Origin: Bdellovibrionales bacterium
GTDB lineage: Bacteria; Bdellovibrionota; Bdellovibrionia; Bdellovibrionales; UBA1609
DNA: 64,000 bases
Reading direction: 5' to 3'
Assembly (NCBI GenBank): GCA_965261545.1
Contig: CBDHDF010000010.1
Location: forward strand, 704,001 to 768,000
The position numbers and the translations under genes were made by a program. The notes beneath the pieces were generated by a model that ran no database searches, was not told the DNA's origin, and saw only the letters and a program-made list of their open reading frames with translations. This document shows, piece by piece, positions 1 through 64,000 of the stretch. Positions within the stretch are counted from its first letter, which is position 1. Each line of letters begins with the position of its first letter.

Positions 1-411
1 CACCACTTTATTTTGCCCATGTTATGCTATATGGTGGGGTCCTTTACCGTTCTCACCCAGTTTATGAAAAACAACCTGCTGGAAGAAATCAATAAAGACT
101 ATGTGAGAACGGCCCGCTCCAAGGGGCTATCCCCCAAAATTGTCATTTATAAACACGCCCTGCGAAATGCTCTTGTCCCCATAGCCACAGGTGTGGGCGG
201 TATCTTTGGCATTTTCCTTGCCGGCTCTCTTATTATTGAAAAGGTCTTCAACATCCAAGGCATTGGGCTGCTCGCCTTTGATTCAGCTATATCCAGGGAC
301 TACAATGTCATTATGGCCTTGATATTTATCCAATCTCTTATCCTCATTGCCGGCCGCCTTGTCAGCGACCTCACTTACGTGCTCATAGATCCAAGGATTG
401 ATTTCTCATGA
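1..411 (+). CDS. yejB: Peptide/microcin C ABC transporter permease (YejB/OppB-like), 5' partial
   Basis: EAA-loop region DYVRTARSKGL...HALRNAL and C-terminal DPRIDF; frame is open from the window start. Confidence 0.8.
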   Translation, partial: HHFILPMLCYMVGSFTVLTQFMKNNLLEEINKDYVRTARSKGLSPKIVIYKHALRNALVPIATGVGGIFGIFLAGSLIIEKVFNIQGIGLLAFDSAISRDYNVIMALIFIQSLILIAGRLVSDLTYVLIDPRIDFS

Positions 412-1430
412 TAGGAAAAATGCTCAAGGACCCCCTCTCCCAGAAGAGGTGGAAGGTTTTTAAGTCACGCAAAACTAGCTGGATTGCCCTTTGGTTTTTC
501 TTTTTTATTCTCTTCCTCAGTGTCACAGCTGAACTATGGTCCAACAGCAAACCTCTTATATTGTCCCACCAAGGCTCTCTATACTTCCCCGCCCTTAAAA
601 GATACTCCCCCAAAGAGTTTGGAATCGAAAATCAATATGTCACCAACTACAGAAGGTTAAAATTAAGTGAAACCGACTGGGCCATATGGCCCCTTGTCCC
701 CTGGGACCCCTACGAAAGTAATTTAGAGGTGGATCACTTCCCCAGCCCTCCAAGTTCCACCAATTGGATGGGCACCGACGATCGAGGACGAGATGTTTTG
801 GCAAGACTCCTCTATGGTTATCGATACAGCATTATGTTTTCCATTTGCATTTGGTTTTTTTCCTATATCATCGGAAGCCTTTTAGGTGGGCTTATGGGTT
901 ATTTTGGAGGTTTTATAGACATCATAGGTCAGAGATTTGTGGAAATTATAGAGTCTCTTCCTATTCTTGTGGTTCTCATCACCCTCAGCACGGTCTTGGG
1001 AAGAAGCTTTTCTTTTCTTGTCACCTTCTTTTCCCTCATTGGATGGGTGGGAATCTCCCTTTATATGAGGGCAGAGTTCTTGAGACTTCGCAAAATGTCC
1101 TTTGTGGAAGCAAGCCGCGCCATGGGACGCACCAACTGGGGAATCATTGTCCATCATATTTTTCCCAATGCCCTAAACCCCATTATTACCTTCTCTCCCT
1201 TTGTCCTTGCCAGTTCCATCAGTTACCTAGCCACCCTGGACTATCTCGGCTTTGGCCTCGTGCCCCCCACCCCCAGTTGGGGAGAACTTCTCTCCCAAGC
1301 GGAAAAGCACTTCACTGTAGCGTGGTGGCTCGCCCTATTCCCCTCCCTGGCTCTGCTTTCCACCCTGCTCTCCCTCACTCTCATTGGAAATGGAGCAAGA
1401 GACGCCTTTGACCCCAAGGAATTATCATAA
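408..1430 (+). CDS. yejE: Peptide ABC transporter permease (YejE/OppC-like)
   Basis: WMGTDDRGRDVLARLLYG, RAEFLRLR...FVEASRAMG, PPTPSWGELL, RDAFDP; ATGA overlap with the upstream permease. Confidence 0.85.
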   Translation: MIGKMLKDPLSQKRWKVFKSRKTSWIALWFFFFILFLSVTAELWSNSKPLILSHQGSLYFPALKRYSPKEFGIENQYVTNYRRLKLSETDWAIWPLVPWDPYESNLEVDHFPSPPSSTNWMGTDDRGRDVLARLLYGYRYSIMFSICIWFFSYIIGSLLGGLMGYFGGFIDIIGQRFVEIIESLPILVVLITLSTVLGRSFSFLVTFFSLIGWVGISLYMRAEFLRLRKMSFVEASRAMGRTNWGIIVHHIFPNALNPIITFSPFVLASSISYLATLDYLGFGLVPPTPSWGELLSQAEKHFTVAWWLALFPSLALLSTLLSLTLIGNGARDAFDPKELS

Positions 1431-1605
1431 CTCTCCTTGAGTCTATCGTATTGGGTCGTAAATAATAATCCAATAACCTTGATAGGGGAGCTTTTATAGG
1501 ATACAAGGGAGAACCTGTAGTTTTATTCAAAGCTTTGTCGCACAAGTGCACAAGGCTCAACCACAAAAGATGGAATCACAGTTTTAGAGTTTGGAGGACG
1601 GCACG

Positions 1606-1788
1606 ATGGCCAAGAAAAAAGGGAAAGTTCGCATTGTAACCCTTGAGTGCACAGAAGCTCGCCAGACAGGAAATTCACCCTCAAGATACACAACAAAAAA
1701 AAATTTTCAAACCCACCCTGAGCGACTTGAAAAGAAAAAATACAATCCTCATTTGAGAAAACATACTCTTCATAAAGAAATCAAATAA
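1606..1788 (+). CDS. rpmG: 50S ribosomal protein L33
   Basis: [17 protein letters not shown]...RYTTKKN...[29 protein letters not shown] before ATG 1606. Confidence 0.95.
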
Positions 1789-1803
1789 GAGGAAGGCAAT
1801 ACA

Positions 1804-2916
1804 GTGCATCATTACACCCAAGGCTTGCCCACTCAACAGGGGCACAAAGGCATTCCGGAGGGGCACTTTGAAGAAGAGCAGGGCCTCGGAGGTTTCTATG
1901 GCCCTGTTTCCCACCTTATTCGCAAAAAGCCCAGCACGAGGTGGGTGGACATCGAAGGCCCCCTCAAGCCAAGGCTTTTGGATCTGACCCAACTCAACCA
2001 AAAAGATGGCCAGCACAGACTTTTTTACAATTCCCACATCACAATTTCCATGATGATGAAAGGCGCAAGTGCCCCATCCCATGAGTGGCTGGCCCAACGA
2101 AATGCCGACGGAGATTTGATTTATTTCTGCCACCAAGGAGCTGGCGAGATATTTACAGAATACGGTCATCTTACCTACAAGTCCGGTCACTATATTGTCA
2201 TTCCAAAGTGCGTCGCCCACTTGATTCAGCCCTCTGAACCATCTTTTTTCCTCACCATCGAAAATCGAAGCAGCCACTACAAAGAGCCTCTCCGGGGAAT
2301 GGTGGGCCGCCATGCTCTCTACGACACCAATACACTTGGTAAACCTTGCCTTGAGTCTCTTCACCAACGCCTCCAAGAGTTCAACAAAAAAATTCTTTGC
2401 GTTCATGTAAAACACCAAGATTCATTGACAAAATTTAAATACTCCGAGTGTATCTTTGATGTTGTCGGCTGGAAGGGGGATCTCTTCCCCTTCACCCTCC
2501 ATATGGATGATATCATGCCACTAATGAGTCACAGAGCCCACTTACCACCCAGTGCTCACACCACCTTTACAGCCAAGGAGTTTGTCATTTGTACATTTCT
2601 ACCCCGACCCCTTGAAAGCGACAAGGACGCCCTCAAAGTGCCATTTTACCACCAAAATATCGACTACGATGAAGTCTTATTTTACCACGATGGCAACTTT
2701 TTTAGTCGAGATAATTTACATGCTGGTATGATAACATTTCACCCCGCAGGCTTTCCCCATGGCCCTCACCCCAAAGCCGTTGAAGCCATTCAGGGCAAAA
2801 CCCATACCGATGAATACGCTGTCATGATTGACTCTCGCTGGCCTCTCCAACGCCATACCCCTGTCACCAAAAATATCGAAATAAAAAACTACTGGAAGTC
2901 TTGGCAATCAAAGTAA
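1804..2916 (+). CDS. hmgA: Homogentisate 1,2-dioxygenase
   Basis: RNADGD, FDVVGWKG, HLPPSAHTTF, VPFYHQNIDYDEVLFYH, HPAGFPHGPHP, EYAVMID. Confidence 0.9.
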   Translation: MHHYTQGLPTQQGHKGIPEGHFEEEQGLGGFYGPVSHLIRKKPSTRWVDIEGPLKPRLLDLTQLNQKDGQHRLFYNSHITISMMMKGASAPSHEWLAQRNADGDLIYFCHQGAGEIFTEYGHLTYKSGHYIVIPKCVAHLIQPSEPSFFLTIENRSSHYKEPLRGMVGRHALYDTNTLGKPCLESLHQRLQEFNKKILCVHVKHQDSLTKFKYSECIFDVVGWKGDLFPFTLHMDDIMPLMSHRAHLPPSAHTTFTAKEFVICTFLPRPLESDKDALKVPFYHQNIDYDEVLFYHDGNFFSRDNLHAGMITFHPAGFPHGPHPKAVEAIQGKTHTDEYAVMIDSRWPLQRHTPVTKNIEIKNYWKSWQSK

Positions 2917-2928
2917 TGAAGTAATTCT

Positions 2929-4191
2929 ATGAAATCTATGAAAATGCGGATAGGAACTCATGTGGGCCCCGAACAAGCCATGGGGCTAGCCATTAAAAAA
3001 GCTTGGATGGGTGCGGGAAGGGTGAAAACAAACCCCATGGTGGGCTGCGCTATTGTCGCTAAAGATGGAAGGCTCATTTCCTTGGGTTATCACAAAGTCT
3101 TTGGTGGAGACCATGCCGAAGTCGATGCCCTCAAGCAAATCAAAGACCCTAAGCTTTTAAAGGGCGCCACCGTCTTTGTCACCCTTGAACCCTGCTCCCA
3201 CCATGGCCAAACCCCCCCCTGTGCCCATAAACTTGCCCAGCTTCCCCTTCAATCTGTCATTTACGGCTGCAAAGACCCCAACAAAATCGCCTCAGGAGGA
3301 AGCGAAATACTTCAATCCAAGAGCATCGAAGCCATTGAGTACTCCCAAAAGTATTCCAAAAAGAACTCTGAAAACCAGCGCCATAAGAGCGTGGCGAAAA
3401 GGCTCCTCGAACTCAATGAAGTTTTTTTACATAATATTCGCCACCAAAGCGCCTTTATAGCCCTGAAAGTCGCCACAAGTCTTGATGGCTCACTGGCTCT
3501 TAAAAATGGAGCAAGCCAATGGATTACCAATAAATTGGCCCGGGAAAAGGCCCATGAACTCAGGGGGCAATACAATGCCACCCTCATTGGGGTTCAAACC
3601 TACCTCCACGACAACCCCCACCTTAATATAAGATCATCCTTCTACAAAGGTTGTAAAAACAAGGTCATTATTCTCGATCCCCAGGGCCGAAGCCTCCCCA
3701 CCCTAGGAGAATCCAACCTTATTCAGTGCCACGATCCCGATGATATTTATATTATTGTCACAGAAGAAACTAAAAACCATTTCATAGGCATAAGAAAAAC
3801 CCTAAAGCACACCAAATCCTTGCAAAAAATTCATATTTACGCTACAAAACAAAACTCCCGGCAAGAAATCCAACATAAAATAAGAACAGAAATGGCACCC
3901 GGTTACATCGACTTAAAAAAGCTCGGAGAAGACCTTTACAGAAAGTTTCATATCTCCTCTGTCCTCGTTGAAGGTGGGGCGGCCACCCACTCTCATTTTA
4001 TCAATCAAAAAAGGGGGCAAAAAATATATCAATTTATAGCGCCATCTATTCTTGGAGGTCTCCATGGTCGAAATTGGGCCCAAAATGTGAGAGTAACATC
4101 TATGGAGAATCGAATTGAAGTTAATATCAGCCATATAGAGTCCATGGATAGCAACATTCTTCTAACAGGTTACTTTCCAAGGTCAAAGTGA
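2929..4191 (+). CDS. ribD: Bifunctional riboflavin deaminase/reductase RibD
   Basis: NPMVG, HAE, TLEPCSHHGQTPPC, SLDG...SQWIT, VLVEGG. Confidence 0.93.
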   Translation: MKSMKMRIGTHVGPEQAMGLAIKKAWMGAGRVKTNPMVGCAIVAKDGRLISLGYHKVFGGDHAEVDALKQIKDPKLLKGATVFVTLEPCSHHGQTPPCAHKLAQLPLQSVIYGCKDPNKIASGGSEILQSKSIEAIEYSQKYSKKNSENQRHKSVAKRLLELNEVFLHNIRHQSAFIALKVATSLDGSLALKNGASQWITNKLAREKAHELRGQYNATLIGVQTYLHDNPHLNIRSSFYKGCKNKVIILDPQGRSLPTLGESNLIQCHDPDDIYIIVTEETKNHFIGIRKTLKHTKSLQKIHIYATKQNSRQEIQHKIRTEMAPGYIDLKKLGEDLYRKFHISSVLVEGGAATHSHFINQKRGQKIYQFIAPSILGGLHGRNWAQNVRVTSMENRIEVNISHIESMDSNILLTGYFPRSK

Positions 4192-5813
4192 GTCCCCTTA
4201 CAACCCATATGTCCAGCATATCCAAAGAAAACCTTATTAAGGAGTTACAAGATACCTTTCACCTTTCGTCTTTTCGTCTTGGACAAGAAGAAATTATTTC
4301 TTCCATTCTTTTACACCATGATGTCTTAGCTATCCTGCCCACGGGGGGTGGAAAATCCCTGTGTTATCAACTTCCCTCTCTCATCAAGGGGGGCCTGACC
4401 CTTGTCATCTCTCCTCTCATTGCTCTCATGAATGATCAATCCATAGCTCTTAGAAGGCTCCGTATACCTGCCGGCTGCATACACTCAGGCATGAATATGG
4501 ACCAAAGGCGACAAATATTCAAAGAAATGAAAACCAGTGATCATTACATCTTATATCTATCCCCAGAACGGACAAAAAAACCTGGGTTTATCCATTGGTT
4601 ACGTCAGCAAAATGTCGCCTTGTTTGCCATTGATGAGGCTCACTGCATCTCTCAGTGGGGTCATGACTTTAGACCTGAATACGCACAGCTCTCAACACTT
4701 AGAGAAATCAAACCCAAAGTTCCCATGGTGGCTCTCACAGCCACAGCAACTCCTTTGGTCAAGCAAGATATCATTCGCCAGCTGTCTTTGCAAAAGCCCC
4801 ACCAACATGTCTATGGCTTCTACCGCCCCAATCTCTACTATCAAGTTGAATTTTGCTACGATGATGAAGACAAGAAGTCCTATGTTACTGGAGCTATTCA
4901 ACAAACCCCCCATGGACGTGTCCTCATCTATTGCGGCACAAGAAAGCATTCAGAGTCATGGGCGGAATATTTAGTCTCCCTGGGAGAATCTGCTACCTTT
5001 TACCATGCAGGCATGCCATCGACGCAGCGCATTCAAGTGGAAACAGCTTATCAAAACGGAGATGTGAGAATTCTTGCCGCCACCAACGCTTTTGGTATGG
5101 GAATCGATCACCCCGATGTACGCCTCGTCATTCATACACAGATGCCGGGAAATATAGAATCCTATTACCAAGAAATCGGACGGGCAGGTCGAGACGGCCA
5201 GCCCTCCACATGCCTGCTCACCTACTCTAAAAAAGACAAAGGTCTCCAAGCCTATTTTATCGATCAAGCCGATGTGAGCAAAAAAATAAGAATACAAAGA
5301 TGGACAGCACTCAAGGCTATGACACAATACGCTGAGAGTTCTGAATGCCGCCATGGTGAAATCTTAACCTATTTTAAAGATAAACAGCGGATTAAAAGGT
5401 GTGGACACTGTAGTTCATGTGCTCCCCAATCCCCACGAAGAATCACCTCTTCTGAGAACACCCAACATTTAAGCAGCTCCTCCGTCCGAAAAAGATCAGC
5501 ATCCATAACTATAACGCCTCGGGTAAAGAAGCAAAGTTCTCGTAAAAAAATCAACACTCCTCCCCATAACAACCTCACACAAAAGCAAAAAATTCACTTA
5601 GAAACTCTACGTCAGTGGCGTAGAAATTACGCAAGGCAACAGGACGTCCCCGTGTTCATGGTGTGCAGTGATGCTATTCTTCGAGAATTCATTATTCACC
5701 AACCCCAAAACTTTAGTGAACTTAAAAATATTCAAGGACTCAAAAGCAAACAAATCGAATCCTTTGGACAAGAAATTCTCAACCAAATAAACTCCTTGAC
5801 CTCGGCCCAGTGA
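4188..5813 (+). CDS. recQ: RecQ-family ATP-dependent DNA helicase with C-terminal HRDC domain
   Basis: PTGGGKSLCYQLP, DEAHCISQWGHDFRP, QEIGRAGRDG, RQC Cys cluster, HRDC-like tail. Confidence 0.93.
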   Translation: MSPLTTHMSSISKENLIKELQDTFHLSSFRLGQEEIISSILLHHDVLAILPTGGGKSLCYQLPSLIKGGLTLVISPLIALMNDQSIALRRLRIPAGCIHSGMNMDQRRQIFKEMKTSDHYILYLSPERTKKPGFIHWLRQQNVALFAIDEAHCISQWGHDFRPEYAQLSTLREIKPKVPMVALTATATPLVKQDIIRQLSLQKPHQHVYGFYRPNLYYQVEFCYDDEDKKSYVTGAIQQTPHGRVLIYCGTRKHSESWAEYLVSLGESATFYHAGMPSTQRIQVETAYQNGDVRILAATNAFGMGIDHPDVRLVIHTQMPGNIESYYQEIGRAGRDGQPSTCLLTYSKKDKGLQAYFIDQADVSKKIRIQRWTALKAMTQYAESSECRHGEILTYFKDKQRIKRCGHCSSCAPQSPRRITSSENTQHLSSSSVRKRSASITITPRVKKQSSRKKINTPPHNNLTQKQKIHLETLRQWRRNYARQQDVPVFMVCSDAILREFIIHQPQNFSELKNIQGLKSKQIESFGQEILNQINSLTSAQ

Positions 5814-5942
5814 ATTGTAAGTCTCAAACTGACCCAAGTCTGGGACTTACGGGAAGAACTCTTCCAACCTATGCAATAAATCACTGCAAACATATTTAAT
5901 TATTTTAAATGAAATAAAAGTGCCTTCCATAGGATTAAGTAC

Positions 5943-5969
5943 TAAAAAATATCACTTCTATTCCGATAA
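5943..5969 (+). promoter_or_regulatory. Putative sigma28 (FliA) promoter
   Basis: TAAA-N15-TCCGATAA (consensus TAAA-N15-GCCGATAA) ending 8 nt before ATG 5978. Confidence 0.55.
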
Positions 5970-5977
5970 GATCACTA

Positions 5978-7969
5978 ATGAAATACAGTGATCTTAGTAT
6001 TCTTATCGTAGATGATGATGCCTCAATACAAGAATCTCTCTCCAAGGCTCTTGAAAGCGCAGGCTTTAAGGTCATCGTTGCAGGAAAACCTGCCGAGGCT
6101 TTAAGTATACCCAAAGTCCAGCAAATTCATGGCGTCATTATGGACTGCATGTTGCCTGGAAAAAATGGTGTCGAACTCGCTATAGATATAAGAAGATTCA
6201 TGGCCGATACCGACTTTATCTTCTTCATAACTGGAATTTATAAAGACAAGCGCTTTGCCAAAGAAGCCATACGCAAGGTCAATGCCGAAAGATTCTTTTA
6301 CAAGCCCTTTGATGTGATGGAGCTTATCTCTGCGATCAAAAATAAGGTCAACCAATCCTTAGATGAAGAGGAGCCCTCGCCAACCACGACACTCCCAAGT
6401 ATCCTATCTAAAATAACACCCTCCATAGGTGAAGTGGGCCAATCTCTCGAATCACAAGACCAATCCAATGGTTTTCATCTATCTTTTTACCTTCCCACTC
6501 TCATGCTTCTTGGAGCAACAGGTCACCTCCATATTATGAGTATTGCCAACCAAAGAAAATCCTCCATTGAACTCGTCAAAGGAAAAATAAGGGAAATCTA
6601 TAGTGAAAATGCCCTTAAAATAATAGGTGAATTACTTATCAAACAAGGATTGCTCAATCCAGATGAATACAGAGAAATAACAAATAAGACCAAAAAAGAA
6701 AACTTTACGTCGGCCCTTGTTGATGACCACTGGATCAGCCCCCATGCCATGGTAGAACTCAAAAAAGAACAGATTTTTTTAGAGCTTGAAGAAATCATGG
6801 GAACCAACCACGTTCAAATAAGCTTCACTCCAAAACAAGATAACATCCCCTCTCCCTGTGATATAGATTATAAAACTCTTCAGTCATCACTATTTGAAAT
6901 CATAGAGTTTCAAATTTCAGACGAATGGCTAAAAGATTTCTATGCACCACACATAAATTCCTCCGTCGTTATGAAAATCGAAGTCAACAGAAATCACCCC
7001 ATATTTAAGTACCCCGTCACCAGGAAAATTGAAAACTTATTTGATTTACTCGCAAAAAGCCCTACACTTAAAGAAATACTAAGTGATGAAATAAAAATAC
7101 CTAAATCTATATTATATCAATCTCTTCATGCCCTCACTATCAATCAATCAATTATTTTTGTCGATAAAACTAAACAAAAAAAAGAAGCGAAAACTTCTGA
7201 AGTAACAGTCATTTCTGAGAACAAAATACTCTCACGACTCAACATACTGTTAGATGGCATAAAAGACAAATCTCCTCCTGAAATCTTCTGTTATTTAGGA
7301 TCTTCAGAAGAAGTCACTAAGAAAGAGGCTCAAGAAATATTTAAAACTTTTTCAGAATCAAATCACCCTAATCAACTCCCACCCAATGCTTCAAATAAAA
7401 TAAAATCACTCAATCAAAAAATATTTTCTTATGTTTCAGATGCTTACGAAATCATAACAAATGACGAAAAAAGGAAAAAATATAATTCAAAAATTGAATC
7501 AAAAGAGCTAGAACTTCAATCAAAGGCCAAAGTTCTTATTGAAAAGGGGGTTATTAACTTAAGACGTGGACATTTTGAAGAAGCCATAGAAGAAATTAAA
7601 GCTGCTCATCAGTGCCACGAAAGCCATCAAACTCTTCTTTATTTATTTTGGGCCAGATTGAAAATGTATCAAGATAAGATAAAGCCTGAAATGATCACAG
7701 AAATAAACAATGGTATTATGGGCCTTCCCAGCCATTATAGAAAAAGTGAAATTTATCATCTTGTTTATGGGTTACTCAAAAAAGCAGAAAATAACTTTTT
7801 AGAAGCCGGAAATTCCATGAAAAAAGCCCTACAAATAAACCCAAGCTTCTTCGATGCCAGAAAAGAATTAATGGATATTATCAAAGAAGATAAAAGAAAG
7901 AATCAAAATTTATTTACAGGTGACTTTTCTACAGTTGTGAGTGGTTTTTTTAAGAAAAAAGGTAGTTAA
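5978..7969 (+). CDS. Response regulator: REC + central domain + degenerate J-domain + TPR
   Basis: ILIVDDD/IMDCMLP/ITG/YKPF receiver motifs; NHPNQ...VSDAYEIITNDEKRKKY J-like domain; TPR-like C-terminus. Confidence 0.8.
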   Translation: MKYSDLSILIVDDDASIQESLSKALESAGFKVIVAGKPAEALSIPKVQQIHGVIMDCMLPGKNGVELAIDIRRFMADTDFIFFITGIYKDKRFAKEAIRKVNAERFFYKPFDVMELISAIKNKVNQSLDEEEPSPTTTLPSILSKITPSIGEVGQSLESQDQSNGFHLSFYLPTLMLLGATGHLHIMSIANQRKSSIELVKGKIREIYSENALKIIGELLIKQGLLNPDEYREITNKTKKENFTSALVDDHWISPHAMVELKKEQIFLELEEIMGTNHVQISFTPKQDNIPSPCDIDYKTLQSSLFEIIEFQISDEWLKDFYAPHINSSVVMKIEVNRNHPIFKYPVTRKIENLFDLLAKSPTLKEILSDEIKIPKSILYQSLHALTINQSIIFVDKTKQKKEAKTSEVTVISENKILSRLNILLDGIKDKSPPEIFCYLGSSEEVTKKEAQEIFKTFSESNHPNQLPPNASNKIKSLNQKIFSYVSDAYEIITNDEKRKKYNSKIESKELELQSKAKVLIEKGVINLRRGHFEEAIEEIKAAHQCHESHQTLLYLFWARLKMYQDKIKPEMITEINNGIMGLPSHYRKSEIYHLVYGLLKKAENNFLEAGNSMKKALQINPSFFDARKELMDIIKEDKRKNQNLFTGDFSTVVSGFFKKKGS

Positions 7970-8019
7970 TAAAAATCGTACTTTGCACGACGGTGGATGG
8001 CTGCGTCATCAGCGTGCTG

Positions 8020-8784
8020 CTATTTGTCATCATGGTCGTCCTTGACATCTCGATTGAGAAAAGGGGTGAACATATCTAGGGGCAGGGGAACAATCACTGT
8101 GTGACTTCCCTCACCGCTAATCTCTGTGAGAGTTTGTAAGTAGGCAAGTTGCAAAGCAGAGGGAGAGGAGGCCAATTGATTGGATGCCTTAGAAAGCATC
8201 TCTGATCTTTGAACCTCTCCCTCAGCACTAATAACCTTGGCACGCCTTTCTCTCTCTGCCTCAGCTTCACGAGCCATTGCCCTTTGCATTTCTTTAGGTA
8301 AATCAATGTGCTTGACTTCCACCAAGGTGATTTTAATTCCCCATGGCTCCGTGGCCTTATCGAGGATATTTTGAAGGGCGTGGTTAATCTTATCACGGTT
8401 GGAGAGCAATTCATCCAACTGGTACTGACCTAAAACCGAACGCAAAGTGGTTTGGGCGAGTTGGCTTGTGGCAAAAAAGAAATCCTCCACCTGAGTGATA
8501 GCCATTTCAGGCCCAATCACCCTAAAGTAAATCACGGCATTGACTTTAAGAGTCACATTGTCCCTTGTGATAACATCTTGAGGTTGAATATCCATGGTGA
8601 TCGTACGGGTATCAATGCGGATAATTCTTTCCACAAGAGGAATCACAAAAATCAGACCTGGGCCACGAATCCCAATGGAACGACCAAAACGAAGAATCAC
8701 TCCTCGCTCCCATTCGGAAAGAATTTTAATCACTGAAGCCAAAAGGAAGACAACTCCTATAACAAGCACTAATAAGAATGACAT
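8020..8784 (-). CDS. SPFH/stomatin (slipin) family membrane protein
   Basis: [50 protein letters not shown]. Confidence 0.92.
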
Positions 8785-8845
8785 AATTTCTCCTTTGTAT
8801 TGTTCTGTTGGTTCTTATGTTGTATTTTCTTAAATGCTTCTATCA

Positions 8846-10267
8846 CTAATCCACTTTAGATACAACAAGAGTGAGCCCCTTATAGGACTCCACCCTAAGG
8901 GAGTCGCCCAAGTCCACCTTTTCGCCACACTTGAATTTCCATATTTCTCCATGAATCTCCATGAGGCCCGTCCACCCCCGGGCCTGAATCACTTGGCCTT
9001 GGCGATGAAGCAGTTCATCGCCCCCCCCTTGTTTCTTGATATGACGAGTTTGGTAGGCCATAAATGCGATCCCCAAAGTAACAAGTCCCAGTAACAAAGC
9101 CATGGCTACAATCAAACCTATGGACAGGTGGATCCCCGTGACCTCGGGATCAAATAGAAATAAACTCCCAATCACAAAAGAAGAAATTCCCCCAATCCCA
9201 AAGGTGCCAAAACTTGGCACAAAAGCCTCGACCAAAAGCAAAGCCAAGCCTAAGAAAATGAGAGCTACACCGCCCCATGTCACATCCATCTTATGAAGGC
9301 TCACCAGAGAGACCAACAAACCCACCCCACCCATAACCCCTGGAACAATAGTTCCAGGGTGAGTGATTTCAAAGTACAACAAACCCAAGCTAGCCATCAT
9401 CATCATGTACGCCATTTGTGGATCGGTAATAAAGGAGATCGCCCTGTCCCTCAGTCCCTCCTCCATGGAGTGAAGGGGGCCCACAACCACATGACGCTCC
9501 TCTTTACCCACCATTTTTACCTGGCGCCCATGGGCCCACTCCAAGAACTCTACTTTGGTGCTGGCCACAAAATCAATGGCCTTGAGTTTGAGGGCTTCTT
9601 GAGAGGACACAGCCTTGGCCTCCGTCACAATCTCCTGGGCAAACTTTTGGCTCCGATCACGATGCTGGGCAATACCCTCAAGCCAACTCTTTACATCATT
9701 GATCATCTTTTTTCTTAAGTCCTTGGACATGCTTTGCCCCGATCCACTGATAGGAGTGGCGGCCCCAATATTAGTGGCCTCCATAGCCCCTACCACATGA
9801 CAGGACTGAAGGATAATAGCTCCCGCACTTCCTGCATGTCCCCCTGATGGGTGGACCAAGCACAATATGGGAATGGGAGAGTTGAGAATACCTTCAACAA
9901 TCTTTCGTGTGCTTTGAAGAGACCCCCCAGGAGTGTTGATAAGGATTAAAAGAGACCCACAGGATTTTTTTTGAGCCACTTCTAGTCCCCTTTCCAAACG
10001 ATAGAGACTGTACAAGCCAATGGTCTCCTTCATTTTGATTTCCACGGTGCAGGCCGCCGCTTCTCCCTGGGGTAGGAAGAACCCCAAAGCCAACATAAAG
10101 CTGAAAGTAAAGCTAAAAGTACAGTTGAAAATAAGATTGCAAACAAGATTGAAAATAAACCGGTCCTTTCTCACTCTCTTCATTGATCTCATCATCCTCC
10201 TTTTTAATCCTTCTCCAAGACCAATGCAATACTCAATGCACTTCATCACAACGCGCAGAAGCTTCAC
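8846..10267 (-). CDS. nfeD: NfeD family membrane-bound serine protease (partner of stomatin); start uncertain
   Basis: NTPGG, AGSAG, TNIGAATP, TM segments, C-terminal OB fold with HGEIW; adjacent to SPFH gene. Confidence 0.88.
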   Translation of the reverse strand: MKLLRVVMKCIEYCIGLGEGLKRRMMRSMKRVRKDRFIFNLVCNLIFNCTFSFTFSFMLALGFFLPQGEAAACTVEIKMKETIGLYSLYRLERGLEVAQKKSCGSLLILINTPGGSLQSTRKIVEGILNSPIPILCLVHPSGGHAGSAGAIILQSCHVVGAMEATNIGAATPISGSGQSMSKDLRKKMINDVKSWLEGIAQHRDRSQKFAQEIVTEAKAVSSQEALKLKAIDFVASTKVEFLEWAHGRQVKMVGKEERHVVVGPLHSMEEGLRDRAISFITDPQMAYMMMMASLGLLYFEITHPGTIVPGVMGGVGLLVSLVSLHKMDVTWGGVALIFLGLALLLVEAFVPSFGTFGIGGISSFVIGSLFLFDPEVTGIHLSIGLIVAMALLLGLVTLGIAFMAYQTRHIKKQGGGDELLHRQGQVIQARGWTGLMEIHGEIWKFKCGEKVDLGDSLRVESYKGLTLVVSKVD

Positions 10268-10525
10268 AAAAAATTCCTCTTACTTATTTTTCATGGTTCA
10301 AAAAATCAACCAATCAACCAATCATAGGTCTAAATTTGAAAAAAAATCTTCACAAACTCTTTATGAAAAACAACATAAGCCGACAAGAAGAAGTAAGTAA
10401 GAAGTCTCTCATTTTAGTACATATGATACCAACTTTCGTAGAGCTTCTCAATAAAAGCATCCATAAAACAACAAATAAGTAGATGTATCTTTAAACAAGA
10501 AAAGTAGAAAAGTTTAGGTGATTTT

Positions 10526-10801
10526 ATGAATACAAAAAGAAAGTCAATTCCTCTTGATAAAAAACAAATCATAGAAAAAAGGGCGCCAGAAAAGCCACAT
10601 TTTTTGAATGATTCCTCTCCCCCCAGTATGAAAGAACACCTGCAAGAGCAACTTGTTGAAAAATACAACACCTGTTGCCTCTGCGGAACCACCCTTGAAT
10701 TTACACATGTCACTCATTTCGTAAACGACATTGTTATCGAAGAAACAAACTGCCCTCGCTGTATGGTCAAAACGAAAAAACAAACTCATATTCTACAATA
10801 A
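10526..10801 (+). CDS. Small hypothetical protein with putative zinc ribbon
   Basis: CCLCG...CPRC pairs; AGGTG RBS before ATG. Confidence 0.6.
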   Translation: MNTKRKSIPLDKKQIIEKRAPEKPHFLNDSSPPSMKEHLQEQLVEKYNTCCLCGTTLEFTHVTHFVNDIVIEETNCPRCMVKTKKQTHILQ

Positions 10802-10821
10802 ACGTCATTTTCTACATACAT

Positions 10822-11748
10822 CTACATACAATAGACGTCATTGCATCTTTCCAATCGATCTTGTACTAATTTAATGAAATCGGGTTCAATATCTATACCT
10901 ACACTGTTCCTACCTGTACATCTAGCGGCCAAGCAAGTTGTCCCAGAGCCGACGAATGGATCTAAAACTGTTTGTTTCTCAGTAGAGAAAAGACGAATAA
11001 GGTGCTCACATAGTTGCACTGGCTTTGGTGTTAAGTGTTTATTGCCATCTTCTCGCCTTTGTTTCTCAACAGTCATCACTGTTTCAGGGACTCGTCCTGT
11101 AATTGTTTGGCGCACGTCGATAAGCCCCGTTCCATGCAATAGCCAATTATCTACAAATGTCCCTTCCTTTGGCTTTTGCGCACAAATAATTAACTCAAAT
11201 TGGGGACGTAATTGCGGAGTTCGACGTCCTCCAATACTTCGAATGACTTCTAATTTCTGTTTTTCTGTCATATCACCACGCTTACGAACAAAATGATCGA
11301 CTGTAAATGCCTTAAATTGTGCGCTCTTTGTGAATCGCCACGCAAAAGAATCTCGAATCTCAAATCCAGCATTTTCAGCAGCTATGGCCGCACGGTGATA
11401 AAGCCTCGGGGCAGAAAACATAAGCATAAATCCGCCGGGTTTTAAAATACGCAATAATTCTTTAGCAATAGGTTCAATGAAAGCTTGTAATCTTTTTCCT
11501 TGATTAGGATCGAATTTCATACCAATAGGCAAGCCGCCAATAACTTTGGCCGCACGATGATTCCGAGAATAATGAATTCTGTCTTTATTCCATTTATCAT
11601 CAAGCCCATTGAGGAAATATGGTGGATCGGTTAAGACCAAATGAACGCTAGAGTCACCCATATCTTTAAGAATATTGCGGCAATCGCCTTTATAAAGTTT
11701 CACTGTAGATGTATGGACAATTGCACTCATTGCCCGCACCAGCTGCAT
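10822..11748 (-). CDS. Site-specific DNA methyltransferase (N4-C/N6-A, beta class), no cognate nuclease seen
   Basis: Motif IV TDPPY near the N-terminus, HLTPKP, motif I DPFVGSGTT near the C-terminus. Confidence 0.9.
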   Translation of the reverse strand: MQLVRAMSAIVHTSTVKLYKGDCRNILKDMGDSSVHLVLTDPPYFLNGLDDKWNKDRIHYSRNHRAAKVIGGLPIGMKFDPNQGKRLQAFIEPIAKELLRILKPGGFMLMFSAPRLYHRAAIAAENAGFEIRDSFAWRFTKSAQFKAFTVDHFVRKRGDMTEKQKLEVIRSIGGRRTPQLRPQFELIICAQKPKEGTFVDNWLLHGTGLIDVRQTITGRVPETVMTVEKQRREDGNKHLTPKPVQLCEHLIRLFSTEKQTVLDPFVGSGTTCLAARCTGRNSVGIDIEPDFIKLVQDRLERCNDVYCM

Positions 11749-11896
11749 GCATTACCCACACTTTCCCTACTTCAATGCCTCATTGATGATTTTTCTTTCC
11801 CTTTTGGGGGAAAATTCTGGTCAAGTTTTGTTTCCTGGATTTTTCCATAACTTTCTCCTTTAAGTGCAATTTTTATGGCGGTATACTTAAAAAGGC

Positions 11897-11922
11897 ATGA
11901 ACTCTTCGTGCGAAGAGTTCAT
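11897..11922. other. Perfect 12-bp inverted repeat
   Basis: ATGAACTCTTCG-TG-CGAAGAGTTCAT. Confidence 0.8.
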
Positions 11923-12009
11923 AGCCCTCTGTACAATTTGCACGCAGCAAAACCACGCCGCCGAGCGCCGAGCCGCAAAACCACGCACGCAAAAAGACTC
12001 CTCTGTACC

Positions 12010-13041
12010 CTAATCGTCAGTGTCATCGCCTTCGTCGGTGTCATCGCCTTCGTCAGCGTCATCGCCTTCGTCAGTGTCATCGCCTTCGTCAGCGTCATCG
12101 CCTTCGTCAGTGTCATCGCCTTCGTCAGTGTCATCGCCTTCGTCAGTGTCATCGCCTTCGTCAGTGTCATCGCCTTCGTCGGTGTCATCGCCTTCGTCGG
12201 TGTCATCGCCTTCGTCAGTGTCATCGCCTTCGTCAGCGTCATCGCCTTCGTCAGTGTCATCGCCTTCGTCAGTGTCATCGCCTTCGTCAGTGTCATCGCC
12301 TTCGTCAGTGTCATCGCCTTCGTCGGTATCATCGCCTTCGTCGGTATCATCGCCTTCGTCGGTATCACATTCGACATCACACTCATCGCCTTCGTCGGTG
12401 TCATCGCCTTCGTCAGTGTCATCGCCTTCGTCAGCGTCATCGCCTTCGGTGTCATCGCCTTCGTCAGTGTCATCTCCTTCGTCAGTGTCATCGCCTTCGT
12501 CGGTATCGGAAGTAGGAACCCCATGAATAGTCATCTCGATATTACGCAAAACAACTCCCAAAGAGTGTTTACCAAAAGTTAAGGTGAAATTCTCAACACC
12601 TCTTGAACCATTTTTGTGGTGCGCACTAAACGTCGCATACTCTGGTTTCTGCTCGTGAATATTTTTGCGCATAAGAGTTGTGGAGTAACTGCCCAACACA
12701 TCTTCCAAATCTTTAAATTGGAAGTCAGAAGACTGTATGCGAGTTCCATGAATTTCAGTCCAGCCGAAACCCAAGCCTTTGCTCTCTATAGAAATAAATA
12801 CTGGCATGCTTTTCTTTTCATTATCTTGCAGGGATGTACAAGTGAGAGTAACTTCACCTTCCAGCATTCCGTAGCCGATGAAAAACCCTGATTCATATCC
12901 ATTGAGTGTGCCATCAATATGACATAATGTCATATCTTCGACATCTCCGGCATCTCCGGCAGAGTGGGATAACGAAAATCCACCAAGAAAGAAAACTACA
13001 ACTGTAATAAAACTATAAAATAACTTTTTCATAATCGACAC
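12010..13041 (-). CDS. Secreted hypothetical protein with a very acidic C-terminal 6-aa tandem repeat
   Basis: Signal peptide MKKLFYSFITVVVFFLGG; beta-rich domain with 2 Cys; about 26 x D(T/A)DEGD; GAGG RBS upstream. Confidence 0.75.
   Translation of the reverse strand: MSIMKKLFYSFITVVVFFLGGFSLSHSAGDAGDVEDMTLCHIDGTLNGYESGFFIGYGMLEGEVTLTCTSLQDNEKKSMPVFISIESKGLGFGWTEIHGTRIQSSDFQFKDLEDVLGSYSTTLMRKNIHEQKPEYATFSAHHKNGSRGVENFTLTFGKHSLGVVLRNIEMTIHGVPTSDTDEGDDTDEGDDTDEGDDTEGDDADEGDDTDEGDDTDEGDECDVECDTDEGDDTDEGDDTDEGDDTDEGDDTDEGDDTDEGDDTDEGDDADEGDDTDEGDDTDEGDDTDEGDDTDEGDDTDEGDDTDEGDDTDEGDDADEGDDTDEGDDADEGDDTDEGDDTDD
12014..12508. repeat. 18-bp coding tandem repeat, about 26 copies
   Basis: Unit GTCATCGCCTTCGTC(A/G)G(T/C), with one 15-bp variant and one interrupting unit (ECDVEC). 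Confidence 0.97.
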
Positions 13042-13436
13042 CTCTTCTTGTTCTTGTTATATTATTCTGTTGTATCAGAATATATTTTTTGTTTAGTATA
13101 AAATACTTTTATTTTATGATCATGTAAACCCCATCGTTTACATTCTCAGAAAATGTTGCTTTACCATAATAGTAGTATGAGATCCTGTGGGTAAAGTCTA
13201 GTTTTTCACTACGACACATGACACAGCAACCCCTTCCAAGATTCATTTTAAAACTGGCACTGCTTGCTATCTTATTTTAAGCTGTACACTTTGATGACAG
13301 TAACTCTATGCAATACAGATGCATCTTGATGTCGATAATTTGAGTCCAATTTGAGGTCCAATTGGGCTCCATCAATGCAAGCAGCTCCTTCCACAAACAT
13401 AGTAACTCATAAAGACTTATGAATAAGATTGAGTCA

Positions 13437-13444
13437 TCCGATAA
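13437..13444 (+). promoter_or_regulatory. Possible sigma28 -10 element upstream of the synthase-kinase-regulator cluster
   Basis: TCCGATAA; the -35 match is weak. Confidence 0.25.
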
Positions 13445-13527
13445 GATAAATGGCTAAAAATGTTAGATAACGAGACATGTATGACGCATCACGCACGCAC
13501 GTCTGTATGTATGATGGGAGGGGTTTT

Positions 13528-15194
13528 ATGCAAGATATAGCTCGGCTTGCAAGGTACAAGAGATTTCGCAAAAAAGAAGATGTCGATCTCAGCATTGTGA
13601 TCTCCACAAACAAGGGTGAACAGTTCACCCTCTCTGTGGAGGACTGCTCTCTCACGGGTATTTTTGCCAAATCTTCCACCGCAGGCATAAACATCGATGT
13701 GAATAGTATCATCCCCAACTCCAAGATCGTATTTCAAAATGAGGAGTACCCCATTGGCCGACTGGTGTGCAAAAGATGTGTGGAGCATGGGGGCACCACC
13801 TACCTGGCCCTTTCTGTGGTGGATATTCGACTTCCAATCTCAAGCTTTTTATCCAAAGCCGTCTCCCTGGACCTTGACTCTGGCTCCAATGAGCTCGAAG
13901 TGGAGCTAAGCGAAAAGGGCTTCACCATTGGTGATTTCTTAACCACAAAGTTTGAAAATCAAGATATTTTTGATCGCTGTTACAAGTTTGAGTTGTTTTA
14001 CAAAACCTATAAGGATAGTGACCGCTTTGCCTATTTCTTTCCCAGAAACTCCATGACGGGGCCACGAATCACTGTGAGAAAACGAGGCCCTCGCAAGGAC
14101 TACCTGATGTTTGGCTCCAATGATTATTTAAATCTCTCCTGCCACCCCGAGGTCATCGAAGCCGCCAACCGTGCCACACTCCAGTACGGCCTAGGATCAA
14201 CGGGAGCCTCCTCCCACCTCGGGCACCACCACCCTCCACCAGGAGTTGGCCGACAAGGTGGCCAGAATGTGTGGACGAGAGGAGGCCCTCATCTTTCCCT
14301 TCGGGTTACAGTGCCAGCCTGGGGATTATCTCAGCCCTGGCCGGGGCCGAGGACCTTATTTTGGCCGACGTGTTGAGCCATGCCTCCCTCCAAGACGGTA
14401 TGAAGCTTTCGGGGGCCTCCTGCCGTTTTTACTCCCACAACAACATGAAGCATTTAGAACGCATTCTCAAAAAGGAGAGAGACAAACACTCGGGCTGCCT
14501 CATTGTCACCGAAGGGATTTTCTCTATGGATGGCACCCTCGGTAAAATCCATGAAATTCTGCCCATTGCTCGCAAGTACAATGCCAGGGTCATGGCCGAC
14601 CAAGGGCACTGCTTTGGGCTCTTGGGGGAGAGGCTTACGGGCACAGCAGAACATTTTGGCATGGAAGACAAACTGGATATCACCATGGGGCTTTTTTCCA
14701 AGGCCGCAGGAGCCTTTGGGGGATTTGTCACCGGCCCCCCCGAGTTGATCCACTGGTACAAAGTTTATGCAAGATCCTATATTTTTGCCACCAGCATCCC
14801 CCCCGGCATTGCCGCCGGAACCCTCAAAGCCCTTGAAATCATGGAGTCGGGGGAGAGGCAAAAAATACTCTTTAAAAACATCGAAATGTTTGTCAAAGGC
14901 TTGGTGGACATGGGGCTTCCCATCGACCCCCAACATAGCACTCCCATTGTCCCCATAGAAGTGGGAGATGAGACAAAAATGGGGGCGATCTTTCAATCCC
15001 TCCTCGAAGGCGGGGTCTATGCCCTCCCTGTGATGTACCCCGTGGTGGCACGCAATCATTGCCGCTTTCGTTTTTCCATCACCTCTGCCCTAACCCCCAC
15101 GGATATCGAGTTGGCCTTGATGGTGCTTAAAAGGGCCTTTGAACAAAACAATTTCACCTTCAAAGAAACAAAGAGAGAGGGAGAAGATTTTTAG
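13528..15194 (+). pseudogene. PilZ-like domain fused to a PLP-dependent alpha-oxoamine synthase (BioF/SPT/CqsA superfamily); two +1 frameshifts (pseudogene or sequencing error)
   Basis: ORFs 13477-14376, 14246-14545 and 14271-15194 join into about 554 aa if single bases near 14207 and 14300 are removed: MFGSNDYL...YGLGSTGAPPTSGTTTLHQEL...FPSGY...SHASL...EGIFSMDG...DQGH...LFSKA; N-terminal RYKR...DCSLTG; GGAGG RBS before ATG 13528. Confidence 0.8.
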
Positions 15195-15266
15195 ATGAAA
15201 AAAAGTAGAAAAAAGGACTCATGGAGTTTTTTCTATGGGCGTAAGTAAGTATGGGTGTAAGTAAGT

Positions 15267-17246
15267 ATGGGCATAAATGAATTATTGATTTCCTTGATGC
15301 TGACCTCTCAATCTTTGATGGGTGTGATCGAGATGCCTGAAAATGTCAGCCCTTGGAAAGTGGAAAAAAAATGGAGCCGAGACCAAGGCCAACTGGAACT
15401 TATCCTTTCCACCAGGTATGGAGACCTTTCTTGCCCCCAGGACTCCCTTCTCGTTTTCCCTCAAATTCTCTACGCAGAGCAAGAAGTTTACGGCAAGGGG
15501 ATCCACCGCTCCCTCAATGCTCCCCACGAACCCAAAAATATCTTTGGCCAAATGAGCATCAAGTGTTCCGACTTAAAATCCTTGGAGCCCAACGATACCC
15601 TCCAGTGGCGCGTGCAAGGTTACTCTCGCTATTTCTCTCACTTCAGTGAAAGCCCCAAGATCAAACCCATTGAAGCCCACCTCAAGGTCTCTGAGAACCT
15701 CTATATAGGTTCCACCCTGGGCCTTTTTCTCTTCTCCCTTCTCCTCTATATGGCCTTTGCCCACAAGGAGAACCTGGCCTTCACCCTCTCCCTCAGTTTA
15801 TCAGCCTTTTTTCTCGCCCTCTACTTTTTTTGGAATGTCAGCGGTGAATTTGGGCTCGTTCTCTCCATGTTAAGTGTCCATAAAATGGCCGACTTGTCCC
15901 TGGTCTTTGGCTTCCTCATGCTCATGATGGGTTTTTACTTTCGAGGCTTTCTCCACAAAAAATTCCTTATTTTATTTTTCGCCATGTGTGGGATTGCCAC
16001 CTTGACCATTGGCCTTGGGGGCAATGGGGACATCATCCAGGTGGGGACAAGCACGCCCTTTATAGCGGCGGCCCTTTGCCAGTTTTACATATGCCATAGC
16101 ACCCTGAGACTCTTTGTGAACAAAAGAGATCCCGTCCATCTCATGGAGTTCTTTTTTGCCCTGATTTTTTCCACCTTTGTTCTCCTTGAAATGTCCATTG
16201 TTATGGGAACTCTCCACATGCCCAGCTACTTTCCCTTGGGTTTGATTTTTGCCTTTCTGATCTTTACAGTTTCCATCAATCGACAGATTCGCAAAACCTA
16301 CAAAGAAAGGGACGAGCTTCTGGACGAAATGGGAGAGAAGATCAAAAGTCGCACCGCCGACCTCTCCCAAGCCCTCAAGGAAAAGGACATCGCCCAAGCG
16401 GAGCTTATTGAAAGTGCTCGATTGGCCTCCCTGGGGACATTGAGTGCCGGCATTGCCCATGAAATCAACAACAGCATTAACTATGTCAATGCCTGTGTGA
16501 TTGGTTTGGAAAAACAAATGAACTTGGCGGTGAGCAAGGACAGTCCTCAACTCCCCATCATCAAAAAACTTCTCAAAACCATCAAGCACGGGGCAGAGAT
16601 CACCATCAGTATTGTTTCCAGCCTTCGATCCTACACGGGCTTGGAACAATCTGAAATGCAAAGAACTTCCTTTGACGATGTGGTGAACTCTGTCACCACC
16701 ATCATTCGGTCCAAAATGGGCTCCATTGAATTTATCAAGGACTACGATCCCAAGGTGCAAATTTATGGCTCCGTCGTGGGACTTAGCCAAGTCATTATGA
16801 ACCTTGTCACCAACGCCCTAGATGCTTTGCCCCACCAAGAAGAAGGACAAATCAAGGAAGAGAGAATCAAGGAAGGAAGAATTAAGATATCCGCCCACAC
16901 AATCGAAAATAGAAAAGATAGCGAAAGTAACGAACATAGTGAAAATAGCGAGAGTAACAAAAATAATAAAGATCATTTTAAAATTGTGATCTCAGACAAT
17001 GGGTCGGGAATGGAGCCCCATCTTGTGAAACATATCTTTGACCCCTTCTTTACCACCAAAGAAGTAGGCAAGGGAACGGGTCTAGGGCTTTATATTGTAA
17101 AAAAGGAAATTGAAAGTCGACACAAAGGGACAATCACCGTGGAGAGCACCAAGGGCGAAGGAACAACCTTTGTCATTGAACTACCGCAACCCCAATCACA
17201 ACGAAAGCCCCAAGCCCACAAGCTTCTTTACAAGGAGACTGCCTAA
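15267..17246 (+). CDS. Membrane sensor histidine kinase (extracytoplasmic domain + about 7 TM helices, 7TM-DISM-like; NtrB-type core)
   Basis: H box AGIAHEINN, N box QVIMNLVTNALDA, DNGSG, FDPFFTTK, GKGTGLGL; seven hydrophobic segments. Confidence 0.92.
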   Translation: MGINELLISLMLTSQSLMGVIEMPENVSPWKVEKKWSRDQGQLELILSTRYGDLSCPQDSLLVFPQILYAEQEVYGKGIHRSLNAPHEPKNIFGQMSIKCSDLKSLEPNDTLQWRVQGYSRYFSHFSESPKIKPIEAHLKVSENLYIGSTLGLFLFSLLLYMAFAHKENLAFTLSLSLSAFFLALYFFWNVSGEFGLVLSMLSVHKMADLSLVFGFLMLMMGFYFRGFLHKKFLILFFAMCGIATLTIGLGGNGDIIQVGTSTPFIAAALCQFYICHSTLRLFVNKRDPVHLMEFFFALIFSTFVLLEMSIVMGTLHMPSYFPLGLIFAFLIFTVSINRQIRKTYKERDELLDEMGEKIKSRTADLSQALKEKDIAQAELIESARLASLGTLSAGIAHEINNSINYVNACVIGLEKQMNLAVSKDSPQLPIIKKLLKTIKHGAEITISIVSSLRSYTGLEQSEMQRTSFDDVVNSVTTIIRSKMGSIEFIKDYDPKVQIYGSVVGLSQVIMNLVTNALDALPHQEEGQIKEERIKEGRIKISAHTIENRKDSESNEHSENSESNKNNKDHFKIVISDNGSGMEPHLVKHIFDPFFTTKEVGKGTGLGLYIVKKEIESRHKGTITVESTKGEGTTFVIELPQPQSQRKPQAHKLLYKETA

Positions 17247-18448
17247 TGGGAACTCGAATTTTATATCTTGATGATGAAGTCCATCAGCACATCTCTCTGG
17301 AGGTCCTCATTCCCGAAGAATGGGAAATTCACTGCTTTGCAGACCCCCTCAAGGCTTTGGACGCCCTCTCAGAGATTGATCCCTGGATTATTATAAGCGA
17401 TCAGAGAATGCCTCATATGCAGGGTTTTCGATTTTTGGAATTGGCAAAAACAATGACCCCTGACGCCATTCGAGTTATCACCACGGGCTACAGCGATGAA
17501 AAATCCATTGTGGAGTCCATTCGCAAGGCCCAGGTCTTTGATTATATTGTCAAGCCCTGGGATACAAACAAACTCTTAAAATCCCTGGAGAGAGCGGCTC
17601 ATTTTTACGAAAGTGAAAAAGAGAAAAAGGAGTTAAACCAAAGACTCCAGAGAAAAAACAAAGAACTCAAAGACCTCTGCGATCAATTGGGCTCTCTCGT
17701 TCGTAGCCATGAAAAAATAGAAGAAGAATTGAAAAGCTGGGTCCACCCCTTTGTCATGCAGGCGGCCGCTGTGAATATCCATTTTCCCATTCAAAAAGAT
17801 ATCGCAGCCCTTGTCATTGATATTATCGGCAGCAGTGAAATACACGAAAAAATCACTGACAATATGCCCCTACGTATTCGAGTGCTACAAACAGCTTGGG
17901 AAATTATTCTTCGCCACGGTGGTGAGGTGGAGTCCCAAGAAGGAGATAAGATCTATGCCAATTTTGGTTTATTTGATTTGGTAAAGCACCCCGCCAACGC
18001 CGCCCTGGCCGCAGCCAAAGAGCTAAGATCAAGTCTCCAAAGCCTCAATGATCACTATGGAACCAGTGTCGAGTGTGGTGTGGCTGTTCATGTGGCCAAT
18101 AAATGCTCTGTCTTTCTAAGAAAGGCTGTTTTAAATACAGAAAGTGGTGTTAAAGTGCGAAAGAAATTTGATACAAGCTCCTTAGATATTGATCTCACCC
18201 ACAGGCTGGAGGACATCACCCACCAACTCCCCGGAAGCAATATCATGCTCACAAGAGATTTATTTGACTATCTAGAACGCCCTCCCGATAAAAACCAAAT
18301 CACTTCCCTGGGACACTATGTTTTAAAAGGCCAGTTGCAACCGGCAGAGTTACTTCTCATTAAATCCAACCGTGTCACCCAAGAAGAAATTGAAGAACTC
18401 AAAAGCAATTACTTATCCCAATTCTCTCTAGAGAAGAAGGTTGCCTAA
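17246..18448 (+). CDS. Response regulator with class III nucleotide cyclase-like output domain
   Basis: ILYLDDE/ISDQRMP/TTG/VKPW receiver; coiled coil; VIDIIGSS, QEGD, GVAVH, DLTHRLE, LKG cyclase motifs; TAATG overlap with the kinase. Confidence 0.85.
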   Translation: MGTRILYLDDEVHQHISLEVLIPEEWEIHCFADPLKALDALSEIDPWIIISDQRMPHMQGFRFLELAKTMTPDAIRVITTGYSDEKSIVESIRKAQVFDYIVKPWDTNKLLKSLERAAHFYESEKEKKELNQRLQRKNKELKDLCDQLGSLVRSHEKIEEELKSWVHPFVMQAAAVNIHFPIQKDIAALVIDIIGSSEIHEKITDNMPLRIRVLQTAWEIILRHGGEVESQEGDKIYANFGLFDLVKHPANAALAAAKELRSSLQSLNDHYGTSVECGVAVHVANKCSVFLRKAVLNTESGVKVRKKFDTSSLDIDLTHRLEDITHQLPGSNIMLTRDLFDYLERPPDKNQITSLGHYVLKGQLQPAELLLIKSNRVTQEEIEELKSNYLSQFSLEKKVA

Positions 18449-18531
18449 GCAGCAAGGCCGCATGCCGCATAAACAGAAGAGAAAGAGCATTGAAGACTTC
18501 TGATAACATGTGAGACCCCTGTTCTCTTTCT

Positions 18532-19365
18532 CTAAAAGCTTTTAATCAATGGCGATGGTGTCAACCTTCGCCATTGAAAAGAGGGGGCCTGAAAGTAGTG
18601 GTTCAAAAAGGGAACCAAACAGGACCCTATCATAAGGGCATAAATCAAACCATTCTCCATAAAGAAATAATAATGGAAGGTAAGGGCTGCGATGGCCACA
18701 AAAGATGAGAATACGACTTGACCCATAAAGTGATGGGGAGCACTCCTAGGGTCAGAAATCATAAAAAAAGCAAAAATTAAGAAAGAACCTTTTAAGGCTG
18801 TGTGATAGAAAACAGCCATTTCGTAACCCAGATAAATATTTCGTATAAGAACTCCTCCCAAGTAAAAGATGAGAAACAACCAAGCCGTATGACTCTGGCG
18901 CATTTGACCAGCGATCAAGCAGCCCACAGCGATGACCCATGCTGATATGGAAATCCCTGAGCCCCATTGTCCCGGTGAAATCCAAGCCTTATTCCACAGT
19001 AAAATCGCAAAGATGCCAAGAGCTGAAGGGTTGAAGATATGTTGGCCCTTGTATTGTAGAAGAAATTTTGAATGGATGGCGATAAAGGCCGCAAGGGGAT
19101 GCATCCATAAGTTATGGCTTCTTAAAAGAAGAACAATACTGAGGGAGCTAATAAGGGCACTGAGAAAACTGTGAGATTTGAGATTTAATTTTTTTATCCA
19201 AAAAAATTGTGTGAGTAGACCCGAAGCCAAGGTCAGAGGAACCTGCATCCATCGAAAAGATAGATCAAACATCCATAGGCCATAAATAAATAGACTCGCT
19301 AGGAATATGATCTGTATATACCTTACGTCTTTGATCAACACCCGCATGTCCTTGGTCAACAACAA
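18532..19365 (-). CDS. RnfD/NqrB-like integral membrane protein
   Basis: HIFNPS, WISPGQWG, FAFFMISDP, multiple TM helices. Confidence 0.75.
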   Translation of the reverse strand: MLLTKDMRVLIKDVRYIQIIFLASLFIYGLWMFDLSFRWMQVPLTLASGLLTQFFWIKKLNLKSHSFLSALISSLSIVLLLRSHNLWMHPLAAFIAIHSKFLLQYKGQHIFNPSALGIFAILLWNKAWISPGQWGSGISISAWVIAVGCLIAGQMRQSHTAWLFLIFYLGGVLIRNIYLGYEMAVFYHTALKGSFLIFAFFMISDPRSAPHHFMGQVVFSSFVAIAALTFHYYFFMENGLIYALMIGSCLVPFLNHYFQAPSFQWRRLTPSPLIKSF

Positions 19366-19461
19366 ATATCCTTACCTTAGCCACAACCGCATGCCCTTAA
19401 TCAATCCAACGGCATGTCTTTGGTCAACAACAGTTTATTGTTTATGCTTATTACTTATTGC

Positions 19462-20883
19462 TTATTTCCACAGATTTTTCCACCATGGGTCTTTGGATGT
19501 GGGAGTGTGTGATCCAGGAGATGAAGAAGAATTCATATTTTTTCTAATCTCTTGGATATTCCACCCTGTCAGTCGAGCCAATACTTGAGCTTCTTTTTCT
19601 TGACGCTGGGGGAGATTTGCAAAATACTTCTTGGCCGCCTGACATTGTGAGGGTGATCCCTTCCAAGGATGTCGTAAAATATAACGACCCTGGAAGTTTC
19701 TCGTGTCACGTGTTTCGTGAAACATCAAGTCTGCGGGAAAGGTCTTGTCCGTGTAACGAAGGTGAAGACGAGTGACCTTAACAGGTTGTGCCCCTCCTTT
19801 TGAGCGAGAAAAAGTCCTCCCTTGGGGCGAGAAAGAAGAACGGTTGGAGGGACGATTTTTTCCTCCTTGATTTTGATTCAACCAGAAAACACCCAAGCCT
19901 TTTAACTCTTGTTGAGTCAAAGGATCTGCGGCACAGGGATCACACCAACCCATATCCCAATAGTACTCCATAAAAACAGTTTTCATCTGTTCTCTTGCCA
20001 CCTGTGTTTTAAAAATATCTTTGTAGAAGTCAGAAAATTTGTCTTTAACATAGATAGGTATCTCCACATCTGTGGGTATCTTGGTCGTAACATAGTTTGT
20101 GGTTTCCACACGGCCATTTTTGGTCAACACATAGACAAATAAATCCTGGGGGCCTTTGGAGTTTAACATTCCCAGTCGAATGGGGAGCATAAATTTTTCT
20201 GAGGAAAAAGCAAATTGAAGGGGCCTTAGATATGTGAGGCCCGCTCTCGCTTGTTGCTCCAAATTGACTTTGGCCACAAAGAATTTCATTTTTTGTTTGA
20301 TGTAGGGTTGAAGGGCCCTATGAGCCCCCTTGGGGATGTTATACTTGTTCAGTTTAAGCCATGTCTCCAAACCATGGGATTCTTTGGCTGAGAGAACAAC
20401 AATATCGTACTCCCCCACAGTGAATTTCTCTTCCACGGTGACTCCAAGAGATTTCTTTTTGGGGGGAGCCCCTCTTAAGCTTAAGGACTTGTTGAGGTTT
20501 CTGTTGCTCTCCATGGCGTCGTATACTATATTTGGCCGACAGGGGTCCTCATCAAAGTATTCAACAAGCCTTGGTGCCGTGAAGGAGTCAATTCTTTCAA
20601 AAAGTTTCTTATCCCCCACATGCACCTGTTCTTTCTTGAGAATCGAAGGAAGGGGAACCACAAGAGCAAAATTTTTCAAAGACCCCTCATAGTCATTCAT
20701 CATACTGATAACTGTTTTATTCTCATGCCTCACCAGAACAACTTGAGAGGCTTTGTTAAAAAGCTTTGCATTGCCCTTGGCCACATAAAAGCCGCAAAAC
20801 CCATGAGCTTGATAAAAGGGTAAAAATAAACATAGAGTGATAACATACAAAAAAACATACTGAGCTTTCATTTTTTTCTCCAT
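19462..20883 (-). CDS. DUF2330-family secreted protein
   Basis: Signal peptide then FCGFYVA, TAPRLVEYFDEDPC, VGEYDIVVLSA, FMLPIRLG, WCDPCAADP, TRLHLRY. Confidence 0.8.
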   Translation of the reverse strand: MEKKMKAQYVFLYVITLCLFLPFYQAHGFCGFYVAKGNAKLFNKASQVVLVRHENKTVISMMNDYEGSLKNFALVVPLPSILKKEQVHVGDKKLFERIDSFTAPRLVEYFDEDPCRPNIVYDAMESNRNLNKSLSLRGAPPKKKSLGVTVEEKFTVGEYDIVVLSAKESHGLETWLKLNKYNIPKGAHRALQPYIKQKMKFFVAKVNLEQQARAGLTYLRPLQFAFSSEKFMLPIRLGMLNSKGPQDLFVYVLTKNGRVETTNYVTTKIPTDVEIPIYVKDKFSDFYKDIFKTQVAREQMKTVFMEYYWDMGWCDPCAADPLTQQELKGLGVFWLNQNQGGKNRPSNRSSFSPQGRTFSRSKGGAQPVKVTRLHLRYTDKTFPADLMFHETRDTRNFQGRYILRHPWKGSPSQCQAAKKYFANLPQRQEKEAQVLARLTGWNIQEIRKNMNSSSSPGSHTPTSKDPWWKNLWK

Positions 20884-21118
20884 AACATACTTGCTAAAAC
20901 ATCCATCTTTATTATTTTAACTTCATCAAATTAAGGTGGTCTGCACTCGATGTCACGACAAGTTCTAATAACCTCCACCATTATCATCTTAAATCTATTC
21001 TAACGTCTTGTTAGAAAGACTAAGTTGTTAGTCAAACCCGACAAAATGCCATCTCACTATAATCTAATACAATACAAATACTTTCTTATAAGTTCTCACT
21101 TAGAGTTTGAGGCGAAGA

Positions 21119-21151
21119 GTGACTGGGCCATGGAAATCATGGCCCAGTCAC
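21119..21151. other. Perfect 14-bp GC-rich hairpin upstream of pstS
   Basis: GTGACTGGGCCATG-GAAAT-CATGGCCCAGTCAC. Confidence 0.8.
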
Positions 21152-21179
21152 GAAAATCACGAGAGTCGATTGGAGCGAT

Positions 21180-22214
21180 ATGTCAACCGGTTTGTTAAGC
21201 CACTCAAAACCTTCATCAAAGCATTTTAGTTATTCATTACGCTATTTACTGAGTCACTCAAGTCATTTCATTTCTAAGCGTCCTTACCTTTTTATGCTGC
21301 TTAGGCTAGCCGTGGCCTTCAACTTATGCCTATGGACCACTTCCTGCGGTGGTAAAAAGAGACTGAAAAACGATATCCGAATTGACGGATCAAGCACAGT
21401 TTTACCCATTACCTCCGCCATTGCTGAAGAATACGGAAAGGTGGAGCCTAGGGTTCGCATCCTTGTTGGTAAATCTGGCACAGGGGGGGGCTTTAAGAAA
21501 TTCCTAGCCAAAGAAACGGACATCAATAACGCTTCGAGGAAAATAAAGTCCCAAGAGGTGAATTTGGCCCAAGCCCGAGGCTTCCAATATATTGAACTTC
21601 CTGTTGCCTACGACGGGATCACGATCATCATTCACCCAAGCAATGATTGGGCCCAATGGATCACTCCCATGGAATTAAAGAAGATATGGGAATCAGGAAG
21701 TCAGGTGAAGCTATGGAGCCAGATTCGCAAAGAGTGGCCCCAAAAGGCAATTAAACTCTTTGGTCCAGGAACTGATTCGGGAACTTTTGACTACTTTACC
21801 AAGGTCATCAACCATAAAGAGCACTCTTCACGCAAGAACTACACTATGAGCGAAGACGACAATGTCCTTGTCACAGGAGTTGCTGGAAATAAGTACGCTA
21901 TGGGCTATTTAGGTTTTGCCTATTACTCTGAAAACAAAGATAAATTAAAAGCTCTACCTGTGGGTAAAGACAAAAAATCTGCCATAATCCCCTCCATGAA
22001 AAACATCAATAGTGGCTCCTACAAACCCTTGTCTCGCGAAGTCTTTATCTATATTCACAAAAATGCGGCTCAACGCCCTGAAATCAAGTCTTTCATCAGC
22101 TTTTACCTGAGCCAAGCCTCAAATATTGTCAATGAAGTGGGCTATGTACCACTCACCCAAGCTGAATACAAACAAGCTCTTTCAAACTTCTCCCGATTTG
22201 TGGCGCACCAATAA
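21180..22214 (+). CDS. pstS: Phosphate ABC transporter substrate-binding protein (true start probably downstream)
   Basis: IDGSSTV, SGTGGGFKKF, PGTDSGTFDYF, SEDDNVLV, YKPLSR; lipobox-like TSC. Confidence 0.92.
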   Translation: MSTGLLSHSKPSSKHFSYSLRYLLSHSSHFISKRPYLFMLLRLAVAFNLCLWTTSCGGKKRLKNDIRIDGSSTVLPITSAIAEEYGKVEPRVRILVGKSGTGGGFKKFLAKETDINNASRKIKSQEVNLAQARGFQYIELPVAYDGITIIIHPSNDWAQWITPMELKKIWESGSQVKLWSQIRKEWPQKAIKLFGPGTDSGTFDYFTKVINHKEHSSRKNYTMSEDDNVLVTGVAGNKYAMGYLGFAYYSENKDKLKALPVGKDKKSAIIPSMKNINSGSYKPLSREVFIYIHKNAAQRPEIKSFISFYLSQASNIVNEVGYVPLTQAEYKQALSNFSRFVAHQ

Positions 22215-22272
22215 CTCAATCCAATCTAACAAATACACAAATACGAAGAACAAAGAACTTGGACCTACAAAT

Positions 22273-23193
22273 TTGAAAATCACTCAAAAACAAGAAACGA
22301 AATTTCCTCTTAAGAATTTACTTATTGAGAGAAGCGTTTTCGCCTTCCTTTTGCTCTGTCTCCTTACCACTCTTATAACCACAGGAACAGTTATCGCCAT
22401 TCTTGGCAAAGAATCCTTTGATTTCTTTTCCCAAGTCCCTTTGTTCGACTTTCTCTTTGGAACTCAATGGGGCCCTCTCGTTGAACCAAAATCTTTTGGA
22501 GTGCTTCCCCTCGTTGTAGGGACAGCATGGATTGCGGGGGGCTCCATTCTCGTTGCACTTCCCATAGGGCTTTTGGTGGCTATTTATTTAAGCGAGTACG
22601 CAAGTGCCAAAGGCAGGGGCATCATTCAACCTGTCTTAGAGATCCTTGCGGGCATACCCACCATTGTCTATGGATTTTTTGCCTTGGCTTTTGTCACTCC
22701 CCTCCTTCAAAAAATCTACCCTGAGACCCAAATCTTCAATGCGGCCTCAGGAGCTATTGTAGTTGGCATTATGATTCTTCCCATGATCTCATCCCTTTGC
22801 CATCAAGCTCTACGAGCCCTACCCCATGAAATAAGAGAGGCAGCCTACGCCCTTGGTGGATTCCGCTACGAGGTCATACTCTATGTTTTGCTCCCCGCAG
22901 CAGGAGGCCGAGTCGCAGCAGCCACTCTCCTTGCTATTTCAAGGGCTATTGGTGAAACCATGGCTGTCACCCTCGCCGCAGGAGCCACGCCCACAATGCT
23001 CGCCTATCCCACAGAAAGTATCCAAACAATGACGGCCTATATTGTCCAAGTGAGTCTCGGAGATACCCCTGCCGGAGGCGTGGAATACCTCACTTGCTTT
23101 GCCGTGGGGGCCCTTTTGTTTGTCATGACGTTAACTCTCAATATTATTGGAAACCACCTTATTATTTCCATGGATAAGAAACACTTGATATAA
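22273..23193 (+). CDS. pstC: Phosphate ABC transporter permease PstC (start uncertain)
   Basis: FGVLPLVVGT, LEILAGIPTIVYG, SRAIGETMAV. Confidence 0.9.
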   Translation: MKITQKQETKFPLKNLLIERSVFAFLLLCLLTTLITTGTVIAILGKESFDFFSQVPLFDFLFGTQWGPLVEPKSFGVLPLVVGTAWIAGGSILVALPIGLLVAIYLSEYASAKGRGIIQPVLEILAGIPTIVYGFFALAFVTPLLQKIYPETQIFNAASGAIVVGIMILPMISSLCHQALRALPHEIREAAYALGGFRYEVILYVLLPAAGGRVAAATLLAISRAIGETMAVTLAAGATPTMLAYPTESIQTMTAYIVQVSLGDTPAGGVEYLTCFAVGALLFVMTLTLNIIGNHLIISMDKKHLI

Positions 23194-23254
23194 AGGATAC
23201 AAGAACGATGGGTATAAAGGGTATAAAGAGTGTAAAGGGTGTAAAGAGGTTTCC

Positions 23255-24094
23255 ATGACGAGAACTCAAAAAGACAAAGTTTTTTTTGCGCTCTGCTGGC
23301 TCATGACCACCTTGGCTGTTGTCACCTTGCTTCTCTTATTGGGAAGCATTTTCGTAGATGGGTGGAGGTCTCTCTCACCCGATTTTTTGTCTCAATTTCC
23401 TTCGAGAAAGCCCTCCCAAGCGGGACTTAAGTCCGCCCTTTGGGGAAGTATATGGGTGATTTCCCTCACAGGTTTTTTTGCCATCCCTGTGGGCATTGCC
23501 ACAGCTCTATGCCTTGAGGAGTACTTGCCCAAGAATAAGTGGACTCAATTTTTACAAATTAATATTTCCAACCTTGCAGGCATGCCCTCTATCATTTATG
23601 GCCTCTTGGGTCTGGCTATTTTTGTTCGGTTCTTGGGCCTCGATCGAAGTATTGTTGCAGGGTCCCTCACTCTCGCTCTTCTCATTCTCCCGGTCATTAT
23701 TGTCGCCTCTCAGGAAGCCATACGAACCATTCCCCACTCTCTCAAAGAAGCCGCCCATGCCCTTGGCACCTATAAGTGGCAAGTGACATGGGGGCATATC
23801 TTGCCTGCCGCCCTTCCTGGTATTATGACAGGAATCATCTTAGCTCTCTCCCGTGCCATTGGAGAAACGGCCCCCCTGATTGTTGTCGGTGCTTTTAGTT
23901 ATGTGGCCTTTGTGCCCCAATCTATCATGGACCCCTTCACGACCTTACCTATTCAGATTTACAACTGGGCGGGCAGACCCCAAGAGGCTTTTCACAACCT
24001 CGCCGCAGGAGGCATCATCGTTCTTTTGGGCCTATTGCTAAGCATGAATTTTATCGCTATTACCATCCGCAATAAGTTCCAAACCTACAAATAA
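23255..24094 (+). CDS. pstA: Phosphate ABC transporter permease PstA
   Basis: NISNLAGMPSIIYGLLG, SRAIGETAPL, LPIQIYNW. Confidence 0.92.
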   Translation: MTRTQKDKVFFALCWLMTTLAVVTLLLLLGSIFVDGWRSLSPDFLSQFPSRKPSQAGLKSALWGSIWVISLTGFFAIPVGIATALCLEEYLPKNKWTQFLQINISNLAGMPSIIYGLLGLAIFVRFLGLDRSIVAGSLTLALLILPVIIVASQEAIRTIPHSLKEAAHALGTYKWQVTWGHILPAALPGIMTGIILALSRAIGETAPLIVVGAFSYVAFVPQSIMDPFTTLPIQIYNWAGRPQEAFHNLAAGGIIVLLGLLLSMNFIAITIRNKFQTYK

Positions 24095-24107
24095 TCAAAT
24101 CAGATGC

Positions 24108-24473
24108 TTATTCGCATTTAAGGTTATGGTAAATGTTAAATAGGCTGCCTGTTATTTTGACATAAAGCCCCTTGTCCCCACATTGACTGCGCCAAAAACG
24201 GTACGTGTTCACAACAGTGTCCACTCTCATATAGGCTCCATGACAACTTCTAAACCCACCGGAATTGGCTTTTTTCCACCGACTAGATCCTTTGCCATCT
24301 TTAGTATAACACTTTGTTGAAAGGCCAAATCCTGCCCGATTGTCAATGCGTATATAACCCCATTCGTTCGTATTGGGTTCTTCATGCTCTATGGACATTC
24401 CAAGAGCCATCGACGAAAATAAGGCCCAGCTTATAAAAATGGTAACAAATCGAAATCCAACAAATGTCTTCAT
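24108..24473 (-). CDS. Small secreted Cys-containing hypothetical protein (paralog of 33670-34146)
   Basis: Signal peptide, AAGGAG RBS, 4 Cys, shared KCY..G...RW...C..AYMRV motifs. Confidence 0.7.
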   Translation of the reverse strand: MKTFVGFRFVTIFISWALFSSMALGMSIEHEEPNTNEWGYIRIDNRAGFGLSTKCYTKDGKGSSRWKKANSGGFRSCHGAYMRVDTVVNTYRFWRSQCGDKGLYVKITGSLFNIYHNLKCE

Positions 24474-24486
24474 ATTTTTTCTCCTT

Positions 24487-24532
24487 ACAATTGTATCCTC
24501 AATCTAACAATTGTATCCTCAATCTAACAATT
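24487..24532. repeat. 20-bp tandem duplication
   Basis: ACAATTGTATCCTCAATCTA x2.3. Confidence 0.9.
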
Positions 24533-24638
24533 TTTTCCATATGATAGAAGCATTTCAATATTTAATATAGAAAATCCAGACTCACTCAAAGTTTGAATGA
24601 ATGGCAACGAAGTTGTGAATTAAAAACCAAGACCTCCT

Positions 24639-27173
24639 TTAAAAGCTATAACTCAAACCAACACTATAAGTGCGCCCTTGGCGAAACCTTCTCGTCACCT
24701 TCTGCCCCTGAGTTCTTTGTACTTCAGGATTGAGTATATTTTTGACCTTGCCCTTCACCTTAATCTTAGTATTGGTGTTGGTGTTGCGATGAATGTTGCC
24801 AGAGAAAACAAAATCCATGGAAGAAATAGACTCTTGATACTCGTCAGGTCTTCCACCTGAACCCACACTGGTGATCCGACGACCCATGGAATTATACAGC
24901 AAAGTCCATGTGGTCTTCCACTCCAATAATTGAGCCTCACAGTCCACTTGCAAATTCACAATATAGGGGGACTGCCCTTGAAAGGGACGATTGAAAGTTG
25001 TCAACTGCCCTCTCCTTGTGGGCGAAATAGACATATTCGATTGAATCCAAGTATAATTCCCACCCACCGTCCAATGGTAGGGAAGTTTTTTTCTAAACTC
25101 AAGCTCCACACCCTCTGAGGCAGCCGTTCCTACATTGAGAAAGGTATATTGAGTGTCTGTGGTTTCCACAATGGTCCCATCTTCTTTGAGAGCACCAAAA
25201 ACCTCTTCGATGGGATTTATAAAGTTCTTCCTAAAATACCCCACAGATAAAATTTCTTCACGACGGGGAAACCACTCTAAACGCACACCGTAGTTTTTTA
25301 TTTCTGCTGGCTGAATATAGGGGTTACCTTGAAACTTAGCCCCCTTATCTAGGTCATACCAAGTTGTGTTGGAAATCTCCCTCAACTCTGGCCTTGAAAT
25401 GGTTTCACTGTAATTGGATCTCAGTTGTAACTGATCCCAAATATTCCATGTCATAGAAAGAACTGGAAAATAATCCTTTGTCTTCATCCTAGAAATGGTT
25501 TTTCCAGGGTTAAAAAGACGAAATGAGTTCACCTCCTGAACAGAATTCTCAAACCTTAAGCCCATCCCCCACACCCAAGAACCCAAGGACACCCTCAAAT
25601 TGCTAAAATAACTATCAAGAGTCTGGTGAGCTAAGTAGTTAGATGTGTTATTGGATTGCTGATAAAGCTCTGCTGAAGAGTCGGAAAAAATGGCGTTAGG
25701 CTTTTTTGTGGCCTCTAAATTTTCACCAAACTGAAAGTAAAAAATTCTTGATGAAAACTGTCGATATTTTTTCATGCGACTCCAACCCGAAATGAGTTTA
25801 GCCCCTATGGTTCTCGTAGCTTCCCCCGTTCCTATAGAACTCGTATAGAGAGGCTGCTCATAGGTCCATCCCCAAACCTTCATTTTATCAGGCATATAGC
25901 GCCAACTAACATTGTTTGAAGCAGAACCATTTTCAGTTTCCAGTTGAGACTCACCATCTATTTCCTTATAGGTATACATTTTATTATCCGGTTCATCCAA
26001 AAGAGCCTGGGAATAAGTGTAGTTATAATGAAGTTTTCCATGATTCATGGACTTCAATGTACTAACACCACGAAATTGATGGGCGCGAAGGGATCGTTCC
26101 CTCCAACCATGCTCCACCTTCTGATAAGCTTCACCCTCGGAATTCACTCCCAGAGACTCTTTCACAAAATTCGAAGTCTTACCCAACAAAGACCCACTAT
26201 AACCAAAATTGTGCTTCTTGTACTTAAGGCCCCATCCAAAAAGTCCTCCCCATTGAATCTTATTCTGACTCAAATGGACTGTGGACCGAGAGTCCTCCAC
26301 AAGCTCATCACTTTCTCGGTTGTAGCCAATGCGCTCTTTGGCATTAAAATCCCATTTGTTGGAATAAAGCACAGCTAAATTGTAGCCCCCAAGAACTTTG
26401 CCCCACTTCCACCTGTCTCCTATCCCCAAGCCCAAACCAAGGTTCTCCCTAGGTTGAGCCTTTTCAATGTCATAGGATTTATTGATTTCTTTGGCTAAGC
26501 CTTGCCTCTCTTGGGTGGGCAGACTAGAAATATTCACATGGGATTCCACATGGTGTCGGATAGGAGATGGTAGGCGTCGCCGCCGTCCACTGCGCCCCAG
26601 AAAGTCTCTCTTGCTCCCTCTATAAGTTTTCACAATCCTTTTCCCTCTGTCTCCCCCCCCTCCATCTAGCCGACCCAGAGAAAGGGAAAATTTCGTATAA
26701 GCCTTGGAGGGCAGATTTTTTGTCTTTATCAAGATTGTTCCCCCTCCAAACTCCCCCGGCATTTCAGGGGAATACCCCTTTTGCACCACTATATTTTCAA
26801 TGACACTAGCGGGAAATAAATCAAGTGGAATCACCCGACGAGAGGGATCCGGTGATGGCAAGTCCACGGAATTGAGAAGAGTTTTGGAATACCTCTCACC
26901 TAAACCACGAACATAAATATACTTTCCACCCACGAGACTAAGCCCTGTCACCCTTCGGAGGGAACTCCCCGCATGGGAATCACCCGACTTACCCATTTGC
27001 TCAGAACCAATGACATCGGCCACAGTTTGGTACCCTCGCCGCATTTTCAATAGTGCACTCACAGAACTTTCTTGAACTTGAGCCTCAGCCTGAGCCATGG
27101 GTAAGAAAGTCACAAAAATCACGAACCAAGGAGACCGCATGACCCCATGCTGCCACCTTAATATTGGTTTCAT
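24639..27173 (-). CDS. TonB-dependent outer membrane receptor
   Basis: Plug motifs LRRVTGLS, VRGLGERY, PLDLFP, EFGGG; TISRPELRE, GNP; C-terminal YSVGLSYSF. Confidence 0.92.
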   Translation of the reverse strand: MKPILRWQHGVMRSPWFVIFVTFLPMAQAEAQVQESSVSALLKMRRGYQTVADVIGSEQMGKSGDSHAGSSLRRVTGLSLVGGKYIYVRGLGERYSKTLLNSVDLPSPDPSRRVIPLDLFPASVIENIVVQKGYSPEMPGEFGGGTILIKTKNLPSKAYTKFSLSLGRLDGGGGDRGKRIVKTYRGSKRDFLGRSGRRRRLPSPIRHHVESHVNISSLPTQERQGLAKEINKSYDIEKAQPRENLGLGLGIGDRWKWGKVLGGYNLAVLYSNKWDFNAKERIGYNRESDELVEDSRSTVHLSQNKIQWGGLFGWGLKYKKHNFGYSGSLLGKTSNFVKESLGVNSEGEAYQKVEHGWRERSLRAHQFRGVSTLKSMNHGKLHYNYTYSQALLDEPDNKMYTYKEIDGESQLETENGSASNNVSWRYMPDKMKVWGWTYEQPLYTSSIGTGEATRTIGAKLISGWSRMKKYRQFSSRIFYFQFGENLEATKKPNAIFSDSSAELYQQSNNTSNYLAHQTLDSYFSNLRVSLGSWVWGMGLRFENSVQEVNSFRLFNPGKTISRMKTKDYFPVLSMTWNIWDQLQLRSNYSETISRPELREISNTTWYDLDKGAKFQGNPYIQPAEIKNYGVRLEWFPRREEILSVGYFRKNFINPIEEVFGALKEDGTIVETTDTQYTFLNVGTAASEGVELEFRKKLPYHWTVGGNYTWIQSNMSISPTRRGQLTTFNRPFQGQSPYIVNLQVDCEAQLLEWKTTWTLLYNSMGRRITSVGSGGRPDEYQESISSMDFVFSGNIHRNTNTNTKIKVKGKVKNILNPEVQRTQGQKVTRRFRQGRTYSVGLSYSF

Positions 27174-27329
27174 GTTACGTTCATATTGACTTCATGTTAG
27201 CTTAATATTGATTTTTGCTTGCCCCTACTCATGGAGAGCGCTCTTTAGTATTTCAGTATTTCTCTGAATGCTGGGCCGCGCAAAGGTTCATTGCAAAACT
27301 GCTTAAATGCTTAGACGGAGGTATTTCCA

Positions 27330-28037
27330 ATGGGAAAGTCATGGAAAAATCCACTTAAAATAGCAACAGCCCAAAAAAAAGGACAAATCTTCACAAAATT
27401 TGCGAGGGAAATATCCGTCTCCGCTCGCATAGGGGGGCCGGATCCCAGCAGCAATGCCCGCTTAAAGTTAGCCATTCAGGCAGCACGGGCTCTCTCATGT
27501 CCCAAAGACACCATTGAGCGAGCCATTAAAAAAGGATCAGGCCAACTTGAAGGTAGTCATATTGAAGAAATCACCTATGAAGGTTATGGCCCCCAGCAAG
27601 TCGGCGTCATTGTTGAGTGCCAAACAGATAATAAGAATCGCTCGGTATCGACTCTGAGAAGCATTTTTAAGAAAAATGATGGAAGTCTTGGAAATTCAGG
27701 TAGCGTGAGCTGGATGTTCCATCGAATGTGCCTCGTCGAAGGTAAAAATGACAATATTCAAGACCCCGAAGAAGAAGCCATTGAGGCCGGAGCCAGTGAT
27801 GTGGAGACCAAGAATGACATAGACCACACCTATAGCTTTTATGGAGCCCCCACGGACCTGGACACCATTAGAAATACCTTGATGGAAAGAGGTTGGAGTA
27901 TCACTGTGGCAGAACTTTCCTATCGACCCAAAAATTTTACAGAAGTCGACGATGAAAAAAAAACTCAAGTTTATAACTTTTTGGAAGCCTTAGAAGACAA
28001 CGAAGACTCCCATAAAATTTACGCCACCATAGAATAA
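27330..28037 (+). CDS. yebC: YebC/PmpR family protein
   Basis: GGPDPSSNARL, IERAIKKG, TYEGYGP, TDNKNR, GSVSWMF. Confidence 0.92.
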   Translation: MGKSWKNPLKIATAQKKGQIFTKFAREISVSARIGGPDPSSNARLKLAIQAARALSCPKDTIERAIKKGSGQLEGSHIEEITYEGYGPQQVGVIVECQTDNKNRSVSTLRSIFKKNDGSLGNSGSVSWMFHRMCLVEGKNDNIQDPEEEAIEAGASDVETKNDIDHTYSFYGAPTDLDTIRNTLMERGWSITVAELSYRPKNFTEVDDEKKTQVYNFLEALEDNEDSHKIYATIE

Positions 28038-28065
28038 CCCAGTTTTGGGTTTTTCAATACTAATA

Positions 28066-30294
28066 CTAAAGACCCATTGTAAAGCCCAATGTTATAAATT
28101 CACCTGAGAAGTCAAAGTCTTTGGACATAGAGGTGTAGGAGCGAACCTCCACAGTGAGCCATAGTGATTTGATTCCATAGTCTTGTTCCCACTCTTGAAG
28201 GACATCGGGACCGAGGAAATGAAATGAAAATGCACTACCTAGGGTGAAATGTCCCGCAAAAGCTCCTCCCCATTTCGTTTCTTGACCATCCTCTCGGAAT
28301 TCAACAAAAGGAAGGACCGTCGTGCCTCCATCCACATAGGGAACCCACATTTGATTTTTCCAGTACTGTATTTTGTAGGCCAAGCTAAAGCTTAAGGGGA
28401 GGGCCATAAATAGAAAAGACTCCCTAGGCTTTAGGTTTTTGGAATTTTCAAAGGCTCCATGCCCTCGTGAGGCCATAAAGCCAAATCCTGCTTTTAAGGA
28501 AAAAGGCCCCGTATAAGAGGGTTTCCAATCGTAATCGAGGAGAATAACAGGAACTTGTTTTTGATAAATTTCCGAAAAGAAAGTGTTTGTTTTTATATTT
28601 TTTAAATTCTCTGGAGAGAATATACCCAAGCGAATAGAGCCTAGGGGTGGAGGCTCTACAGAACTCAAAAAGGAGGCAGAACCTAGGGGAGATTTTTCTT
28701 CAGAAAAAGATTCTTCTTCAGAAAGAGCCCATTCTCCAAGAAAAAACGAACCGATAAAGATAAAGATAAAGCAAAAACGAATCATTGAGTGGCTAAAGAA
28801 TATAATGGCACAAGTGCCAAAAAGAAAAATGAGGGTTGTGGTGACCAATCCTACTTTAAGGGAGACCTTTGCAAACACCCATAGGGGCCAGAGCACCCAT
28901 CTCGTCCACTGGCGAAGGGTGGGGTAGGTCGCCAGTTTTTGAGCCACAAAAGGACTGTATTTGTAGTAAAGGCCGGTAAGGTATTGACCTGCGGAGTGAG
29001 AAAGAAGAAAGCGATTTCTAAATTGTCGGAAAGTTTTGACCTTGGGAGCGAACTGAGAGCCATAAGCTGCTGTGGCAATAAAACAATTGAAATCCTTTGA
29101 AAGAAGTCCTGAAACATTTTCTGGAATGACGGCATAGGGGCAGTCTTGAGCATCAAAATGCTCGCCTTCAGGATCACAAACCTTAAGGCCATTAACCTCG
29201 ATATTTTTAATATAATCTTCATTACTAAAATACGCAATATTATTGGTCTCATCCACAACGGCCAAGCGAAAATAGTAGGTAACACCGTTTTTTAAACCCA
29301 TAATGGCTTCACTCTTGAGTTTAAATTTCTTGGTGCTACTCCCGCTTTCGTCTCCATTGTTGGCATCACTTTCGTCATTGCCATTTTGACCTTGGTCGCC
29401 CCCACTACTATCGCTATCGTTGTTATTTCCACCGCTGTTGCTGTTATCTCCATTATTATTGTTTTCACTATCATTGGATACAAGCAAATCTAGATCTACG
29501 TAAAAGCTGTCCCCTTGTCCCGGAAGGGCTGATGTGAAGTTCGTTTCAGAGATATAAACCCTCAGCCGGTCAAATTGAATCAATCCAGATGTACTGAACC
29601 TAGGGTGACCAAATTTCAGCTGTGTGATAAATACCTTTTCATCTCCAGGAAAAGCCACAAAGTAACAGGCTCCATTGGTGGTGTTTTCACTGTAGCAATC
29701 CCCCACCGTATTAATGTTGATTTGGTCTTCAGGTTGATTGACAAAGACTCGAAGAGTCCCCACATCATCTTCGTTATCTCCCAAATCTCCATCTCCATTG
29801 CCATCAACCCCCACAGTGAGCGTGGTATTGATATTTTTATAGCAACCACTTATACCGGTGGCACGGCAGATATCTCCCCATGTTGTGGTGACCTTGGCAT
29901 GGGTGCCCATAGGTGTGGTATCACTGGTTTCAAAAAGAACTTTATGGCTGCTACTTTCTAAAATTATTATCACCCCAGAGGTGGAGTCCGAGGAGACATC
30001 TATTTTAAGCTCGGTATCATCGTAAATGCGCATTTCATTGCACGCGAGGGCTAAGTCGCTCACACAGTTATTACATGTGTCCGCATCCTGGCATAAAGTA
30101 TCTGACCCAGCAATGCCACCAAATATTTTTATTTCGTTGCCTGACCCCTCCAAAGGCATATTGAGATTGGAATAACCAGAGATATTATTGACAGAGATCG
30201 CCCCTTGGGAGAGTCCGCATAAGGAGAGCATGAACCAAAAAACACATGGGATGTATATGAGTTTTTGATCTTTTATGATTTTGAGCAACTGCAT
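28066..30294 (-). CDS. Surface protein with CFI-box-CTERM motif and a C-terminal outer-membrane beta-barrel-like domain
   Basis: Signal peptide, Cys-rich N-domain, FN3-like GLKNGVTYYFRLAVVD, CFIATAAYGS...FRNRFL...YYKYSP, TM, then alternating beta-strand pattern. Confidence 0.7.
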   Translation of the reverse strand: MQLLKIIKDQKLIYIPCVFWFMLSLCGLSQGAISVNNISGYSNLNMPLEGSGNEIKIFGGIAGSDTLCQDADTCNNCVSDLALACNEMRIYDDTELKIDVSSDSTSGVIIILESSSHKVLFETSDTTPMGTHAKVTTTWGDICRATGISGCYKNINTTLTVGVDGNGDGDLGDNEDDVGTLRVFVNQPEDQININTVGDCYSENTTNGACYFVAFPGDEKVFITQLKFGHPRFSTSGLIQFDRLRVYISETNFTSALPGQGDSFYVDLDLLVSNDSENNNNGDNSNSGGNNNDSDSSGGDQGQNGNDESDANNGDESGSSTKKFKLKSEAIMGLKNGVTYYFRLAVVDETNNIAYFSNEDYIKNIEVNGLKVCDPEGEHFDAQDCPYAVIPENVSGLLSKDFNCFIATAAYGSQFAPKVKTFRQFRNRFLLSHSAGQYLTGLYYKYSPFVAQKLATYPTLRQWTRWVLWPLWVFAKVSLKVGLVTTTLIFLFGTCAIIFFSHSMIRFCFIFIFIGSFFLGEWALSEEESFSEEKSPLGSASFLSSVEPPPLGSIRLGIFSPENLKNIKTNTFFSEIYQKQVPVILLDYDWKPSYTGPFSLKAGFGFMASRGHGAFENSKNLKPRESFLFMALPLSFSLAYKIQYWKNQMWVPYVDGGTTVLPFVEFREDGQETKWGGAFAGHFTLGSAFSFHFLGPDVLQEWEQDYGIKSLWLTVEVRSYTSMSKDFDFSGEFITLGFTMGL

Positions 30295-30327
30295 AAGCTA
30301 TATTTATCTTGGGCCGACTTGAAAGTC

Positions 30328-30385
30328 AAACCTGAGACGAATTGAAGAGCAAACCTGAGGCGGATCGAAGAACAAACCTGAACAA
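30328..30385. repeat. Imperfect 23-bp tandem repeat, about 2.4 copies
   Basis: AAACCTGAGACGAATTGAAGAGC / AAACCTGAGGCGGATCGAAGAAC / AAACCTGAAC. Confidence 0.75.
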
Positions 30386-30415
30386 ACGAAACGTCAAAGT
30401 GAGGGGGGTTGAAAG

Positions 30416-31270
30416 TTAAAGTCTCTTGTGGTCATCCTTACTTATGTTTATATTTATGTTTTTAGATTTTCTTTTTCCGGCCTTGAGAAGACCAAAAAAG
30501 GCTCCAATGAGAGCATAGGTGAGAAAGAGTATAAATAATGTGACTTCAGGGTGTATAGCGATAACAGCGATAATGAAGACCCCTCCTACGAGATACCTAA
30601 AGGGCATTCTTCTTTTAAGCTCCAAGTCCTTAAAATTTTTATAATTGAAACTCGTCACCATGACAAAGCCAAGAAGAAAAGTCATGCCAAGAAGAAAAAA
30701 GGACCCGTAAGGGGAGAATTGTAAATCTGTAAAAGCGAGGACCGCACTCGCGACAATTCCGCCCGCCATGGGAGATGGAAGCCCTTGGAAGTAGGGAGAG
30801 TTTGTCACTTCTTGGTGAACATTGAAGCGTGCGAGTCGTAAGGCCCCACATGCCACATAGAAAAAACTAGCCAACCAACCAATGCGTCCAAGGGGCTGGA
30901 GAGACCAAAGAAATAAGAGCAAACTGGGAGCCACACAAAAGCTTAGGAGGTCACTGAGGGAGTCGTATTGAGCGCCGAATCGGCTCGTTGTGTTTGTCAT
31001 TCGAGCCACGCGTCCGTCGAGGAGGTCAAAGGCGGCGGCTGCCACAATGGCATAGGCCGCTAGGGTAAACCTTCCCTCAATGGCCTGAATGATTCCATAA
31101 AAGCCAAAGAACATATTTAAAGTCGTCAGCAGATTGGGGAGAATGTAAATATTGACATTGAAATGACGGAGTTTTTTAGCTCTTTTCTCGATCACCCTGA
31201 GAGGTCTCTGGCCTCTATTGGTTTGATTCATCTTGTGCAGCCACCTAGAACCACCTTGGTTTGTTGCCAC
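30416..31270 (-). CDS. pssA: CDP-diacylglycerol--serine O-phosphatidyltransferase
   Basis: LPNLLT, DLLDGRVAR...FGAQYDSLSDLLSF, ALRLARFN, FQGLPSP. Confidence 0.92.
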   Translation of the reverse strand: MATNQGGSRWLHKMNQTNRGQRPLRVIEKRAKKLRHFNVNIYILPNLLTTLNMFFGFYGIIQAIEGRFTLAAYAIVAAAAFDLLDGRVARMTNTTSRFGAQYDSLSDLLSFCVAPSLLLFLWSLQPLGRIGWLASFFYVACGALRLARFNVHQEVTNSPYFQGLPSPMAGGIVASAVLAFTDLQFSPYGSFFLLGMTFLLGFVMVTSFNYKNFKDLELKRRMPFRYLVGGVFIIAVIAIHPEVTLFILFLTYALIGAFFGLLKAGKRKSKNININISKDDHKRL

Positions 31271-31428
31271 CCATCATGGGGGCGAAAGTTTCCCAACAGC
31301 GACCACGGGAAGGTAAAACCGCCCAAAAAATAATCACTTGGAGAAAGCCTGAACGATACAGTGACTTTGTGGGATCTCATAGGTGAGGTCAAGCACCAGT
31401 GCGTTAGTATGTCGGGTGAGGGGTCTTC

Positions 31429-31444
31429 CGGCCTCTTTCTTGCA
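31429..31444 (+). promoter_or_regulatory. Possible sigma54 promoter
   Basis: CGGCCTCTTTCTTGCA: GG-N10-GC with TTGCA. Confidence 0.3.
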
Positions 31445-31457
31445 ACGCATATAAAGT

Positions 31458-32396
31458 ATGTACCATAGAACTTTCCATAAAACTTTCCATAGAGCTTTCA
31501 ATAAGAATACCTATAAAGTTTCCCATCAAGCCCCATGTTTTTCATGGATATGGCACGGAGTGGTTTTGAGCTTACTTAGCATGAGTTCTCCGCTATACGG
31601 GGGGAACGCTAATTATGTAGACTTTACCTATGGACAACATGATGGATACCTTTTGAATGTTGGCAAAGAAAAGCATAGGAAGGATAGGGATATCTTTTTT
31701 GTCACAACGCCACAGATTTATGAAAAAGGCTCACAAGAAGATATCATTTTTAATACAAAGCTTAAAAAAGACATTACAGATGAATATGAAAGAAAGTTTG
31801 GTTACCCAGATATAGAGCGGAACTGGAAGGCACCCTCCTCACTGGAAGCCTTGGACAATGAAAAATCTCGCAGTGAAAAAAAACAAACACTTTATCGCAA
31901 AGAAAGATTTGGAAAGTACATGGGGAGAAAAATACTAGAATATCATTTCGATGACTACTTTAAATCACGCTCCTCAACAAAAGTTATTTATGAGGTCAAA
32001 AACAGAATATCTAATTCAAATATTAGTATAAGAAATGGTTATAAAGTTAAGTTCGGTTACTCCTACGCAAACAATTATCTAAAAATGAGATTGAAAAATC
32101 CCTATAATATTAAAAACAAATTGATGCTTCAAATGGACGGATCTTTCATATCTTCGATTCAAGATGTTATTCTGTATTTAGGATATGATTTTACTAAAAA
32201 AATAATCCTAGATGTAGATTATAGTTCTCATTGGGAGCTTGTGAGACTTAAAGGACACTACAAAATTTCTTCCAAGCTGAAGACATCTCTTTCTCTCGTG
32301 TCTGGTTTTTCTGAAATTTATGATGAAATCTCCAAAGAAAAGAGTCGAGGTCCATTCGAAAATAAAGTCTTATTTGGTATCTCTTGGCAACGTTAA
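31458..32396 (+). CDS. Hypothetical protein, probably exported, with beta-strand-rich C-terminus
   Basis: 312-aa ORF with a hydrophobic N-terminal segment; no recognised motif. Confidence 0.65.
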   Translation: MYHRTFHKTFHRAFNKNTYKVSHQAPCFSWIWHGVVLSLLSMSSPLYGGNANYVDFTYGQHDGYLLNVGKEKHRKDRDIFFVTTPQIYEKGSQEDIIFNTKLKKDITDEYERKFGYPDIERNWKAPSSLEALDNEKSRSEKKQTLYRKERFGKYMGRKILEYHFDDYFKSRSSTKVIYEVKNRISNSNISIRNGYKVKFGYSYANNYLKMRLKNPYNIKNKLMLQMDGSFISSIQDVILYLGYDFTKKIILDVDYSSHWELVRLKGHYKISSKLKTSLSLVSGFSEIYDEISKEKSRGPFENKVLFGISWQR

Positions 32397-32427
32397 TGCA
32401 AGCTCACTCACACTCTTCACACTCACT

Positions 32428-33474
32428 TCACAGTGAATTGAGACACCACTGAGCGACACCTTTCAGCCTTTTGTGTTGTGCGTAGTTGGATACATCTTCC
32501 TTAAGGGTTTGGATTTTTAAATTGGCAATAAGAACAATGGCATTTCTTTTAAGTCCTAGACCCTTAGCCCGACTCAAAGGACTGTTTTGAAGTGTTCTTT
32601 CAAGGGACTTATTCGAACTTGAAAGAATCCATCGTAGATCTTCAATCAATGAATTCGTGACTTTTTTCTTTAAAATTTGCTCTTCTTTAATAACTCTACC
32701 AAAAACTTTTTCATTCCATGGACACACGGCCTGACAAATATCACATCCAAAAAACCAGTCATTCATTTTCCCATGAAGGGGGTGGGGGGCGAGGCTCCTT
32801 GATTCAATGTTGAGATAGGAAATGCATTTTCTTGCATCCAACTCTCTATGGTGAGAATGGGATAGGGCTTGGGTCGGACAGGCATCTATACAGCGAGTAC
32901 AGTTACCGCAACGATCGGGATGGAGGGGGGCAAAGGCATTGATTTTGAGACTGGTGTAGATTTCGCCGATGAAGAAAAGGCTTCCCTTTTGGCTGTGAAT
33001 GAGGCAGGTGTTTTTGCCAAACCAACCAAGGCCAGCTCGATAGGCCAAGTCCCTTTCAAGAACAGGTGCAGAATCTGTAAAGCTGAGAAACTCCTCCTGG
33101 GGAAATTCGAGCTTGAGGGACTGACTGAGTTGATGAAGTTGGTTCTTAAAAAAGTGGTGGTAGTCTTGGCCTTTGGCATAGAGGGCTGTTCGCAGGGACA
33201 AGGCTTTTTTATCTGAAGAGGGAAAGGGGGCCGGGTGAGGGAGGTAGTTTTTAGTCACAACAAGAGCCGACTGGGCCCGGGGGAGAAGGCGCTGGGGCTT
33301 TTCTTTCATATCCGCATGATCCACAAGGTAGTTCATGCTTCCGTGATGACCCTTTTGAAGCCATTGTTTGTAAATATGAAAACTCATGGGCCTTTCAAGA
33401 GCTGCAAAGCCATAGTGAGCCTTGGGGCCCATGTGGTTTTTCACTTGCTTGTGAATACTGTCTTCAAGGGACAT
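32428..33474 (-). CDS. queG: Epoxyqueuosine reductase
   Basis: YAKGQDYH, DSAPVLER, AGLGWFGKN, CGNCTRCIDACPT, FGCDICQAVCPWN. Confidence 0.93.
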   Translation of the reverse strand: MSLEDSIHKQVKNHMGPKAHYGFAALERPMSFHIYKQWLQKGHHGSMNYLVDHADMKEKPQRLLPRAQSALVVTKNYLPHPAPFPSSDKKALSLRTALYAKGQDYHHFFKNQLHQLSQSLKLEFPQEEFLSFTDSAPVLERDLAYRAGLGWFGKNTCLIHSQKGSLFFIGEIYTSLKINAFAPLHPDRCGNCTRCIDACPTQALSHSHHRELDARKCISYLNIESRSLAPHPLHGKMNDWFFGCDICQAVCPWNEKVFGRVIKEEQILKKKVTNSLIEDLRWILSSSNKSLERTLQNSPLSRAKGLGLKRNAIVLIANLKIQTLKEDVSNYAQHKRLKGVAQWCLNSL

Positions 33475-33565
33475 GAGTCCACCTCGCACGATAAAAAGTC
33501 CTAAGAGCTTGATAGAGTTTTTCAAACCTCGTCTTGATAGGAAGATAACAACACCCTACCATTAA

Positions 33566-33598
33566 CATAAGTTAAGAAAAGTATTCTCTTAACTTATG
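33566..33598. promoter_or_regulatory. 12-bp inverted repeat in a divergent promoter region (possible operator)
   Basis: CATAAGTTAAGA-N9-TCTTAACTTATG. Confidence 0.4.
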
Positions 33599-33669
33599 GA
33601 GAAATTTATATAGGAAATCTTAAAATTCATAACTTATAACTTATGATTCACAGATGAAAAGGGGGCAAT

Positions 33670-34146
33670 ATGTTAAGATGGATTCAATCCGTAAAATATA
33701 CGAACATCTTCGTAAAATCAATGGTACTTATAATCCTATTGGGATCACCATTGCTATGGGTGGGGCAAAATCAAGCACGAGCTTGGTCCGAGGGAATGAT
33801 TGAACTCAATCTACACGGTTTTGGTTATTATATTGCCTCAAAGTGTTATTCAAACAGTGGTAGAAGCGTGGGCCGGTGGAGCAGAACCGGTTGGAAAGGA
33901 TCGAGAACCTGTGACACCTATGGCAACAGAACAGCTGCCTACATGAGGGTCCAACGTCAAAATATATGGATGCGAGATTATGGACGCCCGTGGCGAGTGT
34001 ATCGAGAGTATCATCAATGTGCACCTGCTCAAAAGCTGTGTATTAATATTCTCGCGACAGGTGTTGGCAGCGCTTACTATAGAGCCTATTGTGGGAGCCT
34101 AAATGTGGGTTGTGATCCTAACAAGGGACATACGTCCGTTAGATAA
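33670..34146 (+). CDS. Small secreted Cys-containing basic hypothetical protein (paralog of 24108-24473)
   Basis: Signal peptide ending ARA, 6 Cys, KCY..G...RW...C...AYMRV. Confidence 0.7.
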   Translation: MLRWIQSVKYTNIFVKSMVLIILLGSPLLWVGQNQARAWSEGMIELNLHGFGYYIASKCYSNSGRSVGRWSRTGWKGSRTCDTYGNRTAAYMRVQRQNIWMRDYGRPWRVYREYHQCAPAQKLCINILATGVGSAYYRAYCGSLNVGCDPNKGHTSVR

Positions 34147-34191
34147 GTGCGGGGAAAAACACTCGAAAAACCAGAGGAATCTTGTTGTAAA

Positions 34192-35745
34192 ATGATCTGG
34201 AAATTTGAAAACCTTTGGAGTGGGCATGAATGGTTGTCACCAGCTTTTATTGAAGTAAATAACAGAGGCTTGATACAAAGCAAGCCTTTGGCTGGACAGC
34301 ATCAACTTTCTCAAACCCACTCTCAAACTCACCCTCCAGTTCCAATAGATGAGATCGATGAGGAGGTCAGAGGGTGGGCCGTTCCCGGCTTTCAAAACGC
34401 CCACTCCCATGCTTTCCAGTTTGCCATGGCTGGCCTCACGGAGTTTCTTGGGAAAGCCTTGTCCGACGATTTTTGGAGTTGGCGCCAAAAGATGTATCAA
34501 TTGGCTTTAAAGCTCACTCCAAGGCAAATGGAATCCATCGCCACGAGGCTTTACTCCATCATGTTGACCCAGGGCTATACCTGGGTCGCTGAGTTTCACT
34601 ACCTCCACCACGACCCCCAAGGGAGAGCCTATGGGGATATTTCGGAGATGGGCCAGGCCCTTCTTCGTGCCGCTGAAAAAACAGGGATCGGTATCACATT
34701 GATCCCCATTTTTTACAATCAAGGTGGTTTTGGAAAGGCTCCTGAAGAAGAACAAAAAAGGTTTATTTCTCCCAGCATTGATGACTATTTAAAGCTTCAT
34801 TCGTCCACCCTTAGACACTGTGCTGGGCCGCGTCAAAAGTGTGCCCTCGGCATTCACTCCCTGAGAGCCATCAAACCAGAGCATGTAAAACCTCTCATCA
34901 AGGAAGCTCCCCAGAATCAACCTTGGCATATTCATATTGCCGAACAAAAAAAAGAAGTTTCAGAATGCCTGGAAATGTTGGGCAAAACACCTGTGCAGTG
35001 GCTCATGGACCATGTGAATGTTGATTCCAACTGGCACCTTGTTCATGGAACCCATGTCAGTGAGCTTGAAATTATATCTCTGCAAGAGAGGCAGGCCCAT
35101 ATCGTGCTTTGCCCCTCCACAGAGGGCAATCTCGGCGACGGTGTGTTTCCACTGAAAGCCTATTGGCATGGAGGGGGGCGTTGGAGTATTGGTTCCGACA
35201 GCCATATTGGCTTGAATCCTTTGGAGGAGTTAAGATGGTTGGATTATGTGCAACGCTTGAACCACCGCCAGAGAAATGTTCTTTGTCGTCACCCCCATGA
35301 AAATAGTGGAGAGCTTCTTTTTAGCGAGGCCCTCATCTCTGGGAAAAGGGCCATGGGACTGGGATGGGGGTTGGGATGTCCGGTGGGGGGAAATGTTCCC
35401 TCTCTTCAAACAGATGGAGTGTCTTTCAGCCCTAGGGAGCCTCTTGCCCCAAAGGAGTCTCTCAAATGTGGGGAGCCTTTTGGTCCAGAGAAGTCTCTCA
35501 AATGTGGGGAACCTCTTGGCCTTGGGGAATCTCTCGACCTTGTGGTTATAAAGCCTGAAGCCACTTTGTGGAAGAGTGGCTCAACTCAAAGCCTTTTGTC
35601 CACACTCATTTATGCAACTTCTCCCGGTGATTTTTCAGGGGTCATCGCTGGTGGGAAGTGGGTGGTTCAAGGGGGGCAGCACATAAAAGAGGGTGAATTT
35701 TCTAAAGACTGGCCCCATAAGGATGCTGTGGCTTTATATACTTAA
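34192..35745 (+). CDS. hutF: Formimidoylglutamate deiminase
   Basis: PGFQNAHSHAFQ, FWSWRQKMY, AEFHYLHH, HSLRA, HIHIAEQ, CPSTEGNLGDG, IGSDSH. Confidence 0.92.
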   Translation: MIWKFENLWSGHEWLSPAFIEVNNRGLIQSKPLAGQHQLSQTHSQTHPPVPIDEIDEEVRGWAVPGFQNAHSHAFQFAMAGLTEFLGKALSDDFWSWRQKMYQLALKLTPRQMESIATRLYSIMLTQGYTWVAEFHYLHHDPQGRAYGDISEMGQALLRAAEKTGIGITLIPIFYNQGGFGKAPEEEQKRFISPSIDDYLKLHSSTLRHCAGPRQKCALGIHSLRAIKPEHVKPLIKEAPQNQPWHIHIAEQKKEVSECLEMLGKTPVQWLMDHVNVDSNWHLVHGTHVSELEIISLQERQAHIVLCPSTEGNLGDGVFPLKAYWHGGGRWSIGSDSHIGLNPLEELRWLDYVQRLNHRQRNVLCRHPHENSGELLFSEALISGKRAMGLGWGLGCPVGGNVPSLQTDGVSFSPREPLAPKESLKCGEPFGPEKSLKCGEPLGLGESLDLVVIKPEATLWKSGSTQSLLSTLIYATSPGDFSGVIAGGKWVVQGGQHIKEGEFSKDWPHKDAVALYT

Positions 35746-35767
35746 ATCCTAGGCAAAGAAACTGGGG

Positions 35768-37666
35768 TTAAGTAGGTAGAGAAATTTTTAATTTTGTTCC
35801 CACAGTGAGTTTGCTACTTATTTTGACTTCTCCGTTGTGGAGTTGAACGAAATATTTAACGAGATACAAGCCAAGTCCTGTTCCTTTTGTTTTGTACGCT
35901 TGAGAGGGAGACCTATAGAATTTGTTGAAAACCTTTTTTGCATCTTCTCGACTCATCCCTGGACCATTATCTGCAATCGTTATATCGACATACTTTCTTC
36001 TTTCTTTAGTAGAAATCGTAATTGCACATCCATTGTTTGAATATTTGATTGCATTCTCAACGACGTTGAGAATGACTTCGTGGATCATCATCGCATCAAC
36101 TTCCAAGAGAAATATGGGATCAAATATTTTTCGGATGGTGATGTTTTTTTTGTCGGCAAAAAGTTCCAATGTTTTCACAACACTTTCAATCATTTCGTTG
36201 ATATCTATAGAATCCTTATACATTTGAAAATCTTGAGACTCAGTTTGACTGTACTGTAAAATAGATTGAATGTAACGCTGAAGTTCCGCACTTTCTCGAT
36301 GTATACTCTGAAAATCTTTTTTGTATTGAGACTTATCAGTAAGCCGATAATCTGTGAGTGTGACTTTCTCACAAATAATTTGAATTTTGGCAATGGGTGC
36401 CTTTAAGTCATGGCTGATGAGAGTCATAAAGTTATTTTTGAGCTTGTTGTTTTCATCATGCATCTTTTTTTCTTGTATCAATTGCCAATTGGATTTTTCT
36501 TTCATATGGATGAGGTAACTTAAAAAAAGCACATAGGTAGCTAAAATTTGTATGAGGGGGGCCGTGACAGGTATCCAGAAATAGAAATTATCAAAAATCC
36601 AAATAGAAAAAGAAGTGGTAAATGTCCCAAGAAAGAGCAAGAAGGCAATACTTACGATTTGAGGACTGCCTAAGACAATCCACATGGCTCCTATAAGGAC
36701 AATGAGCAAGTATAAAACATAAAAGATCTTGGGCAGTTTATGAACCCAGCGCTCATTAAGAATGTTGTCTAAAATATGGGCAAAGATTTCAAGCTGAGTC
36801 ATGGGGCCCATGGGAGTGGTAAAAACTTGGTCGTATTCAGAACTTTTCCCTATAAGAATGTATTTACCTTTGAGAGTGGGGGGCCTGTCAGGGAGATCAC
36901 TGGTAGATTCAACGGATTTCTTAAAATGTCCAGAAGACCCATTGGAAGATTCCTGGGAAGCTCTATGGAAAGATTCACTGATAGCAAGAGCTTTTTTAAG
37001 GCTTATTGTTTGCAGAGTTTCCTTTTTTCCTCGAAAGTTGATGAGGTGCTTTTCACTTTGGAAGGGTCTATGGCTCTGAGCGACCTTCTCTAAAAAGGTC
37101 CTCCTGTTGCTTGGGAAACTATAATGGCGAAGCACCTTGCGGCTATCTTTTTGAATAAAAGAAGGAGCAAAATTTGTGCTGTTTGAAAATAAGAAAGGGG
37201 GAGGTATTTCCTCCCCCTTGCGCTCGATGGATCGCCAATAAATAGGGGAAGAGCTTTTTATTTTTCTTAGATTTCCTAAATCTTCTAGATCTTCTAGATT
37301 TTCTTTCTCTCTCTCACCGCTCTCTTGAAAGTCCTGAAAGGCCAAGGTGATGCCTAGAGAATGAGGCTTTCCCAGAAGAAGTTGATCTAAGATGTGAGTC
37401 CATAATTGAGGCTCCCATTTCAATAGGGAGGCGTCAGGTATTCCCAGCTCTTGTCCCAAATGACTCCATTCGCGGGGAGAAATGGAGATGAGAAGAATAT
37501 CTTTATGAATACTCTGGGTGCTTCGTGCTTGAAAGCGTTCGTCGTAGGGGCCGTTATCTGTGATAAGGAGAGTGGTGAGGCCAATAACAAAGGAAATAAG
37601 TCCTCGGATCCAAATAGATTTGGAGCGCTTAAGTGTATATATAATTTTTAAAATATTTATAGGCAT
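35768..37666 (-). CDS. Sensor histidine kinase with CHASE2-like extracytoplasmic domain
   Basis: LINFRG, LKGKYILIG, FTTPMG...EIFAH, 3 TM; SHDLKAP, NVVENAIKYS, DNGPG, GTGLGL. Confidence 0.88.
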   Translation of the reverse strand: MPINILKIIYTLKRSKSIWIRGLISFVIGLTTLLITDNGPYDERFQARSTQSIHKDILLISISPREWSHLGQELGIPDASLLKWEPQLWTHILDQLLLGKPHSLGITLAFQDFQESGEREKENLEDLEDLGNLRKIKSSSPIYWRSIERKGEEIPPPFLFSNSTNFAPSFIQKDSRKVLRHYSFPSNRRTFLEKVAQSHRPFQSEKHLINFRGKKETLQTISLKKALAISESFHRASQESSNGSSGHFKKSVESTSDLPDRPPTLKGKYILIGKSSEYDQVFTTPMGPMTQLEIFAHILDNILNERWVHKLPKIFYVLYLLIVLIGAMWIVLGSPQIVSIAFLLFLGTFTTSFSIWIFDNFYFWIPVTAPLIQILATYVLFLSYLIHMKEKSNWQLIQEKKMHDENNKLKNNFMTLISHDLKAPIAKIQIICEKVTLTDYRLTDKSQYKKDFQSIHRESAELQRYIQSILQYSQTESQDFQMYKDSIDINEMIESVVKTLELFADKKNITIRKIFDPIFLLEVDAMMIHEVILNVVENAIKYSNNGCAITISTKERRKYVDITIADNGPGMSREDAKKVFNKFYRSPSQAYKTKGTGLGLYLVKYFVQLHNGEVKISSKLTVGTKLKISLPT

Positions 37667-37890
37667 ATAAACTGACTGCCCCTATGCTTATAGTACATAA
37701 TGCTTATAGTACATATTGACACCTTAAAGGAGGAAATATATATATAATAACATATGTAAAATAGATACAATCATTCTTTGCCATAAGTTTCCCAAATTGT
37801 AATTTTTTACTCTCTTAAAATTTTATAGAAAAGCCCGATAGAATGACTATCTCTTTGTTATCTCTAGGTATTCAGGTATATTAGAATCAT

Positions 37891-38886
37891 ATGATTAAAA
37901 TCATGAGAAGTGTTTCAGATATAAAATTTAGTCCTTGCGCCCTTTGTATTGGCAAATTTGATGGAGTTCATAGAGGACACCAAGCTTTACTTAAAGCTAT
38001 GACCTCCAGCGATTCAAAATTGAAAAAAACTGTTCTGAGTTTTCATCCTCATCCCATGGAGGTTCTCCAACCCGAAAAAGATTGTTTTAAGGTACAGCAA
38101 TCCTCAGAAATGCCCGGCTTATTGAGTCAATATGGTGTGGATCTTCTCATTTGGCATCCATTTACAAAGTCTTTTGCTGAACTGAGTCCCAAGGAATTTG
38201 TGACTCGCTGGTTGGTGCCTTATATTCAGCCTCAATTGATTGTTGTGGGTGAAAATTTTCGTTTTGGCTGTGGGAAGTCTGGAAATGTTGACCTTCTCAA
38301 AAGCTATGGGGAAGAGCTTCGATTCAAAGTGCTTGTTGTTCCTACAGTTTTGGATAATAAGAATAATAAGGGTAATAAGGATAAGACAGGAGATCAACTT
38401 CAAAGGATTTCTAGCACAGTTGTGAGAAAAGCCCTTTCTCAAGGTCATATTACCTATGCGAGTCAGTTGCTAGGACGTCCGTACTTTTTAGAAGGGGCCT
38501 GCCAAACTGGAGATGGCGTGGGTCGTACGTTGGGTTTTCCAACTCTCAATATTCCCCTCGAAGAGAAGCTCTCCATTCGGTCAGGGGTTTATATTTGTCA
38601 CTTGGTCTCTGAGGGAAAAAGGCACCCCTGTATTGCTAATATTGGAAGGGCTCCAACAATCCATAAAAATCGCCCCCCCCTTCTTGAAGTTCATATGTTC
38701 AATTTTGTGTCACCTCAAGGAATCGTCCAGATCGAGTTTCAAGATTTTCTGAGGCCAGAAATAAAATTTCCAGGAACAGAAGAGCTTGTACACCAAATTC
38801 AAAAGGATGTTGAGAAAGCCAAAGCTTTTTTTTCAGTGGGTATTCGAAAGCTTGGCATGACATTTGGTGCCCGCAGAGGGACTTGA
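37891..38886 (+). CDS. ribF: Bifunctional riboflavin kinase/FAD synthetase
   Basis: IGKFDGVHRGHQ, VGENFRFG, ISST, GRTLGFPTLN, LEVH, LRPEIKF. Confidence 0.93.
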   Translation: MIKIMRSVSDIKFSPCALCIGKFDGVHRGHQALLKAMTSSDSKLKKTVLSFHPHPMEVLQPEKDCFKVQQSSEMPGLLSQYGVDLLIWHPFTKSFAELSPKEFVTRWLVPYIQPQLIVVGENFRFGCGKSGNVDLLKSYGEELRFKVLVVPTVLDNKNNKGNKDKTGDQLQRISSTVVRKALSQGHITYASQLLGRPYFLEGACQTGDGVGRTLGFPTLNIPLEEKLSIRSGVYICHLVSEGKRHPCIANIGRAPTIHKNRPPLLEVHMFNFVSPQGIVQIEFQDFLRPEIKFPGTEELVHQIQKDVEKAKAFFSVGIRKLGMTFGARRGT

Positions 38887-38949
38887 ACCCCCACGCCGAG
38901 AGGCACTAGATCCTAAGTCTAGCGTGTCTGCCAATTCCACCATGCGGGC
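38865..38949 (-). tRNA. tRNA-Leu (anticodon TAG), CCA encoded
   Basis: GCCCGCATGGTGGAATTGGCAGACACGCTAGACTTAGGATCTAG...GGGGGTTCAAGTCCCTCTGCGGGCACCA; long variable arm. Confidence 0.96.
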
Positions 38950-38998
38950 GCACAATAAGGAAGCCTATCAGCCCAATAAAGATAAACCAAGGAAAATT

Positions 38999-39409
38999 TT
39001 AAGTTTCAGAAGCTTCAGAAGCTTCAGAGATGAATTTCCTATATTCAGGGGCCCGCATGAGACTTGCAAGCTCTTTTTCTGTGTCCATCTCCACTTTCAC
39101 CAGCCACCCCTCGTTCATGGGGTCATCGTTGAGGGGGCCTGGGTCATCCACCAACCCTAGATTGATTTCAATGATCGTTCCTGAGACGGGAGACATGAGG
39201 TCACTTGCTGCCTTTACGCTTTCAATAACACCAAAGCTTTCACCTTGAGTGACCTTACTTCCCTCTTCGGGAATTTCAATATATACAATTTCACCCAGCT
39301 GATCTTGAGCGTACTCAGTGATGCCCACCGTAACAATATTCTCATCCACTTGGGCCCATTCATGCTCTTTGGTGTAGTAGTTTTCTTCAGGGACATGTAT
39401 TTTCCTCAT
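38999..39409 (-). CDS. gcvH: Glycine cleavage system H protein
   Basis: YTKEHEW, GITEYAQDQLG, lipoyl-Lys motif IESVKAASD. Confidence 0.95.
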   Translation of the reverse strand: MRKIHVPEENYYTKEHEWAQVDENIVTVGITEYAQDQLGEIVYIEIPEEGSKVTQGESFGVIESVKAASDLMSPVSGTIIEINLGLVDDPGPLNDDPMNEGWLVKVEMDTEKELASLMRAPEYRKFISEASEASET

Positions 39410-39436
39410 TTTTAACTCCTTGAAGTACCTTAGGTA

Positions 39437-40531
39437 CTATTTTTGGGTGTTTAAGAAAGGTGTTTTCACCACCGTTGCCCTTACCTTCTGTTGACGAATC
39501 TCTACCATGAACTCTGTACCTACCTCACTGAAAACCTTGTTCACATAGGCAATGCCAATCCCTTTTTCTAGCATGGGGGATAGAGTTCCACTAGTTACTT
39601 TACCAATCTCATTGTTGTCAAAATCAAATAACTTGTATCCCTGGCGGGGGATTCCTTTTTCTTGCATTTGAAAACCCACAATTTTTTGTGGAAGCCCCGC
39701 TTCCTTCGCCTCTAGTATGGCTTTTCGGCCCAGAAAGTCTTTGATTTTTGGTTTGACAACCCAGCCGAGTCCCGCCGCATAGGGGTTTGAATTTTCGTCA
39801 ATTTCATGACCATAAAGACTATATTTCATTTCAATGCGCAGGGTATCCCTCGCCCCCAATCCAGCAGGCTTCACACCAAACTCAACTCCCTTGTCCATAA
39901 ATTCGGACCATAGGCAAGGAGCGTCATTCCATGGCACAAAAATTTCACAGCCAAGTTCTCCTGTGTAGCCTGTTTGAGCAAGGATATGACCTCCTCGAAC
40001 GGCCTTTAAAAATTGAAAAGGGCGCAGAAACAAAACCTGCACCTCAGGATAAATGCGAGACATCAGCTTCATAGAACTTGGCCCCTGAACGGCAATTTGT
40101 GCCCAACTCATGCTTTCATTGGTGATCTCACCGCCACAACTATTTTTGAGAATCCATTGAAAATCTTTTTGGGTATTTGCAGCATTGACACAAAGCAAAT
40201 AGTCACGTCCCTTTTCCAAGCAATAAACAATGAGGTCGTCCACAACGCCTCCCCCCTCATTGGCCATTAAGCTATATTGGGCATGACCTGATAAAAGGGG
40301 TTCAACATGATTTGTCGTCATCCACTCAACGGTTTCTAAGGCACCTTCTCCCCGTATGCGAATTTCACCCATATGTGAGACGTCAAACAAACCCACTTGC
40401 GTTCGAACAGCTTTGTGCTCTTGTCGAAGACCTTCGTATTGAAGGGGCATTTCCCAACCAGAAAAACTGACCATTTTTGCTTGAGCTTTGAGATGTTCTC
40501 CATGGAGAGGAGTTCGATTTAAGCCAGGCAA
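39437..40531 (-). CDS. gcvT: Glycine cleavage system aminomethyltransferase T
   Basis: RTPL, GLFDVSHMG, TGYTGE, GLGARDTLRIE; TTG start after GGAGG. Confidence 0.94.
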   Translation of the reverse strand: MPGLNRTPLHGEHLKAQAKMVSFSGWEMPLQYEGLRQEHKAVRTQVGLFDVSHMGEIRIRGEGALETVEWMTTNHVEPLLSGHAQYSLMANEGGGVVDDLIVYCLEKGRDYLLCVNAANTQKDFQWILKNSCGGEITNESMSWAQIAVQGPSSMKLMSRIYPEVQVLFLRPFQFLKAVRGGHILAQTGYTGELGCEIFVPWNDAPCLWSEFMDKGVEFGVKPAGLGARDTLRIEMKYSLYGHEIDENSNPYAAGLGWVVKPKIKDFLGRKAILEAKEAGLPQKIVGFQMQEKGIPRQGYKLFDFDNNEIGKVTSGTLSPMLEKGIGIAYVNKVFSEVGTEFMVEIRQQKVRATVVKTPFLNTQK

Positions 40532-40716
40532 AGATCCTCCTTTGTGAAAAAATATTTTTGAAAAAATTAAAGATAACAAACAACCTTGGACTCCACAAGC
40601 CTTTCGAAAGCATTCGCACTGGCAGTGGCTGGTATTTTGGCCCTTGGGTTGACACGGGCAGAGAAAAAGACGCCGCTTTCCCTTGACCTACAATTTCTTG
40701 ATCTACAATTCTTATC

Positions 40717-43593
40717 TTAGAGTTGCCCTCTTATTCTTGCGCGTATTTCAGAGGCATCGGGGGCATTGGGAGCTAAGATAAGATATTTCTCATAGGCTTG
40801 GAGGGCGTCCCTATTTCCTTCCAATTCATATATAGCACCCAATTCACGGTAAATAAGGGGATTTCCAGACTCGATTCTCTTGGCTTGATCGAGCATGGAT
40901 TTTGCCACATCTGTATTCCCCGACTTTCGATAACATCGAGCCAGCTTAATATAGGTTTCTGAGCTTTGGGGGCTTATTTGAATGGCCTTTTGGTATTCTC
41001 GTCCGCAGAGAGTGTACTTTTCCATGCTTGTGTAAGCCTCGGCAGAAAGAAGGTAGGGTGCGGACCCAGAGTTGACTTTTCTCTCCTCCTCAGCCTGTCT
41101 CAAAGCTTCTTTGGAATTGTTTTGTTGAAGTGCAATTTGCCCCAGGTAGTAATGGGCCAACGGAAATCTATTGTTAACCTTTACAGTTCTTAAAAACTGA
41201 ATTCTTGCTTCTTTGAGTTTGGCACTATGGAAGTAAATAAGACCTGTTTGAAAAATAGCCTCTGGATCTGAGGGGTCTAAAATGGCAGCTTTTAAAAAGG
41301 CACCCAAAGCTTGGTTAAATTTTCCTTGAGACTTAAGGGCGCGCCCCAAACCCAAGAAAGCCTCCTTGGACCTTTCTTGAATTTGTGAAACCTGTCGATA
41401 CACGCCCTCGGCTTGAGAATATCGCTCATCCTCTAACATGACATCTCCTAGGGCTAGCCGGTACCCAAGCGTCAGGGGGAGGCTGGCAATAAGTTCCGAA
41501 AAATAGGCGATGGCTGCGTCCACACCCTGCACTCCCACCAAAGATTTTCCGTAGGCAATCTGAGCCGCCTTGTTGGCTCCATTGATTTCAAGGGCTTTGG
41601 CTGCTGCTGAGTAGGCAGATTGAAAGGGACTTTCCTTGGGCTTGGCAGATCCTTTTGTTCGTAGGCGTCCCCATTTCATATAGGATCTTGATAAGATAAT
41701 TAATGATTCAACATCGGCTTCGTAGAGGCCCAAGGCTTGTTTGGCAAAGTGAACGGCTCCCTGGTGATTTCCTCTTCGTTGCTCTATAAAAGCGTAGCCC
41801 CGGTAAATTTCATAACTTCTTGGGGCTTTTTTTTGGGCCTTAGATAGGACTTGTATGGCCGCAAGGTAATTGTATCTTTGGCTGTAGTAATCAGCGAGAT
41901 AAATGTAAGCTTCAATCAATTCAGGTTCGGCGAGGATGGCTTTATTGAGCCAATCAATAGCTTCCATGGAAAAACTCAATTTCCACAAACATTTAGCCGC
42001 CCTCATGGCTGCCACTCCATTTTGAGGATGACTCTCATAAGCAGCCTTGTAGTGGGCTTGAGCAGCCTGACAATCCCCCAATCGAAGAAATTGATCTCCC
42101 TGGTATACAAGTTGTTGGTCACTAAGGGGAGAGTCTTGCAGTTTTTCGCTCCCTCCCAGTTGAACAATCATAGACTTGGTAAATTGATTGGATGGGTCCC
42201 ATGCATAGGACTTTTGTGCCGCTTGCAATGCTTGTTTTTTTCGTTCTTCTGATTGAAAGATTTGTGCAAGAGTCAAATAAGCTTGAGCCATAATAAGGCT
42301 GTTGGCTTGGTCATTGATTTTTAGAGCTTCGTTAATAAGAGTCTTTGCCGCCTCTTTGCGTTTGTAAAAGAAATACTCTAGGTGCCCCCAGCGAATGCGT
42401 GCTTCAACATGATTGGGATTGGCTTGGGTGATTTCCTTGAGTCGCTTTATGGCAGCATCATACTGCTTGGAGCGGATAAGTAAATCGGCCTCTAGAGAGT
42501 AAAGCTTGAGCCAAGAGGGCCATAATTTTTGTGCTGAATTTAAGTATTCAAGAGACACCATAAATTTTTCCTCACCAGCTAAGATCAGGGCTCTTAAATA
42601 AAAGAAATATGTAGGAACTTCGCTGGAAGAGCCAAATCTGTTTAAAATATTCTCAATAACCACCTTCGCGGGATTGGTTTTTCTACTTGTAATGAGCTTC
42701 ACCACACGGCATGTGGTTCCCCTGGGTCCTGTGGAATCTATCAAGGTCGCCGCTTGGGTGGCTTGCGAAATGACCTTTAAATTGTGATTGTTTTGATTCA
42801 CATAGGGCCATAGTTCTAAGTAAGTCATGCATAAACCCTGGTAGGCATCTATATTTTTTTTTGCTCCCTCCGCAACCTGAACAAATATATTTTGAGCTTG
42901 AGAGTAACCCCACTGAGTGTCGAGGAGAAAAAAGCTAAAAGCCTTTTTCAGCTTCCCTGCGGCTTCGTCGGGGGTAAGTGTGGTCGGAACTTCTTGCCTT
43001 GGAGCAATGAGTTGTTGTTGAGTGCCCTTTGTTGAAGTTGAGTCTGGGTTTTTGAGTCCGAAGATAATGAGAAGAGCCGCCGCAGTTCCCAGTGTGAGGG
43101 GTAAAAAAAGGCGCGACCCTAGACTTTGGTTTTTTCCCTGGGAGCTTGGCTCTCCCTTCTTTTTGAGATCAATGACAGTGCCACCCGGAACCTCCTTGGA
43201 GTCTGTTCCCTCGGAATTTTGTCTTTTGGGGTCTTGTTCTTTGGAGTCTTTTTTTAGGGGGGAACTCTGAGGGCTCTGAAAGGGCGACTGAGTGAAGGGC
43301 TCAGAGTCTGAAGTGAACTCTTCAGAAAGATGTAGGGGAAATGGTTCAAAGTCCTCCTTGGGAGAGTCGCTATCTTCGGGAAGGGAGTCCACCTGCCTTT
43401 GAGCATTTTCCAGGGCATTTAATATTTCATCGTAGAGTTGAGGTTCTTTGGCCATGGAACGCCACTGGCCACTGGGGTATTCGGAAAGCATCTCTTCGCC
43501 CGAAAACTCTTCATGGCGAATTCCATGGAGAAGCTCTTGGGTAGATAGGGGACCTAAGATTTTCCCATCGAGTCGACGAACCAACCAAACCAT
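40717..43593 (-). CDS. Membrane-anchored TPR protein with N-terminal GYF_2-like domain
   Basis: WLVR...GKILGPLS...GQW N-terminus, single TM, many TPR-like helices. Confidence 0.8.
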   Translation of the reverse strand: MVWLVRRLDGKILGPLSTQELLHGIRHEEFSGEEMLSEYPSGQWRSMAKEPQLYDEILNALENAQRQVDSLPEDSDSPKEDFEPFPLHLSEEFTSDSEPFTQSPFQSPQSSPLKKDSKEQDPKRQNSEGTDSKEVPGGTVIDLKKKGEPSSQGKNQSLGSRLFLPLTLGTAAALLIIFGLKNPDSTSTKGTQQQLIAPRQEVPTTLTPDEAAGKLKKAFSFFLLDTQWGYSQAQNIFVQVAEGAKKNIDAYQGLCMTYLELWPYVNQNNHNLKVISQATQAATLIDSTGPRGTTCRVVKLITSRKTNPAKVVIENILNRFGSSSEVPTYFFYLRALILAGEEKFMVSLEYLNSAQKLWPSWLKLYSLEADLLIRSKQYDAAIKRLKEITQANPNHVEARIRWGHLEYFFYKRKEAAKTLINEALKINDQANSLIMAQAYLTLAQIFQSEERKKQALQAAQKSYAWDPSNQFTKSMIVQLGGSEKLQDSPLSDQQLVYQGDQFLRLGDCQAAQAHYKAAYESHPQNGVAAMRAAKCLWKLSFSMEAIDWLNKAILAEPELIEAYIYLADYYSQRYNYLAAIQVLSKAQKKAPRSYEIYRGYAFIEQRRGNHQGAVHFAKQALGLYEADVESLIILSRSYMKWGRLRTKGSAKPKESPFQSAYSAAAKALEINGANKAAQIAYGKSLVGVQGVDAAIAYFSELIASLPLTLGYRLALGDVMLEDERYSQAEGVYRQVSQIQERSKEAFLGLGRALKSQGKFNQALGAFLKAAILDPSDPEAIFQTGLIYFHSAKLKEARIQFLRTVKVNNRFPLAHYYLGQIALQQNNSKEALRQAEEERKVNSGSAPYLLSAEAYTSMEKYTLCGREYQKAIQISPQSSETYIKLARCYRKSGNTDVAKSMLDQAKRIESGNPLIYRELGAIYELEGNRDALQAYEKYLILAPNAPDASEIRARIRGQL

Positions 43594-43630
43594 TTTTGCA
43601 CTCTTACCTTGTTGTTACTCTTGTTTAGAA

Positions 43631-44440
43631 CTAGAAATAATAAATCAAGCCGGAGCCTCCTGTAAGCTCAGTGGCCATTTCACTCACATTAAACAGAGCG
43701 AGAGCCTCCAAATAAATGGAGAACCCTTGCCATGGGCCATCCAGTTGAACCCATTGAAGTCCTACGCCTGGATAGATCATATTTTCATTGAGTTCCCCTG
43801 TTCTTTTTTCTTTGTCACTTAGAAATTTCTTTGAAACGAAGTTGGGCGTGGTATTCATCCTAGGTTTTGGGTTTCCTGTGGAATACCATCGAGCCAAGCC
43901 TAAAGATAGGTAGGGGAGGAGACTGCTGCTACCCAAAATTTTTTTCACTTGGAAGTGATAGCTTTGATAGCCAGGGCCAAGACCAAAGCCACCTAAAATG
44001 CTCATTTCTGGAGTAAAGTTAATTTCTAGTTGAGCCCCTGCGACCCCTAGAGGGCCAGCCACTCCAAAGCCAATTCCCACTTTTCGTTGGTGTCGGAGGT
44101 CGAGGCCCCGTGTGATATAACCTGAGTAGGATTTATTCACGACTCGTCCTCCATTTTTTACGAAGGGCCTATTCATTTTCACCATAGAAGTGGCTTTTGC
44201 GGGGGAGCCAAGTCCAAGGGTGAAGGTGCTCAAGAAGTTGGGTGTGTCCAAAAAAGTGAGCGTGGTGAAAACGGTGAGTGCCCACAGAACGAACGTCCAT
44301 GGCCGGAGAAGTCGGCAATCTTTCCATGAAAGCAAGCTCAGTGCGTCCTTCCATAGGTACGTAGACCTTATTTTTATATGTGTATTTTTATTTACATTTG
44401 TATTTACACTTATGTTTGTATTTTGGGTTTCTTTTTTCAT
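43631..44440 (-). CDS. Hypothetical outer-membrane beta-barrel-like protein
   Basis: Gly/aromatic alternating strands, C-terminal GLIYYF. Confidence 0.6.
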   Translation of the reverse strand: MKKETQNTNISVNTNVNKNTHIKIRSTYLWKDALSLLSWKDCRLLRPWTFVLWALTVFTTLTFLDTPNFLSTFTLGLGSPAKATSMVKMNRPFVKNGGRVVNKSYSGYITRGLDLRHQRKVGIGFGVAGPLGVAGAQLEINFTPEMSILGGFGLGPGYQSYHFQVKKILGSSSLLPYLSLGLARWYSTGNPKPRMNTTPNFVSKKFLSDKEKRTGELNENMIYPGVGLQWVQLDGPWQGFSIYLEALALFNVSEMATELTGGSGLIYYF

Positions 44441-44713
44441 AATTCCCTCCCCATGTTCCCTATGACTTCCTTTTTAGGACCTATGCTTTCCTGGACCTTG
44501 ATGATTGTTTTGTTGTTTTTCTTTTTTACTTGTCTTAGCTTTCAAAAACTTTCAACTTCAAAGACTGCCAAGTTTTTGATAGTATGACAATAGTATGACA
44601 TTTTAAAGGTATGTGGTAAAGATATCTGGAATGAAAACCGCCTGAGCAATATGATAGAAATAGATAGGCAGGCAGGTAGATAGATACTATGATAATGATA
44701 TGAAAGGAATCTT

Positions 44714-45658
44714 ATGAAGCATTGTAGAAAAAAAATCACCGTGGTGGGAGGGGGCTTTGTCGGCTCCACATGTGCCCATTGGGCGGCATCAAAGGAGTTG
44801 GGAGATGTGGTTTTGGTGGATATCAATGAGGGAGTCGCCCAAGGCAAAGCCCTCGATCTTTTCGAAGCTTCTCCTGTTGAGGGTTTTGATGCTCAGGTGA
44901 GGGGAACGAGCGACTACGGAGAAACGGCTGGCTCCGATGTGGTCATTATCACAGCGGGATTGCCTCGAAAACCTGGCATGAGCCGTGATGACCTCCTTTC
45001 CTCTAATGCCAAAATTATGAAAACCGTTTGTGAGAATATCAAAAAGCATGCTCCCCAATCGGTTGTTATTGTGGTGAGCAATCCTCTCGATGCTATGTGC
45101 TATATTGCCAAGCGCACCTTAGGTTTTCCAAAAGAGCGTGTCATTGGTATGGCTGGCATTCTTGACGGCGCTCGTTTTCGATCCTTTGTTGCAGAGGCCA
45201 CAGGAGTGAGCGTCAAAGATATTCACGCCTTTGTGTTAGGTGGCCATGGTGATACCATGGTTCCCATGCCCAGGCATTGTTCCATTGGTGGGGTTCCGTT
45301 GACAGAAATGCTTCCTTCCGATCAAATTGATGCCATTGTGGAGCGTACGCGCAAGGGAGGAGCTGAAATTGTAGGGCTACTCAAAACGGGCTCCGCCTAT
45401 TATGCGCCCTCGGCCAGTGCCGTTGAAATGGCCGCAGCTATTCTCAAAGATCAAAATCGCATCCTTCCCTGTGCGGCTTTTTTGCAAGGAGAGTATGGGG
45501 TCAGTGATATATTTTTAGGGGTTCCCTGTCAGCTAGGTGGAAAGGGTCTTGTCAAAGTGATTGAACTGGAACTTAATGAAACGGAAAAAGCAGGTCTCCA
45601 AAATTCCATTCAATCTGTGCAAAATCTTATGAGTGCCCTGCAAACCCTCGGCGTTTAG
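44714..45658 (+). CDS. mdh: Malate dehydrogenase (LDH-like)
   Basis: [33 protein letters not shown]. Confidence 0.96.
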
Positions 45659-45803
45659 AACAATCATTCAGTGTTGAATCACTCAGGGATGAGTCACTAA
45701 AGTTGAGATACATAAAATACTAAGATATCAATAAGTAGTAAGCAATAAAATATCAATAAACAGTTAAGATATTAAGTATTTCGGAGTCCAGGAGTTAAAA
45801 ACA

Positions 45804-46973
45804 ATGAATATCCATGAATATCAAGCCAAAGAAATTCTTCAGCATTTTGACCTTCCCACCCTAAAAGGTCGAGTGGCCTATACTGTCGATGATGCTGTTA
45901 AAGCAGCCCAGGAGCTGGAGGGTGATGTATGGGTGGTTAAGGCCCAAGTTCATGCCGGGGGCCGAGGAAAAGCGGGCGGAGTCAAAGTAGCTCATTCCCT
46001 GAAAGAAGTGCAAGAACATGCCAAAGCCATTCTGGGCATGAAGCTTGTGACTCACCAAACGGGCTCTGAGGGCAAGGTGGTTCACAAGGTCTTCATTGAA
46101 TCTGGTTGCCGCATCACCAAGGAGTATTATCTGGCGGCCCTCGTCCATCGAGGGACCCAACAAGTGTCTCTTATTGCCAGTTCCCAAGGGGGCATGGATA
46201 TAGAGGAGGTGGCGAACAAAAATCCTGAACTCATTCACCAGGTGATTGTGGATTCTGCCGTGGGGCTAACGGGGTTTCAAGCAAGGCAGCTTGCCTTTGC
46301 CGTGGGTTTTGAGGGCAAAGCTGTTCAGAAAGCCGTCAAGTGCTTCTTGAGTTTGTACAAAGCTTTTGTAGAAACGGATAGCTCCATGGCCGAAATCAAT
46401 CCCCTTGTTGAAACTGAAGAGGGAGAGGTCCTCGCTTTGGATGCCAAAATGAACTTCGATCCAAATGCTCTTTATAGGCACCCTGAAATCATAGAGTATC
46501 GGGATATCACAGAGGAGGACCCCGCAGAGGTTGAGGCCAGTCAGCATGGATTGGCTTTTATTAAGTTGGATGGAGAGATTGGTTGCCTTGTCAATGGGGC
46601 GGGACTTGCCATGGCTACCATGGATATCATTCAAATGCATGGGGGCAGCCCGGCCAACTTTCTCGATGTGGGTGGAGGAGCCAATAAAGAAAAAGTGACC
46701 GAAGCTTTTAAATTGATTTTAAAAGACACCAATGTGAAAGGCATTCTCATCAATATCTTCGGTGGTATCATGAGATGTGATGTGATCGCCGAAGGGGTGA
46801 TTGCCGCCACCAAGGAGCTTGATTTAAAAGCTCCCTTAGTTGTTCGGCTTGCGGGGACCAATGTGGAGCTTGGCAAGAAGAAACTTAGCGAAAGTGGCTT
46901 GAGTATTATTGCCGCAGATGGCTTGAACGATGCCGCTCAAAAAATCGTCTCAGCGGTGAAGGAAGGAGTTTGA
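45804..46973 (+). CDS. sucC: Succinyl-CoA synthetase beta subunit
   Basis: [40 protein letters not shown]. Confidence 0.97.
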
Positions 46974-46974
46974 A

Positions 46975-47844
46975 ATGGCCATCCTTGTGAATAAAAATAC
47001 AAAGGTTTTATGCCAGGGTTTTACGGGGATCAACGGAACTTTTCATTCAGAACAGGCCATGGCCTATGGCACCCAAATGGTGGGTGGGGTGACCCCTGGA
47101 AAAGGGGGAGCCGAGCACTTGGGGTTACCCGTTTTCAATACGGTGGAAGAAGCCGTGGAGAGAACAGGGGCTCAAGCCTCTGTGATTTATGTGCCTCCCC
47201 CCTTTGCTGCGGATGCTATTATGGAAGCTGTGGATGCTGAGCTTGAACTTGTGGTTTGCATCACGGAGGGAATCCCCGTGATGGACATGGTCCATGTGTC
47301 TCGCTTTATGAAAGGGAAAAAAACAAGGCTCATTGGCCCCAATTGCCCCGGTGTCATCACACCAGGCGAGTGCAAGGTGGGCATTATGCCTGGGGCAATT
47401 CACAAGCCGGGTCCTATTGGTGTTTTGTCGAGATCGGGCACTCTCACTTATGAAGCTGTGGGGCAACTTTCGGCTATTGGCCTTGGGCAGAGCACCTGCG
47501 TGGGCATTGGTGGGGACCCCATTCACGGAACCAACTTTATTGATGTTTTAGAGATGTTCAATGCCGATGAGAACACAGAGGCCGTCATCATGTTGGGAGA
47601 AATTGGTGGCACGGGTGAAGAGGAAGCCGCCGAATATATTAAGCGTGAATTTAAGAAACCTGTGACGAGCTTTATCGCAGGAGCCACAGCTCCTCCCGGA
47701 AAGCGTATGGGTCATGCGGGAGCTATTATTAGTGGTGGCAAGGGCACGGCTGAAGCTAAATTCGAAGCTCTCGAATCTGCCGGCTGCCACATTGCTCGAA
47801 GTCCCGGAAACCTCGGCACAACTCTTCAGGCCAGCCTGTCTTAG
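46975..47844 (+). CDS. sucD: Succinyl-CoA synthetase alpha subunit
   Basis: [27 protein letters not shown]. Confidence 0.97.
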
Positions 47845-47847
47845 AAG

Positions 47848-48006
47848 TTACGGCGTCCTTACAAGGCGGAAACCGACATTGAGCCAGCGATAACAGGTCG
47901 AGCGTCGAACGTAGCCACGATCGGAAGAACGCAGGTAACGAGCCCTGCTGAACCAATTGCCGCCACGAACCTTGATGGCCAGCCTTGTTTGCCAGAGCCA
48001 GAGTTC
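47848..48006 (-). pseudogene. Orphan C-terminal fragment of an FGE-sulfatase (SUMF1)/C-lectin-fold protein
   Basis: Minus-strand frame absent from the ORF track reads KVRGGNWFSRARYLRSSDRGYVRRSTCYRWLNVGFRLVRTP*; locally GC-rich; no start codon. Confidence 0.7.
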
Positions 48007-48696
48007 TTAGTGTTCCCAAGCAAAAGACAAGGTTTTTTTAGATAAGGACCGCAATCTTTCTTGGTCAAATCTTAGCTCCTGTGTGGCCCCTGTGGACATC
48101 TCTAAGTTAAACAAACGAATGGACACCAAAGACCATTCTTGGGGCCAGCTATCGCTTATATTTCGCATTTTTAGAAGGGTTTCTGGGGCTCCTGAAAAGC
48201 CTTCTTCACCCTCCCATGGGAGAGTTAAATCCACGGGGTTTTGGCGAACCAGCTCTTCTAGGGGAAGCCAGATAGGCCCTATACTTTGGGTCTCGTGATC
48301 GAAGTAACATTGTGCTTCGATGGTCATGGAGCAGGGCTTTCCATGAACGCGCATATCATCAGAATGAAAAACAATTTTCACTTTCTCGTAGAGATCACAA
48401 ACTCTTTCGAGTTCTCCTCCTGGTCCTCGCACTGTGAAGTGACCCAGACGGAGACCAACTCCCTTACTTGATTTTTCTATGAAGGCTTTTTCAATAAGCC
48501 GTTTCTTAGAAATCATCTTCAAAGAGGTCTTCTGAAGAGTAGAAACATCAAATAAATTTATAGAAGCCGGAGAACGAAATTCTCCAGACCTTTCTTTGAG
48601 AGAGTAAATAGCTCCCTCCCATGAGTCAGTGATGAAATGAAAGCCCAATATCAATGGAGCAGCAAGAGCAAAGAGCCAGGTAATTTTCTTTTTCAA
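48007..48696 (-). CDS. Hypothetical exported/membrane-anchored protein
   Basis: N-terminal hydrophobic segment, RSPAS motif, 3 Cys; GAGG RBS; follows fliA. Confidence 0.65.
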   Translation of the reverse strand: MKKKITWLFALAAPLILGFHFITDSWEGAIYSLKERSGEFRSPASINLFDVSTLQKTSLKMISKKRLIEKAFIEKSSKGVGLRLGHFTVRGPGGELERVCDLYEKVKIVFHSDDMRVHGKPCSMTIEAQCYFDHETQSIGPIWLPLEELVRQNPVDLTLPWEGEEGFSGAPETLLKMRNISDSWPQEWSLVSIRLFNLEMSTGATQELRFDQERLRSLSKKTLSFAWEH

Positions 48697-48711
48697 AATA
48701 AACCTCGCAGG

Positions 48712-49518
48712 CTAAGCTGCTCCCTTTTCATCAAAGTAACAGGTGAGCTTAGCTCTTAAGCGAACAATGGCTTGGGCATGAAGCTGAGAAACACGACTTT
48801 CTGTCACCCTTAGAATACATCCAATTTCTTTAAGGTTAAGATCTTCGTAATAATAAAGGGAGAGTACAATCCTTTGTCTCTCTGGAAGTTCTTCAATCGA
48901 GGTTGTTACGATTTCTTTAACAGATTTAAGGTTGAGTTGATTGAGAGGATTGCTAAGTTTACATCCCTCAAGGAGGTTTAAAATAGATTTTTTATCGACA
49001 TTGCTAAATGTTGTCGAATCATCTATAGATAAAACACTCACGGGACGAACCTGGTTCACAAGGCCAAAAAAACCTTCAATGGTCATGCCTAAGCGATCGG
49101 CAACTTCACGGTCTGTGGGTGTACGCCCTTTCTCAGCTTCCATTTTCACCAAAGTTCGGTCAAGCATTTTTGACTTATCTCTAATGGATCTTGGAACCCA
49201 ATCTTGAGCACGCAACTCATCGAGTATAGATCCTCGTATCCTAAACTCCGCATAGGTTTTAAATTTATTATCTCGAGTTGGATCGTATTTTTCAATCGCG
49301 TCCATAAGTCCAATCACACCACTCGATATAAGATCATCAAGTTCTATATTGGATGGCAATCTCACTGCAATTTTCTGAGCAATAAATTTAATAAGTGGAG
49401 CATACTCCATAATGAGCTTATCTTTTTGCTCAGAGCTAAGGCCGCCAGGTTCCTCTTTATATTGCTTGAGTAAACTGCCACCTGTACTATTAGAAACATC
49501 AGACATATAATTCCCCAT
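48712..49518 (-). CDS. fliA: RNA polymerase sigma factor FliA (sigma28)
   Basis: DLISSGVIGLMDA, FKTYAEFRIRGSILDELRAQDWVPRS, TESRVSQLH. Confidence 0.96.
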   Translation of the reverse strand: MGNYMSDVSNSTGGSLLKQYKEEPGGLSSEQKDKLIMEYAPLIKFIAQKIAVRLPSNIELDDLISSGVIGLMDAIEKYDPTRDNKFKTYAEFRIRGSILDELRAQDWVPRSIRDKSKMLDRTLVKMEAEKGRTPTDREVADRLGMTIEGFFGLVNQVRPVSVLSIDDSTTFSNVDKKSILNLLEGCKLSNPLNQLNLKSVKEIVTTSIEELPERQRIVLSLYYYEDLNLKEIGCILRVTESRVSQLHAQAIVRLRAKLTCYFDEKGAA

Positions 49519-49568
49519 CCATACCTATAATTCTATCAAAATGAGAACACTTAAAAAAGTCCTATTCT

Positions 49569-50432
49569 CTACTCATTACACTTAACAAGGTAGTTCCAGA
49601 AAAACTGAAGTCCTCCCTTGGGCGTGTCCATCATATTAAAACAACTCACTTTTTCTGAAAGTCGATCCAAGCCAAGACTTGAAGGGGCCCCTGGATTTAA
49701 GTTAGAAATTAATTGTTGCGATTTTGTTGCCATTCGGAGACTCTGGTCATTGGGAACATACCCCAAGTAACGAAGGCTCACACATAAGAATTTTGATGCT
49801 GTATCATAAAGAAGTTGATAAACTCGCTTAGACTCCAATTCATCTCTCACATCATTGCAAATAATACAAAATCGATTCTCTTTTTTTTCTTTAAATAAGA
49901 CTTTTATCAAAGCATAGGCATCTGCGAGGCTCGACGGCTCAGGGGTGACCACGACTATAATTTCTTGAGCAGCAGAGCTAAGATAGAGAACATTTTCGTC
50001 CATACCTGAGGCTGTATCGATGAGCATGATATCAAATGAGCCTTCCAAGTCATTGATTTGGTCCATAAAGCTCTGCTTTTGAAAGTGGTTCGTTTGATAA
50101 AGTGACAATATACCACTTCCTCCAGGAATAAGATGAACATTGTCAGCCACTTTTATAAGGCTTTGGCGTAGGTCTCTTTTTCCATTCATGATATCAACTA
50201 AAATATTGGATGGCCTCATTCCAAACATGATATCCAAATTTCCCATGCCAAAATCTCCGTCGAGGAGAAGAACTCTTTGCCCTCGGCGTCCCATAAATAG
50301 AGCCAAATTAGCAACAAGGCTTGATTTTCCAACGCCCCCCTTGCCCGATGTGACAGCCACGGTTCGCGTGGGCCTCATGTTCAGAGGTCGATGATGGCTA
50401 TAGGTGTTATTTCTAGGATGAGTTAAACCCAC
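49569..50432 (-). CDS. flhG: MinD-like flagellar number regulator FlhG/FleN
   Basis: VTSGKGGVGKS, DGDFGMGNLD, PGGSG, TPEPSSLADAYALIK; lies between flhF and fliA. Confidence 0.9.
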   Translation of the reverse strand: MGLTHPRNNTYSHHRPLNMRPTRTVAVTSGKGGVGKSSLVANLALFMGRRGQRVLLLDGDFGMGNLDIMFGMRPSNILVDIMNGKRDLRQSLIKVADNVHLIPGGSGILSLYQTNHFQKQSFMDQINDLEGSFDIMLIDTASGMDENVLYLSSAAQEIIVVVTPEPSSLADAYALIKVLFKEKKENRFCIICNDVRDELESKRVYQLLYDTASKFLCVSLRYLGYVPNDQSLRMATKSQQLISNLNPGAPSSLGLDRLSEKVSCFNMMDTPKGGLQFFWNYLVKCNE

Positions 50433-51340
50433 TGCGCCTCTCTAGTGCCTCTCTCTTGATTTTTGATTTCTTCTTTATTTTTTTCTTCAGGTCTGAGAAT
50501 CAAGTCAATGATTTTTTTCTTTGTTGCTGGCTCCAAATCTTCAGGAATACCATGACCAATTCCAAAAGAATGGAGAGGAAGTTGATGTTTCCTTTGAATA
50601 TTGACAATCACACCATGTTGGGTCAACTCATCAAGACCTGTCAATATAATATCACTGAGTCCTAAGTGAAAAGACGTTTGAAGACTGTGATCTATTTCAA
50701 GCTCTCTCCACATAACAGATTGTACGTAGTGAACTCTTCTTTCTCTGGGCTTAGGAGGAAGTCTATCAACGAAATAAGAAATCTTTTCTTTACTTTGAAA
50801 TGGTGGAAAATCAACAAGGATATGGTCCAGTTGAGAAAATCTTTGATTTCTATTTATAGTTTCCCAATCCTTGGGTGTTTTCAGATGAGCAAATGCTATG
50901 TTCAAGATTTGAGTATAAGTTTTTAATTGTTCGACCGCCCCTATTTTTGTATGATCGGCTGTTACAATTCCAATGGAGCCTTTGCTTGACTTGATGATTT
51001 CACTGGCACACTTTATAAGTGTAGAAGTTTTTCCATGGCCAGCTCTTCCTACAAAAACATGGTATCGTCCTTCAAATCTTTGTTCCTTACATACAAGCAA
51101 TCCTGACAGATATTTAGCTGCCCATGTTTCTATAAAGTGAGGGTCTCGTAGAGATTCAGAATGTATGGATACTTGAGTCTTTCGAGCTATTTCTTGAATA
51201 ATTTTTTGAATGATTTCTTGAATGATTTCTTCATTGAGCCCCCCAGTCTTAAGCTTGCGATACAAAGGAACTACCTTAGGACATATCCACTCTTTTTCAA
51301 AGGTTGAAAGTGTTGGAATTTCAAATTTTTTTATCTGCAC
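50423..51340 (-). CDS. flhF: FlhF SRP-type GTPase, N-terminally shortened and with divergent G motifs
   Basis: MQIKKFE start, GRAGHGKTS, IGAVEQLKTY, LVDFP, TGLDE, GIGHGIPEDL. Confidence 0.82.
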   Translation of the reverse strand: MQIKKFEIPTLSTFEKEWICPKVVPLYRKLKTGGLNEEIIQEIIQKIIQEIARKTQVSIHSESLRDPHFIETWAAKYLSGLLVCKEQRFEGRYHVFVGRAGHGKTSTLIKCASEIIKSSKGSIGIVTADHTKIGAVEQLKTYTQILNIAFAHLKTPKDWETINRNQRFSQLDHILVDFPPFQSKEKISYFVDRLPPKPRERRVHYVQSVMWRELEIDHSLQTSFHLGLSDIILTGLDELTQHGVIVNIQRKHQLPLHSFGIGHGIPEDLEPATKKKIIDLILRPEEKNKEEIKNQERGTREAQWV

Positions 51341-51804
51341 TTTTTATCCCCCCTCTTATCATCCCTCTTATCCTCTCTAAGAGAGGAAGAGACAATTTCT
51401 GTCAATCGAACACCAAATTTCTCACCCACCACCACGGCTTCTCCTTTGGCCACATGTTTATCATTGACGAAAACATCCATGGGATCTCCAGCCATTTTGT
51501 TGAGTTCAATGACACTTCCTTTGTCTAAGTTTAATAAATCATGAACCACCATCTTAGTGCGCCCCATTTCCACTCGTACCTTCAATGAAATATCAAGAAT
51601 GAGGTCTAGATTGTCTCGATCTTCCCGATTTTCTAAATTTTCTCGACTTTCTCCACCACGCTCTGAATCTGAAAGGGGCATTATATCGACTTCTGTGTTG
51701 ACCACTGAAAGGCTTGGCTCTAAGTTTTCAAAGGTTGGAGTGTTTTCGTCACTTTGTTTGTTTTCTAGACATAAGTTTTTTATCTGTTCCTCTGTCATGA
51801 GCAC
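51331..51804 (-). CDS. fliN: Flagellar motor switch protein FliN
   Basis: NLDLILDISLKVRVEMGRT...GSVIELNKMAGDP...GEAVVVGEKFGVRLTEI. Confidence 0.93.
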   Translation of the reverse strand: MLMTEEQIKNLCLENKQSDENTPTFENLEPSLSVVNTEVDIMPLSDSERGGESRENLENREDRDNLDLILDISLKVRVEMGRTKMVVHDLLNLDKGSVIELNKMAGDPMDVFVNDKHVAKGEAVVVGEKFGVRLTEIVSSSLREDKRDDKRGDKKCR

Positions 51805-51805
51805 C

Positions 51806-53059
51806 TCACTTAGAAATAGGTTTTGTAATCTTTATAGCCATGGTTCCATGATGCACTCCACGGCGAGCCTTGTATTTATTAACATCTTCAATTTGCACAT
51901 GAGATTCATCAAAAACACTTTCGTTTAGTGTAATGATATCTCCTTCTTTTAAATTCATTAATTGTTTGAAAGAAATGGAGGACGTACCCAGGTTTACTTT
52001 CAATTCAACGCTTGCTTGCAAGAGTTTTTCTTTCAGGGAGGAACTCCATAGTTCTTGAGATCTTGAATCTTGGCTCTGTCTTTGAACCATATTCTGAGTT
52101 TGGCTCATCTTCTGATCTTGGGTTACACTCTGAACTTGGTTTACACTCTGAGCTTGATCCACATGTTGTTTTGAGTTCAATCTTGACCTCGAATTTGGGT
52201 TCGATCTTGAATTTAATTCTGATTTCAAAGAAATATAATTATTGATAGACCCCAGTTTTTGTTTGATTGGCTCCAATGTGGAATAAGGTGTCACTAGAGT
52301 CATCAAGCCTTGGGCATCATCAAGCTCTAAGATAAATTCAGAAACAACAATGACATCTGACTCATGCATCATACCTAAAAGATGTGAATGAGTTTCAGTG
52401 CTGGCAAATTTGCAATCCATTTTTTTAATAGGTGCCCAAGCTTTGTCTAAGTCGCTGACCGCCCAATGAATCACTTGCTCAACAAGAGATAGCTCAATAT
52501 GTGTGAGTCCATTTCCTTCTAACTTTGTGTAGGGACGATGAGTGCCTCCAAAGAAGTGATCAATGAGAATATATACCAATTTTCTTTCCATCAATAATAG
52601 AGATGGAACCTCTGAGGTATTCATTTGGAGGCAGTTGATACTCGTGAACATAGAAAAAGATTGGGCCCATTCACCAAATTGTAGAAAATCATGGGAGGCA
52701 CGGTGAAGACTTACTGTCTTTCTCAATTTTGATGAAAGAGTTTGGCTAAAAAACTCCATGAAATCATTATCAATGATGTCGATACGAGGGAAGTGATTCC
52801 GAATGATTTTGTCTTGGCAAGTGATATTGTAGGCAATAGGGCTTCGCCTTTTTGTATCCATAGATTTTTCTTTGTCAGCTCCCACTATCTCATTAATTTC
52901 TGCATTCTTATTAATTTTCACACTTTCATTAATCTCTGTGCTTTCATTAATTTCTTCATTCTTATTAATTTTTAATCTCTCATCATGATAAACTAAACTC
53001 CCTTCTGATATGGAAGACATCAAGGCGTCTATTTCACTTTGTGAGAGAATTTGATTCAC
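51806..53059 (-). CDS. fliM: Flagellar motor switch protein FliM with low-complexity insertions
   Basis: ILSQSEIDALM, IDHFFGG, LTHIE, PYSTLEPIK, C-terminal SpoA domain. Confidence 0.9.
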   Translation of the reverse strand: MNQILSQSEIDALMSSISEGSLVYHDERLKINKNEEINESTEINESVKINKNAEINEIVGADKEKSMDTKRRSPIAYNITCQDKIIRNHFPRIDIIDNDFMEFFSQTLSSKLRKTVSLHRASHDFLQFGEWAQSFSMFTSINCLQMNTSEVPSLLLMERKLVYILIDHFFGGTHRPYTKLEGNGLTHIELSLVEQVIHWAVSDLDKAWAPIKKMDCKFASTETHSHLLGMMHESDVIVVSEFILELDDAQGLMTLVTPYSTLEPIKQKLGSINNYISLKSELNSRSNPNSRSRLNSKQHVDQAQSVNQVQSVTQDQKMSQTQNMVQRQSQDSRSQELWSSSLKEKLLQASVELKVNLGTSSISFKQLMNLKEGDIITLNESVFDESHVQIEDVNKYKARRGVHHGTMAIKITKPISK

Positions 53060-53129
53060 GATGTCTATACTCCTTAAATAAAAGTTCTTAATTGAAAACC
53101 ATTAACTGAAAATCATTAACTGTAAATCA

Positions 53130-53657
53130 TTAACTAAAAATAAGTTGTGTAAAATAAATACTGCGAATCTGACCTTTTGTTAAAAACAGATTCACTTGGT
53201 TGCGAATTTCATTCTTTAATTCTTCTTTTCCTTTGCGATTCATCATCTCCCCATAGGATTTACTTGAAAGAAGAATAATAATAATATCTCTTATTTTAGG
53301 CTTTAAACGATTGATTTCTTGTTGAGCTCCTTCGCCATCAATTTCAAGTTCCATATTTAATTTGACAAGTTTGCGTCCATGATTTCCTGCAAGATTGACA
53401 AGAAAAGTTTCCAAAGGAATAAGTTGTCCCATCTCAGTAGGTCTTGTTATCAAGCTGTTATCATCGACGATTCCTCTTGAAACGCCATAAAAGGAATTCA
53501 TGCCATCTCCTTTCTCCCACTTGTAGATAAAACTTCCAAATAACAAGATAGCTACAGTATTTAGGATAGCTAAAATAAGAAAGAGTGTAGATTTTTGCAG
53601 TCTTTGAGATCGGCGTGGCGATGTGACCTCTTTCTTTTCTATGTCATGTTCGATCAC
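53130..53657 (-). CDS. fliL: Flagellar basal body-associated protein FliL
   Basis: Single TM, PLETFLVNLAG, IRDIIIILLSSK, IYFT; GTG after AAGGAG. Confidence 0.9.
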   Translation of the reverse strand: MIEHDIEKKEVTSPRRSQRLQKSTLFLILAILNTVAILLFGSFIYKWEKGDGMNSFYGVSRGIVDDNSLITRPTEMGQLIPLETFLVNLAGNHGRKLVKLNMELEIDGEGAQQEINRLKPKIRDIIIILLSSKSYGEMMNRKGKEELKNEIRNQVNLFLTKGQIRSIYFTQLIFS

Positions 53658-53709
53658 AGTAGCTCCTTGCGAAATTTTGAAAACTTGTGAGACCCTCTTT
53701 CTCGTATAG

Positions 53710-53726
53710 AGCAACTTGAGTGCCAA
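53710..53726 (-). promoter_or_regulatory. Sigma54 promoter of the fliL operon
   Basis: TTGGCACTCAAGTTGCT, a near-consensus -24/-12 element (GG-N10-GC). Confidence 0.75.
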
Positions 53727-54182
53727 CTGACCTAAAGTCTCTTATCCATCAATTTCTTCAAGGCGAAAACCTAGAGCCGACTCTCCACAGGTCAGTATAC
53801 CCATGACTTTTGTGCAGTCATATAAAAGCTGTTGTGGCAAAAGAGGCTCATATTTTGACTGATCCATATAGTAGTTTTTGACACCACTATGGGCGAGGAA
53901 TCAGGATTCAGAGATATAAATGCAAGAGAGATTCGTAGGCGCACAAACAAAGCCATGTCTAAACTTTGTACATTAATGAGAGATGATTTCGAAGCGATCA
54001 AATCTATGTTGTATCCTTCCTATACATTGTATCTTTCCTATACAATGATAGAACACAAGCATATGCCTTGTTAAGAAAGCATAAGCCTTGTTAAGAAAGC
54101 ATAAATTGACGCTCTTTTTATAGTAATACAAGTTATTTATGTTATTTATGGAAAATCGACTACACAAAAATTTAAGTCGCTC

Positions 54183-55673
54183 CGTATTGGGTCATAAGTA
54201 AACGACACCAAGGAGCGGTTTGTCATTTTGCTCATCTTATGCCACCTCCTTGATATTTTCCTGTCGTACTAATTTGAAAAACTCTTTAAGTTTTAGTTCA
54301 AGTCCCCTCTTTAGCTCAAAGGGGTTGAGTTCAGCTTTACGCCTCCTCAGTGCTTCATCCTCCTCATGGTTTAATACCCCACTTTCAATAACTCTCTGAT
54401 AGGGAGTCTTAGGGGTGCCATACTTTTTCTTGATTCTGGCTCCCACTCGTACCTTTTCCTGAAGTTTAAATGTGGGGAGAAAGAAGTTCTGGAGGGGACT
54501 CCAGTGGTTTTTATAAATGTCATTCATTAAAGGAACTAGCCTTGGATCTTCAAACCTCTCATAGCCAAACAATTCTCTGACGTGGGTGAAGTTTTTTTGC
54601 TCAATGTAGCAGTTGTCATTCTTTTTGTAGGGGCGAGAACGAGTGAACTTGATGTTAGATAATTGGGTGAATTGAAGGACAGGCTTGTTTAAGAACTCAC
54701 TTCCTGAGTCTGAGTTCATGGCCAGTAGTTTAAAAGGTATAGCTTGGTTAATGTTGTTGATTTGCCTTCTCACCTCCGTCCCTTTCTTGGTAAACATAGC
54801 CCGACACTCTGTCCATGTGGTGTTAATGTCGGTCACTGTAAGAGAGCTGATAAAAGGGCCTTGGGCACTCGTTCCACAGTGAGCAACCGTATCTGTTTGT
54901 ATATAACCAGGCCTTGTGACCTTGGAGTCCAGTGTATTGATGGGAACCTTATTTTTCATATATTGGGCAGGACAGGTTGTGGACAATCCCTTAGAGACCA
55001 CTGAAGCCAAGCGAATTTCCTTCAGATAACGCTTCAAGGTGCTGGCACTCATTTTTTCTAACTGAAGCTTTAAGTGGGGAGGACACGACTCATAATTGGG
55101 GAGCCAATCCGGTAGAGCGGCTTTTATTCGTACAGCCGAGATTTTTTCCATTTGTTCCCACAAATATTTGATGTGGGGTCGTAACTCCTCTTGAGAATAA
55201 GCCAGAGGCCTCCCTGACCGCTTGAGTGGCACAGAGCCATTATTTTGTTGAATCTCGTTTAATCTCCTTATGAGTCGCTTCCTAGAGAGGTTTGTGACCA
55301 GTTCCGCATGATCTAGCAACTCCCCTTTTTTAGCCTTAGAACTTTGTTGATATAAGCCTGAAATTGCAGTTAAGTAAGCATTAACAGCCGACTCCCTCAC
55401 TGAAGACCCCCTCGTTGATTGTTTGTTTCCAAAGATCAATCTTACTGAGAGGATCAACAGAGGGGTAGCTCGGCTGATCTGTTTTAGAAGGCGTAACAAC
55501 CGGTGTCTTATTGAGTGAGGGAGTCTCCTCAACGCACATTTTTGACTCAAAAAGAGAAAAGTGGGAACTCGGTATCGGAATAATGAGCCAGCCAGGTGGA
55601 GGACCATAACCCGGGCACCACGAAGGTGTTTTAATGTGATGCGTCTTGGTGTCGTTATTTTTGACCCAATTCG
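54183..55673 (-). mobile_element. Insertion sequence of about 1.49 kb with an rve/DDE transposase (ISNCY-type, family tentative)
   Basis: Imperfect terminal IRs CGTATTGGGTCATAAGTAAACGACACCAAG / CGAATTGGGTCAAAAATAACGACACCAAG; apparent 3-bp CTC duplication on both flanks. Confidence 0.8.
54237..55400 (-). CDS. DDE/integrase-core transposase
   Basis: DTVAHCG, DSGSEFLN, TRSRPYKKNDNCYIEQKN, KTPYQR; likely GTG start at 55400. Confidence 0.9.
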   Translation of the reverse strand: MRESAVNAYLTAISGLYQQSSKAKKGELLDHAELVTNLSRKRLIRRLNEIQQNNGSVPLKRSGRPLAYSQEELRPHIKYLWEQMEKISAVRIKAALPDWLPNYESCPPHLKLQLEKMSASTLKRYLKEIRLASVVSKGLSTTCPAQYMKNKVPINTLDSKVTRPGYIQTDTVAHCGTSAQGPFISSLTVTDINTTWTECRAMFTKKGTEVRRQINNINQAIPFKLLAMNSDSGSEFLNKPVLQFTQLSNIKFTRSRPYKKNDNCYIEQKNFTHVRELFGYERFEDPRLVPLMNDIYKNHWSPLQNFFLPTFKLQEKVRVGARIKKKYGTPKTPYQRVIESGVLNHEEDEALRRRKAELNPFELKRGLELKLKEFFKLVRQENIKEVA

Positions 55674-57263
55674 CTCAAATTCCTATCTTGATAAATCATA
55701 AGAAAATTATTGATAAAATATAAATTTTAAATAATAATTAATTAATTAAATGGAATTAATTTTTTTATAAAGTGTATTTGATGAGAATTGAAACGAATTG
55801 TACTAATCTGAGACTTTTAACTATGCTTTTTTAAAATATTTTAAAAGAGTATATGTGTGATGTTTTCCACAAGTTAATTATAACTTAATTCATCGTTAAA
55901 TGGAGGAGGGTGTAAAGTGAATATAAATAGAAAATTATTACATTCATTACAATTATTTAGATTATTATTTGTTTTATTCACTTTTTTAGTTTGTTTTTCG
56001 AATTACATCTATTCATCTCCTTTAGACTCATCTCCTTCAGACTTAAAAACATCAGATGAAACATCGAACGAAGTGCCATCTGAAACAATATCTCCCGTAC
56101 CTCAGGCATCTGATGAAAATTGTAATGGAGGGCAGAGATGTTCTGAATGGAAAAGTTATGCATTATTTTTAGAACAACGAGCAAAAGAACAGCCAGCAAC
56201 AGAAAATAGTTGTGAGTCTAGTGAATCTAGTACATCGGCGAGTGGCTCAACTGGGTCTCGTACTGTTGAATTGAGTGTCAATTCATTGCCTTCTTTATCT
56301 AGTCTGAATGCAGGAGCATACAATATTAGTGGAACTTGTGACTCAAGACTTGGAAATGTCACGGTTGTTATTGGGAAACCCAATGTTCAAAAATCTTTAA
56401 TTTGCACAAGTCAGAACGTATTTTCGGAAAGTTTTAACCTAGAACGTGTATCTTCCAATCCAGTCATTGCGACAGTCAGTCAAGAACAAGCCAATTCTAA
56501 TGGAGCCAGCATAATATCAAAAGAATTGAGCGTATCTATTGTTAATGAAATAAATTACTTTATAACAAAGTGGAATTTCCGTAATAATTATTATCGATTC
56601 ACTCTGCCTCTTAAATCAAATAAAGCATTAAGATATAATTTTTTGGTAAACTGGGGAGACGGAAGCCCTGCTGAGAGGGTCACATCTTTTGATGATCTAG
56701 ATAAGGTACATACCTATAAAAAGGCTGGAAATTATACGATTAAGATTTTTGGAATTTGTGAGGGATTTCAAAATGACGGAGTCTCAAGAAATATGTTGCT
56801 TGAGGTTGCCAACTTAGGTCAAGTTGGATGGAAAGACTTATCCCATGCTTTTAAAAACAACTTTTCTCTCACAAAATTTCTTGGAGGAGATACATCAAAA
56901 GTCACAAACATGTCGCATATGTTTACCCTTGCCAAAAAGGGACTGTAAAAATAATTGTGTAACTGCAATTTTTTTCTTAAATCTTAAAGCCACTTATGTG
57001 GCTCCACTCCTGGTAAAAAGCACAGTCCCATATTATTCGTCAATGTATAATTGACATTTTTTCCTTCAAGCGATTTTGTCAGTCACAATGCATTATAAGT
57101 TAATGGGGAGGTGGACATCTTCGCTGGTCTATATAATGGCCTCTTTAGTTACTCTGGACTTTTGATTGTATTATGGAGCCGTAATGGGATCATATCAGAA
57201 CTGGAAAGAACTCAAATAAATAATTATCATCTTGGTTGAAAAAAAATCAGCAATGGCTCTCTC

Positions 57264-57456
57264 AAAAAAATGGAAATTCCAATCTCATCAAAGGGTTCAT
57301 GTGTTTAGGTTCCCATACTATATTACCCCCTTTTTTTTATTTTTTTTAACTTAGGATATTCGAGAAATACCAGAATTGGGATGAAATATGAAAAAAAATG
57401 GAAACCCAAATCTGCACCAAGAGGGCATGTATTTAGGTTCCCATACTATATTACCC
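57264..57456 (-). repeat. Two imperfect 65-bp direct repeats, each a hairpin + U-tract on the minus strand, inside the IS256 cargo
   Basis: Copies 57264-57328 and 57392-57456 share CATGT(G/A)TTTAGGTTCCCATACTATATTACCC and AAAAAAATGGAAA. Confidence 0.85.
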
Positions 57457-57492
57457 TAACCATAGTCTCGGTATTCCAGTACTTCTGTCAAC

Positions 57493-57526
57493 GCCTTAGA
57501 GGGGCTTTTAAGCCCCCTTATAAGGC
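57493..57526. terminator. Hairpin downstream of the IS256 transposase (possible terminator)
   Basis: GCCTTAGAGGGGCTTTTAAGCCCCCTTATAAGGC. Confidence 0.45.
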
Positions 57527-57550
57527 AGGTGGTGGACCTTATTAAAAAAC

Positions 57551-58753
57551 TTAGTTGTCAAAACGGTCACCGTATTCAATGGCAAACCTGTTCATGGCTG
57601 GCTTCCAGTTGTGTAATGGTCGTGTCCATCGCTTAGAGGCCATTTTTATCGCTAAATATACAACTTTTAAAGCCGACCGATCACTGGGAAATATCTTACG
57701 ATTTCTGATCGCCTTGCGGATCACGCTATTTAACGACTCTATGGCGTTTGTGGTATAAAAAATCTTTCTGATTTCATCCGGATAATCGAAAATAGTGATG
57801 AGATTGTCCCAATTCCTACGCCAAGACTTTTCAATATTAGGATACTTTGAAGACCACTTGGTACAAAATTCCTCAAGGGCCTTTTCAGCTTCTGTCAGAG
57901 TCGTAGAGCCATAAATGGACTTGAGGTCTTGGGCGACAGCTTTCATATCCTTGGAAGGAACATAGCGAAGGGAATTGCGGACCATATGGACAATGCACAG
58001 TTGCACTTTAGACTTGGGAAAAGCCGCTGAAATGGCTTGAGGAAAACCTGTAAGACCATCTACAGAAAATATAAATACATCTTTCAACCCTCGATTTTGC
58101 AGCTCAGTCAAAACACTCAACCAAAACTTTGAACCCTCATTTTCAGAAATCCATAGGCCCAACAAGTCTTTCTGACCCTCCTCTGTAATACCAAGAGCTA
58201 GGTAAATCGCCTTATTAATAACTCTCTTGTCTTGATGGACCTTCACCACGATACAGTCCAAAAATACGATAGGGTAAGTGCTATCCAAGGGGCGGTTCTG
58301 CCAAGCCGTAACTTCATCAATAACAGCATCCGTCACGTTGGCTATCACTGAGTGGGATATCTCTGCACCATGGTAGAGGTCTTTGATAGCTCCTTGAATA
58401 TCCCTGGTCGTCATTCCCCTCGCATAGAGGGTCAGGATACTGTCTTCAAAGCCCTCAAGACGAGTCTTACCCTTGGGAATGACTTGAGGTTCAAAGGAGG
58501 CACTTCGGTCACGGGGGACCTGAAGCTCCACCTCGCCTTTCTCTCCCTTTATGGTCTTTCTACTGTAACCATTGCGAGTGTTGGATTTGCGGGTCTCAGA
58601 CTTCTCATGCCTCTCATAACCTAGGTGATCGTCCATTTCCGCATTAAGGGCCGTCTCTAAAACAACCTTCATCAGTTGACCCGTTATGTCGGATAAATCC
58701 TTTTGGGTCTTGACGTTCTTCGCTAGTTCCTTGCCTATTGTCTTGATATCCAT
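57551..58753 (-). CDS. IS256 family transposase
   Basis: HLGYE, RNGY, VPRDR, WQNRPL, DGLTGF, QLCIVHMVRNS, YTTNAIESLN. Confidence 0.97.
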   Translation of the reverse strand: MDIKTIGKELAKNVKTQKDLSDITGQLMKVVLETALNAEMDDHLGYERHEKSETRKSNTRNGYSRKTIKGEKGEVELQVPRDRSASFEPQVIPKGKTRLEGFEDSILTLYARGMTTRDIQGAIKDLYHGAEISHSVIANVTDAVIDEVTAWQNRPLDSTYPIVFLDCIVVKVHQDKRVINKAIYLALGITEEGQKDLLGLWISENEGSKFWLSVLTELQNRGLKDVFIFSVDGLTGFPQAISAAFPKSKVQLCIVHMVRNSLRYVPSKDMKAVAQDLKSIYGSTTLTEAEKALEEFCTKWSSKYPNIEKSWRRNWDNLITIFDYPDEIRKIFYTTNAIESLNSVIRKAIRNRKIFPSDRSALKVVYLAIKMASKRWTRPLHNWKPAMNRFAIEYGDRFDN

Positions 58754-58834
58754 TCTGCCTTCTCCTTTCAGGATGATAGTTCATCCTAATATGATTCGGC
58801 AGTTACACAAAATAGTTTACAGGCTCGCCAAAAA

Positions 58835-61800
58835 AGCAACCCCAGATACAAGTGGTTGGGATACTTCTAAGGTTACAGATATGTCGTATATGTTTTCTCT
58901 TACCGAAAAAGCAAACCCAGACACAAGTGTTTGGAATACTTCCAATATTACCAATATGGCGAATATGTTTTATGCTACCAGAAAAGCAACCCCAAACACA
59001 AGTGCTTGGGATACCTCCAGTGTTACGAATATTCAAAGTATGTTTGCCCATAGCCTCCTAGCAAATCCAAATGTGAGTCATTGGGACACTTCCGAAGTCA
59101 CTAATATGTCAGGATTGTTTCTATCCACTGAGCAAGCGAATCCAGATGTGAGCAAATGGGATACCTCCAAAGTCACTAATATGTCAGGCTTGTTTCTATC
59201 CGCTCGCCAAGCGAATCCAGATGTGAGCAAATGGGATACCTCCAAAGTCACTAATATGTCCGGCATGTTTCACTCCACTCGCCAAGCAAACCCAGATGTG
59301 AGCAAATGGGACACCTCCAAAGTCACTACTATGTCAGCCATGTTTCAAAAGACCCTCCAAGCAAACCCAGATGTGAGCAAATGGGACACCTCCAAAGTCA
59401 CTACTATGTCAGCCATGTTTCAAAAGACTCTCCAAGCAAACCCAGATGTGAGCAATTGGAATACCTCCAAAGTGATTAATATGAAAAACTTATTTTTCGA
59501 GGCTCGCCAAGCAAACCCAAATACAAGTGGTTGGGACTTTACAAGCATTGGAGCGCATGAAGGGATGGCGTCAATATTTAAAAATTCAGGTCTTTCTATT
59601 GATAATTATTCAAAATTTTTAATAAGATTAAATCAAAAAGCACCGGTGATTCGTACGATCCACAAAGTGATTGAGGTAGGCAAATTGAAATACAATTATA
59701 GTGCTGCGATATCTCGTCACATTTTACAAATAAAAGGATGGACAATTCGTGATGGAGGTTTGAATAGACAATCAATGACTGGTACCAGTATCTCATTGGG
59801 TGTCAGTACCACTTCCCCGATTTCTTCATCCAATATAGCCAATTATATCATTAGTGGAACTTGTGATTCTGCCTTTGGAGCTGTCCGTGTTGGCGTTGTT
59901 GGACCACCACCAGGTGTAGAAAAAGATTTGCCTTGTACATCTCAGAACACATTTGCCGGGAGTTTTGATTTAAGAAATATATATTCTGCGCAGATCGCCA
60001 TTAACGTAATTCAGAGAGTGGCTGGAGGCAAACTCGAAACAACCCATTCTTCGATTTTTAACGACAGCAATTACTTTGTAACAAAATGGAGATTTCCAAG
60101 CAACCACCAATTCACTCTTCCTCTTAAAGAAGATCCATCATTGAACTACAATTTTACTGTGGACTGGGGAGATGGAAGTAAGGGTGAGGTGACATCTTTT
60201 AATGATTCCGATAAAGTGCATACTTATGCAACAGCTGGAGACTATATAATTAAGATTGTGGGTACCTGTGAGGGATTTCAAAATAACATGTCAGCATCAA
60301 GAGATCGCTTACTTGAGGTGAGAAACCTTGGAAATATGGGATGGAAAGACCTATCGAATGCTTTTTTTAGAAATACTCATCTTACAAGTTTTTTTGGAGG
60401 AAATACATCAAAAGTCACCAATATGAGTTGGATGTTTTCTTCAGCTTCCCGAGCCACCCCAGACACAAGTAAGTGGGATACATCCAAGGTCACCAATATG
60501 AGTTGGATGTTTTCTTCAGCTTTCCGAGCCACCCCAGACACAAGTAAGTGGGACACATCCAAGGTCACCGATATGCGATCTATGTTTTCTTCAGCTTCCC
60601 GAGCCACCCCAGACACAAGTAAGTGGGACACATCCAAGGTCACCGATATGCGATCTATGTTTTCTTCAGCTTCCCGAGCCATCCCAGACACAAGTAAGTG
60701 GGACACATCCAAGGTCACCGATATGCGCCATATGTTTTTGTATGCCACTCAATCGAGCCCAGACGTAAGTCGCTGGAATACTTCTGGTGTCCTCAATATA
60801 TTATATATGTTTAAGGGTGCCACTCAAGCTAACCCAGATACAAGTCGTTGGAATTTTACAAATCTTTCTGTTTCTGATAGTTTCGACGATCTATTTCGAC
60901 TATCAGGTTTATCCGTTGAAAATTATTCGAAATTCTTAATAAATATCAATGCAAAACCACCCACAAATATCAATATTCGGAAAGTGATTCATGTAAACAC
61001 ACTAAAGTACAATTATAGTGCCGCATCAGCTCGCAATAACTTAAAAAGGAAAGGCTGGATTATCACTGATGGAGGTTTGGACGAATCACCGCGTGATAAT
61101 AATGTGCCATGGTTGGGTCTCGATGATTCATTGACTCTACCTTCTCCATCCAATAGAGGGAGTTACACAATCCATGGAACTTGCAATGTAAATCTTGGAA
61201 TTGTTCGTGTCATTGTTGGATATCCCTCTGTACAAAAAGATTTGCCTTGCACAGAACAGAACACGTTTTCAGGGGAATTTGATTTACGAAATCAATCTTC
61301 TCCACACATGACTATTAGAGCCAGTCAAGATGGAGTCAGTGCAGAAGCAAGTGCGTCTCTTTCTAGCAGTCCCAATCACTTTGTAACAAAATGGAGATTT
61401 CCAAGCAATTTTACATTCACTCTCCCACTTAAATCAGAATCATCATTAAACTACAATTTTACTGTGGATTGGGGAGATGGTCTTACAAGTGAAGTGACAT
61501 CTTTTAATGACCCTGATAAAGTGCATACTTATGCAGCAGCTGGAAATTATATAATTAAGATTGCAGGAGTTTGTGAAGGGTTTCAGAATGATGGGCCTTC
61601 AAAAAATATGTTACTTGAGGTTGCCAATTTAGGTCAAGTGGGATGGAAAGACTTATCCCATGCTTTTAAAGACAATTCTTCTCTCACAAAATTTCTTGGA
61701 GGAGATACATCAAAAGTCACAAATATGTCGCATATGTTTAGTGGCGCCAGTAAAGTGACCCCAAATACAAGCAGATGGAAGACTTCCAATGTTACGAATA

Positions 61801-63545
61801 TGGAAGGTATGTTTTCCAATAGCCCCCTAGCAAAACCAGATACAAGAGGATGGAATACTTCTAAGGTCACAGATATGTCGTATATGTTTAACCTTGCCGA
61901 AAAAGCAAACCCAGACACAAGTAGTTGGAATACTGCCAATGTTACCAATATGAAGAATATGTTTAATGGTGCCAACAAAGCGACCCCAAACACAAGTGCT
62001 TGGGATACTTCCAGTGTTACGAATATGAAAGGTATGTTTGCCCATAGCCTCCTAGCAAATCCAGATGTGAGTCATTGGGACACTTCCGAAGTCACTGATA
62101 TGTCAGGCTTGTTTCTATCCACTCATCAAGCGAATCCAGATGTGAGCAACTGGGATACCTCCAAAGTCACTGATATGCCAGCCATGTTTCATTCCACTCG
62201 CCAAGCGAATCCAGATGTGAGCAACTGGGATACCTCCAAAGTTACTAATATGTTCGGCATGTTTCAAGAGACCCTCCAAGCAAATCCAGATGTGAGCCAT
62301 TGGAATACCTCCAAAGTGATTAATATGACGGGGTTGTTTCATCGTGCCCCCATGGCAAACCCAAATACAAGTGGTTGGGACTTTACAAGCATTAGATTGA
62401 ATGAGGGGATGGCGTCGATATTTGAAGATTCAGGTCTTTCTATTGATAATTATTCAAAATTTTTAATAAGATTGAATCAAAAGGCACCGGTAAGTCGTAC
62501 GGTCCACAAAGTGATTGAGGTAGGCAAATTGAAATACAATTATAGTGCTGCGGCAGCTCGTCACATTTTACAAATAAAAGGATGGACAATTCGTGATGGA
62601 GGTTTGGATGGACAATCAATGACTGGTACCAGTATTTCATTGGGTGTCAGTACCCCTTCCTCGATTTCTTCATCCAATATAGCCAATTATATCATTGGTG
62701 GAACTTGTAATTCTTCCCTTGGAACTGTCCGTGTTGTTGTTGGACAACCACCAAGTGTACAAAAAGATTTGCCTTGTACATCTCAGAACACATTTGCAGG
62801 GAATTTTGATTTAAGAAATATATATTCTGTGCAGGTCACCATTAACGCAAGTCAGAGACAAGGTGGAAGCAACGTTGAAACAGCCCATTCTTCGATTTTT
62901 AACGACACCAATTACTTTGTAACAAAATGGAGATTTCGAAACAACCATCGATTCACTCTTCCTCTTAAATCAGATTCATCATTGAACTATAATTTTACTG
63001 TGGACTGGGGAGATGGGAGTAAGGGTGAGGTGACATCTTTTAATGATCCTGATAAAGTGCATACTTATGCAACAGCCGGAAATTATATAATTAAGATTGT
63101 CGGTACTCTGGAGGGATTCCAAAATAGCGAGGGAACATCAGATAACTTGCTTGAGGTGAGCAACCTTGGAAATATGGGATGGAAAGATCTATCTAGCGCT
63201 TTCTTGAGAAATACTCATCTTACAAGTGTTCTTGGAGGAAATACATCAAAAGTTACCAATATGAGTTGGATGTTTGGTGGAACTCTCCAGGCAACCCCAG
63301 ACACAAGTAAGTGGGATACTTCCAACGTTACCAATATGAGTTGGATGTTTGCTAGAGCTTACCGAGCGAACCCAGACACAAGTCAGTGGGATACTTCCAA
63401 TGTTACCAATATGCGAACTATGTTTCTTCGTGCCTTCAAAGCGAATCCAGACACAAGTAAGTGGGATACTTCCAACGTTACCAATATGCGAACTATGTTT
63501 TCTGTAGCTTCCCAAGCGAACCCAGATACCGGTCGTTGGGATTTT
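58835..63545 (+). repeat. Four arrays of 75-bp (25-aa) DUF285/BspA repeats
   Basis: About 10, 6, 9 and 4 units at roughly 58.84-59.54, 60.42-60.86, 61.72-62.38 and 63.26-63.55 kb. Confidence 0.9.
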
Positions 63546-64000
63546 ACAAATCTTTCTCTTTCTGATAGTTTCCACGATCTATTTCGACGATCAAATTTAT
63601 CCGTTGAAAATTATTCGAAATTCTTAATAAATATCAATGCAAAACCACCCACAAATATCAATATTCAGAAAGTGATTCATGTAGATACACTAAAATACAA
63701 TTATAGTGCCGCATCAGCTCGCAATAACTTAAAGAGGAAAGGCTGGGTTATCACTGATGGAGGTTTGGACAGAAAATCGCTGAGTGATAATGCACCATGG
63801 TTGGATCTCAGTGGTTCACTGCCCCCACTTTCCTCATCCGATGGAGAAAGCTACACAATCCGTGGAACTTGTAACTCAAATCTTGGAACTGTTCGTGTCA
63901 TTGTTGGAGACCCTGATGTACAAAAAGATTTACCTTGCACAAAACAAAATACGTTTTCAGGAACATTTGATTTACGAAATCAATTTTCTCCAAACATTAT

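Follow-up and report, generated by a model that had tools for sequence, protein, structure and literature searches.

A candidate self-signalling cassette of Bdellovibrionota encoding a PilZ-like oxoamine synthase, a membrane histidine kinase and a REC-cyclase regulator

In the alpha-hydroxyketone quorum-sensing systems CqsA/CqsS of Vibrio and LqsA/LqsS/LqsR of Legionella, an enzyme of the alpha-oxoamine synthase family is encoded in a cluster with a membrane histidine kinase and, in the case of Lqs, a response regulator (PMC3376566), and CqsS and LqsS are six-helix lipid receptors (PMC3376566 and PMC4821796). That a quorum-sensing receptor can directly regulate a class III adenylate cyclase has been demonstrated with an engineered CqsS-Rv1625c chimera (PMC4821796). 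The PhcB-PhcS-PhcR/Q system of Ralstonia and Cupriavidus employs a methyltransferase instead, and the characterised products of the PhcB family are diffusible. In the pherotype loci agr of Staphylococcus and comQXP of Bacillus, synthase and receptor vary jointly and are exchanged at one site between close relatives. The literature searched yielded no quorum-sensing system for Bdellovibrio, and the words 'quorum' and 'autoinducer' do not occur in a review on the model predator from 2026.

Here we analyzed a window of 64,000 nucleotides from the genome of a Bdellovibrionales bacterium (contig CBDHDF010000010.1), which contains three co-oriented genes, in the following termed cassette A. Its features are:

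13417..13443, + strand: FliA (sigma-28)-type promoter motif; -35 with one mismatch, 16-base spacer, perfect -10
13528..15194, + strand: synthase gene; PilZ-like / PLP alpha-oxoamine synthase fusion
13528..13857, + strand: PilZ-like N-terminal domain; predicted to take c-di-GMP as input, with the motifs RxxR and (D/N/E)xSxxG
14206..14207, + strand: first frameshift; a single surplus base that is probably an artefact of assembly
14294..14294, + strand: second frameshift; likewise a single surplus base, probably an artefact of assembly
15267..17246, + strand: kinase gene; membrane histidine kinase of 659 aa with phospho-acceptor His398
15267..16290, + strand: sensory part of the kinase, predicted receptor; seven TM helices behind a signal/anchor and a periplasmic domain with two invariant Cys
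17246..18448, + strand: regulator gene; REC, coiled coil and class III nucleotide cyclase domain

The kinase and regulator genes overlap in a TAATG at 17244-17248. This arrangement of synthase, 7TM kinase and REC-cyclase had been recognized in the first-pass annotation of the same DNA and is present as described there, as is the absence of biotin genes adjoining the cassette. The other oxoamine synthase of the genome is encoded at a distance of about 165 kb, with a neighbouring gene that looks BioA-like by eye. Across the cassette-A loci no conserved fourth gene was found. None of the plasmid records searched covered 80% of the synthase fusion, and no RNA record carrying the sequence was among those listed.

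The synthase reads over three frames in the window because there is a surplus base near 14206 and another near 14294. Since both are absent from the contigs of sequencing runs X2 and X4, which represent one sample about 1% divergent from the window (runs X1 and X3 have no coverage at the site), the two breaks are probably assembly errors; a strain-specific lesion may be an alternative cause. We consider a pseudogene unlikely given these contigs and the intact gene of about 555 aa in relatives; an intact cassette-A synthase is on record, for example, in Pseudobdellovibrio sp. HCB154.

The synthase matches PF00155 with an E-value of 7e-36 in the Pfam scan, and its best match among solved structures is the serine palmitoyltransferase (SPT) of Sphingobacterium (E 1e-105, about 33% identity). 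The same enzyme was matched with a Z-score of 48.5 by the model of an intact relative in a whole-chain fold search, the results of which were filled by PLP-domain matches so that the PilZ-like domain lay outside its reach. The alpha-oxoamine synthase fold and the PLP-binding His, Asp, His and Lys, which are kept in all 25 relatives, are shared with bacterial SPT, BioF and Kbl. When scored against curated family models, four intact relatives reached 328-373 bits with BioF (cut-off 426), 308-339 bits with Kbl (cut-off 460) and 285-330 bits with the CFB-type SPT model (cut-off 640). Their scores with NF005526, the CqsA/LqsA family, were lower than any of these and far under the cut-off (157-209 versus 428 bits), and membership in that family was rejected on this ground. 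Together with the SPT match, these scores uphold the earlier view that the enzyme is more BioF/SPT-like than CqsA-like. In a quick tree, 44 synthases from cassettes fall into a single clade (SH-aLRT 100) apart from 21 stand-alone BioF/Kbl/SPT-like sequences, none of which is a characterised enzyme, so that the grouping with housekeeping enzymes named as a possible refutation was not seen. We rejected a housekeeping BioF or SPT because of the missed cut-offs, the separate clade and the signalling-gene neighbours; unlike SPT, BioF and Kbl, the synthase is fused to a PilZ-like domain and stands beside signalling rather than lipid or biotin genes. Judged from the family, it would condense an amino acid with an acyl-CoA or acyl-ACP under decarboxylation, and by analogy we predict that the fusion is a signal synthase making a lipophilic aminoketone.

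The N-terminal domain of the synthase, which is all-beta in the synthase model, matches Klebsiella YcgR-labelled PilZ chains at profile level (E 0.006), and PilZ clusters make up 27 of 30 matches in an atlas search. PF07238 was found in two of 27 synthase family members, while the Pfam scan alone brought neither PilZ nor cyclase above threshold in the window proteins. Within the PilZ motifs, R, R, S and G are invariant in 25 full-length relatives, and the first position of (D/N)xSxxG is D or N in 21 and E in four of them. The canonical RxxxR is not present; instead there is an invariant RxxR, with a hydrophobic residue where the first arginine would stand. The PilZ-like input domain of the first-pass annotation is thus borne out by the profile and atlas searches, with RxxR rather than RxxxR as its motif. 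By analogy, this RxxR-type domain is predicted to bind c-di-GMP and to gate synthesis.

The kinase harbors a HATPase_c domain (E 9e-25, Pfam scan), and H398 and the N-box and G-box residues are invariant in 31 homologues. Hydropathy analysis of the same 31 proteins shows an N-terminal signal/anchor, then a periplasmic domain some 125 residues long, in which C56 and C100 are invariant, and seven hydrophobic segments. PF07695 was matched by two of the 31 sensors (best E 2e-5), PF07696 was not among the matches listed, and the top atlas match of the sensor is a cluster with PF07695 in 48% of its members. We thus predict from sequence that this region is a 7TMR-DISM-like receptor, a type of sensor thought to bind carbohydrates. 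With its periplasmic domain and seven helices it is set apart by design, rather than by direct sequence comparison, from CqsS and likewise from LqsS.

The regulator consists of a REC domain (E 1e-13, Pfam scan) with Asp52, a coiled coil (residues 107-165) and a class III cyclase domain (residues 179-375), the last of which distinguishes its output from those of Lqs and Cqs. Its model (pLDDT 93.8) matches the adenylate cyclases CyaC, CyaB and Cya2 at Z 20.8-21.7, the CyaC match (Z 21.7) extending over 181 residues with an rmsd of 2.8 Å, whereas a cUMP synthase scores 19.1. All 33 genome-derived copies retain D52, D192, D234, D316 and R320, that is, also the metal-binding aspartate pair (D192, D234) and the catalytic arginine (R320). 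However, the position of the adenylate-cyclase lysine is occupied by Ser, Asn, Ala or His, the second base-selecting position is Asp in 23 of the 33 copies, the transition-state asparagine is replaced by Asp in all 33, and H282 and K306 are novel conserved residues. Since the canonical lysine and asparagine are replaced, we treat cyclase activity and product as predictions; Ma1120 is a cyclase active without the transition-state asparagine (PMC4215837). Of the cyclic-nucleotide output proposed earlier, the class III domain is confirmed by its fold, while the base-selecting and transition-state residues are non-canonical. A Pycsar-type defence function is unsupported, as the PycC profile gave only weak matches in seven of 54 members (best E 1e-5) and no conserved defence effector was found beside the cyclase among the loci.

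Across Bdellovibrionota the triad is present in 30 of 37 related loci found by their cyclase. When loci were instead collected by their synthase, the cognate sensor adjoined it in 13 of 16; both counts include related and hence non-independent genomes. The neighbourhood search proposed in the first-pass annotation thus recovers a conserved triad. Its linkage persists where sequence identity is down to about 35-60%, and it is seen in several classes of the phylum and at chromosomal sites that differ. The synthase stands without a sensor in one of 14 informative loci; in genome G314 the cognate sensor is absent within 18 kb. Among the exceptions, the partner of synthase and kinase in G309 is a REC protein that is not a cyclase, and in fragmented assemblies the cyclase was found with no synthase match (G067, G254, G008) or with a stand-alone synthase only (G326). 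G008 and P0014 encode the cassette-A sensor and the cyclase as a direct fusion. Synthase divergence tracks that of the sensor (partial rho 0.62) and not that of the kinase core (0.07), a correlation that shared recombination could also yield because the genes are physically adjacent. Neither an exporter nor downstream lipid-pathway genes were found to be conserved in the cassette-A loci.

Close relatives carry an unrelated unit, cassette B, in which a PilZ-like PhcB-type methyltransferase is paired with a receptor of PhcS type that is joined to a class III cyclase in one protein; its representative in B. bacteriovorus is Bd3071-Bd3072. Methyltransferase and cyclase adjoin in 20 of 21 cassette-B loci. 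The B synthase was compared with database entries and is a homologue of those that bear the name 3-hydroxypalmitate methyl ester biosynthesis protein (probability 100, E 1e-42); these names, at about 26% sequence identity, are the basis of its PhcB assignment. In Paraburkholderia, a kinase encoded beside such a gene is a homologue of the B receptor (probability 97.7, E 2.5e-12); comparison of the A and B sensors revealed no homology. Cassette B therefore resembles Phc through distant homologues of its enzyme and sensor, but its receptor is fused to a cyclase and not a kinase, and its methyltransferase carries an RxxR PilZ-like domain homologous to that of cassette A, with RxxR and G invariant in both. 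Most B cyclases possess the adenine-selecting Lys/Thr pair. What the CqsS-Rv1625c chimera achieved artificially appears to be done in nature by a two-component relay (A), by direct fusion of the A sensor (G008, P0014) or by fusion of a PhcS-type sensor (B).

Among 384 genomes, 37 carry the A and 101 the B synthase, 246 carry neither and none carries both, although 9.7 co-occurrences would be expected; within five mixed genera the expectation is 6.1 and again none was observed. Related genomes among these are not independent of one another. In four site comparisons between sister genomes, A and B share flanking genes on both sides. In G164 the cassette-A kinase and cyclase are paired with a B synthase, and in G138 a sensor-kinase remnant lies beside cassette B. 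Since close relatives have in its place a unit whose enzyme and receptor are related to those of a known quorum-sensing system, chemical self-signalling by cassette A is likely, and by analogy A and B are most likely autoinducer circuits of one design and two chemistries. This differs from agr and comQXP, where the alleles are homologous variants of one chemistry, whereas here the enzyme, receptor and relay families are unrelated. A description of either cassette was not found in the literature searched, which included few subscription papers.

A FliA motif, scanned for with the consensus of PMC3627812, precedes 21 of 41 cassette-A loci compared with 25 of 310 control upstream regions, and is rarer upstream of cassette B (5 of 17). 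From its sequence we infer that 13417..13443 is a FliA promoter; under such control the circuit would belong to the attack phase, in which the cells swim freely.

We consider it fairly probable that cassette A is an autoinducer circuit, in which the synthase makes a self-signal, the kinase senses this product and the REC-cyclase provides the output. By analogy, the aminoketone would be diffusible and would be bound and sensed by the adjacent 7TM kinase; going by what is known of these families, phosphate would then pass from His398 to Asp52, and the phosphorylated regulator, if a cyclase like its relatives, would make a cyclic nucleotide. This could act on Bd1971-type cNMP-EAL phosphodiesterases and would thereby lower c-di-GMP and feed back on the synthase; the source genome encodes three cNMP-EAL and four GGDEF proteins. 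An analogous but distinct signalling system, as put forward in the first-pass annotation, is supported by the conservation of the triad, the synthase clade and the interchangeable Phc-type cassette.

With SPT as the best structural and sequence match and no conserved exporter, the synthase might instead make a sphingoid-like envelope lipid or precursor, the kinase reading lipid status or a developmental cue without any cell-to-cell signal. We regard such a cell-autonomous role as unlikely: downstream lipid-pathway genes do not travel with the cassette, the synthase scores far under the SPT cut-offs, and it is exchangeable with a methyltransferase of the PhcB family, whose characterised products diffuse. 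It is decidedly unlikely that synthase and kinase form a signal pair while the cyclase is dead, makes an unusual product (cGMP or a pyrimidine cNMP) or serves as an NTP-binding or protein-docking output, since the metal-binding aspartates and catalytic arginine are retained throughout, Ma1120 dispenses with the asparagine, most B cyclases select adenine by Lys/Thr and adenylate cyclases exceed the cUMP synthase in fold score; the Lys-to-Ser and Asn-to-Asp replacements, the conserved H282 and K306, the weak PycC matches and the non-cyclase partner in G309 nevertheless speak for it. Finally, the genes might belong to no common pathway and be joined only by a hot spot of insertion and a FliA promoter. 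The kinase would then respond to something derived from prey or the environment, for instance a carbohydrate of the cell wall, and the synthase would be an unrelated attack-phase enzyme. The presumed carbohydrate ligands of 7TMR-DISM sensors, the kinase and cyclase lacking an A synthase in G164 and the remnant in G138 would fit, but persistence of the linkage at low identity and different sites, the rarity of a synthase without a sensor and the co-variation of both render this highly improbable.

If the autoinducer reading of cassette A is true, it would represent an autoinducer synthase under the control of a second-messenger domain and, for 7TM-DISM-like kinases, a new receptor-ligand class, and wholly unrelated signalling chemistries would be exchanged at one locus. 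More tentatively, and with somewhat less than even confidence, we envisage a phylum-wide self-signalling in two unrelated, interchangeable languages, aminoketone or methyl ester, that would be gated by c-di-GMP, loop back through cNMP-EAL proteins, serve attack-phase counting or kin recognition and be swapped as whole cassettes. The proposal suggests where the ligand of orphan membrane cyclases, Bd3072 for example, could come from, and it supplies named genes in cultured, harmless predators for probing density or kinship signalling. The Bdellovibrio-like group that carries the cassette is mostly predatory, and such signalling would bear on the use of these bacteria as living antibiotics.

All three genes that the first-pass annotation placed in the window are present as described: an alpha-oxoamine synthase fused to a PilZ-like domain, a 7TM sensor kinase and a response regulator carrying a class III cyclase (hereafter cassette A). 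Relatives of these genes were found in Pseudobdellovibrionaceae, Bdellovibrionales, Bdellovibrio and Oligoflexales. In the window's genome (4.3 Mb, 11 contigs), the synthase carries two single-base insertions. Of the four runs of one sample, two gave contigs that span both sites and lack both extra bases; these contigs are about 1% divergent from the window. The long contigs of the other two runs match the window exactly and leave the synthase insertion site uncovered. We consider an assembly error likelier than a genuine lesion of the window's strain. Further features in and around the cassette are:

10822-11748 (-), DNA methyltransferase-like gene, identity read by eye
12010-13041 (-), 343-aa protein, apparently secreted, containing about 25 tandem acidic repeats of six residues each; its gene points away from the cassette
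16840-16985, about 35 low-complexity residues inserted between the N and G1 boxes of the kinase, making it longer than its relatives
18532-20883 (-), paired genes for a DUF2330 protein and an RnfD/NQR2-like membrane protein, convergent on the cassette

Intact relatives of the synthase comprise 554-580 aa and are modelled as an all-beta N-terminal domain followed by a PLP domain. The latter is BioF/SPT-like rather than CqsA-like, as had been proposed, its closest match being a Sphingobacterium serine palmitoyltransferase (E 1e-105, compared to 1e-49 for CqsA). Four intact relatives were scored against curated families and reached none of the cut-offs; membership of the alpha-hydroxyketone synthases was rejected (157-209 against a cut-off of 428). 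The N-terminal domain, in which RxxR and SxxG are invariant, matches PilZ proteins weakly but consistently, which upholds its earlier designation as PilZ-like; the c-di-GMP input role proposed with it we only infer. In the kinase, a signal or anchor segment and a periplasmic domain precede seven hydrophobic segments, and the HisKA/HATPase core is intact; the regulator consists of a REC domain, a long coiled coil and a class III cyclase fold. All 33 genome-derived cyclases keep the two metal aspartates and the arginine, but the base-selecting lysine is substituted (mostly by serine) and an aspartate occupies the transition-state asparagine position. An active cyclase without this asparagine is described in PMC4215837.

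When 384 genomes of the order were searched with the cyclase region, 35 strong matches were obtained besides the window, which together with two weaker ones gave 37 fetched loci. Synthase, kinase and regulator stand together in 30 of these (synthase cut by a contig end in four, regulator inverted in one), confirming the conserved triad, and no fourth gene is conserved across the 37. For three of the seven others (genomes G326, G067 and G254) the contig stops short of the synthase position, and searching these genomes revealed no fused synthase elsewhere. The locus is split across two contigs in G230 and decayed in G159, and in G164 another kind of synthase stands upstream. In genome G008 (L065:2681-3919), and likewise in P0014, the 7TM sensor is joined straight to the cyclase, with neither kinase nor REC domain; since G008 (87% complete) yielded no synthase, the fusion may be an eavesdropping receptor. 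Conversely, among 16 further loci picked by their synthase, the cognate sensor adjoins in 13, a contig edge falls there in two and the sensor is absent in one. Two copies in genome G309 (L080:8049-13289, L081:139-5397) pair synthase and kinase with a convergent 230-aa non-cyclase REC protein; they also hold a metallo-beta-lactamase-fold gene, possibly a phosphodiesterase. At L038:10448-16152, the synthase is preceded by three tandem sensor paralogues (557-568 aa) whose kinase cores are degenerate.

That the synthase is phylogenetically distinct holds in so far as 44 cassette synthases group on a single branch (SH-aLRT 100) that excludes 21 stand-alone enzymes hand-chosen from search lists, in a quick maximum-likelihood tree built without characterised references. 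With other domains controlled for, synthase identity tracks sensor identity (partial rho 0.62 in 25 loci, 0.60 in 14 spread-out loci), a correlation to which physical adjacency and kinship could contribute; the value for synthase and kinase core is 0.07 (25 loci).

In the hybrid locus of genome G164 (L060:4470-10433), cassette B, comprising a SAM methyltransferase whose N-terminus is PilZ-like and a membrane class III cyclase, precedes the kinase and REC-cyclase of cassette A; this genome, 99% complete, yielded no oxoamine synthase. Genome G138 also holds cassette B together with a cassette-A sensor-kinase. Methyltransferase and cyclase are adjacent in 20 of 21 cassette-B loci examined, 20 of which were picked from 101 carrier genomes. 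The methyltransferase N-terminus, with an invariant RxxR, matches PF07238 in 4 of 20 members (best E 1e-10), and the PilZ-like domains of both cassettes are homologous (E 1e-6). The methyltransferase matches a 468-aa Paraburkholderia protein, the first gene product of a methyltransferase-kinase-regulator-regulator operon. Close relatives of this protein bear the name 3-hydroxypalmitic acid methyl ester biosynthesis protein (profile E 1e-42), a name that stands for PhcB. The membrane part of the cyclase matches this operon's sensor (E 2.5e-12). By homology to these database-named proteins, cassette B resembles PhcB/PhcS quorum sensing, as its function is given in abstracts. A second methyltransferase without adjoining cyclase (L115:8064-9554) occurs in some genomes of genus g39, loci L121, L122 and L129 hold a divergent subtype whose cyclase scores weakly against other cassette-B cyclases, and 4 of 20 cassette-B cyclases have threonine at the lysine position.

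The cassette genes are linked, and cassettes A and B exclude each other and exchange at the same sites. Among the 384 genomes, 37 hold the cassette-A synthase, 101 that of cassette B, none both and, given the queries used, 246 neither. The co-occurrence expected is 9.7 overall and, with the sizes of genera deduced in part from the ordering of genome labels, 6.1 within the five genera holding both; kinship of the genomes inflates nominal probabilities. A phylum sample of 401 genomes, overlapping the order set and compared by eye, again places its 21 A carriers and 64 B carriers in separate genomes (9 and 17, respectively, outside the order).

Same-site exchange of cassettes A and B (loci compared; evidence)
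L116/L117 vs L044/L046/L047; shared flanking genes, up to 98% identical for L116
L119 vs L057; shared flanking genes
L128 vs L045/L051; shared flanking genes
L126 vs L040/L041; shared flanking genes, inverted
L124 vs L042; shared flanking genes, one-sided

The exchange sites differ from lineage to lineage. This pattern could have arisen either by repeated replacement or by reciprocal loss from a double locus. At L117:9675-11390, cassette B is preceded by a gene for a cassette-A sensor joined to a divergent kinase core; this gene may be a remnant or encode a listener.

The FliA consensus of the Bdellovibrio attack phase, taken from PMC3627812, has a match ahead of 21 of the 41 A loci (window included) and 5 of the 17 B loci; among control regions, 25 of 310 match. 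One cassette-B pair is identical to two B. bacteriovorus database entries, 'regulatory protein' and 'probable adenylate cyclase', which agree in name and length with Bd3071 and Bd3072. According to PMC12546842, the level of Bd3071 protein drops about 2.2 log2 units while the predator is inside its prey and rises again at exit; PMC6717892 counts Bd3072 among uncharacterised cyclases and describes Bd1971 as a c-di-GMP phosphodiesterase activated by cAMP/cGMP. Because the window's genome encodes three cNMP-EAL proteins (two in tandem at C10:285712-288533, the third on contig C6) and four GGDEF proteins, a cyclic-nucleotide-to-c-di-GMP feedback loop is predicted to be available, with the cNMP-EAL proteins as candidate effectors of the cassette.

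In the most likely path, all chemistry of which we infer, c-di-GMP would act on the PilZ-fused synthase, whose lipophilic aminoketone product would engage the 7TM kinase; this would signal to the REC-cyclase, and the resulting cNMP would feed back to c-di-GMP. Judged against PMC3376566 and PMC4821796, cassette A works like the Cqs/Lqs systems but is a member neither by synthase nor by receptor, and our literature searches found no published description of the circuit. Experimental tests are feasible since database records of cassette-A proteins exist for Pseudobdellovibrio sp. HCB154 and Bdellovibrio sp. qaytius. We regard cassette A as a probable synthase-receptor signalling system whose input, output and pattern of exchange are unusual.
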